In this document: in pieces, positions 1-64,000 of the stretch
Layout: every line of letters begins with the position of its first letter
Position numbering within the stretch: position 1 is the stretch's first letter
Origin: Dictyostelium discoideum
Taxonomy: Eukaryota
Length of the DNA stretch: 64,000 nucleotides
Direction: 5' to 3'
Assembly: GCA_000004695.1 (NCBI GenBank)
Contig: CM000151.3
Location: forward strand, 4,128,001 to 4,192,000
Translations under genes and position numbers: made by a program
The notes under the pieces: model-generated
The model's input: only the letters and a program-made list of their open reading frames with translations
Told to the model about the DNA's origin: nothing
The model's database searches: none

Positions 1-1676
1 TTGAAGTTGGTCATGATAAACAGTCGGTTGCAGTTAGGGGTAGAGGTAGAGAAGCTATCAACTCTTTCTTACCATTATATTTACATAAAGAACATTGGAA
101 ACCAATTAAATATCAATTAAAGAATATCATTGCCTATTTTGTAACTTTAGATCCATTGGCTTTCTCTTTTGATCAAATTAATGCTTTATTCTTGGTTTTA
201 GGTACATTAATTTCAAAGAATGATATTGGTGAACGTGAACTACTCTTGGCAATTCAATTCACTCGTACATTACGTGAAGTTGCTGTTCATCTTAATTTCA
301 TACCAAGAATGTTACAACAATTAGATGCAATTGTAAATAATCCAATTTATTTAATATCTGCTCAACCAAAGAATTTATTCGTTTTAACTTCTTATCTTTT
401 GGTGCTCACTGATAAAGAATTGGAAACTGTATTTAAAAATGGTTCAAATGATCATTTTAAATTATGGCAAAATATTTTAGAATCTTCAATTCGTCGTGCT
501 TGTTATACATTTTTTGATAAAATGGAACAAACTAAAATTGATTCTTTCTTATTTCAAATTTTATTTGGTAGTTCAAATGAAAAAATTCAAGAAATTGATA
601 ATGATAATGGTAATCTTGAAAAAGAACCAAATGAATTATTTGATTTATTATTAAATTATAAATTTGATCAAATTAAATTTAATGAGCAACAAGATTATGC
701 TGAATTATTAAATATTAAAAAGAAAACTTTCACTGATGATGATGTAGATCAATCACGTACTATTAAAAGAGTAAATCTAGAAATGGTTCAATCAATGATA
801 AGAATTTCAAATTTATTAGAGAATAGAGGTTATCCAAATATTACTATATTATTAAATTCATTAAGATATGTTAAAACTTGGAGATCAATTTATAAAGATC
901 AAGATAATATATTCAATGTAATCGATTCAAGATATGGTATTCCACCAACTGAATATATTGAAATTATGAAAAATGGTACAAGATCTTCTTCAACAACTGG
1001 TAATTCTGTTGTTAATAATAATAATAATAATAATGGTATTGGTAATTTCATTAATACAATTAATAAATTCTATGGTGATTCTTTAAATTTTACACCTGAA
1101 ATTTTATTAGATCATTTAAGAGCTATGATCGTTCAAGCAGTTTCTTATAGAATTAATAGACATGCCACTTTTGCTGTAGTTGAAAAGAAATTAGAAACTA
1201 GTGTATTCGATGATCATAAGAAATGTATTTCAAATATTACCAATGATGTTATGTATCGTGCAGCTGATGCAATTAGATCAATGAAAGCAATTTTAATGTT
1301 TTCTGCAACTATGGATAAGGCTGCAAGATCAACTACAATGGATGATTTTATCAGTACAATTCCACCTATTAGAAATTCATTTTTTATGAAATTCGTTCAC
1401 TCTTTAATGGGTTTTGGTAATAATCAATTTGGTGAATTAAAATTTGTTGTATTCCTTTCAAATATCTTTGTAACTTGTGATGATTATGGTACTATTTCAA
1501 CTAGAAAAATCAAAGATCACACTTGGGATTTTGGTAAACATTTTTATAAAGTTATGATTAGATCATTTGGTATTGATAAAACAAAACAAATCGTTCAAAA
1601 AGTTAATCATCATATTTATTTACATGATCGTAAAATTTTTTATCAAAATGATGATGGTGTTTGGGAAAATAATTAA
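1..1676 (+). CDS. 5'-partial CDS, C-terminal >550 aa of a conserved but unidentified large protein (runs off the window start)
   Basis: Frame 3 is open from nt 3 with no stop until TAA at 1674-1676; the ORF-track M at 156 is internal (upstream codons EVGHDKQSVAVRGRGREAINSFLPLYLHKEHWKPIKYQLKNIIAYFVTLDP read through). Non-repetitive, mixed composition typical of a globular or helical-repeat protein. No family recognised by eye. Confidence 0.6.
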   Translation, partial: EVGHDKQSVAVRGRGREAINSFLPLYLHKEHWKPIKYQLKNIIAYFVTLDPLAFSFDQINALFLVLGTLISKNDIGERELLLAIQFTRTLREVAVHLNFIPRMLQQLDAIVNNPIYLISAQPKNLFVLTSYLLVLTDKELETVFKNGSNDHFKLWQNILESSIRRACYTFFDKMEQTKIDSFLFQILFGSSNEKIQEIDNDNGNLEKEPNELFDLLLNYKFDQIKFNEQQDYAELLNIKKKTFTDDDVDQSRTIKRVNLEMVQSMIRISNLLENRGYPNITILLNSLRYVKTWRSIYKDQDNIFNVIDSRYGIPPTEYIEIMKNGTRSSSTTGNSVVNNNNNNNGIGNFINTINKFYGDSLNFTPEILLDHLRAMIVQAVSYRINRHATFAVVEKKLETSVFDDHKKCISNITNDVMYRAADAIRSMKAILMFSATMDKAARSTTMDDFISTIPPIRNSFFMKFVHSLMGFGNNQFGELKFVVFLSNIFVTCDDYGTISTRKIKDHTWDFGKHFYKVMIRSFGIDKTKQIVQKVNHHIYLHDRKIFYQNDDGVWENN

Positions 1677-1799
1677 ATTAAATTAAATTAAAATAAAATA
1701 AATTAAAATAAAATAAAAATTGAATTTAAAAAATAATTATCATTCTGTTGCATTATTTATTTATTTTTTTTTTTATTTTTTCATTTTTTTTTTTATATT

Positions 1800-2219
1800 T
1801 TAGAAATAACAAAATGGATTTAAAAAACTAAAAAATGAACTTATAAATGATGAACTTTTATTCTTGTTAATTGGAAGTGGTTCAGGTGAACCAATGCTAA
1901 TCCAAGATGTACCATTTACAAATAAATATGAATCTGATGGAGAATTTGATAAATAAATTGAAACTTCTCTTACAACTTCATTACCATTATCAATTGTTCT
2001 ATTCAATACAATTGTTGAACTATTGAATGAAACTATTGACCTAATATTTCCAATATTTAATGGAATTCCACTATTAATTCTTACTGAATAATGATTTTTA
2101 ATTCTCTTTAAAAATAATCCACTTAAAACAATTTTATCTTTTTCTTCATTCATTTTTACACTATTTATAATTGGTTCTATATATAAATATTAAATTATTA
2201 TTATTAATATCTTTGATTT

Positions 2220-2267
<48 letters not shown>

Positions 2268-3107
2268 AAATATAATATACTTTACTTATTGGTAAAATAA
2301 TGAAATGAGCATTATCATTAAATGAAATTACATTTGTTGAATTTTCACAAATTTCAAATGATGCAATATTTTTATCATTTTGTACTTTTGGAGTATATGA
2401 AAAGAATTTATTTTTATCTTTTTCACGTGTTATTATTGGTGTTGGACATGCAAGTGGTGAATAATAAGTAATGATGTAATCTTGACCATTTCTTATTACA
2501 TCTGGTGGGTAAGTACCTGAACTACAAATGAAATTTAAAATTGTGGAAATCTTTGTTGATGTTGAATAAATACAAACTTGTAAATCATTACCATCTTCAC
2601 CAAATTTAATATCAATAACATCACTCATTTTATTTATTGATGTAATATCCTTACAAATTTGACTACCATTTACACCTGTAATTTTTTCACAAATACTACT
2701 TGCTCCACATAAACTAAAATGAATCTTTTTTTTTTTTTTTTTTAAGCCATTGAAATTAAAAATATTAATAAAAATAAAAATTATTAATTTTATTATTATT
2801 ATTGTTATTATTTATTTACCATTTCAGGATAAAATAATTTTGTAAAATCTTGACCTTCCATTTTTGATAAATCAATTGAATATGTATCAGTTGAATAAAT
2901 ACAATCTTGATGTGATGAACCAGTTGATAATCGGAAATTATTAATTTTACCTTGAACTTCAACTTCAACAACATTATCAGGAGTTTGTTTAAATGATTTC
3001 AACCATTGTTGATCATTACTTGTATCTAATATTTTTTCTTGACTTGAATAAACCAAATTATAAATAAAAATATTTATAAAAATAAAAATATAATTTTTGG
3101 AATTCAT
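1800..3107 (-). CDS. Secreted protein (about 367 aa) with N-terminal signal peptide and two about 70-aa Cys-containing repeats (weak MRH/mannose-6-phosphate-receptor-homology-like), 3 exons
   Basis: Minus-strand exons 3107..2820 (MNSKNYIFIFINIFIYNLVYS signal, donor ATG|GTAAAT), 2724..2286 (acceptor after A18-AG; donor A|GTAAAG), 2176..1800 (acceptor TATATAG|). Joins ORFs 2808..3107, 2224..2628, 1800..2153 with phases 0/1 and total 1104 nt = 368 codons. Repeats HQDCIYSTDTYSIDLS..FSLCGASSIC and LQVCIYSTSTKISTILNFICSSG..YYSPLACP. The MRH assignment is tentative. Confidence 0.5.
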
Positions 3108-3308
3108 TTTATTTAAATAATTATTTATTTAATAAAAAAAAAAATAAAAAAAATATTTAAATAATAATAAACTAAGCAAATAAAAAAAAAAAAAAAATCA
3201 AAAAAATATATAAATAATAATAATTTAAATTGAAATTTTTTGTTTTGATATTATCAATATTAAATTCAAAGATTACACCCACCTTCTTACATTAGCCCTA
3301 CCAACCCC

Positions 3309-3343
<35 letters not shown>

Positions 3344-3814
3344 AAACTACAAATTTTTTTTTTTATAATTATTCTTTTCATTCAAATAATTATTTATATT
3401 ATTTATATTTCAAATTTAATATAACATACAAATAAAAAATTATATATGTATATATATTAAAAAAATAAAACTGAACTTCAAAATACTTAATCTTAAAGGG
3501 TTTTTTTTTATTATAAAAATTAAAAAAAAAAAATGAAAAATAATTTTCCTTTTTTGAAAAATCAAAATCATTATGATTATTTTGATTTTCTGAATTTGGT
3601 CATAAAAAAAAACCCTTTTAAGTTTAAAAGATCTTTTTACCTTTTTTTGATTATAATTATTTTTAATTTTTATTTTTTTTTTACTTAAAATTTTTAAAAA
3701 AAAAAAAACTATAAATAAAAAAAAAAAAAAAGCATTAATATTCTCAAACAAGCCCATTTTTGAAATTATAAATTCCAATTAAAAAAATATATAATAATTA
3801 TAAAAGATAAAAAA

Positions 3815-4808
<994 letters not shown>

Positions 4809-5179
4809 AATTAACTCTTCTTTCTCTATAATCACTTTCCCCCCCCCCTCATCTCACTCACACACACCTCCAACCATTACTTTATATAATTATTACTCTA
4901 TTAATAATATTATTATACTATCTCTCTCATATGTATCTTATTTTTTTAACTAATTAAAATTAATAAAGATAAATTTAAAAAAAAAAAAAAAATATATTCC
5001 AACCATTGATCTTGTTTTAATAATTATTCTATTAATTGAAAAAAAAAAAATAATAAAAAAAGGATATTTATAAATATCTTTTTATTTATTTAATTTGTTT
5101 TTTTTTTTTTTTTTTTTTTTCTATTGTTTTAATATTTTAATATTTTATTTTATTTAAAAATTATAATTTATAACTATTT

Positions 5180-6494
5180 TTAAAATATTAATTCTTCATC
5201 TTCTACAGCTTCTGATTTTAATCTATTTAAATGAGGTAAAACATCAAATTGAGAAACGAAAAGAGTAAAAGATAATTGAGAGAAAACTAAAAATTCTGAA
5301 GCCAATACTTCTTTTTTACTGATATCAAACCTTTTTTCAACCTGTTCAAAGAATGGACCCAATGCATTCTCCATTGCTTTAGTATCATTGAATTTAGCAG
5401 CCAATAAGAGACAAGTTGAAGCGACCAATTTAAAGTTTGAACGAGGTATTAAATTTTTCATAATAAGTTTTTCAATTAATACATAAGCCAAACCCAATGT
5501 GCTAATCTCTAAACCTGATTGAATTGTGATTTTCTTTAGCTTTCTTTTAATCTTTCTAATTTTATATAATGTAATACCAGGTTGACTAATCCATTGATGT
5601 TTTTGTCTAAACTGTTCATTTAATTCCTCTTTGATTGCACCTTTCTTTATGAATGGGAAAATCGATACTTTATAACTTGGTAAATTCATTACGGTTCTAT
5701 GTTTTCCAGTTTTCAATTCAGAGTTATCTAAAAAGGTTGGGTCATATTTAAGTGGAACACCATTGCAATCTAATTCATCACCAATTAGATCATTATCATT
5801 TTCACTTGCTAATAAATGTGCATATGATATCTCTTTCTTTCCATTTAAACCAAGATTATTAAGAATTGATTCTTTACTTAAATAAAAGTTTGTACCACCA
5901 CTACCACCTCCACCACCGCCACCACTACTATTACCACTACCTCCAACACCAATACCACCATTAATTAACATTTGTCCATCACTACCACTACAATTAATAT
6001 TACCACCCATAATCATATTATTATTATCAATATTTGCATTGTTTAAAGAATTAATATTTAAATTTTCCTTATTTTTAATACCACTATGATGATGATGGTG
6101 GTGATCTTTTTTACTAGTTTTTAATTTAGTTTTACGAGATTCACCTTTAATTAAAGAAAATACAGAAATTGGATGACCATTTGGTGTTACAAATACAATT
6201 TTTTGTTGAATTGATAAATTATAATTTGAATTATATTCTTCAATTGTATTTCTTTTCTTTGTTGGTTTTTGTTTTGATAATTCTTGTTGTGATTGTAATT
6301 GTAATTGAGACATCTGATGTTTCGGTGGTGGTTGTTGATATTGTAAATGTGGTTGTGGCGGTATCATATTTTGATTCTTTAAAAGTTGTTGTTGTTGTTG
6401 TTGTGATTGTTGTTGTTCACTCCTTTGTTGAATTTGATTTAATAAATTTGGTGGTAATGAATTTGGTGAACCACTATAAAAATTATTTTGTTGC

Positions 6495-6561
<67 letters not shown>

Positions 6562-6563
6562 GC

Positions 6564-6636
<73 letters not shown>

Positions 6637-6653
6637 GCTGCTGTTGTTGTTGC

Positions 6654-6723
<70 letters not shown>

Positions 6724-6729
6724 GATTTT

Positions 6730-6760
<31 letters not shown>

Positions 6761-7094
6761 TAGATTTTGTTGAGCCTGTTGTTGAGCTATTTGATCTAAT
6801 ATAATACCATCATTTTTATCATATATATTGAGTTTATTATTTTCATAATCTCTTTCAAATATATTTTCTAAATTATTATTTTCATTATCATTATCGAAAT
6901 TATTATTATTATTATTTATAGTATCATCTCTATTATCTAATGATATTGGTTCTTTTAAAGGTGTACTATGAATTGAAGGATTTAAATTTAATATTGGTGT
7001 ACTATTATTACCACTATTAATGTTTGTATCATTCTTTTTACTATTATTCTCACCAAGACTAATACCTGTTAAAAAATTCATTGCTTCTTTTCTA

Positions 7095-7192
<98 letters not shown>

Positions 7193-7914
7193 TAATAATA
7201 AAAATTATGTTAACAATGTATAATATATATATTAATATATATAAGAATAACTTACTTGACAGTTTTTGTTGAATAATTTGAAATTATATCTAAAAATAAA
7301 GATAATTGAGAATCAGGAATTTTAGTGAAAGAACCTTTTGAATGGGCTAAATCTGATAAAACTGGATGAGGTTCAAAGATTGTTCTTGGTATTGGATCCA
7401 AGAAAATCTTATCAAATTGTACCAACACATCAAATGTTCTTTCGGTTTCACCTTTAGAGGTAGTATCATTGATTGGTTGTGGATCATGAATTACAGTTGA
7501 TTGAGAAACAATACGGTCAGTTCTTTGTTTATTTAGTGTGGATATTGAAAAAAAGAATCTATCACCTTTTTTAAGTGGTGCATCTTGTCTATTCTTTATA
7601 TTTAGTTTAACTTTTGATCCAACTTTAGCTTCAATGGTTTTATAAGTACTAATTTTTAAATTAAATATCCATGATTGGTTACCTAGACCATCAGTAGATT
7701 GACTTCTACTTTTTATATTTGTTATTGATGTTGGTATTGCTGTAGATGATGATGACGATGATGAAGATGATGAAGATGATGAGGATGATGATTTCTTTTT
7801 ACTACTACTACTACTACCACTACTACCACTACTAATACCACTACTACCACTATTATTATTATTGCCCATTTTCTTAAAAAAAGACATTTTTTCTGTTTTA
7901 CCACTACTGCTCAT
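5180..7914 (-). CDS. PolyQ-rich protein (about 856 aa) with C-terminal cyclin-box-like domain (CABLES/Pho80-type cyclin fold suggested), 2 exons
   Basis: Exon 1 7914..7256 (MSSSGKTEKMSFFKKMG.., Ser-rich; donor AA|GTAAGT), intron 7255..7092 containing a (TAA)n tract, exon 2 7091..5180 (acceptor TATATTAG|; ..KEAMNFLTG..). The phase-2 join gives 2571 nt = 857 codons. C-terminus LGLAYVLIEKLIMKNLIPRSNFKLVASTCLLLAAKFNDTK..EFLVFSQLSFTLFV resembles a cyclin box. Contains about 100 consecutive Gln. Confidence 0.6.
6488..6763. repeat. (CAA/CAG)n coding microsatellite (polyQ of about 95-100 residues) inside the cyclin-box gene
   Basis: Plus strand shows near-pure (TTG)n, i.e. CAA on the coding minus strand, with few CAG interruptions; read in frame as QQQ.. 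in ORF 5180..7081. Confidence 0.95.
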
Positions 7915-9426
7915 TTTTTTATTTTTATTATTATTTTTATTGTTATTAATATTATAACTGGTTTCTCCTAAAAATAATAATACTACTACTACTACTTTTT
8001 TTACTACTACTAATAATGTTAGGTTTGAGCTTTCTTTTATTTAAACTTTGGGTTCTCTTACTACTAATTTTGTTGTTATTATTGATGATTTGAATTATAT
8101 TATTCTTTTTACTTTTTTCACTAAACATAATGCAGGGTTTTTTTAAGTTATAAAGTTTTTTTTTATTTATTTCTGTTATCTCTCTTTTTTTTTTTTTTTT
8201 TGTAATTTTTTTTTTTTTTTTGTGTGTGTTATCGTATTGCAATGTGCTACTCTTTTTGAATTTTTTATTTTTTTTATTTGTTTATTATTATTTTTTATTT
8301 TTTTGTGAGTGTGTGAATGTGGGAGTGAATCAAATTAATAAGAAGAATATTATTTAATTATTTTTTATTTATTTATTTTTTTTATTATTATTTATTATTT
8401 TTTTATTTTTTTTTATTTTTCTTTTTTTATTTTTTCTTTGTTTCTATAGAAAAAAAAAAAAAAAATTTTATTTTAATATTACTACTATTGTTAGTATTTA
8501 TTAAAATAACGTATTTAAGGATAAAAAAAAAAAGTTGCTTATATTAAAACACCTCTTTTATTATATTATTTTTTTTAGTATTATTATTATTATAATATTT
8601 TTTTTTTTTCTGTTTTCTCTATATTTTACTTCAAATAATATCTCTCTCGTTATTTGATGATGATTTAAATTGAAAAAAAAATAAAAAAATAAAAAAAAAA
8701 AAATAAAAAAAAATTAAATAAAAAATTTCAAATAAAATTAATTTTTTTTATTTTTTTTTTATTTTTATTTTTTTTTTTTTTTTATTGCTCAATGATTTTT
8801 TAATCACCAAAAAAAAAAAAAAAAAAAAAAAAGATATTTCGCCTTAAAAAGAAAGAAAATAACTGAGATTTGAAAGAATATTAACTTCAAAACAATTTAC
8901 TATATATTAACATTTTTTTATTTTTCTTTTTTATAATTTTATTTTTTTTTTTTTTTTTTATTTATACCAAAAATAATATTAAACAGTAATTATTTTTCCT
9001 CTTTTTAAAAAATTAAACATTAAACAATTAAAAAAATAATTTAGAGAAAAATAACCAAAAAAAATAAAATTTTAAATTAGATAAAATAATAAAAAAAATT
9101 AAAAAATAAAAATAAAATAAAAACAAAATATCTGAATTTTCAAAAAATAAGTTTGGATAAACACACATTCCCACCTGCAAATTTTTTAAAAATAAATGAA
9201 ATTGAACATCGAGTTTTCTTTTTTCTTTTTTTTTTTCATTTTAATTTTTTATTTTAAAAATAATATTTTCGTTCGCGAACAAAATAAAAAAAAAAGTAAA
9301 AAATAAAAAGAATTGAATAAAATAACAAAATAAGGAACATTCTATCTAATACTTTTAAAAATTTATAAATCAAGTAAATAATTAAAAAAAAGTAAATAAA
9401 TATTAAAAAGTAATAATACACAAACT

Positions 9427-10932
9427 ATGGATTATAATTCAGAATATGAAGGTTTTTCAGATAATGCCATTAGACTATTAAGGTAATTATAATTATATTT
9501 ATAATTATTTTTATTTATTTAATTTATTTAATTTATTTTCTAATAATAAATAAATAAATAAATAAATAAAAGTGCCCCAAAAGGTAATTCAAAATTAGCA
9601 ATGGCACATTTTATAGCAATGTCAGATTTATATAATTCAAAGAATAATCCAAATGGATATATTAGTTTAGGTATTGCAGAGAATGTATTATCATATGATA
9701 TATTGAAAGAGAAATTAATATTTGAAAGTGACGGCAATGATGGAAAAGAGATAATGGCAGCAGCAGCACCACTACAAAGTTTAACTCAATATAGTGAAAT
9801 AGGAGGTATACCACAATTAAGGGAATTAATAGCAAAAGAGTTATTACAAAATCAAATTTTCAAAGGGTACAAACCAACCAATGAAAAACTGTTGGTTAAA
9901 AAAGAGCAAATATTAATATCAGGTGGTGCAACACCATTATTAGAGAACATTTTCAATTTATTTTGTAATCAAGATGAAAAGTGTATTATACCATCGCCAT
10001 TTTATCCATCATTCGTCTATGACGCATATCAAAGATTTGGTGTAAAAGTTATCGCTGCAAAATCGGAAATTTTCAAAGACCCACTCAATAAAGGTACTAG
10101 TGAAATCATAGATTTCAAATTAGATTTAAAAGAATTTGAATCACTATACAACCAAGGTGGTGTTAAAATGGTACTACTCTGTAACCCAAACAATCCAACA
10201 GGTTACATCTTTAAACCAAGTGAAATTAAAGAACTAGTTAAATGGTGTAGAAATAAAAAAATTCATTTTGTTAGTGATGAAATTTATGCATTGTCAGTAT
10301 TTGGTAGTGAAGATGGTAGTGATGGTGGTAATGAATTTAAAAGTATTTACGAAATACTTGAAGGTGATTTAGGAGAATATGTACATGTGTTGAATGGATT
10401 TAGTAAGGATTTCTGTTTGAATGGTTATAGAATCGGTTATTTCTATTCACAGAATGAGACGGTTTTTAGATACATGTTATCTACAAGTGCATTTTATAGT
10501 TGTTCAAATATCGCTCAATATACTGCTATCAACATTTTAAAAGACAGAGAATACTTGGAACGATTCATTAAAACAAATCAATCAAATTTAAAAGAATCTT
10601 ATGAATTTGCTTCAAATTTATTAAACCAATATTCAATTCCATTCATTAAATCATCAAGTGGTGTCTTCCTATCATTGGATTTACGTGCTTGTTTAAAATA
10701 TTTACCAAATGATACTACTACTGATGACGATCAAGATAATACTGATCCATTCTCAAAAGAAATTAAATTGTGGGAAGAAATTTTCAAAAATAAAGTTTTC
10801 TTAAATAGTGGTAAACTATGTTATTTTGAAAAACCTGGTTTCTTTAGACTAGTTTTCACTCTACCAAAAGATTTCATTGAACAAGGTATTAAAAGAATTG
10901 CTCAAGTTTATAATTCATTATTAAATAAATAA
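9427..10932 (+). CDS. 1-aminocyclopropane-1-carboxylate synthase-like PLP-dependent aminotransferase (fold-type I, ACS family), 2 exons, 471 aa
   Basis: Exon 1 9427..9482 (MDYNSEYEGFSDNAIRLL, donor AG|GTAATT), exon 2 9573..10932 (acceptor AAAAG|). ACS hallmarks: NPNGYISLGIAENVL, ..NPNNPTG.., and SKDFCLNGYRIGYFYS with the PLP-binding Lys. Total 1416 nt = 472 codons. Confidence 0.85.
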
Positions 10933-11215
10933 ATAAATAAATAAAAATAAACATATACAACACACACTATTTAATTATACTTTATTGATGGTGATGGTGA
11001 TGATGATGATGATGGTAATGGTGATGTTTTCAAGTTTATAACTCATTATTAAATAAAAAAATAAAACATATAGGACACACTATTTTTATTAATAATAGAA
11101 ATTTATTTAATTTTGTTTAATTGATTTTTGAAGTTTATGATATAAAATAAAATTTAATATAAATTTTGAATGAGTTTTGTAATTATATTTTATTGGTGGT
11201 GATGGTGGTGATGTT
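10901..11215. repeat. Tandem duplication (about 130-180 bp units) of the ACS gene 3' end / 3' UTR, including (GGTGAT)n mini-repeats
   Basis: caagtttataaTtcattattaaataaa..acatatacaacacacactattt..ttgatggtgatggtgatg (10904-11000) recurs as caagtttataaCtcattattaaataaa..acatataggacacactattttt..ttggtggtgatggtggtgatg (11038-11215) with an about 90-bp insertion. Confidence 0.7.
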
Positions 11216-11226
11216 GGTACGGTGTT

Positions 11227-13041
11227 TTAATAAGCATCATAAGCATTTTCAACGATTAATTTAGCTTGAGCAACTATTTCTGGATTAACAGTATAGTCAG
11301 CTTGTTGACCATTAATTTGACGAATAACTTCTTGTTCTAATTCAGAAGTGATTTCAAAAGCAGCTTCTGCCAAATCTTGGTTTTCAATTTCTTCTGGAAC
11401 CAATTGACGTTTAGAAACACCTAATCTGGCGAATAAACCTGGGTTTTCAGCATCTTCTTGATTATTACCATTTAAACCAAGACCAATATCAAGACCTAAT
11501 AAATCATTAGTATTTTCTTTTTCTTGTCTTGATTTTCTACCTTGTCTACCTTGTTTTGATTTTCTTGATTTTCTTGATTGACTTTCTTCAACTTTCTTAT
11601 TAACATTGTTTTCATTTTGATTTTGTTCTTGATTAGCATCATTCACTTGATTATCACCATTTTCTTGATTATCTTTGTTTTCTTGATTAGCTTTGTTTTC
11701 TTGATTAGCTTTGTTTTCTTGGTTTTGTTTGTTGGCAACGTTTACATCAGTTTGAATTGCAGCAGATTGTTTAGAGTTTTCACTTTGTTTTTGTGCAGCA
11801 TTATTTCCAATTTCAATACTTAGAATTGATTTATTGTTGTTTTTTTCTTGTTGATTTTGTTGAGCTTGTTGGTTTTGTTGAGCTTGTTGAGCTTGTGGAT
11901 TTTGTTGAGCTTGTTGATTTTGTTGAGCTTGTTGATTTTGTTGAGCTTGTTGATTTTGTTGAGCTTGTTGATTTTGTTGAGCTTGTTGATTTTGTTGAGC
12001 TTGTTGATTTTGTTGAGCTTGTTGATTTTGTTGAGCTTGTTGATTTTGTTGAGCTTGTTGAGCTTGTTGAGCTTGTTGAGCTTGTTGATTTTGTTGTTGG
12101 TTTTGTTGAGCTTGTTGTTGATTTTTTTGTTGTTGATTTTCTTGTTGATTTTGTTGTTGTTGTTGATTTTGTTGATTTTGTTGTTGATTTTGTTGACCCA
12201 AACCAACTTCAATGTTTAAAATTGATTTGTTACTATTTTGTTTTTGGTTATTTTGTTTATTCAACTCTTCTTGTTGTTGATTATTTTGTTGATTCAATTT
12301 TTCTTGTTGTTCATTCTTTTGTTGACTCAATTGTTCTTGGTTTATTTCTTGTTTTTCATTTTGTTCTTGTTTTTCATTCACTTCTTGTTTTTCGTTCACT
12401 TCTTGTTTTTCATTCACTTCTTGTTTTTCATTCAATTCTTGTTTTTCATTCACTTCTTGTTTTTCATTCACTTCTTGTTTTTCATTCACTTCTTGTTTTT
12501 CATTTTGTTCTTGTTTTTCATTTTGTTCTTGTTGAATTTTGCTTTGATTATTTTTATTTTCTTGATTGTTTTCTTGATTGTTTTCTTGATTGTTTTCTTG
12601 GTTTTTTTCTTGATTGTTTTCTTGGTTTTTTTCTTGATTGTTTTCTTGATTGTTTTCTTGATTTTCTTGATTAAGTTCCATTTCTAGATCTTGGAAATTA
12701 TGAGTGGCTTCAATTTGTTTAATTTCTTTATCCAAGTTATTTTCTTGTTCATTTTCATAATTGTAACCTTCATTCCATTTTTTATTAACGATTGACCATT
12801 CTGGATTTTGTTCATTATGATTTTCATCAAGGACCATTAAATGGAACATGTTCTTCCATTCATCAACGTATTCTTCCATTGATGCCAATCTATTATAGAT
12901 TGATTGTTGATATGGATTCAATTGAGTTTGGTCAATATTTTCAAACCATTTTTGTAATTTAACATCAGTAGTGGCACACTAGGAAAAAGAAAAAAAAAAG
13001 AAAAAAAAAAAGAATAAAAAAAAGAAAATTAATTTTAATAA

Positions 13042-13076
<35 letters not shown>

Positions 13077-13170
13077 GTTTTTAAAATAATAAAAAATAAT
13101 ATGAATTTGTTATACTTACAGCTACATTCACAGCCAAACAACCTACTAATAAAGCTTTAAGTAATCTCAT
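11227..13170 (-). CDS. Secreted Q/N/E-rich tandem-repeat protein (about 600 aa), 2 exons
   Basis: Exon 1 13170..13120 (MRLLKALLVGCLAVNVA signal peptide; donor GCT|GTAAGT), intron 13119..12979 ending in a polypyrimidine tract and CCTAG|, exon 2 12978..11227. The ORF-track start at 12921 is a TTG, not ATG, and the frame is open upstream to the acceptor. Internal 18-bp tandem arrays encode NEKQEV, NQQAQQ, NQENKA and QENNQE repeats. Non-repetitive C-terminal domain (..LVPEEIENQDLAEAAFEITSELEQEVIRQINGQQADYTVNPEIVAQAKLIVENAYDAY). Total 1803 nt = 601 codons. Confidence 0.65.
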
Positions 13171-14215
13171 TTTATTAATAATTTAATTTATTTTTTTAGA
13201 AAAAAAAAAAAAGGAATGATACAAATTGTACAATTACTATTATTTTATAATATTATTAATATTATTTTAATGGAAACTTGATACTAGATAAACCAAAAGT
13301 CAAAGTAAAAAAAAGAAAAAATTATTAAATAGTAAAAAAAAAAAAAAAAAAAAATTAAATTAATTATAATAAAGAAAAAAAAAAAAAATGAATAAAAAAA
13401 TTAATATGAATTATATATATAACAAAAAAAAAAAAAAAAAAAAAAAACTCCCACTAAACACACTAATTATATTGCAATGGTATATTTAACAAAAAAAAAA
13501 AAAAAAAAAAAATTATAATAATAAAATTATTTAAATTATTGTCATATTCACAGTCTACTAAAAATTAAATCAACACTCACATATACATTCACACATTTAC
13601 AAAAAAAAAAAAAAAAAAAAAAAAATTATTTTACACATTAATAATACACCCAAACACTCCCACTAAAAATGCAATGGTGTGTTTTTCACTACCGGCATAT
13701 TTAAATTAAAAAAAATAACAATAATAAAAACTAACACCCAGAATGAATTAAGAAAATTTACAAAATTTTTTTAATTTTTTACACAATAATTGCCAAAAGA
13801 ATCAAATAAATTAAAAAAAAAAAATAAATAAAAAATCAATAACCAATGGTCATTGGAAGAGAGATAACTAAAAATAGAAAAAAGAAGTAAAAAAAAATTT
13901 AAAAAAATAAATTAAATAAAAAATAATTTTGTGATGTAATTTACATTTTTTTTTTTTAATTATTTTTTTTAATTATTTTTTATTATTGTAAAGTAGTTAA
14001 TTGATAAAAAAAATTAATTAAAGTGAAAATAAAATTATATAAAACGAAAAAAAAAGAAATAAACATTAATGGGTCTAAATGTGACATATCACCATATTTT
14101 TTTTTTTTTTTTTTTTTAATTAATTTTTTAAATATTAGTATTTTGTTTTGTTTAGATAATTTTTTATTTTTTTTTTTTTTTTTTATTTTTTTTTATTTTT
14201 TTTTATTTTTTTTTA

Positions 14216-14464
14216 TTATTTTTTATTTTTTTTTATTTTTTTTTTATACATACAATAAATTCTTTTTTCAGTAGAAGTAGCAAAAAATAGACAAGTTTCA
14301 GATTCAATTTTAAGTTGAGCTCTATGATAAATATCTAATAGAAAGGGTTTCTTTTTATTAAGTTCTGCCATTGATCTTTCTTTAATTTCTTTAATTTCTC
14401 TTATTTCTCTATCTTTATATTCTTGAATTGCTTTTAAATATTCCACATTTGACATTCTATTCAT
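14216..14464 (-). CDS. Small novel protein, paralogue A (first exon 14464..14254 is certain; 3' end unresolved)
   Basis: MNRMSNVEYLKAIQEYKDREIREIKEIKERSMAELNKKKPFLLDIYHRAQLKIESETCLFFATSTEKRIY, then donor T|GTATGT at 14253 splitting a codon after its first T. The ORF-track tail (CMYKKKIKKNKK) is probably intron read-through. Shares about 60% identity with the gene at 15227..15496. Confidence 0.5.
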   Translation of the reverse strand: MNRMSNVEYLKAIQEYKDREIREIKEIKERSMAELNKKKPFLLDIYHRAQLKIESETCLFFATSTEKRIYCMYKKKIKKNKK

Positions 14465-15114
14465 TTTTTTCTTAATTTATTTATTTATTTTTATTTGATT
14501 ATTTATTTTTTTTTAAAAAATTTATTTATTTTAATTTTTTTTTTATTTGTTTATTTATTTTTGTTTTTATTAAAATTACGTAATTTAAGTATAAATAAAT
14601 TAAATTTTATTTTTATATTAAACTGGGTATTTGATTAAAAATAAAAATAAAAAAAAAAAATTATTTGAAAAAATAAATTAAAAAAAAAAAAAACCATTTA
14701 AAATATTTTAAATCTTTTCCCAGAGAAACAGAAAAAAAAACCAAACCAGGAATTTTATTATTCACGAATGATAGGATTTTGTCGACAGAATAAAAATAGT
14801 AAGAAAATGTGAAAATAATAAATGTTAACCTTTCGACAAAGTAGCAAAATAGTTAAAAAAAAAAATAAAAAATAAAAAAAAAAAAAAATAAAAAATAAAA
14901 AACAAAAAATAAAATAAAATAAAAAAAAAAAACTCTGATCAAAACAAAAATATTTTTTTTTTATTTTTTTTATTTTTTTTTTTTTATTTATTTATTTATT
15001 TAATTTATATTATTACAAAAAGGATTTAAGTAAAATGTTTAAAAAATTATAAGCACTAAAAATACATAAAATAAAGAATAATATGTCTGTATTATTATTA
15101 TTATTATTTCATTT

Positions 15115-15146
<32 letters not shown>

Positions 15147-15226
15147 GGCACCAGTATTAGTAAAAATTTTATTATTATTATTATTAAAATTATTATTATT
15201 TTTTATTATCATTATTACTATTACTA

Positions 15227-15496
15227 TTATTGTTTTTTTTTTTTTTGATTAAAAAAAAAAAAAAAAAAAATCAAAATTATACACATACAGTAAACACTTT
15301 TTTCTTGTGTAGTACCAAAATATACACCAGTTTCGGCATCTATTTTAAGTTGGAATCTATTTATTCTATCTAAAAGTGATTTCTTTTTATTAAGTTCAGC
15401 AAGAGATTTCTCTTTAATTTCTTTAATTTCCTTAACTTCTCTTTCTTTATATTCTTTAATTTCTTGTCTATATGAGGAATTTGACATTTTATTCAT
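15227..15496 (-). CDS. Small novel protein, paralogue B (first exon 15496..15289; 3' end unresolved)
   Basis: MNKMSNSSYRQEIKEYKEREVKEIKEIKEKSLAELNKKKSLLDRINRFQLKIDAETGVYFGTTQEKSVY, then donor T|GTATGT at 15288 at exactly the homologous position and phase as paralogue A. Same strand, about 1 kb apart. Confidence 0.5.
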   Translation of the reverse strand: MNKMSNSSYRQEIKEYKEREVKEIKEIKEKSLAELNKKKSLLDRINRFQLKIDAETGVYFGTTQEKSVYCMCIILIFFFFFFNQKKKKQ

Positions 15497-16031
15497 TTTA
15501 TTATTTTATATAATTTAATTATTTATTTGAAATTTTATCAAAAACACTTTATTATATTATTATTATACAGGTCGGGGTTTATATATATATATATATGTAC
15601 CGGTGACTGGTAATTATGGCTATCACTTATAAAAAGCCTGTGTGATTATTTACAGTCTGTTTTTGAAAAAAAAAGAAAAAAAAAAAAAAAAAATGAAAAA
15701 ATAAAAAAAAAAAAAAAAATAAAAATAAAAATAAAAAAAAATAAAATTTGTAAAAATCTAATGGAAGACATAACATTGCTTTAAAATTTAAACAGTAACC
15801 TTATAACATGCACCAACCAAAAAAAGATTTCTTTTTTTTTTTTTTATAACAAATCAGGAAATTTTAAAAATTTTTTTTTTTTTTTTTTGTTTTATTTTTG
15901 ATTTGTTTTGATTTTTTTGTTTGATGTTTTTATTTGCACTATTATTCTTTCTCTGTTTTTTTTTTTTTTTTTTTTTTTGTTTGATTTGTGTGTACTTTTA
16001 CTTAATTTTTTTTTTTTTCTTTTCTCTTTTT

Positions 16032-16584
16032 TTAAGCATGATTTACAGAAGAAGCAGTATTACTACCACCATTTACATTTAATTGACCTTGAGATTTTCT
16101 AAAAGATTCTTTTTCAGATAATTTTGAACTGATATGTTGAACGATTAGATCTATGGCAACTACATTATCAGCACCTCTTGGAATAATGACATCGGCATGT
16201 TTCTTGGTTGGAAGGATATAGTCATCGAAAGCAGGTTTAACAAATTTTTCGTATTGATATAAAACACCCTCGAGACTACGACCTCTTTCAGCGATATCTC
16301 TCATAACACGACGAGATAAACGAGTATCAGAATCTGTGTCGACAAAGATCTTAATATCCATTTGCTCTCTCAACGATTGTGTATAGAATGATAAAATACC
16401 TTCGAATAAAATAACATCAACATCACCTAATCCTACTGTTTCTTCTAAACGTGAATGACTCTTGAAACAATATGTTGGAATTTCAATATCTTTACCATCT
16501 TTTAAATCTCTTAATGCATTTTCAACTAATGACCAATCAAAAGCATCTTAATAGTTTTTAAAAATAAAAAATTAAAAAATTAAT

Positions 16585-16620
<36 letters not shown>

Positions 16621-16859
16621 TGTGCTAGCTAGAATCGCTTACCTGGATGATCAAAGTTATAACTTGCAACAGTTTCTCTATCTTCTTTTGATAATGGTCT
16701 ATAGAAAGAATCTAAACAAATTATGGCAATTCTTTTATTTTCTAAACGTTTCATAATTTCGTCACATACTGTGGTTTTACCTGATGCTGTTCCACCAGTG
16801 ACACCAATGATGAATGGATGTTTACTATGACTGGTATTGTTGTTTTCCATATATTTCAT
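16032..16859 (-). CDS. Uridine-cytidine kinase (uridine kinase), 2 exons, 243 aa
   Basis: Exon 1 16859..16643 with P-loop [12 protein letters not shown] and ..SYNFDHPG|GTAAGC; exon 2 16546..16032 (acceptor CTATTAAG|): [108 protein letters not shown], near-identical in motif order to human UCK2. Total 732 nt. Confidence 0.9.
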
Positions 16860-17106
16860 TTTCTAAAAAAGTGTGAATGATGATGTGTAACAAAAAAAAA
16901 AAAAAAATTATTTTAAAAAAAAAAAAGAAAAAATAATTTTTTGTAACAAAACTAAATTAATAGTAATAATTGCAAAAAAAACAAATAAAACAAACAAAAC
17001 GAAAAATGAAAAAAAAAAAAAAAAAAAAAAATTTAACTTATCGTTTTATTTTTTTTAAAATTTTTTTGAATGAAATGAAACCACAAGAAATAATTTTGGA
17101 AGATTT

Positions 17107-17142
<36 letters not shown>

Positions 17143-18071
17143 AAAAAAAAAAAACAAAAATGGATTGAATTAATTAATAGAATATATATTATTAATAAAT
17201 AAATAAATAAATAAATAGATAAATAAATCAAAAATAACAAAACAAAACAATTTTGGAATATATTTATATAATTATATAAAAAACAAAAACTATTTACAAA
17301 AAATAATTAAACCGATTGTAACTTTTTAATTGAAAAAAAAAAAAAATAAAAAAATAAAAAAAAAGATATTTTTATTAATATTAATAGAATTGATGTTTTT
17401 ATTACTAAAATTATTATTTTAATAATATTAATAAAAAAAAAAAAAAAAATAAAAAAATAAAAAAAAAATGTTTTAAAAAAAAAAATAAAAAAAAAAAAAA
17501 AAAAATAAATAAAATAAATTAAATGTATCACCCAAAAAAAAAAGGTTTATTTTTATTTTTTTATTTTTTTATTTTTATAATTTTATTTATTTTTTTTTTT
17601 TGTTTTTGGTTATAAATATTAATTTTGTATATTTTTTTTTTTTTTTTTTTTTTTACTTTTAAATCAAATAAAGTATTCTCTTCATTTAAAATTATTATGA
17701 AAAATACTAGGCATCTTATTTTTTTATTTTTTTTTTTTATAATTTTGATTAATATTTTTTTTTTATTTAAAATTATTATGATTATTTTTTTATACACATC
17801 TGTTGTGTTATAATTTATTCTCAATTTGAATTGTTGTTTTTGATTTTATAATAATAAAAAAATTATTACTATTTTATTTTTTTATCTTATTTTTTATTTT
17901 TATTTTTTATTTTTATGGTTTTGGTAAAAATAGTCCTTAAAAAGAGAAATTCAAAATATCCAAAAATTGTTTTTTTTTAATATATCTGAAAAAGTCAAAA
18001 ATATTTTTTTTTTTTTTTATTTTTTAATTTTTTAAATTATTGAAAAAAACACATACCAGGAATATAGTTTT

Positions 18072-18104
<33 letters not shown>

Positions 18105-18330
18105 ATTTTTTATTTTAATTTGTTTTTTTATTATATATATATATATATTATATTGCATTATATTGAATTGTTTTAAATATATATTTTTTTTTTTTTGATT
18201 TTTAAATTAATTTTTATTTTTTTTATTTTTTTTATTTTTTTATTTTTTTAATTTTATTTTTTTTTTTGTGAAATTAATATATTTCAAATTCAAAAATAAA
18301 ATAAAAAAAAAAAAAAAAAACTTTTAACTA

Positions 18331-20870
18331 ATGGATCAAAGTTCAGAAAAAGAACTAGAGAAATATATTAATAATAGGGTGCAATGGGATTCATTACCAT
18401 CACATGCAAAATCAATATTAGACCAATCACATGTAAAATATAAACAATACTGTTTAAAATATAGTATCAAACATCAATTGAGATGGGATACAAATTTAAT
18501 TAGTAGTTTTGTTACTGATGAAAGATTATATTATCAAGAAATTGTTAGATTATCGGTTGCAAATTTAGTTGTATGTATTTAATATTGTTATTATTGAATA
18601 TATATATATAAATACTAACACATACACATATAAATAAAATAGTTATATCCATATCATATTCAAGATAAATTAGTACCAATGTTAAATGTTACACCATTTA
18701 AATATTATTTAATAATGATGATTGAAACAATGACAAATTGTAAGTAATATCTATATATATATATATATAATATATAAAATATTAAAAAATATAAATATAT
18801 TAATATGTATTGTTTAAAAAAAAAAAAAAAAAAAGCAAAATCATATGATGAAATACCAAATTTTACAGCAGTTGATTGTATAAGAGTATTAGGAATTGGT
18901 AGAAATCAATTTATAGATTTAATGAATAAATTTAGATCAAAAGGATTTTTATTTAAAAAGAAAAAAGATGTTATTAGAGGTTTATTACCAACAAGATCAT
19001 TAGAGAAGAATATTGAATATTGGTGGATACTTAGATACGGTTATCCAAATCAAGATGAGGAAAGACAGGGATCATTACCAGCTAGTGAATTGGAGGTATT
19101 GGATGATCTAAAGAGATCCAATGGTATCAATGGTAAACAAGCTGGTATCTATTGTAGAGAATCTGTGATATCATTGATTTCCAAAGGACTGGTTTACATT
19201 GATGTACCCATTCAAAATCAAGATACAATCTCTGTACCACCTTTGGAAGGATTTGTTATGAATAGAGTTTTAGGTGACTATTTCGAGAATTTACTCTACA
19301 AAATATTCGTATCAATTGATGAACGTACAACAATTCAAAAGTTATCAGAAGTTTTACAAATTAATGTTGAATTGGTTAAACAAGCATGTTCACTATATTG
19401 TAGATTAGGTTTTGCAAAGAAAAAGAATTTAGAACCATTATTACCACAAACACCATCACCATCATCAGAAGGTGATACACATTCAAAATGGCATCATTCT
19501 TGGATAACTTATTATCAAGAAAATGAAACTATAATACCACAACCAATTTTAAATAATAATAATAATAATAGTAATACAATTGATAATAGTAATAATAATA
19601 ATAATAATAATACAAATATAACATCATCAAGTAGTAGTAATACAGCAATTAATAACTCATCACAATCATCTACATTAGAGAATAATGATAATATTGTTGA
19701 AGGTGTAGTTGATGAATCATTTAATAATGGTAATGAGGAACAAAAAAGAATTGGATTTGTATTTGATAGTAGTATAACGGCATTTTTAATGATGGGTAAT
19801 TTAGGATATGGTTTAAAGAATCATGCAGTTACAATGTTTGAACGTGGTAAATTATCAAATGAAGCATTGGCTGATTTCTTACAAGAACTTGATAAAATTG
19901 ATGTAGAAGAGTTTGTAGATTCTGAAGCTAAATTATATGCAACAAATGCAATCTCTTTAAGAGATACAATTAGACATTTAAAAAATAAATATCGTATTGA
20001 TGATAGTAATAGTAGTAATAGTAATAGTAGTAGTGGTGGTGGTAGTGGTAATTTACAAGGTTTAGATTTAATTAGTTGTGAAAGAATGAATCAATTGGAT
20101 GAAACAACTAGAATTAGAGTTTTAAAAAAGAATTATTCTGTACTGATTTCAATGGCACCATTATCAATTGATTATTGTCCAGTTATTAGTTCTGTACCAC
20201 CAAATTTTGGACCGGCAGTTTATGAAGTTCATTCATTTTGGTTTAGAATTTATTTGTATAGTATGGTTGGTAAAGGCCCAAATTCTATCCTCTTACCAAA
20301 GGGTACAAGATTGAAAAGAATTCCAACCATTTTCAAAGATTGCGAGAAAATACTAGTTTGTCCAATAGATCATGATCCAACAACTGTAAACTTGTCACAA
20401 TTGTTACCATCTGTAAATGAAACTTTATTATCTTCACCAGTGTTATTATCAGCTTATACCTTTATCAAATATGATACTCAACCAAAGTTATCAAAGTTAA
20501 TGAGTCATAGTCGTTCAAATAGTATAGTATCATCTTCAAAAGATAATCAATTACTCTATCATATTCCTTTCCCATTGGATGATTTATCAGCTGATAATGG
20601 TTCACCTAAAAAATATACAAATATTATAACTAATAATACAACAACAACAACAACAACTACTACTACTACAAATACTACAAATTTAAATAATAATACTATT
20701 ATAAGTGAAGATCAATATAATTCAGATAATATTCATACTCATCCAATACTTTATAAAATTCAATCTACTTTTAATTTAAAAAATTCTTTTGGCTATATTA
20801 CATTATTAAAAAAAGAAACTCATATTTTATTAAATAATAATAATAATAATAATAATAAAAATAATATTAA

Positions 20871-20964
<94 letters not shown>

Positions 20965-21291
20965 TCAATTACACATCAAAAGGTTTTTGAATATTTACCA
21001 TTAAATGTTTATTATGGTATACCAATATTTGATGATAAATTAAATAGAGAGGTTTGTGCAAAAATTGATAAATTCAACTTATTATCTAAAGAAAATTTAA
21101 ATAGACATAGTATGGATAGTAGAAATCTTTCGTTAAATCTATTCAATTTTATATCTTCTACTTGTCCTCCAATTCATCCAGATTTAGATTCAATAGATGC
21201 CACTAAAATCAATTCAAATTTACCATCTGTTCAAAATATTCCCTTTCCAACTCAAATCATTACTTTTGTAAATGGAAATTTAGATTTATAA
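18331..21291 (+). CDS. FAM91 family protein (FAM91A1 homologue), 3 exons, 930 aa
   Basis: Exons 18331..18570 (donor GTT|GTATGT), 18643..18739 (97-nt micro-exon [32 protein letters not shown], donor T|GTAAGT), 18836..21291 (acceptor A20-AG). Matches human FAM91A1 in [46 protein letters not shown] and [36 protein letters not shown]; long poly-N inserts. Total 2793 nt = 931 codons. Confidence 0.85.
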
Positions 21292-22265
21292 TAAAATAAA
21301 TAATAAAATAATAAAATAATAAAATAATAAAATAATAAAATAATAAAATAATAAAATAATAAAAAAAAAGAAGATAATAAAAAAAAAAAAAGAAGATAAT
21401 AAATCACGCGTGTTAATAATAAAATAATAAAATTATAAAATAATAAAAAAAAAAAAAAAAAAAAAAAATTAAAATAAATAAAATAAAAAAAAAAAATTTA
21501 TTAATAGAAAAAATAAAATCTATAAATAAATATTTATTTTTTATTTTTTATTTATTTTATTTTATATTATTATTTTTATTTTAATACATTTTCTTTAATT
21601 ATTTTTTATTTTAATAAATTGGCTTTTTTACAAATAAGATTATATTTTTATTCAACCACACAAGTTTTTTAAAACTTTAAACACACACCACACAAACCCA
21701 ATTTATCCCCAGGTGTCAATATCTTTTTATTTGAAATTCAATAAAAAAATTAATATTATTATAATTTATAAAAAATTATATCAGTTAATGATTTATTTAC
21801 TTTAATAGTAAAAGTGTCTCTCAATTCATTCAATTCGAATGATTTGAAAATAAAAAAAAAAAAACAAAAAAAAAAACAAAAAAAAAAATGTGGTGTGTTG
21901 TATATTAATATGTCGAATGTTGGTGTGATAATATTATTTTTTTTTTTTTTTTTTTTTTTTAATAGTTTAAAAAAAAATGTGGTTCAAAAGTTTATTTATG
22001 TGTGTGTTAAGTAATTTAATGTATTTATGATCTCCGTCTGCCAAAATGTATAAACAAACAATCTAAAATCTGAACAATTACATGCTTATTTGAATTTTTT
22101 TATTTTTTTTTTTTTTTATTTTTATTTTTTTTATTTTTTTTATTTTTACTACTTTTAAAAATTCTTTTAATCATTATTTATTTTAAAAAATCAGTGGTTT
22201 AACGGGTTATAAAATTATTAATAATAGGATAAATAAAAAAAAATAAAAAATAAAAAACAATAATT

Positions 22266-22303
<38 letters not shown>

Positions 22304-22484
22304 AAAAAATCTATTTAAAAAAGTTTTTTTACAACATATGTGTTTAATAAATATTATTATTAATATTCAATATCGGTTCATAATTAACAATAGGAAGAAA
22401 AAATAAAAAATTAATCATTTAAAATAGAAAAATCATTTTTTTTAAATTTTTTATTTTTTATTTTTTTTTTTTTATTTCAAAAAA

Positions 22485-22515
<31 letters not shown>

Positions 22516-22864
22516 ATATATAAATATATAAATAATAAATAACTCTTGTATACTAATTTTTATATTTTGTGGTTTTAATACAAAAAAATTTAATTTGAAT
22601 AATTAAAATATTAAAATAATAAAATAATAAAAATAATAATATAAATAAATTTTAAAAAAAAAATAAATATAAAAATTAAAATTTAAAAAATAAAATAAAA
22701 AGTATATTATAATAATAAACATTATCAACTTTTTTTTATTTTTATTTTTTTTATTTTTAACTTTTTTTTATTTTTATGCTAATTATATAATTTTTTTTTA
22801 TAATTTTCTAATCACTTTTTTTTTTTTCTAAAAACTCTTTCCAAATTTAATTTAATTTTAGTTC

Positions 22865-22897
<33 letters not shown>

Positions 22898-23110
22898 TCC
22901 ATATATAAATATACATATTAATTTTAATTAATTAGAAAAACTGACTTGTTAATTAATTTTGTGTATGTTGTCAATTAGTTTAATAATTTTTTTATAAAAA
23001 AAAAAAACAATTTTTAATATTAATTTTATTTTACTATATTTAATATTTAAAATTTCAGACCAAAATCAAATAATTATTTATTTAAATTATAAAAAATAAA
23101 AATAAAAAAA

Positions 23111-24471
23111 ATGAAATTTAGAATATATCAAATTATTATAATAATAATTGTAATAATAATATCATTTAATATAATAATATTATTAAATAATCAAAATGTA
23201 ATAAAACTGAATAATAAAAATAATAATTATAGTAATAGTAATAGTAATAGTAATATTAATAGTAATAGTAATATTAACATAAACTTAAATAATAATAATA
23301 TTAATAAAAATAATAATTTAAAAATTAAAATTGAAAAAAAAGAAAAATTAATTGTTAAAGAAGATGAATTGAAAATTTCAAATGAGTTTAAACCAAAATC
23401 TAAATTTTTAAGTATAAATAAAAGGGAAACAGTACTTTCTAGAGAATGTAATTTTGTGGATTTAGTATATACATGGGTAAATGGATCAGATGCAGATCAT
23501 ATGGAAACTAAAAAACAAGTGATGTTTAATTTAACAGGTGAACACATTCAAGATTTCGAACCACATCGTTATAGAGATATCGGTGGTTTAAAATACTCAT
23601 TACGTAGTGTTAGAAAATATGCACCATGGATAAGAAATATCTATATCATTACAGCAAATCAAGTTCCAACTTGGTTCAATTCAGAAAATCCTGAAAATGT
23701 TAAATTCATTTTCCATAAAAATTATTATGGTAATATGTAAGTTTTTTAAAATACACACAAATAGTAAATAGTAACACACACTCACACACTTTTATTTTTT
23801 ATAGTTCACATTTACCAACATATAGTTCAAATTCAATTGAATCGAATTTTTGGAATTTACCAAATGAAGTTTCAAATTGTTTTTTATATTTAAATGATGA
23901 TGTGTTTTTTAATAGACCAGTTGAAAAGAGTGATTATTTTTATGATGATCAATTTAATCAAAAGATTTATGAAATTCAAGAAAGAACCCAAGTTTTTAAT
24001 GAGCAAAAGAAATTAGAACCTTATGCTAAATCATTCGCTTATTCAAATTCAATATTAAATAAAATTTGGGGAGAAGATAAGAGAAGATTTTTACCAGATC
24101 ATGGCGTTCAAGTTTATAATAAAAAGATTTGGTTAATGATACATGACCAATTATTTGATTTCGGTCTTGACCAAACTTCTTCAAATAGGTTTAGAGAATC
24201 ATCAGATTTACAATTATCCTTTATTTATAATCAGTTTGCTAAACGTTATTCAAATCAATTTAAATTGGCTTCAAAAGGTGCTAATCTTTATGTTGGAATT
24301 TGGAATGATCAGAAAATTATTAATAATGCTATTAATAGAATTTTAAACGAAAAAAATGCAATGACAATTTGTTTAAATGATGGTTTTGATTTTGTTGATG
24401 ATGAAATCCATTCAAAATTAACAAATTTATTCGATACATTATTTCCTGAAAAATCACCATTTGAAAATTAA
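23111..24471 (+). CDS. Stealth-domain protein (GlcNAc-1-phosphotransferase-like hexose-1-phosphoryltransferase), type-II membrane topology, 2 exons, 430 aa
   Basis: Exon 1 23111..23736 (N-terminal signal anchor [18 protein letters not shown]; Stealth CR1 VDLVYTWVNGSDADH and CR2 RDIGGLKYSLRSVRKYAPWIRNIYIITANQVPTWF; donor AT|GTAAGT), exon 2 23805..24471 (acceptor TTTTATAG|; the ORF-track start at 23902 is an internal GTG). Total 1293 nt = 431 codons. Confidence 0.75.
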
Positions 24472-24673
24472 AAAAAAAAAATAAATAAAAATAAAAAAAA
24501 TTAAAAAATTTAAAAAAATATAATTAAAAAAAAAAAAAACTTTTTTTAAAAATTGTTTATTACTAAATGTTAAAATTAAAAAATGTGGAAAAATTGAATT
24601 ACCTTAGAAAAAAAAAAAAAAAAAAAGGGGTTTAAAAACTACCAAGTTTTCCCAGGGTTTTTAATTTATTTTT

Positions 24674-24722
<49 letters not shown>

Positions 24723-24833
24723 CAGAAATGAGATTTCAGTTTTTGTTTTTAAACAAAAGAATTGATATTTTTATATTTTCATTTTTTTTATTTTTTATTT
24801 TTTTATTTTTAATATATATATATATTATGTATT

Positions 24834-25956
24834 ATGTCAAAATTAAATATTAAAGGAATAGTTAAAAGATGTGATGATTATGGAAAATTAGTGAATAGAT
24901 ATTGTGGACCAGTTTTTGTTGGATTTGCAACATCATTAATAACATTAATTGCAATCACCTATTTCACAATTATATTTCCAGCAACATCTGATTTTTCAAA
25001 TTTATTTTTCATTTTCAATTTCTTTTGTGACCTTAGTATTTCATTATTCCTTACCTATGGTATTTATTTCAATTATATAAAAGCAATTATAACAAAACCT
25101 GGTTATCCAAATTTAAATTCAACTTTAATAAATGTATGTTATTTATTTATTTATATCTTTATATTATATTATATTAACAATTATTAACAATTATTTAAAG
25201 AATATAAATAGCAATATAAATAATAGTAATAATAATAAAGATAAAGATAAAATATTGATAATTGATAATGTTAAATGGAGTTATTGTAAGAAATGTTCAA
25301 AAGCTAAACCACCTAGATGTCATCATTGTAGTGTTTGCGATAAATGTGTTTTAAAGATGGATCACCATTGCCCATGGATTGGTGGTTGTGTTGGTTTCTA
25401 TAATTACAGATATTTCTTTTTATTTTTATCATATCTTTGGGTATCAGTTTGTTATGTATTAGCTCATTCTTTACCTTTATTATTTGGTGGTTATTTAGTA
25501 AGTAATAGTTGTAGTAGTAGCAGTAGTAGTAGTATCAGTAGTAGTAGTATAATTTATTATTATTACAAACTAACACATATTTTAAATTTTAATAGTATAG
25601 TAAAAAATATACAGAAATTGATAGATTATTAGTTATTATATCATCAATTGGAAGTTTCATAACATTTGTTGCAGTTGGATCATTTGGTGGTTTTCATGCT
25701 TATTTAATTGGTAGTGGTCAAACATCAATTGAAAATTTATATCCTCCAAAAAAGAGACCAAATTATAGTTTAACTTCAATTAAAGATAATTTTCAAATAG
25801 TTTTAGGTAAAGGTGATTATTGGTTCAGTGGTTTATTACCAATAAATTATACTCCAATTGGTAATGGCTGTGATTTTAAACTAAATATTTCAAATGAAGA
25901 TAATAATAAAAATAATGAAAATAATGAAAATAATGAAAATAATGAAATTGACAATC

Positions 25957-25999
<43 letters not shown>

Positions 26000-26075
26000 A
26001 AAAGAAGATAATATTAATGAAAATGATAATTTAATAAGCTATGATACTGATGAATATAATAGGCATAAAAAATAA
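24834..26075 (+). CDS. DHHC-type protein S-palmitoyltransferase (zf-DHHC), 3 exons, 358 aa
   Basis: Exons 24834..25133 (donor AAT|GTATGT), 25201..25497 ([44 protein letters not shown]; donor TTA|GTAAGT), 25596..26075 (TM segment [32 protein letters not shown], then a polyN tail; stop 26073-26075). Total 1077 nt = 359 codons. Confidence 0.85.
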
Positions 26076-26285
26076 TAGAATAATAGAATAGTAATAATAA
26101 AAACAAAAAAAAGAGAGTTATCAATTTTATTTGTACATTTGGTTTTTACTTTATTTTATTTTATTTTGTTTTTTTTTTTTTTTTTTTAATTTTTTTTTTT
26201 TTTTTATTATATATATAATTCAAAAGGGTAATTGTTTTGTTTTGTTTTGTTTTGTTTCTTTTTAAATCAAAAAAAAAAAAAAGAA

Positions 26286-26785
26286 TTAATGTCTGTATGT
26301 ATTATCTTGGTTATTGTTATTATTATTATTGTTATTATTATTGTTATTAAATTGGTGATTATTATTATGTGGAATGAATTGATTTTGATTTTGATTTTGA
26401 TTTTGATTTTGATTTTGATTTTGATTTTGATTTTGATTTTGATTAAAATGTGAGTTTGGACTTGGTTTAAAATCTTTAAATTCATTTAATTTATGTTGGA
26501 AAATTTTATTTCTTGCATAATTAATACCTTTATCTGCAACCCATTCACCAGTGTTAAAGAAACCTTTAGCAACCATAGAACCAGTTTCATTCTTAATCAT
26601 TCCAACTACTTTTTGTCCTACACTATTAGTTTGTTTTTTTAAAAAAAAAAAAAAAAAATGTTAGAAAATTAATTAATTAAAAGGAAAAAGAAAATAAATA
26701 CTTACTTTAAACCAGTGGTTCTTCTTGCACCAGCGCAAATTGTTGAAATAATAACGCAATCACAAATGAGTGAAATTAAACCCAT
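26286..26785 (-). CDS. Small protein (138 aa) with hydrophobic N-terminus and (NQ)11 / polyN tracts, 2 exons
   Basis: Exon 1 26785..26706 (MGLISLICDCVIISTICAGARRTTGL, donor AA|GTAAGT), exon 2 26622..26286 (acceptor CTAATAG|; VGQKVVGMIKNETGSMVAKGFFNTGEWVADKGINYARNKIFQHKLNEFKDFKPSPNSHF(NQ)11..). Total 417 nt = 139 codons. Confidence 0.5.
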
Positions 26786-27229
26786 TTTATTTTTATTTTT
26801 ATTTTTATTTTTGTGTATTAGGAATACTGAAATATTTAAGTATGGATGAAAAGAAAAAAGATTTTTTTTTTTTTTTTTTTTTTTTTTATGAAATTGCACA
26901 TCCAAAAAAAAAAATCAAATAAAAATAAAAAAAAAAAAATTCAATAATTTCAACGAAAAATTAAAATAAAAAAACAAAAAAAAAAAATAAAAAAAGTAAT
27001 AATTACTTGTCCCCACACTTTCCAACTTTTAATAACTATTATGTGTCAAATTCAGTGATAATTTTTTTTTAATTGAATTAAACAAACTAAAATTAGTTTT
27101 ATGTACAACTAATTATTATTTATTTTATTTTTTTTTATTTTTTTTATTATCACATGATAAAAAAAAAAATTTTAAATTGAATTGTTTCATTTTTACATTT
27201 TAGATTTTATGGGCTCTATATAAAATCAA

Positions 27230-27263
<34 letters not shown>

Positions 27264-27931
27264 CATTACTTTAAAAAAATTAGAGGGTAAAAAAATATAT
27301 AAAAACAGAAACCAAATACTAAAAATGCATTAACATAAACCCAATACTAAAAAATGTTATTTAAAAATAGAATACTTAATTTTTTTTTTTTCTTTTTTAA
27401 AAAAACATAAATCAAATGATATTTTAGATTTTTTAACTTTCTAAAAATAAATAAATAATAAAATAATAATAATTAAAAATTTTTTTTTCATATAAAATTT
27501 AATCCCTACTCGTTGTTCTTCAAAATAAAACAATTACAAAAAATGGATGATAAATAATTAAATTTTAAAAATAAAATAAAATTGCTTGTTTAAAAAAAAA
27601 AAAAAAAAAAAATGAAAAAAAAAAAATGAATTGAGAAGGTTTTTTTTGTCTTCCCGAAGAATAATTGGTTTTTTTTTTTTAAACAAGCAATTTTAAAAAT
27701 AAAAATGATTGCCGAAGATAATTTTTAAAAAATAATATAATACGTAATTTTAAATCTATTTTTAAAAAAAACCTTGTAGAATATTAATAATTTAATATAA
27801 AAATGAATTTTTTTTTTTTTTTTTTCATTCAACCAAAAACCAAAAACAAAAAAAAACTAAATAAAAAACAAATATATATTTATATATTAAATAATTTTAA
27901 CTCTATAATAAACTAATTTTAAATTTCAAAA

Positions 27932-28166
27932 ATGATCGAAATTAATAATAAAATTGATTACATTTTCTATACAAATAATACTCCAAACACCTATAAAATC
28001 CAATTAATTTTACTCGAATTACAAAAGGAATATGGCATTACTTTTGAAAGTAGATTTATTAATGTATTTAAAAAAGAAAATTATTCTGATGATTATATAA
28101 AGGTAATTACAAAATCAAAATCATTTCTTTATAATTTTAATTATTTATATTTAATATTAATTATTT

Positions 28167-28234
<68 letters not shown>

Positions 28235-28922
28235 GATTAACCCAAATAAAAAAGTTCCAGCAATTGTTGATCAAACTGGTGAAAAACCATTTATTGTTTT
28301 CGAATCAGTATCAATTTTAATCTATTTAGCACAAAAGTTCAATACTTTTCTTCCAGACTTTAAAACAAACCCACTTGAAAATTCAGAAGTTATTACATGG
28401 ACAGTTTGGCAAGCAGGTATGTAATTAATTATATATCTCTATATGTATAGAATTAATATTAATGTTTTTTTTTTTTTTTTTTTTTTTAATAGCTAACCTT
28501 GGACCAGCATTTGGACAATATTTCCATTTTTCATTCTTTTCACCAACTGTTCAAGAATATTCTTTACATAGATTTAATAATGAAGCACAACGTATTCTTA
28601 GATTATTAGACGATAGATTATCAGATCAACATATATTGGTGGAAATGAATTTTCTATTGCAGATATTGCAAGTGCAGGTTGGTTATTATACTTAAACTCT
28701 GCACCATTATATAATGCAACTAAAGAACGTTTCCCAAATATTTTTAAATGGTTAGATTTAATCAATCAAAGAGAATCAATTAAACAAGTAAATCAATCAA
28801 TTTCAGATGGTTTTAAAAATTTTAATCCAAGTTTACTTCGTGCATTATTTACAAATGATCCAGAATTAATTAATGCTAAAGCTCCAATTGGTATTGAAAA
28901 TGTTATTTTAAAATATGATTAA
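27932..28922 (+). pseudogene. Ure2p/Nu-class-like glutathione S-transferase with an apparent 1-nt frameshift in exon 3 (pseudogene or sequence error)
   Basis: Exons 27932..28102 (donor AAG|GTAATT), 28236..28416 (acceptor after T30-AATAG; INPNKKVPAIVDQTGEKPFIVFESVSILIYLAQKF..; donor G|GTATGT), 28493..28922. Exon 3 reads ANLGPAFGQYFHFSFFSPTVQEYSLHRFNNEAQRILRLLDDRLSDQ in one frame. It then needs a shift near 28627-28632 to continue as TYIGGNEFSIADIASAGWLLYLNSAPLYNATKERFPNIFKWLDLINQRESIKQV..KYD* (stop 28920-28922). The unshifted frame stops at 28693-28695 after nonsense ..HILVEMNFLLQILQVQVGYYT. Confidence 0.6.
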
Positions 28923-28980
28923 AAATAAAATAAAAAATAAAATAAAAAATAAAATAAAATAAAAAAAGTACATAATTTAT

Positions 28981-31900
28981 TTAATCGGAATTTGGAATTG
29001 TTTGTTGTTGTTGTTGTTGGTTATTTAAATTTAAACGATCTTCATGAGTTGCACCAGTTAATTTTAAAAATACTTGTTCTAATGAAGTTTGACTAACTGA
29101 ATAATCATCTAAAATTGAAGATAATTCTGTTGAAAGTATATTGAAAATCTCTGAAACTTTAATTGGATTTTCAGGTGGATTTGGTAATTCTAAACTTGCC
29201 ATTAAATCATGTTGATCTAAAATAGTTGCATTTGGGAAACATTCTAAAACACATTGAAGACTTTGTGGAATACCAACTTCTAAACAACTCTTTTTAAATT
29301 TAACTTCAACTGAATACCCTGCTCCAAATTTAGATTTAATATGTTGAGTTGATCCTAAACATTTGAATTGACTAATAATAATAATAAAATATTAGTAAAA
29401 ATAAAAAGTAAAAAATTAAATAATTATTATTTATATTTACCCATCTCTCATAATTGTCATTCTTGAACATAATGCTTGAATTTCAGACATTGAATGAGAA
29501 GTTAAAATGATGACTTTATTTTTACCCAATTCACTAATTACTTGACATTGACGGTATCTAATGATTGGATCACAACCTGATGATGCTTCATCGATTAAAA
29601 CTACTGATGGATTACCAAGCATTGCAATTGATAATGAAACTTTTCTTTTATTACCACCTGAATAACCACCAGTATTTGAATTTGCAATTTTACCAAGATC
29701 CATCATTTTAATGAATGCTTCAACTACTAGTGATATTTTATCATCTGGTACACCTTTGATTGCACAATATAGAGATAACTGTTCACGAGCAGTTAATAAT
29801 GTTATTAATGCATCAAATTGTGGACATACAGAAACACCACGTAAAGCTTGAGCTCTATCGGTTACTAAATCATGACCATTGATAGTTATTTGACCACTTG
29901 TTGGTAGAATATCACCAGCTAGCATACTAACGGTTGTAGTTTTACCAGCACCATTTAAACCAAGTAAACCAAATGTTTGACCTTGTGGTATACCCAATGT
30001 TGAATTATATACTGCATTTTTATTTGGATTTTTACCCTTACCAATGAATAATTTATGTAAACCTTTATATTGTAACATATCACCACCACCACCACTACCT
30101 TGGTCTGTGGATGGTATTGGTGACATTGATTCCAACCTAATTCTTTCAGCAGAGACATCAGAATCTTCATCGATAGGAGGTGGAGGTGGTAGAATGGTTT
30201 TTGGATTTCTTAAATAACCTTTAAACTCTGGTGAATAATCTATTAATAATATGAATATAGTCCAAACTACAACATGTACTGATAAAATTATTATTGGGGT
30301 TGAGGCATAATGTAGTGACCAATAATCATCGATTTTTAATGCACCTAATCTTAGAGAACCTGGGAAACCTGAAATTATGAAAATCACTCTTGAAAATGCA
30401 TATAATGGTGATAAAATATTGAATACTATATCAATGATATCTGCAATATTCTCTAGTGATGATGAATTTTTAATAATTACTTCAATTCTTAAAATTATCA
30501 TTGCAATTGTCATAATTACACCAATTGAAAAATGAATTGCAGTGATTGCACCAGTTGATTTACCAAATGATGAAAATTTGAATGAGAATAAATAAGATAA
30601 TGGTATGATTGATAATGAGAATAAAACTAATGATAAAAAGAATAACCCAAATTGATCATTAAATTTATCATCAACAATTGCTAATATAATACAAGTGATT
30701 AATAATAAAATAAATGCAAAGAAATAATCCCATAATAAATTTGATACCCAATAAATATACTTTTTACAACCTGATATATATAATAACCTTTTAATTCTAT
30801 TTGTACGCTCTTGAGAGATACTACCAGCAAAAGAACCTGCCATCAATGAAAATCCAGCCATCATAATTACAATGAAATAAACAATTGATTGAATATTCAT
30901 ACCTTGACTTGCCTTTTGAAAACTTGTTAATATATGATCAAATGGTAAAGAAGTACATTCTATACCTATACCATTATGATTTCTTAATAGAGCATCATTT
31001 ATTAAATTTACATGAACTGGCCAAGAATGAATATAATTAAAATTAAATAATGAATTATATGATATTACTTTAGTTGTATTATTAATTAATGATGATGATA
31101 ATGGTATTGTGAAATTAATTGAACCTGATGATTGTTTATAATTATTAATTAAATATTGATTAAAGTTAATTGAGTTATTTAAATACTGAAATTGATTAAA
31201 GTATGGTGAATTTGATAAGAATTTATTGAAATCAAATTCTGAAGTTGTGCCAGCCAATTGAATTGGTACGATATCATTTTTACCATACTGTTGAAGTAAT
31301 GAAAATGTTAAAGGTTCTGTTGAATTATTATAAAATATAACCTCATTATCAACTTCTTTGAAAACTATAATTGATCCAATTATAACTAGTAATGGTAATA
31401 GTAATGATAATAAAAATGCTTTAAAATCTTTTGAAGATGTTTTAACACGTTTAATTAATAATGCTTTTAATTGTTGCTTTGATTTTATACCAGTTGATGA
31501 AACTCCAATTGATCTTTTTAATTCATCATCATTGCCATTACCATCTGCAATTGAAAGCGCATCAGTATCGATATCTGTACCGATTTTCAAGAAAACCTCT
31601 TCCAAAGTGGTTACACTAATACCATAGGAATCAATATGAAAATTTGATAAATTCTCATCAAAATCTTTAAAGAATTTTGAAAATACAGGTAATGAAGCAG
31701 TTGGTAATCTAAATGAAATTTCTGAACCTGCATTTGAAAGTACAGTTACATCAGGTATTTGATCTCTTATGAATTGAGTAACTTGATCAACATTGAATTG
31801 ATCAATGGTATTCAAAGATTTACTACAAGTTAATAAATAACCAACACCATATTTATTCTTTAAAAATAATGAACTACCATCAGTAATTAATTTACCATGT

Positions 31901-34118
31901 GATATAATGGAAATTCTATCAGATAAATAATCTGCTTCATCTAAATAATGAGTTGTAAGAATTATAGTTTTACCCTTTTTATGAGATAATAAAAAGTCCC
32001 ATACTTTTCTACGCGAACTTGGATCCATGCCTGAGGAAACCTCATCCAAGAATATTATAGTCGATCTACCAATGAAAGCAATGCCTAGGCAAAGTTTACG
32101 TTTTTGGCCACCTGATAGTGAGCCAGCTGGTGTGTGTAGTTTTTCACCCAAATCAATCTCATTTGCCATTTTCAAAGACTCAGATTTAATTTGTTTTTTA
32201 TTTGTTATGCCTTTTAATGATGCATATATTTCTAAATGTTCCAATACAGTTAACTGATTCCAAATGATATCAGTTTGTAAACATACACCCGTACATTTTC
32301 TAATTTCATTCATTTGATAAGTTATATCATTACCAAGTATGAATGCTGTACCGGATGTTGGTGATAATAGTCCAGTTAACATTGAGATTGTTGTTGATTT
32401 TCCACTACCGTTTGGACCTAATAAACCATGAATTTGACCATCAAACATATCTAAATTTAAATCATTTACTGCAATTCTTAAACCATCACCAGTTTTAAAT
32501 TCTTTTCTTAAATTTCTAATTGAAATTGTTGTTTTATTTCTAACTTCAATTGGTACCATTTCAATATTATCATTATTATTATTTTGAATAGTTGATTCTA
32601 TATCATTATAATTGTATTCTTTATTTTTATTCTTTTTATTAATTTTACCAGCACCAACTGTCCAATACCTTTTTGTAAATAAAAAATACCATGGTTCTTT
32701 TGTACCATATTCAGTTTTAACGATTTTATCTAAATACCAAATTAAAAATGTATAAAATATAATATTAAATACAAATGTACCTATTATTTGTTTTTCTGAT
32801 ATTACTTGATTTAAATTTATTGTTGAAATCGTGTCTGGTATATCTCTAATTGACATTATATAGAATGAACATGCTATGCCAATCGGTGAGAATATACAAC
32901 ATAATAATAATTTAATATGTATATTTATAATCTCATATTCACCAATGAAAATACCACATATATTAATTAACAATATCGTTAAGAATGTTAACAATCCTGC
33001 AAATTTAGATTTATCAAAAAACATTGAGAATATAAATGCAAGCAATTGCAATGTTAACAAGTATAATATCAATGTAACAATAACGATAATCCATGAAGTT
33101 GAATGAATCACCTGACTACCTTTTAAAATTACAATTATAATTAAATCAATTGGTAGTGCAGTCACTAGTGATGTGATAATCCATGATATGAAATAACAAT
33201 ATTGGTTTAACCCCATTATACTCATACCTTCCCTAATCTTTGTTTCCTTCTCAACTACTAATTCCGTCACCAATCTAAAAGTGAATATTAATAAAGCAGC
33301 AGATACAAACACTGATCCTGCACTCTTAAATACCGATTCCCTCCCATTTATCCATTTTTGCCATAACTCTACATACGGGTCAGGATAACGTTGTCCATTA
33401 ATTACCAATTTATAATCCAATCCAAAGTATCCAAATATTGCTTGATCCATTGCAATTTGAATATATGCCCAATTCTTTGTTAAATAATCACTACTATCAA
33501 TACCATTATCTTTAACTTTATTTGAATCTAAAACACTATTTGAATCTAATCGTATACTATATTTAAATGAGTTTGTTGTGGTGTTGGTGTTGGTAGTATT
33601 AGCTACTGATGATAATTGATTACTTTCAAACCAAATTCCACCAAATACTTGTGTTGAGTTAATTTGAAAATAATTCTCCATTTCTGATTTATCATTAATC
33701 TCTTTAAAATATACATCAACTTCACTAATACTTTTATTTAATTCATTTGATAATTGAAATTTCATCATATCAATAACTCCCTTTTGTTCAACATTTAATG
33801 ATCCTGCTTTTCCACCATATATTATTATATTATTTTCATTAATTCTATTTGAAAATTGAGTTGTTTTTATTAAATCATAATTTGGTTTAAAAAGTTGTAC
33901 TAATACTATATATATATATTTAATTAAATTAAATTAATATAAAAAATTATTTATTTATTTATATATATATATTATAACTAATTACCTAAAATTGCAAATA
34001 CAAGTAATACAATAATAATTGGAAAAACAATTTCACAACAAATTCCACATTTTGATTTTGATTTTAATAATAAATTCTTTTTTAAAAGAGTTTTTAATTG
34101 TGATGACTTCTCTCCCAT
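28981..34118 (-). CDS. ABC transporter, ABCA subfamily full transporter (2 TMD + 2 NBD), about 1662 aa, 3 exons
   Basis: Exon 1 34118..33986 (MGEKSSQLKTLLKKNLLLKSKSKCGICCEIVFPIIIVLLVFAIL, donor G|GTAATT), exon 2 about 33905..29441 (ORF 29437..33768; NBD1 GPNGSGKSTTISML, LSGGQKRKLCLGIAFIG..IIFLDEVSSGMD; NBD2 GLNGAGKTTT, YSGGNKRKVSLSIAML..LIDEASSGCD; donor GG|GTAAAT), exon 3 29371..28981 (ORF 28981..29202, ..SLEQVFLKL..). Total 4989 nt = 1663 codons. Plus-strand ORFs 31358.., 32027.., 32876.. inside are antisense artefacts. Confidence 0.9.
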
Positions 34119-34200
34119 TATTTATATATATATTTAATATTATTTTTTTTATTTTTTTTTTTTAATCAAAAATTTATAAAAAAAAAAAAAATATTAAATA

Positions 34201-34324
<124 letters not shown>

Positions 34325-34414
34325 AATAAATATTACAATATAAAAATTATAAAAATTAATAAAATAAAAATGTATTTGTGTTTATTTAGTTTTTTTAAAA
34401 ATAAATGAACAAAT

Positions 34415-34446
<32 letters not shown>

Positions 34447-35430
34447 AAAAAAAAAAAATAAAAAATTAATATAAATAATTAAAATAATAAAAAAATATAA
34501 AATAGTGTGTTGTTAATGAAAAATTATTAAATAACGGTTATGTTGATTCTTTTTTTTTTTTTTTTATTTTATTTTTATTTTATTAATTTTTATTTTTATT
34601 TTTATTTTTATTTTAAATTTTATTTCTAAAAATAAAATTCTATTTAAAAAATATGAGATGTAAATATTTTTTTTTTTTTTTTTTTTTTTATTAAACCAAT
34701 GCAAATTTGGAAAAAAAAGAAAATAATAATTAAAAAAATAAAAAAAATTGAATGATCCTATTAAAATTATTTTTTTGATTTTTTGTTTGATTTTTTTTTT
34801 TTAATTAATTATATGTTGACATCATAAAAAAGCCCCTTTTGTTGAAAATAATAATAATCATTCAAAAAAATTAGTGGTAGATGTGTATAATTAAAAAAAA
34901 AAAAAAATATCATTTGTGTGTGGGGGTGGGGGTGGTGGTAGTGTGCATAATTAAAAAAATAAAAAAATAATAAAATGAAATAAAATGAAATAAAATCATA
35001 TAATAAATGGCAAAATTATTTTTTTTTTATTTTTTAGTTTTTATTTTTTATTTTTTAATTTTTAGTTTTTATTTTTATTTTTTTTTTTTTTCTTAATTAT
35101 GTATATAAATAGGTGTGTCATTAATGAATTAAATGGAAAAAAAAAATTCATTTAAATGAGTCGATAATTATTAAAATGTGTTGTCGCCCCTTTCTTTTTT
35201 TTTTTTTTTTATAAAAAAAAAATATATATATTTATAAATATATAATTTATAATGGTATTTATTTTTACTATTATTCAAAAGTAAATCTATCTTAAGGATA
35301 TTCGTTATATTTGGTTTTTTTTTTTTTTTTTTGGTTTTTTTTTTTTGGTTTTTTTAAAAATTCTAATAATCCCTTTTAATAAATAATCGGTTTCTATTTC
35401 CCTGGTAAGATAAACATTCACTCGCTTCCT

Positions 35431-35930
<500 letters not shown>

Positions 35931-36152
35931 TTAACTATCAGAGTGGGAAAGAATTTGTAAATATGAGTTTGTTAAAAAGGATGCAATATTAATTTTTTCG
36001 ACAGAGTTTCTATTTTTGATACCATCTAATTGATAAATGTTGATCTTTGGTTGCTGATTGGTAATTGTTACACCTTTTCTATATGGATTGACAATACTTG
36101 GTAAAACTAATAAAAAGCCAACTAATAATACTAAAAAATATTTAATTTCCAT
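35931..36152 (-). CDS. Small ORF (73 aa) with strong N-terminal signal peptide, ending immediately before the (GAT)n array; possibly exon 1 of a secreted His-rich protein
   Basis: MEIKYFLVLLVGFLLVLPSIVNPYRKGVTITNQ..SHSDS*. Hydrophobic h-region; no other support. Confidence 0.25.
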   Translation of the reverse strand: MEIKYFLVLLVGFLLVLPSIVNPYRKGVTITNQQPKINIYQLDGIKNRNSVEKINIASFLTNSYLQILSHSDS

Positions 36153-36183
36153 TTTTATTTCTTTTTATTTTTCTGTGTCTGCG

Positions 36184-36216
<33 letters not shown>

Positions 36217-36826
36217 CCCTGGGGGGTTTTTTTTTTTTTTTTTTTTGGTTTCAAATATTAATTAAAATATTTATTATTCTTGAAAAAATTATAAATAAAA
36301 TAAATTTTTATAAAAAATATTTATATTATTATTATTATTATTTATATAATTATAATTTAAATATTGATATAAGTGTATATATAAAAAAAAATTATTTTTA
36401 TTTTTTTATTTATTTTTATTTTGCTTATTGCGTTTTTTCTGAAATGAAAAATAAAAAACTATTGCTCAAGATTTTCATTTTTTTTTTAAAAATATTTTTT
36501 TTTGACCATTTTTAAAATTATTTTTTTTTATTTTTTTTTTTTTTTAAAAAAAAGTTTTTATTTTTTTTTATTTTTATTTTCTTTTTTTTTATTTTTTTTT
36601 TAAAAAAAATTACAGTTGCTGAGGTGGTTGTCCAACTGAAAAAAACTTAAAAAAAAAGAAATCAATTTATCCAAACCCACTTTCTCGCATCTACTCATCC
36701 CAAATCGTTAGATCATCGAATATTCCAAATTAAAAAAAAAAAAAAAAATTAAAATTTAAAAAAAAAATAAAAAAAAAAAAAGAAAATTTTAAATTTTTAT
36801 TGTATACACTAATAAACAAAAAAAAA

Positions 36827-37996
36827 ATGTCGTCTCTGAGTAATTTAAAAGAACAATTAGAAAAAAAGAGGAAAGAAGCACAATTAAAGAATAGTAATAA
36901 CAACAACAACAACAACAATAACAATAGTAATAGTAATAATGGTTGTGATAAAAGTGAAGAACCAGCAACAAAAAAATATAAAACTAGAGGAGAAATTGAT
37001 AAAGAATTAAAACAAAAAAAAGAAGAAGAAAGAATAAAAAAAGAAAAAGAAAAAGAAAAAGAAAAAGAAAAAGAAAAAGAAAATTATAATAATAATAACA
37101 ATTCAAATGTAAATAGTAATAAAAATGAAAATAATATAAATATAGACAATGATAATGATAGTAATGATAAAATAAATAAATTAAAAGAAAATGAAGGATT
37201 TTTACCAGATATAGTTGTAATTCAAAGATTAAGAGAAAGAAGTCAACCAATTACTTATTTTGGAGAAACATCAATTGATAGGGCAATGAGATTAAAGAAA
37301 TTAGAAGAGAATGATCCGATAGAGTATACACAAGGTGATAATGAATTTGCAAATATTTTAAAACAAATTGAACAAAGGAAAATGAAAAAACATCAAGACA
37401 GTGCCGATAATGAGAAAGAAAAAGAAGAAAATGAAAATAATGATAAAAAAAAACAGCAACAGCAACAAGAGAATGAAGAAAGTGAGGAGCAGGAGTTGGA
37501 GAGATTGAGAATTGATTCTAGTAAATGCAAAGAATCTAAAATTTTATACTTTTTAAAGGGTTTGTTAAATGATTGGATTACAAATTTAGAGAATCGATCA
37601 GACGATGAAAAGAAATCGAGACAGGGTAAAATCGCCGAAGCGACCTATTACCAATGTAAATCGCATATTCAGCCACTATTTACATCGTTGCGAGAGAAAA
37701 CCCTATCCATTGATATATTGGAGCATATTAATGAGATTGTTGAGTTTTGTAAATCGCGTGAATACGTTCGTGCAAATGATGAGTATCTTCAAATGGCAAT
37801 TGGTAATGCACCTTGGCCAATGGGTGTCACTATGGTTGGTATTCATGAACGTTCAAGTAGAGAGAAAATCTTTTCGAATCAAGTAGCTCATGTACTAAAT
37901 GATGAAATGCAAAGAAAATACATTCAAGCTGTCAAACGTTTAATGACATTTTGTCAAACTCAATACCCAACTGCTCCAAGTAGAAGTATTGGTTAA
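36827..37996 (+). CDS. Pre-mRNA splicing factor Prp18 (PRPF18 homologue), single exon, 389 aa
   Basis: MSSLSNLKEQLEKKRKEA.. start (ATG 36827; an upstream in-frame ATG at 36800 is less likely given the Prp18 N-terminus). C-terminal Prp18 domain: MAIGNAPWPMGVTMVGIHERSSREKIFSNQVAHVLNDEMQRKYIQAVKRLMTFCQTQYPTAPS, near-identical to human PRPF18. Confidence 0.85.
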   Translation: MSSLSNLKEQLEKKRKEAQLKNSNNNNNNNNNNSNSNNGCDKSEEPATKKYKTRGEIDKELKQKKEEERIKKEKEKEKEKEKEKENYNNNNNSNVNSNKNENNINIDNDNDSNDKINKLKENEGFLPDIVVIQRLRERSQPITYFGETSIDRAMRLKKLEENDPIEYTQGDNEFANILKQIEQRKMKKHQDSADNEKEKEENENNDKKKQQQQQENEESEEQELERLRIDSSKCKESKILYFLKGLLNDWITNLENRSDDEKKSRQGKIAEATYYQCKSHIQPLFTSLREKTLSIDILEHINEIVEFCKSREYVRANDEYLQMAIGNAPWPMGVTMVGIHERSSREKIFSNQVAHVLNDEMQRKYIQAVKRLMTFCQTQYPTAPSRSIG

Positions 37997-38060
37997 TATT
38001 TTAATTTTAAAATTATATTAATTAATAAATAAATATACTATAAATAAAATTATAAATTAA

Positions 38061-38130
38061 TTTTTTTATAAAATTAAAATACATAACTTTTTCTCATTTA
38101 GTCACTAATTTTCCTTAAAAAGCCATTATC

Positions 38131-38180
<50 letters not shown>

Positions 38181-38281
38181 ATATTTAAAGGAATTTAAAA
38201 ATATTAATAAAATATTTTTTGAAATTGTTTTCCAAAATTATACAAGAATTTAAAAAGTTTGACTAAGAATCTTGGATTGTC

Positions 38282-38315
<34 letters not shown>

Positions 38316-38500
38316 ATAAAGTTCAATTACTAAAATGGATATTTTTTTTAAAATAAAAATATATTACACTACAAATACATATATAACTTTTTCTCATTGA
38401 GTTACTAATTTTCCTTTAAAAGCCATTATCAATTGAAAAGAAAATTAAAATATTTTTTGAAATTGTTTTCAAAAACTTTACAAGAATGTAAAAAAAAAAA
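38061..38500. repeat. Direct duplication of an about 170-bp non-coding element (copies about 38061-38260 and about 38330-38500)
   Basis: ataactttttctcatt[t/g]ag t[c/t]actaattttcct(t)aaaagccattatcaatt .. aaaatggatattt .. aatattttttgaaattgttttc(c)aaaa..tacaagaat[t/g]taaaaag appears twice in the same order, about 300 bp apart, downstream of Prp18. Confidence 0.7.
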
Positions 38501-38957
38501 AGTATTATTTGGTGAAAAAAAAAGTTATGAAGTTCAAAAAATGAAATTAAAAATATCAAGATTTTTAATAAATAAATTTAATTTAACCTTATTATAATAA
38601 AACTTTTCAACAGGAAAATGAAAATAATAATAATAAAAATAAAGAAAAGAAATTATAAAAATAAAAAAAAAATATGTACCTCTTTTCAACTCAAATTAAA
38701 ACATTATTTTAGTCCAGACTGAAAAAAAAAAAAAAAAATAAACAAAAAATTATTAACTGATCGTTTTTAATTAATTTTTTTTGTTTTTTTTCTTTTTTTT
38801 TTTTATTATTTTTTTTTTTTTTTTTTTCAAATATCTGGGCTCAGAGTATAAAAAAGAAAAAAAACAAAAAAAAAAAAAAAAAATTGAAACACTGGTGTGA
38901 CCAAACAGATTGTGGAAAATAATTTATAAAAAAAAACTCAACCAGGCCAAAATTTTG

Positions 38958-38995
<38 letters not shown>

Positions 38996-39399
38996 AATTT
39001 TTCATTCATTTTTTTTTTTTTTTTTTTTTTTAATTTTTTGATTTTTTTTTTTTTTATAATTTTTTAATTTTTCACATATTTTTTAATAAAGAAAGTAAAC
39101 ATAATAAATAATTTCGTTTTGGGAGTAAGTTTTATTTTAATTAATCGTCTTTTTTTTTTTTTTTCTCTCCTCTCTTTTCTTCATTCATTCATTCATTTAA
39201 AATAATAATAATAAAAATTCTAATATTTTTTATTTTTTTATTTTCAAATTTTTTTTAACTTCAACCATCATCACCATCAAAAAATAATTATGAAAAAACG
39301 AATTTAAATTTAGTTATTATAAAATTATTATTTTTTAAAAAAAGTAATATTTCAATTATTTATTTATTTATTATTTATATAAATCAACAATAAAGAAAA

Positions 39400-39691
39400 A
39401 TGAATTTTAGAGAACTTGATACATCAAATGGTGTTAAAGCTGCTGAAAGTTCATTCAGAACTAAAGTAGTTTTAGCAAGAGAAATTCCATGGAATGGATT
39501 TGCATCATCAAATTCAATCACTTCAGAACAATATAATTTAATCTCAAAATATGATAAACATACTGATGCTGAAAAGAAAGAGAAATTTGCTGCTGTAGGT
39601 TATATTTATTATTTAATTTAATTTTAGTTAGAATTCATAGTGTTTTTATTGTTTTTCAATGAAATCAAACCCCTGTCTCCCCCACCCTCAT

Positions 39692-39737
<46 letters not shown>

Positions 39738-41395
39738 CAAAATTTGATTTTTTATTTTTTTTTAATAATATTCTAAAAATAAAATATATATACTAACATT
39801 TTCACATATTTAATTTTTTTTATAATTTATAGAATAGCGCAAGTTATGTTAACTTTTTCGTTAACTTTATTAACTCAACCAGTAATATTGAAATCATCCA
39901 ATATTTACTCACTCTTATCAATGAAATTATTGAAAGTAGGTTTTTTATTTTTTTATTTTTTGGAAAATTTTCCAAACTTTTTTTTTTTTTTTTTTTTAAA
40001 ATCTTGTAAATACTAATATCTTTTTTTTTTTTCCCTATTTTTTTTTTTTTTTATTTTTTTTTTTTAGTTGACCCAAGAGCAGCAGGTGCATTCTCAAAAA
40101 TTACCAAAGATGACGATAAATCATACCCATATTCAGTATTCTTTAGATTATTAAATCGTGAAGATGCTTACACTAACCTCCACGCAAGTATTGCTCTTGC
40201 ACAAATCATGTGGTAATTATCTAAAACAAAAATATTTATTATTTAATTTAATTTTTTTTAAAATACTAATATTTCATTTTTTATTATTATTTTTTTTAAT
40301 TTAAATTAAAAAGTGCTGGTAAACCAACTCAAAATGATGTTGAATCATTTTTCAATTGGATTCTCAAATTATTAAGAAAGAATAACTCATCAGAAGTTGA
40401 AGTTGGTCTCATCGCTTTGCAATCACTCTTATTAAAGGATGATTTCAGAATTTTCTTTAATAATATTGATGGTTCTGCTTTGTATGTACAATTTTATTTA
40501 TTTTTTTTAAAAATCAATTAGAGAGTGTGTGTGAATGTAATAAATTAACAATTACTTATTTATTTTATTTTTTATAAACAATATTCTAGATTATTAAATA
40601 TTTTACAAGCATTATCAACCTCATCAGTTAATATTCAATTATTATATGAAACTATTTATGCAATTTGGTTATTAACCTATAATAAAGATATTGCAGCAGC
40701 TTATTCAGGAACTGGTTTAGTTGCAAATTTAGTTCAACTCGTCAAAACTGTAGCCAAGGAAAAGATTGTTAGATTATCATTATCAACCTTGAGAAATCTT
40801 TTAAACAATGGTAAGAGTAACGAAGAAATGATCGATAATGGTTTCGTTCGTATGTTAAATATTTTAAATATTAAAAAATGGGGTGATGATGATATTCCAG
40901 CTGATATTGAAGTTTTAATTAATGGTCTTGCTAAAGATATTGATAATATGAGGTAAATAATAATAATAATAATAATTTATAATTTTATAAATTTATTTAT
41001 ATATTAATACATTTTATTTTATTATCATTAGTTCATTTAATAAATATAAAACTGAAATTATTTCAGGTGAATTAGAATGGACACCAGTTCATAAATCAGA
41101 GAGATTCTGGAAAGAGAATATCTCAAAATTCGAAGAAAACAACTATCAAGTCATTAAACACTTACATCAAATTTTAAAGACAAGTCAATCAACTCCACTT
41201 CAATTATCAATTGCATGTCATGATCTTTGTGAATTCGTTAGACATCATAGTCGTGGTAAAGCTATCATGACTATTACAAATCAAACCAGATATCATGGGT
41301 ATGATGTCAAATCAAATGAAGAAGTAAAGAACCAAGCTTTATTCGCTTTACAAAAAATGATGTTAAATAATTGGGAATATTTAAATGCTAAATAA
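39400..41395 (+). CDS. vatH: V-type H+-ATPase subunit H (V1 sector, SFD), 6 exons, 445 aa
   Basis: Exons 39400..39594, 39833..39935, 40068..40212, 40314..40481, 40590..40952, 41032..41395 (phases 0/1/2/2/2; total 1338 nt). Exon 6 acceptor cattag|TTCATTT chosen over the proximal tttcag, which would give an in-frame TGA. It yields SSFNKYKTEIISGELEWTPVHKSERFWKEN, matching human ATP6V1H [30 protein letters not shown]; C-terminus ..ACHDLCEFVRHHSRGK..ALFALQKMMLNNWEYL. Confidence 0.9.
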
Positions 41396-41605
41396 ATTAA
41401 TAAAATAAAATAAAATAAAATAAAATTTAATCAAAAAAAAAAAAAAAAAAAAAAAAGTACAAATAAATAAAAAAATAAATAAAAAAATAAAATAAAAACA
41501 AAACAAAAAGTAGTAATATATATAGAGTTAAAACAAAAGTAAACCAAACCAAACCAATAAATATTCTTTCTTTTTTTTTTATTATTTTTTTATTTTTTAT
41601 TAATT

Positions 41606-44600
41606 TTAATTTAACCAATCTAAAAAACAATTATAATCATAACTTTTTGATAATTGATTTTTTAAATGTTGTAATAGCGATGGATTATTTTTAATTTCAC
41701 CACCATTTTCATATAAATATTTTAAATAATCAATTCTATTTGAATCAATTGCTTTTGATATCATTGAATTTGTAATATTAAAATAATTACTATTTGGAAT
41801 TGAATTTATAATTAAATTTCTTAAATCAATATCAAAACAGTATTGACCAAATAATAATTCTAAATCTTTATCATTAATTGGTTTTAAACAATCATTACCA
41901 ATGAATAAATGTTTAAATTTGATAAACATTGGAATTGAAATATTATTACAATCTTTATAAATTATTCTATTCCAATATTCATTATAACCACTATTATCAT
42001 TATTATTATTATCAGTATTATTATGAATTAGTGATTTATAATGAATTTTAAAAATGTGATGAATAAAATCAGCATTTTTTAATAAAATTTCTGTTATTTC
42101 TTTATCAATAATTTTAAAATTTTCATTCATAATTAGTTCTAAAAAAGATTGATAAGATGAAAAACTAATTAATTTTTTAAAAGCGTGGTTGGATAATACC
42201 TTATTTGAGTCTACAATTAATTTTTTAGAAAATAAGAAAATTCTTCCCATAAATACTGGTTGGATATTTAAATGTTCACAATGATTACAATTGGTGAATG
42301 ATTGTCGATGTTGAGGTTGATGATATTGGTATCTTGTCATGTAAGGGAACGTATCGACTATTAGAGATCTATTATTTAAAAATTGATTTTGAATGTAATC
42401 TAAATGGTTGAGGAAAAGATCTTCTCTTTTAATGTCAAGGAAATAATGTAAATTTGAATTAATCGTTTCATTTAAGTAATCCTCTTCTGTGAATAATAAT
42501 GATTCATCATCTGTCATTGGTTTATAAGATAATGCATCAATTAATTTCTCTAATATTAAATCAAATGATGTATGTGTATCTGTATCTTTACCAAGTATGA
42601 AATCAAATGTAAAAACATGTAAATTTAAATACTTTCTAATATCATAACCTGGATGTTGAGGATTATCTGAACAATTGTAATAGGGGGTGGTTCCATCATC
42701 GTCGTCAGTGAATATCGAGTAAATGAAAGGGCGTGACATTATATATCTTGCTAATAGGGGTGACTTTATTGAAAGATAAAAAACTACATGATAAAGTGAA
42801 TGATCTATTATAATGTGTTTAGAACTACTACTACCACTACTTGAAATTTGATTATAAATATTTTTTATAACTTGAATTGTAACTTTTTTAACACTTAATA
42901 ATACTTTAAATAGATGATTTATAATTATATGAAAAGCATAATCTTGATCATTATCATTATCATCATCCTCTTCTTTTGTGTAGTTTTCATACATTTGTAA
43001 AAATATTTGAATTAAGGTTATTACTTTTTCACAATTATCATTTGAAATTGAATAAAATTTTGCACATTTTGATAAAGGTGAATAAATTGGATCTTTATAT
43101 CTAATTAAAAGTGATGATGAAATATCTTGAATTGGGAAAAACCCATTTCCAATCATTAATTTAATTTGATTAATTGATAATTTTTCAATTGATTTTAAAA
43201 ATATATGACTCGCTTCATCAATGAAATCATTGAAATTAATTTTTAATTTTAATAATTCATTCTCTTTAATTCTATCTGGAATTGATTTAATCACCCTTTT
43301 AACAAGATTCGGTTTAAAGAATTTAAATTGATTATCATTTAAATATTGAATGAAATTAATAATTTCTTCATCACTTAAATTTGATGAAAAAAAAAATTGT
43401 TTTTCTGCAAATAATCTAATTGTTATATTGAACCCATATAAAAAGAAATCATCACCTTTTGTTGAATACAAGTATTTCATTTGTTCAATATTACAATCTC
43501 TAATTGATTTTATAAATGGGTAGCTATAAAGAACCATTCTTGAATTAATTTGAGTATAATCATCATCATCTTGATTATTATTATTATTAAAATAAAGGTA
43601 ATGATCTCTTGGTAAACTACTAAACAAATTTGAAGCATAATTTAGTAATTGAAAATTTTGAAAATGAAAAAATTCTTGACTTTTAAAATTCCTAATTGAC
43701 CTTTTTAAAAATTCTTTTTCACAATTTTCAAAAATCCAATCAATTTGTAAATTATCTTTAATTTCAACTGATAATAATATTGAATTGCTATCTGCTATTA
43801 TTTTAATTAGTTCATTCCAACTATTTGGAAAGAAATTTAAAAATTCAATATTATTAATTGAATTTAGTAATTCTTTATATTCAATTTCTATATTTGATGA
43901 TGATGATGATGATGTTTTTGATAAATTTTTTAAAATATAATCTTGAATAATTTTATTATGATTGAAATGAAAACATTGAAAATAATCATAATTTGTTGTA
44001 TAGAAATTTATAAATTCAATCATTTCTTGTTTACTTTTATATTCACGTGAAATTGATAATGGTATAGTGGTTTCTCTTGAATGAGGTTTAGAATATTTTA
44101 ATTTAAATTGTTCTAAATCTTGTTTTGAAATGGTTTTCAATGCTTTTACATTAAATGTAGCTATTGAAATTTTAATAAAATCCATTAAATTATTTTCTTT
44201 AAGATTTGGTATAATTTCACCATATCTACTATAATAAACTAAATGGTCTAAATAAATTGAATCGTATAAATTTACAATTGTTGGATTTAGTAGTAAGTAT
44301 TTATGCAATTCTTTAACTCTTAATTCCCTATTATAATCTAATAGTATTTCATTGATTTTATATTTATTGTCAACTAGATTTGTTAAATTTAATTCATGGA
44401 AATTTAAATCAATTAATTTATTTTGAATATTTGAATTGTTAATTAACAATATTAAAGATAGGCCGAAATTTTCATTTTTTGGTATAAATTTTAAAATTCT
44501 TTCTCTACCATTTCCATTGAAATTTATATTGATATCTAAATTTGAGTAATCGGTATTGTATAGTTTAGGATTTGATAGAATTAATTCGATTTTCTCTTCA

Positions 44601-45217
44601 ATGGTTTTAATTGAGGTTGAATTTAAATTTGTGAATGTCAATGATCTATTCTTAAAATCTTGTGTGATAAATAAGTTTGGTGAATTTATTAAAATTGATA
44701 AAGTATTTGGTTGGAGGAATTCAATTGCACATTCTAATAATGTTGAATAAATTTGGAATGATGAAGATAGTGATGACAGATTTGAGAGTAATAATTGGAA
44801 TATGTTATAGGTATTTTTGAAACGAAGTGAATTTGATGTGATTATTGGTAAAGTTGGTAACATTTCATTTATTATTTTTATAAATTGATTTTTTTTATTT
44901 GATTGAAATAATTGGGTTAATAATTGTTCAATTAATGATGGATCATTTATTGAGAATAATTCTTTAATTGATTTTTTATTAATCTCTATAATTTCATCAT
45001 TTGAATTGATTTTTAATTTTAGTAATTCAAATTGTTCATTATTTATCATCCATTCCATCGATGTTATATTTTCAAATCTTTTTCTATTATCAACATGGTA
45101 TCCTAAATAGACATAATTTACCCATTCACATTTATGGATTTCTTTTAATATAATTGAAAATAAATATTTATTATGAAAAACTTTCCAAAATAATATCTCT
45201 ACATTTGGTGATTCCAT
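41606..45217 (-). CDS. Large (1203 aa) lineage-specific protein, single exon, member of a paralogous family with N-terminal LFWKVF.NK.LF motif
   Basis: Likely start MESPNVEILFWKVFHNKYLFSIILKEIHKCEW.. at 45217 (the ORF-track start at 45346 lies in poly-A/T-derived KKKK/FFFF codons). Continuous ORF, no recognisable catalytic motifs; N-terminal about 100 aa alignable to the gene at 62323 (LFWKVFKNKILFKQIF..EWMVRNGYLELLKDKV). Confidence 0.65.
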   Translation of the reverse strand: MESPNVEILFWKVFHNKYLFSIILKEIHKCEWVNYVYLGYHVDNRKRFENITSMEWMINNEQFELLKLKINSNDEIIEINKKSIKELFSINDPSLIEQLLTQLFQSNKKNQFIKIINEMLPTLPIITSNSLRFKNTYNIFQLLLSNLSSLSSSFQIYSTLLECAIEFLQPNTLSILINSPNLFITQDFKNRSLTFTNLNSTSIKTIEEKIELILSNPKLYNTDYSNLDININFNGNGRERILKFIPKNENFGLSLILLINNSNIQNKLIDLNFHELNLTNLVDNKYKINEILLDYNRELRVKELHKYLLLNPTIVNLYDSIYLDHLVYYSRYGEIIPNLKENNLMDFIKISIATFNVKALKTISKQDLEQFKLKYSKPHSRETTIPLSISREYKSKQEMIEFINFYTTNYDYFQCFHFNHNKIIQDYILKNLSKTSSSSSSNIEIEYKELLNSINNIEFLNFFPNSWNELIKIIADSNSILLSVEIKDNLQIDWIFENCEKEFLKRSIRNFKSQEFFHFQNFQLLNYASNLFSSLPRDHYLYFNNNNNQDDDDYTQINSRMVLYSYPFIKSIRDCNIEQMKYLYSTKGDDFFLYGFNITIRLFAEKQFFFSSNLSDEEIINFIQYLNDNQFKFFKPNLVKRVIKSIPDRIKENELLKLKINFNDFIDEASHIFLKSIEKLSINQIKLMIGNGFFPIQDISSSLLIRYKDPIYSPLSKCAKFYSISNDNCEKVITLIQIFLQMYENYTKEEDDDNDNDQDYAFHIIINHLFKVLLSVKKVTIQVIKNIYNQISSSGSSSSKHIIIDHSLYHVVFYLSIKSPLLARYIMSRPFIYSIFTDDDDGTTPYYNCSDNPQHPGYDIRKYLNLHVFTFDFILGKDTDTHTSFDLILEKLIDALSYKPMTDDESLLFTEEDYLNETINSNLHYFLDIKREDLFLNHLDYIQNQFLNNRSLIVDTFPYMTRYQYHQPQHRQSFTNCNHCEHLNIQPVFMGRIFLFSKKLIVDSNKVLSNHAFKKLISFSSYQSFLELIMNENFKIIDKEITEILLKNADFIHHIFKIHYKSLIHNNTDNNNNDNSGYNEYWNRIIYKDCNNISIPMFIKFKHLFIGNDCLKPINDKDLELLFGQYCFDIDLRNLIINSIPNSNYFNITNSMISKAIDSNRIDYLKYLYENGGEIKNNPSLLQHLKNQLSKSYDYNCFLDWLN

Positions 45218-46380
45218 TTTATTATTAAAAAGTAAAAAATAGGAAAAAGGAAAATAATAAAAAAAAAAAGAAAAAAAAAAAAATAAAGAATCCAAACTTG
45301 TTTTTTTTTTTTTTTTTGATTTATTAAAAAAAATTGGTATTGGCAAAAATGTGAGAGACTAATTAATATTTGAAAATTTTAAAAAAAAAAAAAAAAAAAT
45401 AAAAATAAAATAAAAATAAAAATAAAAACCCATCAAGGCGTTTATTGGACTAAAATTATTTGAAAATTTTTTTTTTTTAATTTTTTTTTTTTTTTTAAAA
45501 AAATTTTCAAAACATTTTTTAGAAAAAAAAAAATTCACATTTTTTTATTTTTATTTCATTTTTATTTATTTATTTATTTATTTTTATTTATTTATTTATT
45601 TATTTTTATTTTTCTTAAAAAAAGAAGATTTTCAATTTAAGGTAAGAAGAAAAAAAAAAAAAAAAAAAAAGAAAACAAGCAAAAAAAAAAAAAAAAAAAA
45701 AACAAGCAAAAAAAAAGAAAATAAATTAAAGAAAATAAAAAAAAAAAAAAAAAAGAAAATAAAAAAAAGAAACAAACAAACAAACAAACAGAAATAAAAA
45801 ATAATAAAAATAATAAAAATAAATAAAAAAATTAATCACAACTGATTTTACCCCCTCAATTCAAAAAATTGTTGTTTGGTGTGATAATACTATATATAAT
45901 GAATTTTTTGTATGTGCAAAAATAGAAAAAAAAAGAAAAAAAAAAAAAAAAGAAAAAAAAAGAAAAAAAAGGGAAAAAAAAAAAACACACACACACACAC
46001 ACAAACCCACTTTGTGCATTTTTGATTTAATTTTCAAACAACCCAATTTTTTCAATTGGCTTTTATTTGGGAAAGTGTGTTTTTTTCCTTTTTTTTTTTT
46101 ATTTTTGGGTGTGTTATGTAAATAAAAATAGAAATATATTATTTTGAAAAAAAAAAAAAAAAAAAATTATTTTTATCATCATTAATTATTTTTATATTAT
46201 TATTTAAAAAAAAAAAACAAATTAATTTTTTTTTTTATTATTTTTTTTTTTTTATATTCTTCAATATTTTTTTTTTTACCTCCTATTACTTTTTTTCATA
46301 ATTATTTGTAATATTCATATTAATAAATAAATTTAAATTTTTTATTTTTTTTAAATTTTTTCACAATAATAAAAAAAAAA

Positions 46381-48090
46381 ATGGCAACAAAAGGATTAAA
46401 TATGGATGATTTAGATCTTTTATTAGCAGATTTGGGAAGACCAAAGAGTTCAATAAAAGTAACAGCAACTGTTCAAACAACCGCTACACCATCAAGTGGT
46501 AAAAATTTTGATAATAGTGATATTCAAAATGAAATTCAATCAATTATTGAAGAATTGGACCAACAACCACAAACCGTTCAAACCATTAGTACACCAGCAC
46601 CAAAAAATCATAATACAACCACCACAACTGCAAGTTTCTCAGTTTCATCACAACCAGCACCACAACCACCACAACAATCACAACAAATTGATGGTTTGGA
46701 TGATTTGGATGAATTGATGGAATCATTGAATACATCAATCTCAACTGCACTCAAAGCAGTACCAACCACACCAGAAGAACATATTACACATGCCAATTCA
46801 AATTCACCACCACCATCATTACATAAGAATACATCTTCAACCAATTCTGCATCTTCATTATCACGCCCAAATAATAATCCAAGTGTTGTTTCAACACCAC
46901 AACCAGGAAAAGTTACATCAACTGCAACCATTACCACTAAAAAACAACCAGCACTTTCAAAAGCAACTTTGGAAACAACTAGTGGTAATAATGTATATAG
47001 TTCACAACCATCACAATCACAACCACAACCATATAAAGTTACAGCAACTAATTCACAACCAAGTAGTGATGACCTTGATGAATTATTAAAAGGTCTTAGT
47101 CCATCCACCACTACTACCACTACTGTACCACCACCAGTTCAACGTGATCAACATCAACATCATCATCAACATCAACATCATCATCATCATAATCCAAATC
47201 ATAATCAAACTCAAACTGTAACAACACAAATTAATATTGGTAGAACAAATACTCCAAACAATAACAATAACAATAATACAAATTCACCAAAAGTTGTACA
47301 TGGTGATGATTTAGATAATTTATTAAATAATTTAACATCACAAGTTAAAGATATTGATTCAACAGGACCAACATCACGTGGTACATGTGGTGGTTGTCGT
47401 AAACCAATCTTTGGTGAAACTATTCAAGCAATGGGTAAATTCTATCATCCAGAACATTTCTGTTGTCATAATTGTCAAAATCCATTGGGTACTAAAAACT
47501 ATTATGAACAAGAATCATTACCACATTGTGAAAAATGTTATCAAGAATTGTTTTGTGCACGTTGCGCTCATTGTGATGAACCAATCTCTGATCGTTGTAT
47601 CACTGCTTTGGGTAAGAAATGGCATGTACACCACTTTGTTTGCACTCAATGTTTGAAACCATTTGAAGGTGGTAATTTTTTCGAACGTGATGGTCGTCCA
47701 TATTGTGAGGCCGATTTCTATTCAACATTTGCCGTTCGTTGTGGTGGTTGCAATTCTCCAATTCGTGGTGAATGTATCAATGCTTTGGGTACTCAATGGC
47801 ATCCAGAACATTTTGTTTGCCAATATTGTCAAAAGAGTTTCACAAATGGTCAATTCTTTGAATTTGGTGGTAAACCATATTGTGATGTCCATTATCATCA
47901 ACAAGCTGGCTCAGTTTGTTCTGGCTGTGGAAAAGCTGTCTCTGGTCGTTGTGTAGATGCTCTTGATAAAAAATGGCATCCAGAACATTTTGTTTGCGCT
48001 TTCTGTATGAATCCATTAGCTGGTGGTTCTTATACCGCTAATAATGGTAAACCATATTGTAAAGGTTGTCATAATAAATTATTTGCTTAA
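46381..48090 (+). CDS. paxB: Paxillin homologue: 4 LD motifs + 4 C-terminal LIM domains, 569 aa, single exon
   Basis: LD motifs MDDLDLLLADLGR, IDGLDDLDELMESL, DDLDELLKGL, DDLDNLLNNL. Four tandem LIM domains (CGGCRKPI..HPEHFCCHNC.., CARCAHCDEPI..HVHHFVCTQC.., CGGCNSPI..HPEHFVCQYC.., CSGCGKAV..HPEHFVCAFC..CKGCH). Length and architecture match D. discoideum PaxB. Internal ORFs 46496.., 46790.., 47354.., 47663.. are other-frame artefacts. Confidence 0.9.
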   Translation: MATKGLNMDDLDLLLADLGRPKSSIKVTATVQTTATPSSGKNFDNSDIQNEIQSIIEELDQQPQTVQTISTPAPKNHNTTTTTASFSVSSQPAPQPPQQSQQIDGLDDLDELMESLNTSISTALKAVPTTPEEHITHANSNSPPPSLHKNTSSTNSASSLSRPNNNPSVVSTPQPGKVTSTATITTKKQPALSKATLETTSGNNVYSSQPSQSQPQPYKVTATNSQPSSDDLDELLKGLSPSTTTTTTVPPPVQRDQHQHHHQHQHHHHHNPNHNQTQTVTTQINIGRTNTPNNNNNNNTNSPKVVHGDDLDNLLNNLTSQVKDIDSTGPTSRGTCGGCRKPIFGETIQAMGKFYHPEHFCCHNCQNPLGTKNYYEQESLPHCEKCYQELFCARCAHCDEPISDRCITALGKKWHVHHFVCTQCLKPFEGGNFFERDGRPYCEADFYSTFAVRCGGCNSPIRGECINALGTQWHPEHFVCQYCQKSFTNGQFFEFGGKPYCDVHYHQQAGSVCSGCGKAVSGRCVDALDKKWHPEHFVCAFCMNPLAGGSYTANNGKPYCKGCHNKLFA

Positions 48091-48798
48091 AATAAAATAA
48101 AATAAAAAAAAATAAAAAAAAAATCAACAATAAATGGTAATTCCCTCAAAAATAAATATATATATAAATAAATTAAATGTATCAAATAAAATTAATAAAT
48201 AAAAAATTTTGAAAAAAAAAAAAAAAATTTGTTATAATTAAAAAATATTAAAAATTAATATTTAAAAATAAATATTTTTAATATGAAAAGAATTTTTAAG
48301 AATAAATAAATCTTGGAAGGTATGGATTTATTTTCTGGAAAAAATTGATATTTTTATTTCCTTTTTAATTTTTATTTTTTATTTTTTATTTTTTTTTAAT
48401 TTTTTTTTGTTTTTTTTTTTTTTTTTAAGAATTTGTTGGTGGTATATTAAAAAAAAAAAAAAAAAAAGGGAAATAGTATCTAAAAGTAAATCCTTCACTT
48501 ATATATGTAAAATTTTGTTATTACCACAATTATGGGCATTTTTTTTATTTTTTTATTTTTTTAAAATTTAATTATAACAATAATAATGCTTGTTAACTTT
48601 TGTAAATTTTTTGAAAAAAAAAAAAATAATATAAAAAATAAAAAAAAAATTGAAAAAAAAAAAAATAAAATAAAATAAAATAAAAAATTTTAAAACATAT
48701 TAGTTTAAATAATTATTTATTTATAAATATATTAATTTTTAATAATAAATTTAATTATAACATTTTTCTATAATAAAAATAATAAAAATAATTAATAA

Positions 48799-48829
<31 letters not shown>

Positions 48830-48865
48830 TAAAAAAGTCACAACTAAAAAAATTTTGCGAAATTG

Positions 48866-48896
<31 letters not shown>

Positions 48897-49567
48897 GGTA
48901 TTTTATTTTTATGCACACATATACGTTTAGATGAAAGATCTTATATTATAATAACAGGGAACTTTTCATATATAATCATATTCTCAAATACACACACACT
49001 CTCTCTCTCTCATTCACATAAATCCTTTTTCTATACACTATTTGGGATATAGGAAAATAAAAAAAATATTTCTTTTTTTTTAAATTAAAAAGATTAATTA
49101 AGAAAAACTTCAGATTAGAATAAAACACACACACCCAAATAATTTTTCTCTCTCTCTTTTTTTTTTTTTTTTTTTTAATTTTTTTTTTTTTAATTTTTTT
49201 TTTTTAAAACACACAAATATAATTCACAATAATTACGGATTGTGGTGTATGTACAAGTAATATATACATCAATAGTCAAGTTTAAACTAATCAATCAAAA
49301 AACAACTCAAATAATAGGATTTACCTTAGATTATTCAATTCTTTAACCCTTTAAAATTTTATTCAATTGTAAATAAATATAAAAAAGACAACATAAAAAA
49401 AGAAAAACAAAAACAAAAACAAAAAAAATACAAAAAAAAAAGCAAAAAAAAAAAAAAGTTAATAAAAAAAAGCAAAAAAAAAAGTACAAAACTACCAAAC
49501 CAATATCAGTAACAGGTACAATAAATAACAAAATATATAATCTCAAACAGTTTCATACAAATATATA

Positions 49568-55466
<5,899 letters not shown>

Positions 55467-55467
<1 letters not shown>

Positions 55468-55472
55468 TAATA

Positions 55473-55541
<69 letters not shown>

Positions 55542-55612
55542 TAATAATAATAATAATAAATAATAATAATAAATAATAATAATAATAATAATAATAAATA
55601 ATAATAATAATA
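55467..55612. repeat. (TAA)n microsatellite immediately 3' of the nucleotidyltransferase stop
   Basis: taataataataa.. seen directly. Confidence 0.9.
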
Positions 55613-56447
55613 AAAACACCATCATAATATTGATATCAATATTGGTGGATATTGTACATACTAAAAAAAAAATATATATTTATTTGCTAAATATAAACTA
55701 TCTTTATTTTTATTTAAAATTTTATATTTTTTATATGATTATTAAAATAATATAAATTGTGGTGATTAATTATTAATTTTAAAGATTGCATTTGATAAAG
55801 TTTTTTTAATTTTTTTAATAATTTATTACTTCTATATATGTATATATACTTTCAAAATTTTTCTTTTGATCTAGTGTTAGTATGGTAATATTGTTTTTAT
55901 GTGTTTTATTGAATTGATGAATATTAATTTCTCAAATATGTTTTAATAATTTCAAATTAATTGGTTTTTATTTAAATAATTGAGGACCCTCAAAAACTAA
56001 TAAATCATAACTATTATTAATAATTTTTTGAAAATATGAATTCAATAAAATTTTAATCTTCATTTGTTTTTTTTTTTTTTTTTTTTTTTTTTTTCTAAAA
56101 ATAGAAAAAAAAAATCTGAAAAAAAAAAAAAATCAAAAAATCAAAAATAATAAAAATGTTAAATTTTGTCATTTACAGGAAAGAGAAAGAAATTTCAAGA
56201 CTGTTTCAATGTTTGATTGTGTTTATGTTTTTCAAATAAAACATTTGATAGGGGTGGGAAAAAAAAAAAAAAAAAAAAAATGAAAAAAAAAAAAATGAAA
56301 AAAAAAAAAAATTAAAAATAAATAATAAATTTTGACCCACAAATTATTTGTAAATAATTAAACCAATACTGTTTTTTTTTTTTTTTTTAATAAAAGTTAT
56401 ATTTTTATTTAATTTTTTTTTTTTTATTTCTTTGTCCTCCTCTTTGA

Positions 56448-56486
<39 letters not shown>

Positions 56487-56903
56487 CATCAATAGAATCA
56501 TCTTCTTCGTTATCTAAAAAAATAGAAAAAATCAACTTTAATAAATATTATATTATTTACATACAAACATACATACCTTTCATAATTTTAAATATAATAT
56601 ACAAAAATATATAAATAAACACATTTAAAATAAAATTTCCACTTATTATTATTATTAAGTGGACTAGTTTTAGCGATTTTGGATGAAATTTATTTTTTTT
56701 TTATTTTTTTTTTAATTTAATTTTCAAAAAAAAAATTTTAAAATAAAAAAAAAAAAGAAAAAAAAAAAGATAGTTTGTATTTTTTTTTACACATATTTAA
56801 AAGAAAAGAAAAAAAAAGAAAAAAAAAAAAATCTTTTTTTTTATTTGTTTTTTTTAAAAAAAAAAATAAAAATAAAAAGTATAAAAAAAATAAAAAAGAA
56901 AAA

Positions 56904-56945
56904 ATGGATAATCATCATAGTAATTTAAACCACAATAACAATAAC

Positions 56946-56987
<42 letters not shown>

Positions 56988-57660
56988 TTACAAAGAATTA
57001 CAAAATCATATTCATTAAGTGTAAATATTTTATACAATTTTTTGAAATTAAACAAATAATATTAAAAAGTAAAAGATTTAATGTTAATTAAATATTATTT
57101 TTTATAAAAATTTTAGAATGAAGATTTAACACCAAATTCAAAGCCACAACAACAACTACAACAACAACAACCGATTTATTATTCACCTCCATATTCTAAT
57201 AGAGTGATACCAATTGAAAATAGAATCAGTGAAGAAGATAATAATAATAATAATTTTCATTATTTCAATCCAATACCTATTCATCATAACCAACAACAAC
57301 AACAGCAACATAAACAGCAGTTAATGACCAGATCAATATCACCTGGAATACTTAATAATAATAATAATGTTTTATCATCTTCACCAACTTCGACACAGTA
57401 TAATGTATCCTCACCTTTATCAATAAATAATGGTAATAATAAAAAATCAACATCAAAAACATCATTACATAAAAGATCAAATTCACATGGATTACCACCA
57501 AAATCAATATTTCATCATTCGCCTCCTAATAATATTCAAAGTGTATCTTATTTATCACCTTTAATATATACTCAACAACATCAACAACAATTTAGTATTA
57601 GATCAACACCTCATTCTCCAAATATTCTTTCTCCTCCAATTATACCATCACAACATTTAC

Positions 57661-57715
<55 letters not shown>

Positions 57716-58490
57716 CTCAACTACCACTACTACCACTACCACTACCAATAGTAATAACAATAACAATAACAACAATAATAATATTATCACATCCCAACAA
57801 TTACCACCACAAAGCATTTCTTCAATTGTAACTCCAACAACCTCATCACCAATAATAAAGAAAAGAATAGCTAGAAACATTTCTCATACACTTGATGGTA
57901 GTACTATTTTCAATGGTGGTTCTTTTCCCCCAATTCAATCTTCACCATTACATCATGACTCTCCTCCAATTTCACCAAGATTATCAATAAACAATAGTGG
58001 TAATAATAATGATAATAATGACATCAATCATAGAAGGGCTGTATCATGGGAACCACCACTTCAAGGAAAATCGTTAGAAACCTTAAATCAAATTATTAAA
58101 GAGAAAAAAGAGGCACTCATTCAAAGAGAAAAAGAATTAATGCAAAAACAAAAACAATTGGAACAAGAATTCATTCAAAGAAGGGAGAATTTAACATCTT
58201 CTCCACCTATTAATATTCAATCACCATCACAACCACAACAACAATCAATACCCATACCAATTCATTCATCACCAATTCAACAACAACAGCATAGTTACCC
58301 ATTATCACCAAATAATAATAATAACACAGGTTCCTTTATAATCAGTCCTTCATTGAGTTCATGTTCATTACAATCGCAACAACAACAACCACAGCAGCAA
58401 CAACCTCGACCAATTTTAAAACATAATAGATCGAAATCTGATACAAATACAGTTATTAAACTACAACAATTACAACTACAGCAGCAACAA

Positions 58491-58531
<41 letters not shown>

Positions 58532-59443
58532 ACAACAACAACAACAGCAGCAGCAGCAGCAACAGCAACAACAACAACAATTACCAAAAAAGATTTATCC
58601 ACACTCTGTTGTTTTTTCATCGAATGGAAATGTTGGTTATAGTCAAACTCCACCAATTTCATCACAATCAAGTAGTGCAATCTTTTCACCAACATTATCT
58701 CATTCAACATCAAAATATCATCATGAAAAATCAAAATCTGCACAATTTTCTTCACCAAAAATTAACTCTATACTTTTAACTCAAATTTTGCAACAACATC
58801 AATTACAACAACTACAGCAACAACAGCAACAGCAACAACAACAACAAATTTCAACAGTTTCAGGTGTACCAATACCTTTGCCAATTTCAAGTTCAAATAA
58901 TAATAATAATAACAATAACAATGTTAAAGTACCAAGAAGAAAGTCAATTGACCCTCTCACCTATATATCATTAAACTCTCACCTTCAACCAATTTCCAGT
59001 AATAATAACAACAACAATAATAATAATAATATAAATAAATCATTTAAAAATCCTGTTACAGTTCAATTTTTAAATTCACTTCAAGCAATGAATATAGATG
59101 AGTTTGAAGAGGAATTGGATAAAGAAATTCAACAAGTCATTTTACAAACTAAAAATATTCAAGGTAAAATGGAATTATTAGAAAGAGTAAGAGTAAGTAT
59201 TCTTTTTTTTATAACAAATAGATATCAATTTTTTAAATATTAATTTTTTTTTATTTTTTTTTCCAAAAAAAAAAAAAAAAAGTGTGCTGCACCAGATCCA
59301 TTATTAATGTTATTTGGAGAGAATTGTAAAAATGTAATTGATAAAAAATATAATCATTCTCAGAATAATAGTGGTGTTAATAGTACAAATAATAATGTAT
59401 CATCAACTATGGTTATTCAATCACCACTTTTATCTCAAGTTTC

Positions 59444-59487
<44 letters not shown>

Positions 59488-59544
59488 ATAATAACAATAG
59501 TAGTAATAACAATAATAATATTAATAATAATAACAATAGTAACA

Positions 59545-59627
<83 letters not shown>

Positions 59628-59897
59628 TCATCTGTAATCTTATCAATACCACCTTTACCAATATCACAACAAAAATCTCCATCAATTTTATCTCCATCAC
59701 TTTTATCGCCAACTCTTCAAAATTATCATCCAACATTTCAAGATACCAGACCTCATGGTATTCCAACAAAAACATCAAGAAAGAAACCAACAAATATTAA
59801 TTCTAGATGTCCTGACAAAACGAAAAGTAAGAATTTAAATCCTTCTCTTGTTCCACGTGCTTCTGCATTTAGTCCTCCTCCACGTCCAGTTAGTTAG
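56904..59897 (+). CDS. Q/N/S-rich low-complexity protein (935 aa) with one predicted coiled-coil segment, 3 exons
   Basis: Exons 56904..57020 (MDNHHSNLNHNNN..ITKSYSLS, donor AGT|GTAAAT), 57117..59192 (the ORF-track start at 57204 is an internal GTG; coiled-coil LETLNQIIKEKKEALIQREKELMQKQKQLEQEFIQRREN; donor AGA|GTAAGT), 59283..59897 (acceptor A17-AG; ends ..SAFSPPPRPVS*). Total 2808 nt = 936 codons. No domain recognised. Confidence 0.55.
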
Positions 59898-60016
59898 GGT
59901 ATCTATCTTTTTTTTTTTTTTTTTTTTTTTGGTGGTGAATCATTAATATTTTTTCCAGTCTGAATCATATGTAATGATTACAGATTACTTGCTTGTAAAT
60001 AATTTAATTATCCCTT

Positions 60017-60054
<38 letters not shown>

Positions 60055-60719
60055 AATAATAATAAATTAATAATAAATAATAAAAAAGTTATAAAATTCA
60101 AATAAAAATCTAAAATTTTATTTATTTTATTTGTATTCTTTTTTTTAAAGGTCTCAATTCAAAAAATAATAATTAATTAGTTAATTTTGTAGTGTTTGAA
60201 AAAAAAAAAAAAAAAAACCTTTTCACAAAATATTTTTTTGTTTTATTTTATTTTTAAATTTTTTAAAATTCCAAATATGGTGATTCACAATTTATTATTT
60301 TACTCAATGAGATTATTTAACCCACAAAAGGAAAAAAAAAAATAATAAAAAAAACAATTATTATTTATTTATAAATAAAAAAATTATAATTTTTATTATT
60401 AAACCAAAAATAAATAAATAAATAAATAAATAAATAAAAAATAAATAAATAAATAATATAAGAAATGGATAAAATAGAGCTAAAAGATACAAAACGAAAA
60501 TAAAAAATTCATTGAGCCCCAATCAAAATTACTTAGAGATCAGATTTATTATTTTATCAATAATAAAAAAACCAAATATTATTTCTATGAAATTATTTAA
60601 AACAATATTAATGGAAATCAAAACGGAAGAAGATATTAGAAAATTTAAAAAAGTAAAAAAAGAAATAATTTCTTACAAAAAAGAAATAATTTCTTATAAA
60701 AAAATAACTCCATATAAAA

Positions 60720-60761
<42 letters not shown>

Positions 60762-61045
60762 CTGATAAAACGAAAAGTAAGAATTTAAACCCTTCTTTTC
60801 TCCCCCATGCTTTTGCATTTAGTCCTCCACGTCCAGATAGTTAGGGTATCAATCTTTTTTTTTTTTTTTTGGTGATTACTTGTAAATAATAAAAAAAATT
60901 AATAAAAAAGTTAAAAAAATTCAAATAAAATCAAAATTTTTTTTTTTTATTTGTATTCTTCTTTTTAAAGGTCTCAATTCAAATAGATAATAATAATAAA
61001 TTAGTTAATTTTGTAGTTTTTGATAATAAAAAAAAAAAAAAAAAA
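59815..61045. repeat. Segmental tandem duplication: last 80 nt of the preceding CDS plus 3' flank (about 59815-60240) re-copied at about 60762-61045
   Basis: Copy 1 acaaaacgaaaagtaagaatttaaatccttctcttgttccacgtgcttctgcatttagtcctcctccacgtccagttagttagggtatctatc(T)n..ttgtaaataat..aaaaagttataaaattcaaataaaaatctaaaatttt..tttgtattcttttttttaaaggtctcaattcaaaaaataat..ttagttaattttgtagtgtttga. Copy 2 gataaaacgaaaagtaagaatttaaacccttcttttctcccccatgcttttgcatttagtcctccacgtccagatagttagggtatcaatc(T)n..ttgtaaataat..aaaaagttaaaaaaattcaaataaaatcaaaatttt..tttgtattcttctttttaaaggtctcaattcaaatagataat..ttagttaattttgtagtttttga. Confidence 0.8.
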
Positions 61046-61205
61046 AAAAAATACTGACACTACAAAAGTTGTATTCTGAAAGAAAGCACACCAAAAAAAA
61101 AAAAATTAAAATAAAATAAAATTAATAATAAATTAAAATAAAACAAATAAAAAGAAATTAAAAATTCATCACAGTAAAAAAAAAAAAAATTAAAACAATA
61201 AAAAA

Positions 61206-61483
61206 ATGGTATTTTAAAATATAAAATAAAAATAACTATTGATAATAAAGCTAACAAATAAACTTATTTAAAAAAAAAACAAAAAAAAAAAAAAAAGAAT
61301 AAATTTAGGGCATTAGTTTTAATTATTATAATTATTTTTTATAGTAACTCGGTATTATCTGAACATAAATATAATCAATGTTATATGGATTGTTTAGAAA
61401 ATGCTGGTTGTTCTCAAAATATGAAAAAAAGTGATATCTGTAATATTTTAACTCACGAATGTAATCTCAATTGCGATAACTAA
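61206..61483 (+). CDS. Small secreted Cys-rich peptide 1 (62 aa); exon 1 is only the ATG
   Basis: ATG 61206-61208 followed directly by GTATTT donor; acceptor A16-AG at 61296-61297; exon 2 61298..61483 encodes NKFRALVLIIIIIFYSNSVLS (signal) EHKYNQCYMDCLENAGCSQNMKKSDICNILTHECNLNCDN*. 6 Cys in the mature part. The phase-0 join gives 189 nt. Confidence 0.5.
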
Positions 61484-61719
61484 AACAAATAAAAATAAAC
61501 ACCCTTTTTACAATATTGAATTATTTTGTTTTTATTGTATTTTAATTAATTTTTTTTATTATTTTTTTTTTTTTTATTTGGTGGTAAATTATATAATTTA
61601 CATTTTTTTAGATTGGCAATGATAATTAATTGTTAAACATAATAATTTATTATAATTTTATTTTCAAATAATGGTTTATTAATTATTTTATACTTTTTTT
61701 TTTTTATTATTGATTTTTT

Positions 61720-61756
<37 letters not shown>

Positions 61757-61824
61757 AAAAAAAGAAGTATAAAAAAGAGGAAAAAGAATAAAAATTAAAT
61801 TTAGTAAAAATTAAAAAATTCAAA

Positions 61825-62109
61825 ATGGTAAGAATTTTCCTTTTTTTTTTTTTTTAATACTAATTAGTGTTTTTATTAATTTTTAATTATTAGAATTATA
61901 AATTATTATTAGTTGCAATTATTGCATTTTTAGCATTAATGTCATCAAATCAAATTTGTATGGCAGATGTTGAAAGTGATCACAAAGAATGTATCAAAAA
62001 ATGTTTGAAAGATAATGGTTGTTCAGATGATGATGGCAAAGAAATCGATAAAAAAGAATGTATTAAATATACTTTCAAATGCCCAAAAGATTGTTTAATT
62101 AAAGATTAA
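61825..62109 (+). CDS. Small secreted Cys-rich peptide 2 (72 aa); exon 1 is only the ATG; paralogue of peptide 1
   Basis: ATG 61825-61827 | GTAAGA..; acceptor TTATTAG| 61892-61893; exon 2 61894..62109: NYKLLLVAIIAFLALMSSNQ (signal) ICMADVESDHKECIKKCLKDNGCSDDDGKEIDKKECIKYTFKCPKDCLIKD*. Shared pattern [ED]HK..C...CL[EK][ND].GCS..C.{6}C...C. Confidence 0.55.
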
Positions 62110-62322
62110 AATAAAAATCATTTAATTAGTACTTGTAAAACTTTTTTTTTTTTTTTTTTTTTTTTCAAAATATTAAAAATAGATCAATTTTTTTTTAATT
62201 TTTCAAAAAAAAATATCTTTGCCATTTTTTCCCTTTTTTTTCCGGCCTTTTTTTCAATTTTTATTTTTTTTTCACAAAAATGTAAATTTTTTTTTTTTAT
62301 TTATTTATTTAAGAAACAACAA

Positions 62323-64000
<1,678 letters not shown>

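Follow-up and report, generated by a model that had tools for sequence, protein, structure and literature searches.

Two small genes, A and B, lie in tandem on the minus strand of the 64-kb window, the whole stretch of Dictyostelium discoideum AX4 DNA analysed. Judged from their sequence, they are almost certainly real, paralogous, two-exon genes that code for proteins and share a conserved phase-1 intron. [quoted passage not shown]

Exons and introns of the tandem genes

Gene A covered positions 13983-14464 and gene B positions 15013-15496. Their unspliced open reading frames, both with an ATGAAT start, measured 82 aa (14216..14464) and 89 aa (15227..15496). The original prediction, based on the letters alone, had described two minus-strand paralogous ORFs with ~60% identity in first exons of ~70 aa, and by tblastn the first exons were 59% identical (E 4e-20). 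The spliced proteins shared 56% identity over 93 aa (BLASTP E 1e-33), far beyond chance. Each ORF had one GTATGT donor, after 211 nt in A and 208 nt in B, so that a single T of the following codon stays in exon 1 (phase 1). The letters confirmed that the donor is identical in both genes (TAY T|GTATGT), its context being ...ATT TAT T|GTATGT in A and ...GTT TAC T|GTATGT in B.

In gene A, exon 1 (14254..14464, minus strand, 211 nt, ATG at 14464) carried codons 1-70 and the first base of Tyr71. It was followed by an intron of 179 nt (14075..14253, phase 1, GTATGT...TTTAG, 92.7% A+T). Exon 2 (13983..14074, 92 nt) carried the last two bases of Tyr71, codons 72-100 and the stop codon TAA (13983-13985). 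The sole AG acceptor within 420 nt ended at 14075 and led to the tail YPLMFISFFFVLYNFIFTLINFFYQLTTLQ. Both this acceptor and the tail-anchor-like transmembrane (TM) helix encoded by exon 2 (residues 72-90, 14016-14072) had been correctly proposed, except for one misread residue, I having been written for T.

In gene B, exon 1 (15289..15496, minus strand, 208 nt, ATG at 15496) carried codons 1-69 and the first base of Tyr70. The intron had 202 nt (15087..15288, phase 1, GTATGT...ATACAG, 90.6% A+T), and exon 2 (15013..15086, 74 nt) carried the last two bases of Tyr70, codons 71-93 and the TAA (15013-15015). For this gene only short tails, or a stop codon split by the intron, had been foreseen. 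That view overlooked the AG ending at 15087 (aatacag|AC), which gives the tail YILFFILCIFSAYNFLNILLKSFL and then a stop (24 aa), homologous to the gene A tail and likewise with a TM helix (residues 71-89, 15028-15084, exon 2). The nearest AGs, at 15224 and 15218, had been said to give short tails and actually give low-complexity tails of 61 and 59 aa.

No third copy was found by tblastn within the window, and an Rfam scan of positions 13400-16100 gave no match. Among tryptic peptides, (K)PFLLDIYHR and IESETCLFFATSTEK would be candidates diagnostic of A, and IDAETGVYFGTTQEK of B.

Conservation in Dictyostelium firmibasis and annotation status

Absence of conservation in sister species had been named as one ground for rejecting the genes. 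The same tandem pair was present in D. firmibasis, in the gene order uridine kinase, B, A, Q/N-rich gene, and was annotated there as two-exon proteins of 90 and 98 aa. The introns of the A and B orthologues were 83 and 86 nt long, a roughly two-fold difference from D. discoideum. Exon 1 of gene B had 85% nucleotide identity to positions 7988-8206 of the D. firmibasis sequence L001, and exon 2 of this gene showed just 2 nucleotide changes between the two species. The tail of gene A aligned with that of gene B and with the D. firmibasis orthologue P0003. For the whole gene, dN/dS was 0.11 for B and 0.36 for A, and for exon 2 alone 0.22 and 0.30, respectively. Both exons of A and B are under purifying selection; of the two copies, B is conserved and A evolves fast.

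The AX4 annotation represents gene A as the unspliced 82-aa ORF DDB_G0274711, whose first 70 aa matched exon 1 at 100% and which is without exon 2. When 10 alternative A and B products were looked up by exact match, only this unspliced A product was on record, and the protein collection contained no model of the gene B product. Taken at face value, these public records would mean that A is an unspliced ORF, that B is no gene and that the donor and the tails are fortuitous; or else, one or both copies could be pseudogenes. The tails obtained by reading through the intron, however, showed no conservation between A and B, and the B read-through of D. firmibasis ended after two codons. It is the spliced tails that were conserved, with 22/23 residues of the gene B tail identical in its D. 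firmibasis orthologue (P0002). Together with an intron found in the same Tyr codon and in the same phase in all four genes, four intact reading frames and the dN/dS values, exon 2 included, this makes it extremely unlikely that the annotation is right or that either copy is a pseudogene. The original argument from the conserved intron to real genes was upheld by the syntenic pair and by the purifying selection on both exons. On the genomic sequence, the unspliced model DDB_G0274711 is wrong, being without the second exon of gene A, and gene B was apparently omitted from the reference annotation.

Relatives were scarce. Word-index searches with A and B recovered nothing but DDB_G0274711 and the two D. 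firmibasis orthologues; absence from this index is weak evidence, because it missed obvious paralogues. Across 1.84 billion representatives, an exhaustive HMMER search for the C-terminal domain, queried with the D. firmibasis orthologues in place of the D. discoideum proteins, found only the two D. firmibasis proteins and no intermediates. Scanning JGI metagenomes for more family members gave 600 pattern matches, 0 of them confirmed. For the upstream regions, blastn without low-complexity filter was swamped by A/T tracts, and the exons were the only usable matches.

Protein architecture and similarity to SPT small subunits

The proteins (~95 aa) consist of three parts: a charged N-terminal helix of ~40 residues, a conserved juxtamembrane segment (QLKI[DE].ET[GC].[YF].....EK..YY) and a C-terminal hydrophobic helix. 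The phase-1 intron falls where the juxtamembrane segment gives way to the TM helix. The K/E/R-rich N-terminal helix comprises about residues 6-39 (14348..14449 in A, 15380..15481 in B), as delimited by the alignment and by the AF2 model of orthologue P0003, in which residues 11-40 were all helical (pLDDT 91-96). It includes the invariant EYK.RE..EIKEIKE, and in the four-sequence alignment the invariant 40-aa EIKEIKE helix was the most conserved part of the protein. Otherwise, the AF2 monomer of P0003 was one continuous, featureless helix (residues 3-97, pLDDT 85) and uninformative.

A single hydrophobic window was found at residues 71/72-89/90 (mean Kyte-Doolittle 2.1-2.3), ending 4-10 residues before the C-terminus. 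The N-terminal 70 residues were hydrophilic and charged, with 15-17 K+R on the N side of the TM. A single TM within ~30 residues of the C-terminus, with no N-terminal signal or TM, is the layout of tail-anchored proteins, whose N-terminal domain is here helical and cytosolic by prediction; this class is defined by architecture rather than by homology, and membership says nothing on function. No model of SNAREs or of another tail-anchored family in Pfam matched. From the distribution of charges, the K/R-rich N-terminal part is probably cytosolic, with the C-terminal helix as the likely anchor in the ER membrane. The small subunits of SPT (ssSPTs) are likewise small proteins that have a single TM helix and whose N-terminus is in the cytosol (Harmon 2013, in the summary given by PMC6148460), and the dictyostelid proteins, with 93-100 aa, one TM and a predicted cytosolic N-terminus, fit this architecture.

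The family had originally been called unrecognisable. This is true at curated thresholds and was still too strong, since the C-terminal 55 residues carried a reproducible sub-threshold match to the SPT small subunit family PF11779. In a scan of 24,736 Pfam models with the A and B proteins of D. discoideum (DdA, DdB) and D. firmibasis (DfA, DfB) and their consensus, PF11779 was the only recurrent family signal. It was the top or sole match for DdB, DfB, DfA and the consensus, with 18.6-22.7 bits (E 8e-5 to 1.4e-3), all below the gathering threshold of 29.8 bits, and always in the same register. In DdB the match covered residues 45-85 (20-22 bits), and DdA gave no Pfam match. The canonical controls scored far higher, with 80.1 bits for Arabidopsis ssSPTa, 82.7 for human SPTSSA and 62.8 for human SPTSSB. 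The hits of the four sequences are not independent, because the sequences are homologous. MmeI_TRD, WipA_N, Phage_Gp23 and EFHB were matched by one sequence each, with E-values like those of shuffles, and were dismissed. A profile of the four proteins found no match among all PDB sequences.

Three differently built tests were compared with shuffled controls. None of 148 block-preserving, and thus architecture-preserving, shuffles matched PF11779, even at E <= 0.1, although the shuffles indicated that Pfam E-values are ~5-10 times optimistic for this composition. Aligned with 14 genuine ssSPTs by hhalign, the family reached P 0.007-0.008 with a probability of just 5-6%, and 6/1200 column shuffles did as well (p = 0.005). 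An HMM built from the four dictyostelid proteins alone gave Arabidopsis ssSPTa 11.4 bits, equalled by 2/3000 shuffles (p = 7e-4), in the same register. With our own, vertebrate-dominated ssSPT HMM, the four proteins scored 2-9 bits (empirical p 0.002-0.09). Genuine ssSPTs, too, have diverged very far from one another, human and Arabidopsis ssSPTa being related by 27.7 bits.

The ssSPT-like core corresponds to residues 56-85 in A (14031..14299, minus strand, ETCLFFATSTEKRIYYPLMFISFFFVLYNF), with the register taken from hhalign and the reciprocal HMM, and to residues 55-84 in B (15043..15334, minus strand, ETGVYFGTTQEKSVYYILFFILCIFSAYNF), in the same hhalign register; in both genes it is split by the intron. 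Over these 30 ungapped residues, 8-9 were identical to Arabidopsis ssSPTa, in the pattern T-G-L-Y-[hydrophobic], E-[KR], an aromatic residue and, 15 residues on, Y-N, with identical spacing. The BLOSUM score was 25-46, compared with 27 for the genuine human ssSPTb against the same protein. From the core motif (Y-x-Y...L-Y-M-L-E/D-P/W-W-E-R-x-x-F-N...Y), the dictyostelid proteins kept the G/L/Y before the selectivity position, E33, a basic residue at 34, an aromatic one at 37, Y50 and the N found in Arabidopsis. Among the seven invariant columns of the ssSPT reference alignment, only E33 and Y50 were kept, and F37 was replaced by Y. W32 and N38, the Trp of LEPWER/LDWWER and the Asn of FN, were not conserved, and L29 was lost as well.

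The similarity to PF11779 thus goes beyond a null matched in composition and architecture, and we rate the signal as moderate, not decisive. There is a considerable, though less than even, chance that A and B form a dictyostelid-specific tail-anchored family unrelated to SPT, for example an organelle tether, an adaptor or a regulator, in which a juxtamembrane segment and an aromatic-rich TM segment resemble PF11779 by coincidence. The sub-threshold scores, the inflated E-values, the 5% hhalign probability and the missing hallmarks W32 and N38 all fit such a family, as do the want of relatives outside two Dictyostelium species in the representative and JGI searches and a most conserved part, the EIKEIKE helix, that is without ssSPT counterpart. 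Coincidence would, however, have to account for three tests converging on one family in one register. It would also have to have picked, among all Pfam models, one of the same size class and single-TM architecture, which is moreover the family reported missing here, and no alternative family scored higher.

Candidate small subunits of serine palmitoyltransferase

The SPT of yeast, animals and plants requires a small subunit for full activity (30-100-fold stimulation) and for its acyl-CoA selectivity. The residue before the L-E-P-W motif sets the acyl-CoA chain length, being Met in ssSPTa and Val in ssSPTb. D. discoideum makes C18 and C20 long-chain bases. Its large subunits SptA and SptB co-purify with its single Orm and with Sac1 (PMC10550967). 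The Orm is DDB_G0288847. The published pull-down with GFP-Sac1 names SptA, SptB and Orm only; its raw data carry the printed accession 'PDX039848', presumably PRIDE PXD039848 (PMC10550967). In the pathway reconstruction of Listian et al. 2024, an ssSPT homologue is listed as not found in D. discoideum. Gene A would escape homologue searches of this kind, its AX4 model, without exon 2, lacking the TM half of the core.

Compared with ssSPTa and ssSPTb (SPTSSA/SPTSSB; Arabidopsis 7YJK chain C, human 7K0I chain C), A and B are alike in being small, single-TM proteins with a positive N side, present as two paralogues per genome, as in animals and plants, and in a host that has SPT large subunits, Orm and Sac1 and is without a recognised small subunit. 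Besides the lost Trp and Asn, they differ in their scores (19-23 vs 63-83 bits against PF11779), in the 4-10 residues after the TM (12-17 in ssSPTa/b) and in the chain-length position. The latter is F in DdA (F61), DdB (F60) and DfB and I in DfA, all hydrophobic, in place of Met or Val. They also have an extra charged N-terminal helix of 40-45 aa, absent from canonical ssSPTs. In ssSPTs, a 33-aa core spanning the TM suffices, the N- and C-terminal parts being dispensable (PMC6148460); because only this core is needed, the extension is compatible with ssSPT function.

In overall layout, A and B are closer to yeast Tsc3 than to the compact animal and plant ssSPTs. Tsc3 (8C80 chain D, 80 aa) has an extended cytosolic N-terminus on Lcb2 and its TM at the extreme C-terminus (PMC10550967), and the C-terminal ends look alike by eye (IFS...IL.K..FL). 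Tsc3 itself shows no significant similarity to ssSPTa/b (PMC6148460). That A and B are counterparts of Tsc3 specifically, homologous to it rather than to ssSPTa/b, is nevertheless very unlikely. Smith-Waterman scores against Tsc3 (sequence 8c80_D) were not above those of block-shuffled Tsc3 (p 0.09-0.96), and the dictyostelid HMM gave Tsc3 -3.4 bits, a score reached or exceeded by 2588/3000 shuffles. Homology to Tsc3 was rejected at the sequence level, and the likeness is one of functional class only.

If A and B are SPT small subunits, the juxtamembrane segment plus TM would be a highly diverged homologue of the ~33-residue core of ssSPTa/b (PF11779). This core would dock on the SptA/SptB (LCB1/LCB2) heterodimer, and the docked subunit would stimulate the reaction that condenses serine with acyl-CoA. 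F60/F61, the counterpart of Met28 in the human protein and of Met19 in Arabidopsis, would sit near the end of the acyl-CoA tunnel. By analogy only, the additional N-terminal helix could also touch SptB on the cytosolic side, much as Lcb2 is contacted by the long N-terminus of Tsc3. More speculatively, having two isoforms might be connected with the presence of both C18 and C20 long-chain bases in D. discoideum.

A bolder version of this proposal seems improbable to us. Here, A and B would be the long-missing small subunits in an unusual form, in which a conserved, highly charged cytosolic helix is joined to an ssSPT core that lies, in the manner of Tsc3, at the very C-terminal end. They would form a bridge in sequence and architecture suggesting shared ancestry of the Tsc3- and ssSPTa/b-type activators, the invariant EIKEIKE helix would offer a new point of regulation of SPT, and B and A would set different acyl-CoA preferences (C18 vs C20).

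D. discoideum is a model for sphingolipid biology and for host-pathogen lipid exchange. Its SPOTS complex has been detected (PMC10550967). For the small subunit of its SPT, the locus supplies two concrete candidates, together with a likely reason for their having been missed. Whatever the function of A and B, one reference gene model is corrected and another added, and a family of small tail-anchored proteins, conserved in dictyostelids, is defined.

Two-exon gene models of the tandem pair

The window is extremely AT-rich (G + C 15–31% per 2-kb windows). Both ORFs of the original prediction, described there as tandem tiny paralogues with a phase-1 intron and of no recognisable family, were present, with ORFs, donor and phase as described. 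Gene A covered 13983–14464 and gene B 15013–15496, both on the minus strand. Each ORF had one GTATGT, after 211 nt of coding sequence in A and 208 nt in B, leaving one T of the next codon, and the first exons were 59% identical. For gene A, the sole AG in the 420 nt downstream ended at 14075, giving a 179-nt intron and an exon 2 that appended YPLMFISFFFVLYNFIFTLINFFYQLTTLQ and a stop. Four AGs were available for gene B. The one ending at 15087 gave a 202-nt intron, restored the same split Tyr codon (T/AC) and appended YILFFILCIFSAYNFLNILLKSFL and a stop, a tail alignable with that of A, including the invariant YNF. This acceptor, with its A-like tail, had been overlooked, and the earlier view, which left B with short tails alone or a stop codon split by the intron, was wrong. 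End to end, spliced A (100 aa) and B (93 aa) were 56% identical (BLASTP E 1e-33).

The 82-aa ORF at 14216..14464(-) was 100% identical to the hypothetical protein DDB_G0274711 from AX4 (XP_644023.1, Q556E4), placing the window in D. discoideum nuclear DNA; this AX4 model of gene A, lacking exon 2, is mis-annotated. None of eight plausible B products (0/8) was present in a collection of 15 billion proteins, and therefore gene B appears to be unannotated in the AX4 reference genome.

Conservation and gene neighbourhood

A database search with spliced B found two neighbouring D. firmibasis proteins, RB653_001951 (90 aa, 88% identity to spliced B, 97% coverage) and RB653_001950 (98 aa). The D. firmibasis locus was collinear with the window, running from a uridine-kinase/PRK gene through the B-like and then the A-like gene to a Q/N-rich gene of ~570 aa. 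Its reconstructed introns, of 86 and 83 nt, were phase 1 and in the same Tyr codon (TAT T/gtatgt...ag/AY), so that position and phase are common to the four genes, with length and sequence free to vary. Reading through the intron gave non-conserved tails, with a stop after two codons in D. firmibasis B. Between the species, dN/dS (Nei-Gojobori) was 0.11 for the whole CDS of B (0.22 for exon 2 alone, from 2 nucleotide changes) and 0.36 for that of A (exon 2 alone, 0.30). The two-exon models are secure because of the shared intron position and phase, the dN/dS values and the non-conserved read-through tails. A and B are thus real two-exon paralogues, under purifying selection and with their gene order kept across two species. 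A word-indexed protein search missed obvious relatives (the D. firmibasis pair with query A, DDB_G0274711 with query B), so its negatives are weak evidence for short, low-complexity-rich proteins.

The copies evolve at very different rates: between species A was only 57% identical, no closer than A to B, and its orthology is based on position and shared indels. Exon 2 of A and B compared within species gave a dN/dS of 1.38, on only 23 codons. The D. discoideum introns (14075–14253 and 15087–15288) were about twice as long as those of D. firmibasis (8919–9001 and 8200–8285 of its locus sequence), the extra length being poly-A and (AAAAATAAA)n-type low-complexity sequence, so that these introns have lengthened through growth of simple repeats.

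Directly upstream of gene B, minus-strand ORFs at 16032–16373 and 16629–16859 resembled exons of one uridine-kinase/phosphoribulokinase-family gene, with the P-loop in the upstream ORF; PF00485 was present in the syntenic D. firmibasis counterpart. Directly downstream of gene A, nearly the whole of a 564-aa ORF (11227–12921, minus strand) was built from tandem repeats rich in Q/N/E/K (NEKQE[VQ], QQAQQN, ENKANQ). Its syntenic counterpart of 572 aa in D. firmibasis (10114–11920) marks it as a conserved low-complexity protein gene. Farther away, a near-perfect trinucleotide array of ~500 bp at 35430–35928, (TGA)n = (GAT)n = (ATG)n, with ~160 copies and a TRF score of 662, caused a GC-skew spike of 0.61 at 34–36 kb. 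The array overlaps a mechanical ORF (35432–35992, plus strand) and, depending on the frame, would be translated into a very long homopolymer, e.g., poly-Asp. ARAGORN found no tRNA genes in the whole 64-kb window (1–64000).

Protein anatomy and resemblance to SPT small subunits

The products of A and B are small (~95 aa) and combine a charged helix with a TM at the C-terminus. Residues 1–40 were strongly charged and carried the invariant block EYK.RE..EIKEIKE, AF2 giving a confident N-terminal helix (pLDDT 91–96 at residues 11–40). The juxtamembrane segment (residues 45–71) had invariant R48, Q50-L51-K52, E56-T57, T63, E66-K67 and Y70-Y71. The TM helix, from residue 71/72 to 89/90, was the sole hydrophobic window (mean Kyte-Doolittle 2.1–2.3) and was followed by 4–10 residues, a layout that is tail-anchor-like. 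The intron position was the exact boundary between these two segments. With 15–17 Lys+Arg on the N side of the TM, the N-terminus is probably cytosolic.

[quoted passage not shown] D. discoideum B scored 20.0 bits at full length (E 5e-4) and 22.0 bits with the C-terminal domain alone (E 1.3e-4), D. firmibasis B 18.6 and 20.5 bits, and D. firmibasis A 21.1 and 22.7 bits (E 8e-5 for the latter); the C-terminal domain of the family consensus scored 19.7 bits. D. discoideum A had no PF11779 match, neither at full length nor with the C-terminal domain alone. The register was constant in every match (profile positions 3–49 of 54). All these scores lie below the curated threshold of 29.8 bits, canonical ssSPTs reaching 63–83 bits, and by the Pfam criterion the dictyostelid proteins are formally outside the family.

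When the N-terminus was kept and the juxtamembrane and TM blocks were shuffled separately, PF11779 was matched by 0/148 shuffles, even at E <= 0.1. The best shuffle matches to any family reached ~E 1e-3, so nominal E-values are about 5–10 times optimistic for this composition. In hhalign, comparison of the four dictyostelid proteins with 14 genuine ssSPTs, drawn from vertebrates (A and B) and Arabidopsis, gave P 0.007–0.008 with a probability of only 5–6%, pairing dictyostelid 56–84 with human SPTSSA 23–51; 6/1,200 within-block column shuffles reached this score (p = 0.005). A dictyostelid-only HMM scored Arabidopsis ssSPTa at 11.4 bits (2/3000 shuffles, p = 7e-4), human SPTSSB at p = 0.04 and SPTSSA at p = 0.08, with identical register for Arabidopsis and SPTSSA. 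Speaking against the resemblance, a vertebrate-dominated ssSPT HMM gave the dictyostelid proteins only 2–9 bits (p 0.002–0.09), PDB sequences contained no match, and neither a set of 1.84 billion representatives nor the JGI metagenomes yielded any intermediates.

In an ungapped 30-residue core, Arabidopsis ssSPTa shared 8–9 identities with the dictyostelid proteins (BLOSUM62 25–46), with G-L-Y, E-[KR], V-L, F and Y-N at the same spacing. For comparison, human ssSPTb and Arabidopsis ssSPTa shared 6 (BLOSUM62 27), and human and Arabidopsis ssSPTa reached only 27.7 bits in phmmer. In contrast, W32 and N38, invariant in the ssSPT family, were not conserved in the dictyostelid proteins.

From these comparisons, we lean toward reading A and B as highly diverged ssSPT-type small subunits of SPT. 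Our confidence goes little past even because the signal, though reproducible and specific, is modest (p ~1e-3 to 5e-3 per test, the tests being non-independent) and formal PF11779 membership fails. The main rival reading, a lineage-specific tail-anchored family resembling ssSPTs by coincidence, is plausible, though short of probable. What keeps our confidence in the ssSPT reading from falling lower is that, of 24,736 models, the single family to match fits in size and topology and represents the one known missing component of the D. discoideum SPT complex.

Yeast Tsc3 (sequence checked against 8C80 chain D) has a similar layout, with a long cytosolic N-terminus and a TM at the extreme C-terminus, and the C-terminal ends look alike by eye. 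Homology to Tsc3 was rejected, the similarity not exceeding block-shuffled controls (p 0.09–0.96; HMM -3.4 bits), and the resemblance remains an analogy in layout.

Possible implications for SPT in D. discoideum

The D. discoideum sphingolipid pathway was reconstructed by Listian et al. 2024 (PMC11402645), who reported having identified no ssSPT homologue in it. The SPT large subunits SptA and SptB were pulled down from D. discoideum with GFP-Sac1, together with an Orm-like protein (Schäfer et al. 2023, PMC10550967), and therefore the complex exists in this organism. That study does not mention a small subunit, and no Dictyostelium ssSPT was named in the literature searched up to mid-2026. Harrison et al. 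2018 (PMC6148460), in a summary of work from the Dunn laboratory, list as defining features of ssSPTs a mass of ~9 kDa, a single TM and a cytosolic N-terminus. Function needs only the 33 core residues across the TM, the termini being dispensable (PMC6148460), so an N-terminal extension is compatible with function. Tsc3 and ssSPTa/b are not significantly similar (PMC6148460), so extreme divergence is normal for the class.

The D. discoideum long-chain bases are mainly 18:0;3, with a minority of 20:0;3. In mammals, such a difference depends on the small subunit present, one ssSPT residue setting the acyl-CoA chain length (PMC6148460). As aligned, this selectivity position was Phe in both D. discoideum proteins. 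Speculatively, the two paralogues may be tied to the 18:0;3 versus 20:0;3 long-chain bases.

Follow-up and report, generated by a model that had tools for sequence, protein, structure and literature searches.

A partial copy of a gene 3' end in Dictyostelium discoideum, a probable neutral relic of old local duplication with short homology at its boundaries

FoSTeS, MMBIR and serial replication slippage can each place a duplicate in the same orientation as its source, but not adjacent to it, in a single event that leaves microhomology at the junction. [quoted passage not shown] Distances between the microhomologies have been surveyed over a range of 3-500 nt, and the units in ssp1 are 55-92 bp long (PMC8639346). 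In D. discoideum itself, rates of gene duplication are low and changes in copy number are enriched in AT-rich regions (PMC9849192), and the measured mutation rate is very low (PMC7466956). We examined a 64,000-nt stretch of D. discoideum DNA (referred to here as the window), which is 21.5% G+C and contains many polyN/polyQ-coding tracts and long A/T runs. Such an AT-rich composition is typical of D. discoideum and its close relatives. Within the window, a unit of ~410 bp that consists of the last 83 coding nucleotides of one gene (gene A), its TAG stop codon and ~320 bp of downstream flank (copy 1) is present a second time (copy 2), ~950 bp downstream and in direct orientation. The duplication is a new instance of a well-known type of event. 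In our view, copy 2 is probably a neutral relic. It would stem from a local DNA-level duplication that is old and has short homology at its boundaries, and a second step would account for the spacer that now separates the copies.

The original prediction for this locus, that the 3' end of a gene and its flank had been copied again ~950 bp downstream, was borne out by a strict self-BLAST of the window with dust filtering, which recovered two repeat blocks. Block 1 (59812-59923 vs. 60762-60870) is 88.4% identical (E 7e-26) and block 2 (60078-60217 vs. 60900-61041) is 89.0% identical (E 2e-29); together they rank highest among the six off-diagonal matches. Self-BLAST with +1/-1 scoring was discarded, as AT-rich pseudo-alignments dominate its output. 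A composition-aware log-odds local scoring, with ~200 real segments from the same window as controls, gave z = 35 for block 1 and z = 30 for block 2. With the T- and A-runs trimmed off, the z-scores against the same controls were still 34.5 and 28.5, respectively. Therefore, the similarity is not an artefact of low complexity, and the concern voiced with the prediction, that only A/T runs might be alike, did not materialize.

A gapped alignment of the two copies contains 260 matches and 19 substitutions in 279 aligned pairs, which is 93% identity when substitutions only are counted. The position originally given was nearly exact, but the homology starts at 59812 rather than 59815, takes in 83 coding nucleotides and the TAG, and runs from 59812 and 60762 into A-runs at 60217 and 61051; copy 1 spans 59812-60217 and copy 2 spans 60762-61051. 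Relative to copy 1, copy 2 is missing ~60 nt (about 59924-59985), ~65 nt that include the A35 run (about 60004-60072) and one in-frame CCT. Its T-run is ~10-13 nt shorter, and it carries small insertions of ATAG and TAAT. Both copies also share a few nucleotides in the middle, tggtg..attacttg(c)ttgtaaataa. The A24 that ends copy 2 aligns with a genomic A20 (60198-60217) at the homologous position in copy 1, and therefore the A-run of copy 2 was copied from DNA. An assembly artefact is excluded by the 88-93% identity and the several indels between the copies.

No homology was found beyond these limits in any of the extension comparisons. The left flank of copy 1 (59628-59811) has none with 60500-60761 (z = 0.4), the spacer (60218-60761) scored at the control mean against 61046-61900, and the DNA that follows copy 2 yielded only A-rich matches to copies 1 and 2. 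Comparison of the distal spacer with the conserved flank block was not significant, nor was that of spacer positions 60480-60620 with block 1 outside a 21-nt island described below. On these comparisons, both a hidden third copy and a 950-bp unit with an intact second half were rejected.

Gene A (56904..59897, + strand) has exons at 56904-57020, 57117-59192 and 59283-59897. Its GT..AG introns, read off the sequence, give an open CDS of 2808 nt for a protein of 935 aa that is rich in polyN and polyQ. Protein searches returned matches in dictyostelids only, and gene A has orthologues in D. purpureum, Polysphondylium violaceum, Tieghemostelium lacteum, Heterostelium album and one EukProt entry; no Pfam domain is on record for these orthologues. 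Most of the protein is of low complexity, and the extreme C-terminus is one of the few islands kept across dictyostelids. This C-terminus reads RCPDKTKSKNL..LPR(A/S)SAFSPPPR. The motif CPDKTKSKNL..LPRxSAFSPPPR is kept in five other dictyostelid proteins when the N-terminal part found in D. purpureum is counted: all four distant orthologues have it, and D. purpureum (tail sequence CPDKSKSKNLNPSLMPRASAFSP) has the N-terminal part of it, through ..PRASAFSP. The coding part of copy 1 (59812..59897, + strand), i.e., the last 83 coding nucleotides and TAG, encodes (P)DKTKSKNLNPSLVPRASAFSPPPRPVS followed by the stop. Copy 1 encodes exactly the conserved tail and is the functional end of gene A. The 3' flank of copy 1 (59898..60217, + strand) contains a T29 run, the A35 run, a conserved block (60078-60197) and the terminal A20; 57 nt of the flank are unique to copy 1, and four AATAAA hexamers lie at 60061-60101. 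The duplicated span holds no intron, and hence offers no intron-loss criterion for a retrocopy.

The former coding part of copy 2 (60762..60844, + strand) forms a pseudo 3' end that translates as SDKTKSKNLNPSFLPHAFAFSPPRPDS followed by a stop. It differs from copy 1 by 9 substitutions and a 3-nt deletion. Invariant residues of the tail have been lost (R to H, S to F, and PPP to PP), and every amino-acid difference between the copies is derived in copy 2. An (AAT)14 microsatellite (60720..60761, + strand) adjoins copy 2 and places TAA stops in its frame. Copy 2 appears to be a dead, promoter-less 3' fragment without a start codon, because in-frame TAA stops precede it and invariant residues are lost. 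The upstream in-frame TAA and the loss of invariant R, S and P also rule out a functional coding paralogue or an alternative terminal exon. The flank of copy 2 (60845..61051, + strand) consists of a T16 run, a conserved block (60900-61018) and the terminal A24, without the two larger segments seen in copy 1; AATAAA hexamers were duplicated together with the flank.

By tblastn, the D. purpureum and P. violaceum loci each contain a single copy of the tail, and therefore the duplication is specific to the D. discoideum lineage. A 23-mer common to both copies had no match in metagenome or prokaryotic genome contigs. Substitution divergence between the copies is 6.5% overall (Jukes-Cantor K = 0.068), with 10.8% in the former coding part vs. 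4.7% in the flank, a difference that is not significant (Fisher p = 0.066). The base-substitution rate published for D. discoideum is 2.47e-11 per site per generation (PMC7466956), and at that rate K translates to ~1.4e9 generations; the duplication is old, on the order of roughly 1e9 cell generations. With 7% divergence and indels between the copies, collapse to a single copy is now unlikely.

Short homology is present at the boundaries of the repeat. One element, h1 (59812..59828, + strand; CTGACAAAACGAAAAGT), lies at the start of the unit, and the other, h2 (61054..61069, + strand; CTGACACTACAAAAGT), lies just past copy 2 and matches h1 at 14/17 positions (extended match, CTGACAAAACGAAAAGT vs. 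CTGACACTAC-AAAAGT). On its + strand, the window has the hexamer CTGACA at two positions only: 59812, where it begins with the first base of copy 1, and 61054, 2 nt past the A24 of copy 2. At 60762, copy 2 itself begins with CTGATA, one substitution from CTGACA. The resulting layout is h-X-h-X-h, with h at 59812, 60762 (one substitution) and 61054. In a scan of ~12,700 overlapping windows, only 0.13-0.16% of the control windows matched the start of the unit as well; this test of junction homology was post hoc, with p about 0.002 and only 6 exact bases. In D. purpureum, the codon within CTGACA reads GAT where copy 1 has GAC, and in principle CTGACA in its exact form might have arisen only after the duplication. 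The GAT of D. purpureum is weak evidence, since these genomes use GAT by default and the two species are saturated for changes at synonymous sites.

These observations fit better with a duplication bounded by short homology than with a microsatellite mechanism. In the sequence of events that we consider probable, the ~410-bp segment from the last 83 coding bases through the stop codon and flank would have been copied downstream in direct orientation, with the short homology CTGACA(N4-5)AAAAGT marking the boundaries of the duplication at h1, the start of copy 2 and h2. The h-X-h-X-h layout could have arisen by slippage during replication, by a template switch or by unequal exchange, acting between two dispersed short homologies as in MTD. 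The downstream copy, without promoter or start codon, would then have decayed, and gene A would have been left intact because the stop codon lies within the duplicated unit. The 544-bp spacer between the copies is at odds with a simple tandem duplication in one step. Three routes to the spacer may be envisaged. Two adjacent ~410-bp units could have been separated by a later insertion or expansion of 544 bp between them; a 950-bp unit could have been duplicated, followed by the precise loss of the second spacer copy (the distal half); or a single two-jump template switch (backward, then forward) could have taken place beside h2. Taking the spacer as secondary, the homologies are ~410-420 nt apart; taking it as ancestral, the distance between them is 1242 nt (59812 to 61054).

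The spacer (60218..60719; 544 bp, 60218-60761, when (AAT)14 is counted) is AT-rich and lies between the copies. It holds no credible ORF. A search of both strands of the 64-kb window found no other copy of the spacer, and no terminal inverted repeats were seen on it; the idea that the spacer is a mobile element was dropped on these two grounds, as far as the window goes. An h-like island within it (60489..60509, + strand; ACAAAACGAAAATAAAAAATT) matches the start of the unit at 18/21 positions, 12 of them consecutive and exact. Four other loci in the window, and no more, match the start of the unit to the same degree, and the island is one of them. No homology was found beyond 60489-60509, and the island may be a chance match.

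The duplication had originally been attributed to microsatellite-mediated slippage or unequal exchange. Under that explanation, the polyN-coding (AAT)n tract in the last exon of gene A (59547..59627, + strand) would have misaligned with an (AAT)n tract downstream, the intervening DNA would have been duplicated, and copy 2 would later have been trimmed by deletions. Some of what was predicted holds: (AAT)14 at 60720-60761 does adjoin copy 2, and the parent exon does contain a long (AAT)n tract. Simple repeats amount to 12.5% of the window, and slippage mutations occur at a high rate in D. discoideum (PMC7466956). However, the polyN tract does not adjoin copy 1 but ends 184 nt before the homology begins, and these 184 nt have no counterpart before copy 2. 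Nor is there an AAT tract after copy 2, where A24 and TA are found instead, and the repeat-X-repeat-X-repeat footprint is absent. The microsatellite explanation also leaves the CTGACA..AAAAGT match at the exact outer boundary unexplained and needs at least two further precise deletions. We consider this explanation unlikely.

We also examined whether the flank block (60078-60197 vs. 60900-61018), or the whole of copy 2, has been retained under selection. Such an element might provide gene A with a backup terminator or with an alternative poly(A) region, or act as a promoter of the next gene downstream (61207..61483, + strand). The latter, with an ATG and an intron read from the sequence, would encode a small, Cys-rich protein whose start resembles a signal peptide; it has a paralogue at 61825-62109 and had no Pfam match. 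Copy 2 is positioned 156-445 nt upstream of the ATG at 61207, and its flank 156-362 nt upstream; the AATAAA hexamers were duplicated, and the flank is the less diverged part of the copy. However, the two divergence values do not differ significantly, and base composition can account for the gap between them. The flank shows no conservation with D. purpureum, and neither the D. purpureum nor the P. violaceum flank can be aligned, as both have diverged too far. No Rfam match was obtained for the whole window at the gathering threshold, or for 59300-61700 at E<=1, and folding of the conserved flank block was no better than that of shuffled sequence (z-scores -0.3 to +0.4). A DUSE-like motif in the spacer, ACCCAYAA, is no commoner than chance would have it (3 observed vs. 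4.2 expected). The Rfam, motif and folding results led us to reject an RNA gene in either the flank or the spacer. In addition, ~125 nt of the flank, including A35, are gone from copy 2, and its coding part has decayed at invariant positions. Selective retention is therefore improbable in our view, and copy 2, which from its sequence would seem to have no function, is most probably a neutral relic. A more ambitious proposal is that a compact intergenic region, formerly shared, was split by the duplication, with copy 1 retaining signals for 3'-end processing and termination of gene A and copy 2 retaining regulatory sequence upstream of the Cys-rich gene, and that recurrent local duplication bounded by short homology is a main route by which AT-rich intergenic DNA grows in Dictyostelium and regulatory regions come to be duplicated; we regard it as unlikely.

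It is highly improbable that copy 2 is a retrocopy, i.e., a 5'-truncated, polyadenylated gene A mRNA that was reverse-transcribed by non-LTR machinery and inserted nearby, or that A24 represents its poly(A) tail and CTGA(T/C)A a target-site duplication: copy 2 does begin within the CDS, end in A24 and lie between CTGATA on its left and CTGACA on its right, but the A-run has a DNA template in the genomic A20 of the source, the homology continues ~110 nt past the last AATAAA of copy 1 (60101 to 60217), the left "target-site duplication" itself belongs to the homology with the source, copy 2 is not dispersed but shares the orientation of its parent and lies only 865 bp downstream of it, and a retrocopy origin is out of the question for two further local head-to-tail duplications in the window.

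Those two duplications were detected in a masked, composition-aware scan in which each 120-nt segment was compared with the 3 kb that follow it, distant DNA serving as the null. The scan identified many in-gene coding repeats and three non-coding events in the 64-kb window. One is a purely intergenic duplication of ~300 bp (38079-38378 and 38379-~38598) that starts 83 nt past a gene with a Prp18 domain. The other (10902-11029 and 11030-11224) agrees with the second event that had been predicted at 10.9-11.2 kb, which is real and head-to-tail; the gene, named there as ACS, is a class I/II aminotransferase, and the last 31 nt of its CDS are included. Both the 38.08-38.6 kb and the 10.9-11.2 kb events are direct and head to tail. 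Neither has significant junction homology, and the junction-homology footprint was dropped as a general rule because these two duplications lack it. Run on a total of 35 kb from the two loci of D. purpureum and P. violaceum, the same scan found nothing. The phrase "recurrent local duplication of 3' regions" describes this window fairly. Local duplicates would recur because they are tolerated, as a copy that spans the stop codon spares the gene and intergenic duplicates are nearly neutral.

Taken alone, a single partial-gene duplicate that is fixed and decaying is of little importance. Its value is that of a clean natural example, since the duplicated coding tail is invariant across dictyostelids and the ancestral state can be polarized. 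The short-homology footprint survives at the boundaries despite ~7% divergence, and the case corrects the intuitive account of "microsatellite slippage" in a repeat-rich genome. It also illustrates that duplications spanning a stop codon are tolerated, the parent gene staying intact. Short-range duplicates and their junctions, surveyed genome-wide, could reveal the turnover of intergenic DNA in D. discoideum.

Compared with known systems, the locus resembles MTDs in its direct orientation and in being a local event, and also in having a short sequence at the start of the unit and again after the second unit, the homology being present three times (59812, 60762 and 61054). With a secondary spacer, the unit of ~410-420 nt would fall within the 3-500 nt range as well. 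Unlike MTDs, the units are not head to tail but 544 bp apart (60218-60761), and adjacency requires a later insertion or deletion. The MTD is a reversible, subclonal variant, whereas the event described here is ancient and fixed; the unit is much longer than the ssp1 examples (55-92 bp), and the statistical backing for its microhomology is post hoc only. The non-adjacent copy in the same orientation, and an insertion point beside the slippage-prone (AAT)14 and an A-run, are shared with template-switch rearrangements. However, clear microhomology is present here at one junction only, and the templated insertions and inversions of complex template-switch events were not seen. Copy 2 looks like a processed pseudogene or retrocopy in being a 5'-truncated fragment that ends in an A-run and has a short direct repeat on both sides, but it differs in that the A-run is templated at the source and in that the copy passes the likely poly(A) signals and lies directly downstream of its parent. 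Partial-gene (3'-fragment) tandem duplicates known from population surveys, for example in Drosophila (PMC4069613), differ in scale, which is much smaller here (~0.4-1 kb), and in composition, the D. discoideum genome being extremely AT-rich; a chimeric transcript, for which the sequence of this locus gives no sign, is another apparent difference. The likeness to these partial-gene duplicates lies in the architecture: one gene boundary is spanned, and an intact parent is accompanied by a decaying, promoter-less fragment.

Copy 1, the functional end of gene A with its 3' flank (59812-60217), and copy 2, its decayed duplicate (60762-61051), have not diverged evenly along their length. Substitutions between them amount to 10.8% in the former coding part and 4.7% in the AT-rich flank, roughly a twofold difference that is not significant (Fisher p=0.066). 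The greater divergence of the coding part may stem from a higher mutability of G- or C-containing positions, or it may be due to chance. The two copies also differ by an indel, a stretch of 57-60 nt (59924-59985) found only in copy 1 and bordered by TGA/TGATTAC microhomology, which is consistent with slippage on a small scale within the duplicate. Inside this segment lie a small direct repeat, made of two occurrences of TGAATCAT 28 nt apart, and the short hairpin AATCAT..ATGATT.

Within the 544-bp spacer that separates the copies, ACAAAACGAAAATAAAAAATT at 60489-60509 resembles the start of the duplicated unit, matching it at 18 of 21 positions, 12 of them consecutive and exact. Across the 64 kb window, just four other loci match the unit start this well, 60489-60509 being one of them, and no homology extends past this island. 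It could be a chance match or the final trace of an older copy.

A second duplication that takes in the end of a coding sequence and its 3' flank lies at 10902-11224, where units of about 128 nt are arranged head to tail. A class I/II aminotransferase CDS (9601-10932) contributes its last 31 nt to the duplication, together with its 3' flank, and the second unit holds about 100 nt of additional sequence. The flanking genes are convergent, the one on the minus strand ending at 11227, and no significant homology was detected at the junction. A further head-to-tail duplication, of approximately 300 bp (38079-38378, then 38379 to about 38598), consists entirely of intergenic DNA and begins 83 nt past the stop codon that ends a Prp18-domain gene (36800-37996). 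Its core shows 92% identity between units over 62 nt, and the second unit is without an A-run and about 40 nt.

Our masked, composition-aware scan, which compared each 120-nt segment with its next 3 kb, also found a periodic coding repeat with a period of 177 nt (47386-48064), periodic repeats of 48-117 nt in a Q/N/E-rich gene on the minus strand (11834-12650), and two similar stretches offset by about 1035 nt (14242-14473 and 15277-15505), which resemble tandem paralogues or domain repeats. On the plus strand, an ORF at 62323-63300 contains a polyHis stretch at 62651-62765, encoded by a (CAT)n run about 45 codons long. Within the coding sequence of this ORF, 62774-62853 also recurs at 62990-63063 (about 92% over 36 nt), the peptide motif being YGS(L/F)DIS(R/K)Y(L/I)LN.

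Downstream of copy 2 are two small Cys-rich genes in tandem (61207-61483 and 61825-62109), with signal-peptide-like starts and an apparent build of ATG, intron and single exon; neither had a match in Pfam. For the gene at 61207-61483, no canonical GT..AG intron was found that joins the start codon with the open reading frame ALVLIIIIIFYSNS...CDN*, and the gene may be a pseudogene or have an unusual gene model.

Finally, the D. purpureum orthologue of gene A lies at 8594-10582 of locus L001 (GL870983.1), where the annotation gives no more than a 163-aa fragment, DICPUDRAFT_93901. Since conserved islands of the full gene reach, by tblastn, about 1.4 kb farther upstream, this public gene model looks truncated.

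Follow-up and report, generated by a model that had tools for sequence, protein, structure and literature searches.

Two neighboring genes with single-codon first exons

The window analyzed here is a 64-kb stretch of Dictyostelium discoideum DNA with a G+C content of about 20%. It contains two small genes in tandem, and in both of them the coding part of the first exon is the start codon alone. The features of the locus are as follows:

61206..61208, + strand: coding part of gene 1 exon 1, the ATG start codon only, in the context AAAAAAATG, with GTATTT directly after it
61209..61297, + strand: phase-0 start-codon intron of gene 1, 89 nt, GTATTT...AAAAAG, 10% G+C
61298..61360, + strand: gene 1 exon 2, putative signal-peptide part, aa 2-22, NKFRALVLIIIIIFYSNSVLS, predicted cleavage after VLS
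61361..61483, + strand: gene 1 exon 2, mature 40-aa peptide EHKYNQC...NCDN with six Cys, and TAA
61768..61782, + strand: TATA-like element TATAAAAAAGAGGAA, 57 nt before the start codon of gene 2; TATAAATAGAGGAA in locus L002 and TATAAAAGGAGGAA in locus L001
61825..61827, + strand: coding part of gene 2 exon 1, the ATG start codon only, in the context CAAAATG, followed by GTAAGA
61828..61893, + strand: phase-0 start-codon intron of gene 2, 66 nt, GTAAGA...TATTAG, 12% G+C
61894..61965, + strand: gene 2 exon 2, putative signal-peptide part, aa 2-25, NYKLLLVAIIAFLALMSSNQICMA, predicted cleavage after CMA
61966..62109, + strand: gene 2 exon 2, mature 47-aa peptide DVESDHKEC...CLIKD with six Cys, and TAA

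In gene 1, the ATG is joined in frame to exon 2 (61298-61483, 186 nt including the TAA stop), giving a product of 62 aa that reads MNKFRALVLIIIIIFYSNSVLS followed directly by EHKYNQCYMDCLENAGCSQNMKKSDICNILTHECNLNCDN. This product is identical, letter for letter, to the hypothetical protein DDB_G0274849 (XP_644039.1, Q555M7), and therefore the start-codon-only exon is already part of the reference annotation. Read from the sequence, its putative signal peptide has a basic n-region, a 10-residue hydrophobic core, and V at -3 and S at -1. Without splicing, the hydrophobic N-terminus has no in-frame ATG ahead of it, and the first ATG within the exon leads to MDCLEN..., which has no signal peptide.

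The layout of gene 2 is the same. Its exon 2 (61894-62109, 216 nt) is also joined in frame, and the product of 72 aa reads MNYKLLLVAIIAFLALMSSNQICMA followed directly by DVESDHKECIKKCLKDNGCSDDDGKEIDKKECIKYTFKCPKDCLIKD. An in-frame TAG stands immediately ahead of exon 2; in the unspliced form the hydrophobic N-terminus again has no preceding in-frame ATG, and the first in-exon ATG leads to MSSNQIC... with no signal peptide. The TATA-like element is probably the core promoter of this gene, a function assigned by inference. The gene 2 product was not found in a collection of ~15 billion proteins. Closest to it are the orthologs of D. firmibasis (88% identity) and D. citrinum (84%) and a paralog on chromosome 3 of D. 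discoideum itself, DDB_G0278689 (83%).

The gene structure agrees closely with the original prediction, which was made from the letters of the window. The start-codon-only exons with GTATTT and GTAAGA directly after the ATG are present at the predicted positions, the AT-rich introns expected to span 65-90 nt measure 89 and 66 nt, and the single downstream exons encode mature peptides of 40 and 47 aa after the predicted cleavage, where 40-50 aa had been proposed.

A shared Cys pattern supports a tandem pair of paralogs

The two genes have in common the pattern [ED]HK-x(1,3)-C-x3-C-L-x3-G-C-S-x(8,11)-C-x6-C-x3-C. The mature Cys spacing is C-x3-C-x5-C-x9-C-x6-C-x3-C in gene 1 and C-x3-C-x5-C-x12-C-x6-C-x3-C in gene 2, and the general form C-x3-C-x5-C-x(9-12)-C-x6-C-x3-C is found in all seven family sequences. 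A shared spacing had been predicted, and it is present in both genes, though two of the predicted distances were off by one residue. Six to seven Cys per peptide had also been proposed; each mature peptide has six, and the seventh Cys of gene 2 lies inside the predicted signal peptide. Judged by eye, all sequences have n-, h-, and c-regions of a putative signal peptide, with small residues at positions -3 and -1 of the putative cleavage sites (VLS/E, CMA/D, VIS/H, VYS/Y). Cleavage there would leave N-termini at E23 in gene 1 and D26 in gene 2 and peptides of 4.6 and 5.4 kDa, each of which would lose 6 Da on forming three disulfides.

Within the 64-kb window, searched in all six frames, the six-Cys pattern occurs at these two sites only, and it was absent from all of 100 shuffles. 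Alignment of the two mature peptides gave z = 4.0 against 5000 shuffles, 7 of which reached the observed score, and hhalign of the two ortholog profiles gave E = 1.6e-4. These results support the view that genes 1 and 2 are tandem paralogs for small Cys-rich, putatively secreted peptides.

Both genes are conserved and under purifying selection

We compared six orthologous genes from three species, D. discoideum, D. citrinum, and D. firmibasis. Two loci from the other two species (L001 and L002) show synteny with the window, and each contains the same tandem pair. The gene 1 orthologs have ATG followed by GTA at 9388 in L001 and 9379 in L002, with introns of 87 and 82 nt, respectively; in the gene 2 orthologs the same junction lies at 10001 in both loci, with introns of 80 and 82 nt. 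In each of the six genes the phase-0 GT..AG intron begins directly behind the ATG, and the ATG/GTA junction, the in-frame AG acceptor, and the six mature Cys are all kept. Exon-2 lengths are invariant across the three species (186 nt in gene 1, 216 nt in gene 2), and intron lengths vary (82-89 nt in gene 1, 66-82 nt in gene 2). The D. firmibasis gene 2 ortholog is annotated as ATG, an 82-nt intron, and an exon, so that public models with a start-codon intron exist for this gene and for gene 1. For D. firmibasis, gene annotation drew on Trinity transcripts and on the proteome of D. discoideum (PMC11193728).

Both genes are under purifying selection, and conservation of the open reading frames in related species, which the original prediction had named as a point to check, is seen for both in D. 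firmibasis and D. citrinum. For gene 2, dN/dS was 0.08-0.15 (Fisher p 1e-5 to 7e-10). For gene 1 it was 0.39-0.49 (p 0.01-0.035), computed from a gapped codon alignment, as there are two compensating one-codon indels among the gene 1 orthologs. Divided by part, the mature peptide of gene 1 had a dN/dS of 0.24-0.35 and its signal-peptide part 0.56-0.85, as expected for a signal peptide; the mature peptide of gene 2 had 0.11-0.14 and its signal-peptide part 0-0.10, unusually low for a cleaved signal peptide. Exons are better conserved than introns and flanks.

The family is narrowly distributed and poorly annotated

Word-indexed protein searches with gene 1, gene 2, and the gene 1 profile returned matches only from D. 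discoideum, D. firmibasis, and D. citrinum. A search with the family HMM, run exhaustively over 1.84 billion representative proteins, found no relatives beyond the family, a match to the tandem-repeat protein P0005 being spurious, and a metagenome contig scan with the family pattern gave 106 pattern matches, of which none was confirmed. The Pfam scan of both precursors returned sub-threshold noise and no family at threshold, and a PDB sequence search with the family profile returned nothing meaningful. In the literature, the gene IDs are represented by one incidental table entry, DDB_G0278689; they were not found in the supplements of the DNMA study, Lamrabet 2020, or Glöckner 2016. The genes belong to a real, narrowly distributed, and uncharacterized peptide family.

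Across the seven family loci in three genomes, two models look correct, two are absent, and three are truncated, extended, or mis-spliced, because of the one-codon first exon or the small gene size. Gene 2 of the reference strain is one of the two loci without a model, and thus a D. discoideum family member is still lacking from the reference gene set. The model of DDB_G0278689 has a 15-aa N-terminal extension, which would be an artifact if, as we predict, an ATG/GTA junction lies about 70-90 nt upstream of its NYKLLL exon. The suggestion that such genes are missed by gene callers was right for gene 2 and for four of the five other family loci, whose models are missing or defective, and wrong for gene 1, which is correctly annotated. 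The family is an example of a practical annotation problem.

The mature peptides are predicted to be helical hairpins

AlphaFold models of the mature peptides, which had alignments of five sequences only as input and are of moderate confidence, consist of helix 2-14, a loop, and helix 25-39 for gene 1 (pLDDT 81.2) and helix 2-16, a loop, and helix 29-43 for gene 2 (pLDDT 78.9). Both peptides are predicted to be antiparallel helix-loop-helix hairpins with an alpha-hairpinin-like fold. The Cys of helix 2 are at i, i+7, and i+11, which would put them on one helical face. Foldseek found no match for the models in the PDB.

Three other folds were considered and rejected. Defensins and knottins have a beta-strand core and a cystine-stabilized alpha/beta or cystine-knot topology. 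The peptides resemble them in their length of 40-50 aa, their six Cys, and a putatively secreted precursor, and so the comparison drawn in the original prediction holds for size; it fails for the fold, which is predicted to be all-alpha, as there is no strand in either AlphaFold model, the Cys spacing fits a helical ladder, and no Pfam family scored at threshold. Small Tim proteins, which reside in the mitochondrial intermembrane space, are helical hairpins with twin C-x3-C motifs that have no signal peptide and are oxidized in mitochondria; a protein of this type is contradicted by the secretory-type N-terminus, the third Cys pair, and the lack of sequence similarity. Saposin-like proteins and amoebapores are five-helix bundles of about 80 aa with Pfam SapB domains, whereas the mature peptides here have only 40-47 aa and no Pfam hit.

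Expression and charge

Expression timing in development, also put forward earlier as a check, can be read from published lists of induced genes. In Rosengarten et al. 2015, gene 1 (DDB_G0274849) is listed under both UP_Hr12_gradual and UP_Hr14_gradual and is thus induced at 12-14 h, and the gene 2 paralog DDB_G0278689 is listed under UP_Hr20_gradual, which indicates induction at 20 h. The latter was also detected by RNA-seq with a baseMean of 37.9 (DNMA study). Net charges of the mature peptides range from -3 to +1, and their pI values from 4.9 to 7.8.

Proposed mechanism and alternative explanations

Dictyostelium development depends on secreted factors, and to our knowledge few of those known are small peptides. 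Taking the evidence together, we consider it likely that these are paralogous, start-codon-intron genes for secreted three-disulfide hairpins that act as developmental extracellular ligands or inhibitors. A tandem duplication before the split of D. discoideum, D. citrinum, and D. firmibasis would have produced two independently transcribed paralogs. Exon 1 of each pre-mRNA would consist of the 5' UTR plus the AUG, the short AT-rich phase-0 intron would follow right after the AUG, and splicing would join the AUG to one exon for the rest of the signal peptide and the mature peptide of 40 aa (gene 1) or 47 aa (gene 2). The precursor would then enter the ER, lose its signal peptide, and fold into an antiparallel helix-loop-helix. 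Judging from the spacing, three nested disulfides would pin this hairpin with the pairing 1-6, 2-5, 3-4: the twin C-x3-C motifs would form the outer two, and in the third the Cys that follows helix 1 would pair with the first of those in helix 2. The peptides would be made in the multicellular phase, and such timing combined with the acidic-to-neutral charge would make them stable extracellular protein-binding ligands or inhibitors and not membrane-disrupting cationic antimicrobials.

One specific form of this explanation is that the peptides are developmental signals, secreted at the mound and culmination stages to bind a cell-surface receptor and to set the timing or pattern of differentiation, in the manner of other small factors that Dictyostelium secretes. 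Stage-specific induction (12-14 h for gene 1 and 20 h for the gene 2 paralog), strong purifying selection on gene 2, the acidic to neutral charge, and a compact disulfide-stabilized predicted fold suited to extracellular life are consistent with it. There is a precedent in the Euplotes mating pheromones, which are secreted, acidic, helical cell-to-cell signals of ~38-40 aa with three disulfides, although these are three-helix bundles, their Cys spacing is different, and no search returned homology. However, thousands of genes are induced in development, and the family is confined to three closely related species, which places it outside the core developmental program common to dictyostelids. 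We therefore regard a signaling role as possible but on balance doubtful.

An alternative is that the peptides are alpha-hairpinin-type trypsin inhibitors, which would present a loop Lys as P1 to a trypsin-like serine protease of the amoeba itself or of a microbe. The Lys in the loop between the helices is invariant in all seven aligned sequences, in both paralog groups, and adjoins the invariant G-C-S; among plant peptides of the same fold, VhTI and pumpkin C2 inhibit trypsin (PMC7191063). We think this role unlikely, and we give a similarly low probability to the earlier suggestion of antimicrobial or defensive peptides, acting against bacteria or fungi, for example in guarding the slug or spore mass. 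The small size, putative signal peptide, and multiple disulfides would suit such a function, most characterized alpha-hairpinins are antimicrobial (PMC7191063, PMC11591084), and production during the multicellular stages would be in keeping with a protective role in the fruiting body. But the peptides are not cationic, their predicted fold is neither defensin nor knottin, both gene IDs are missing from the supplementary tables of a bacteria-response transcription study (Lamrabet 2020), and the slow evolution of gene 2 (dN/dS about 0.1) is not that of a typical arms-race effector. Both the charge and the induction in development speak against a cationic antimicrobial peptide of the classical kind that is made during feeding.

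The N-terminus could also stay uncleaved, at least in gene 2, so that the product would be a tiny membrane-anchored protein with its hairpin in the lumen or outside and its seventh Cys available for bonding to another molecule. In gene 2, residues 1-25 hardly vary among the three species and the paralog, in contrast to the faster-evolving signal-peptide part of gene 1, but the hydrophobic core has only ~13 residues, which is short for a membrane span, and the polar stretch after it with small residues at -3/-1 (C-M-A) is typical of a cleaved signal peptide; we hold this to be quite improbable. Chance open reading frames or decaying pseudogenes with coincidental splice sites might be suspected from the absence of gene 2 from the reference protein set and the low-complexity, AT-rich region, but this is rejected with near certainty on the comparative data, given the intact frame, invariant exon lengths, and fully kept Cys in three species, the dN/dS significantly below 1, and the transcription and regulation of gene 1 and the gene 2 paralog.

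Our preferred reading of secreted developmental hairpins concerns a conserved, developmentally induced, and so far uncharacterized family, whose peptides are small enough for synthesis and which has three copies in D. discoideum.

Comparison with known systems

Start-codon introns, defined as phase-0 introns between codons 1 and 2, have been documented before (Nielsen & Wernersson 2006, PMC1626468), and gene 1 was annotated before, so no major concept is changed by the present locus. Genes 1 and 2 have their short length in common with the genes of that study, as well as, in gene 2, a Lys-rich peptide. The start-codon intron peak was seen there in proteins without signal peptides, in a study that did not include Amoebozoa, whereas the products of genes 1 and 2 have putative signal peptides. 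For Dictyostelium, our literature search found no published statement on the frequency of ATG-only first exons.

For the peptides themselves, the closest stand-alone structural analog is the plant six-cysteine alpha-hairpinin nigellin-1.1 (PDB 2NB2). Based on the family definitions in PMC7191063 and PMC11591084, the predicted hairpins share with plant 6C alpha-hairpinins a size of ~35-50 aa, a pair of antiparallel helices with a loop between them, and a C-x3-C on each helix; in the plant peptides, the nested disulfides C1-C4 and C2-C3 cross-link the C-x3-C motifs, and the 6C class has a third disulfide (PMC7191063, PMC11591084). The formal motifs differ. The 4C motif is C1-x3-C2-x(4-20)-C3-x3-C4, in which no x is a Cys (PMC11591084), and here the C-x3-C motifs are 22 (gene 1) or 25 (gene 2) residues apart with two further Cys between them. 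The 6C motif, C-x3-C-x3-C-x(4-20)-C-x3-C-x3-C (PMC11591084), is found in none of the seven family sequences, as x5 and x6 take the place of the two inner x3. The peptides have no sequence homology with those of plants, and their host is an amoebozoan. The precursor consists of one signal peptide and one peptide, whereas plant precursors are multi-module or vicilin-type (PMC7191063), and the charge is acidic to neutral, whereas plant alpha-hairpinins are mostly cationic.

The likeness to plant alpha-hairpinins is best read as convergence. As a tentative suggestion, this may be a young lineage-restricted family whose hairpins arose independently of those of plants and serve as stage-specific extracellular signals or protease inhibitors in multicellular development. 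Convergence with the plant six-cysteine alpha-hairpinins, if true, would broaden the known range of disulfide-stapled helical hairpins.

Gene Structure

The window is poor in G+C (about 15–31% in 2-kb blocks) and rich in long A/T runs and trinucleotide repeats. Within it, two neighboring genes have exactly the layout of the original prediction, a start codon set directly against a GT donor, then an AT-rich intron and a single exon:

Gene 1 start codon, 61206–61208, with GTATTT directly after it
Gene 1 intron, 89 nt, 10% G+C, ending at 61297 with AAAAAG
Gene 1 exon, 61298–61483, closing with TAA (61481–61483)
Gene 2 start codon, 61825–61827, followed by GTAAGA
Gene 2 intron, 66 nt, 12% G+C, ending at 61893 with TATTAG
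Gene 2 exon, 61894–62109, closing with TAA (62107–62109)

Both splice junctions are in frame, and the products are 62 aa (gene 1) and 72 aa (gene 2) long. Neither unspliced exon has an in-frame ATG before its hydrophobic N-terminus, and an in-frame TAG lies immediately 5' of the gene 2 exon; therefore, joining to the upstream ATG exon is the only way to encode the signal peptide. Start-codon introns are a documented class, reported from other eukaryotic groups and from proteins lacking signal peptides (PMC1626468).

Conservation and Selection

Conservation of the ORFs in related species had been named as a test, and it was found: the same tandem pair is present in D. firmibasis (locus L001) and D. 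citrinum (locus L002). Both loci are syntenic with the window, with the upstream gene aligning in both and the downstream gene in L002. In all three species (6/6 genes), GTA comes directly after the ATG, and the reading frame resumes at an AG acceptor. Exon 2 is constant in length (186 nt in every gene 1, 216 nt in every gene 2), and intron lengths differ (window/L002/L001: 89/82/87 nt in gene 1 and 66/80/82 nt in gene 2). Identity is 70–88% in exons, above the 46–76% of introns, inter-gene spacer, and flanks. From gapped codon alignments, dN/dS was 0.08–0.15 for gene 2 and 0.39–0.49 for gene 1 (0.24–0.35 in its mature part), significantly below 1 in every comparison (Fisher's test). Both paralogue groups keep the six mature cysteines, a G-C-S motif, and one loop lysine without exception. 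These comparative data exclude chance ORFs or pseudogenes.

Across the three species and DDB_G0278689, the D. discoideum chromosome-3 paralogue of gene 2, the N-terminal 25 residues of gene 2 hardly vary (dN/dS 0–0.10, against 0.56–0.85 for the gene 1 signal peptide). The signal-peptide coding part lies at 61894–61965 in the window, 10086–10157 in L001, and 10084–10155 in L002. Cleaved signal peptides are not usually so constant, and there is a small chance that the segment is retained or has some other function.

Several neighboring features were also recorded. A TATA-like element followed by GAGGAA (TATAAAAAAGAGGAA, 61768–61782) stands 57 nt 5' of the gene 2 ATG and is conserved as TATAAATAGAGGAA in D. 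citrinum and TATAAAAGGAGGAA in D. firmibasis; it is probably the gene 2 core promoter. The spacer between the genes, otherwise A/T only, holds a G-rich island (GGTGGTAA, 61580–61587) that recurs near 9754 in both L001 and L002, conserved in D. firmibasis and reading AGTGGTAA in D. citrinum, and that could be a 3'-end or promoter element. The next gene downstream starts at 62324 (MSELNEEQINNLNYLFWKVFKNK...; window part 62324–64000). Its syntenic D. citrinum orthologue is 793 aa long, and it carries a stretch of some 47 His codons (CAT repeat) near 62650–62790. In D. firmibasis, a glutathione S-transferase gene (L001 7725–8720, minus strand) separates the peptide pair from the upstream gene; neither the window nor D. 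citrinum has one there.

Annotation across the Family

The gene 1 product is letter for letter DDB_G0274849 (XP_644039.1, UniProt Q555M7), a "hypothetical protein" encoded on chromosome 2 of D. discoideum AX4, and the window is accordingly taken as D. discoideum DNA. The reference annotation thus already includes the start-codon-only exon of gene 1. By contrast, a collection of about 15 billion proteins held the gene 2 product in no form, so gene 2 is apparently lacking from the public D. discoideum protein set. Its closest relatives are D. firmibasis RB653_002133 (88% identity), D. citrinum ACTFIV_002837 (84%), and DDB_G0278689 (83%), the last on a different chromosome-sized contig. At five gene 2 sites (61990–62094), DDB_G0278689 and both orthologues agree on A, Q, H, S, and E, where gene 2 has the private replacements E33, K37, N42, K55, and D67, which suggests that the syntenic copy changed faster after a D. 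discoideum-specific duplication.

Such genes had been expected to escape gene callers, and the expectation is fair. Gene 1 was called correctly, but five of the seven family loci have no model or a defective one, leaving correct-looking models only for gene 1 in D. discoideum and gene 2 in D. firmibasis:

D. discoideum gene 2, 61825–62109, no model
D. citrinum gene 1, L002 9379–9649, no model
D. firmibasis gene 1, L001 9478–9663, model without Met, registered as "partial"
D. citrinum gene 2, L002 10001–10583, model spliced beyond the conserved stop into unrelated sequence
DDB_G0278689 (protein P0003), N-terminus extended by 15 aa, apparently by read-through of the intron

In D. firmibasis, the gene 2 model covers 301 nt, of which 219 are coding, exactly the ATG, an 82-nt intron, and the exon. 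MAKER produced that annotation from the D. discoideum proteome and Trinity transcripts (PMC11193728). The N-terminus MNYKLLL is found in no D. discoideum protein, so the model was most likely built on a spliced transcript.

Cysteine Framework and Predicted Fold

Both precursors open with a short basic stretch; a hydrophobic core of 10–13 residues follows, then a polar segment whose −3 and −1 positions hold small residues. Signal-peptide cleavage is predicted at VLS|E (gene 1) and CMA|D (gene 2), with orthologues laid out alike, and would release mature peptides of 40 aa (4.6 kDa) and 47 aa (5.4 kDa). The two genes share the framework C-x3-C-x5-C-x(9 or 12)-C-x6-C-x3-C; the common spacing proposed earlier thus holds, with that motif one residue off at two places, and the predicted signal peptide accounts for the seventh cysteine counted in gene 2. 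Across all six frames of the window, the framework is confined to these two genes, and it appeared in 0/100 shuffles. In the pattern scan, long trinucleotide runs typical of Dictyostelium (6489–6722 and 58466–58579), which read as poly-Cys in one frame, gave false twin C-x3-C matches. Relatedness of the two mature peptides shows in BLASTP (E = 8e-5), in hhalign of their ortholog profiles (E = 1.6e-4), and against shuffles (z = 4.0), and the genes share strand and an identical exon–intron layout at a spacing of 341 nt. Taken as a whole, this makes them tandem paralogues.

AlphaFold, with input alignments of only five sequences, predicted a helix-loop-helix for both gene 1 (helices 2–14 and 25–39, pLDDT 81.2) and gene 2 (helices 2–16 and 29–43, pLDDT 78.9). 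The cysteines at i, i+7, and i+11 of helix 2 lie on one helical face, and those of the first half stand at i, i+4, and i+10; these positions would fit a ladder of three nested disulfides. The all-alpha prediction excludes the folds of defensins and knottins, with which the peptides had been compared in size.

Developmental Expression

An hourly RNA-seq series (Rosengarten et al. 2015, PMC4403905; Additional file 7, sheet filter_UP) lists each gene that is differentially expressed at an FDR of 0.01 or below, looking 1–4 h back from a reference time. DDB_G0274849 is in UP_Hr12_gradual and UP_Hr14_gradual, and DDB_G0278689 is in UP_Hr20_gradual; thus, gene 1 is induced around the aggregate-to-mound transition and DDB_G0278689 at culmination. 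The latter was also detected in another RNA-seq study (baseMean 37.9; PMC12405889). Gene 2 is unannotated, so such tables could not include it. A study of responses to bacteria lists neither annotated gene in its supplementary tables.

Possible Roles and Comparison with Alpha-Hairpinins

The observation behind the original prediction is confirmed and its structural interpretation supported. Taken together, it is very likely that these are real spliced genes encoding secretory precursors of disulfide-stapled helical hairpins made in the multicellular phase. We favor a proposal in which the folded peptides would act extracellularly by binding proteins. One concrete form, a developmental signal, is possible if rather unlikely. 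Another, a protease inhibitor presenting the invariant loop lysine, has a parallel in the alpha-hairpinin trypsin inhibitors and seems a fainter prospect. An antimicrobial role is similarly doubtful, as the family's mature peptides are not cationic (pI 4.9–7.8, net charge −3 to +1) and gene 2 evolves slowly.

The existing annotation of gene 1 and the known class of start-codon introns lower the novelty of the pair. What is new is the apparent absence of gene 2 from the reference protein set, and that the pair defines a small, lineage-restricted, developmentally regulated family of predicted three-disulfide alpha-hairpin peptides.

Alpha-hairpinins have two C-x3-C motifs on antiparallel helices with C1–C4 and C2–C3 links, or, in the 6C class, C-x3-C-x3-C-x(4–20)-C-x3-C-x3-C, and their plant precursors are of the multi-module or vicilin type (PMC7191063, PMC11591084). 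In predicted fold and in having the twin C-x3-C, the Dictyostelium peptides agree with them, but they fall outside both motif definitions because their inner spacing is x5/x6; their precursors carry a single peptide, their host is not a plant, and no sequence similarity was found outside their own small family. On these grounds, we reject membership. By analogy, the peptides may nonetheless work in the alpha-hairpinin manner, and the resemblance is likely convergence, which would make these plant peptides the sole counterpart of the family.
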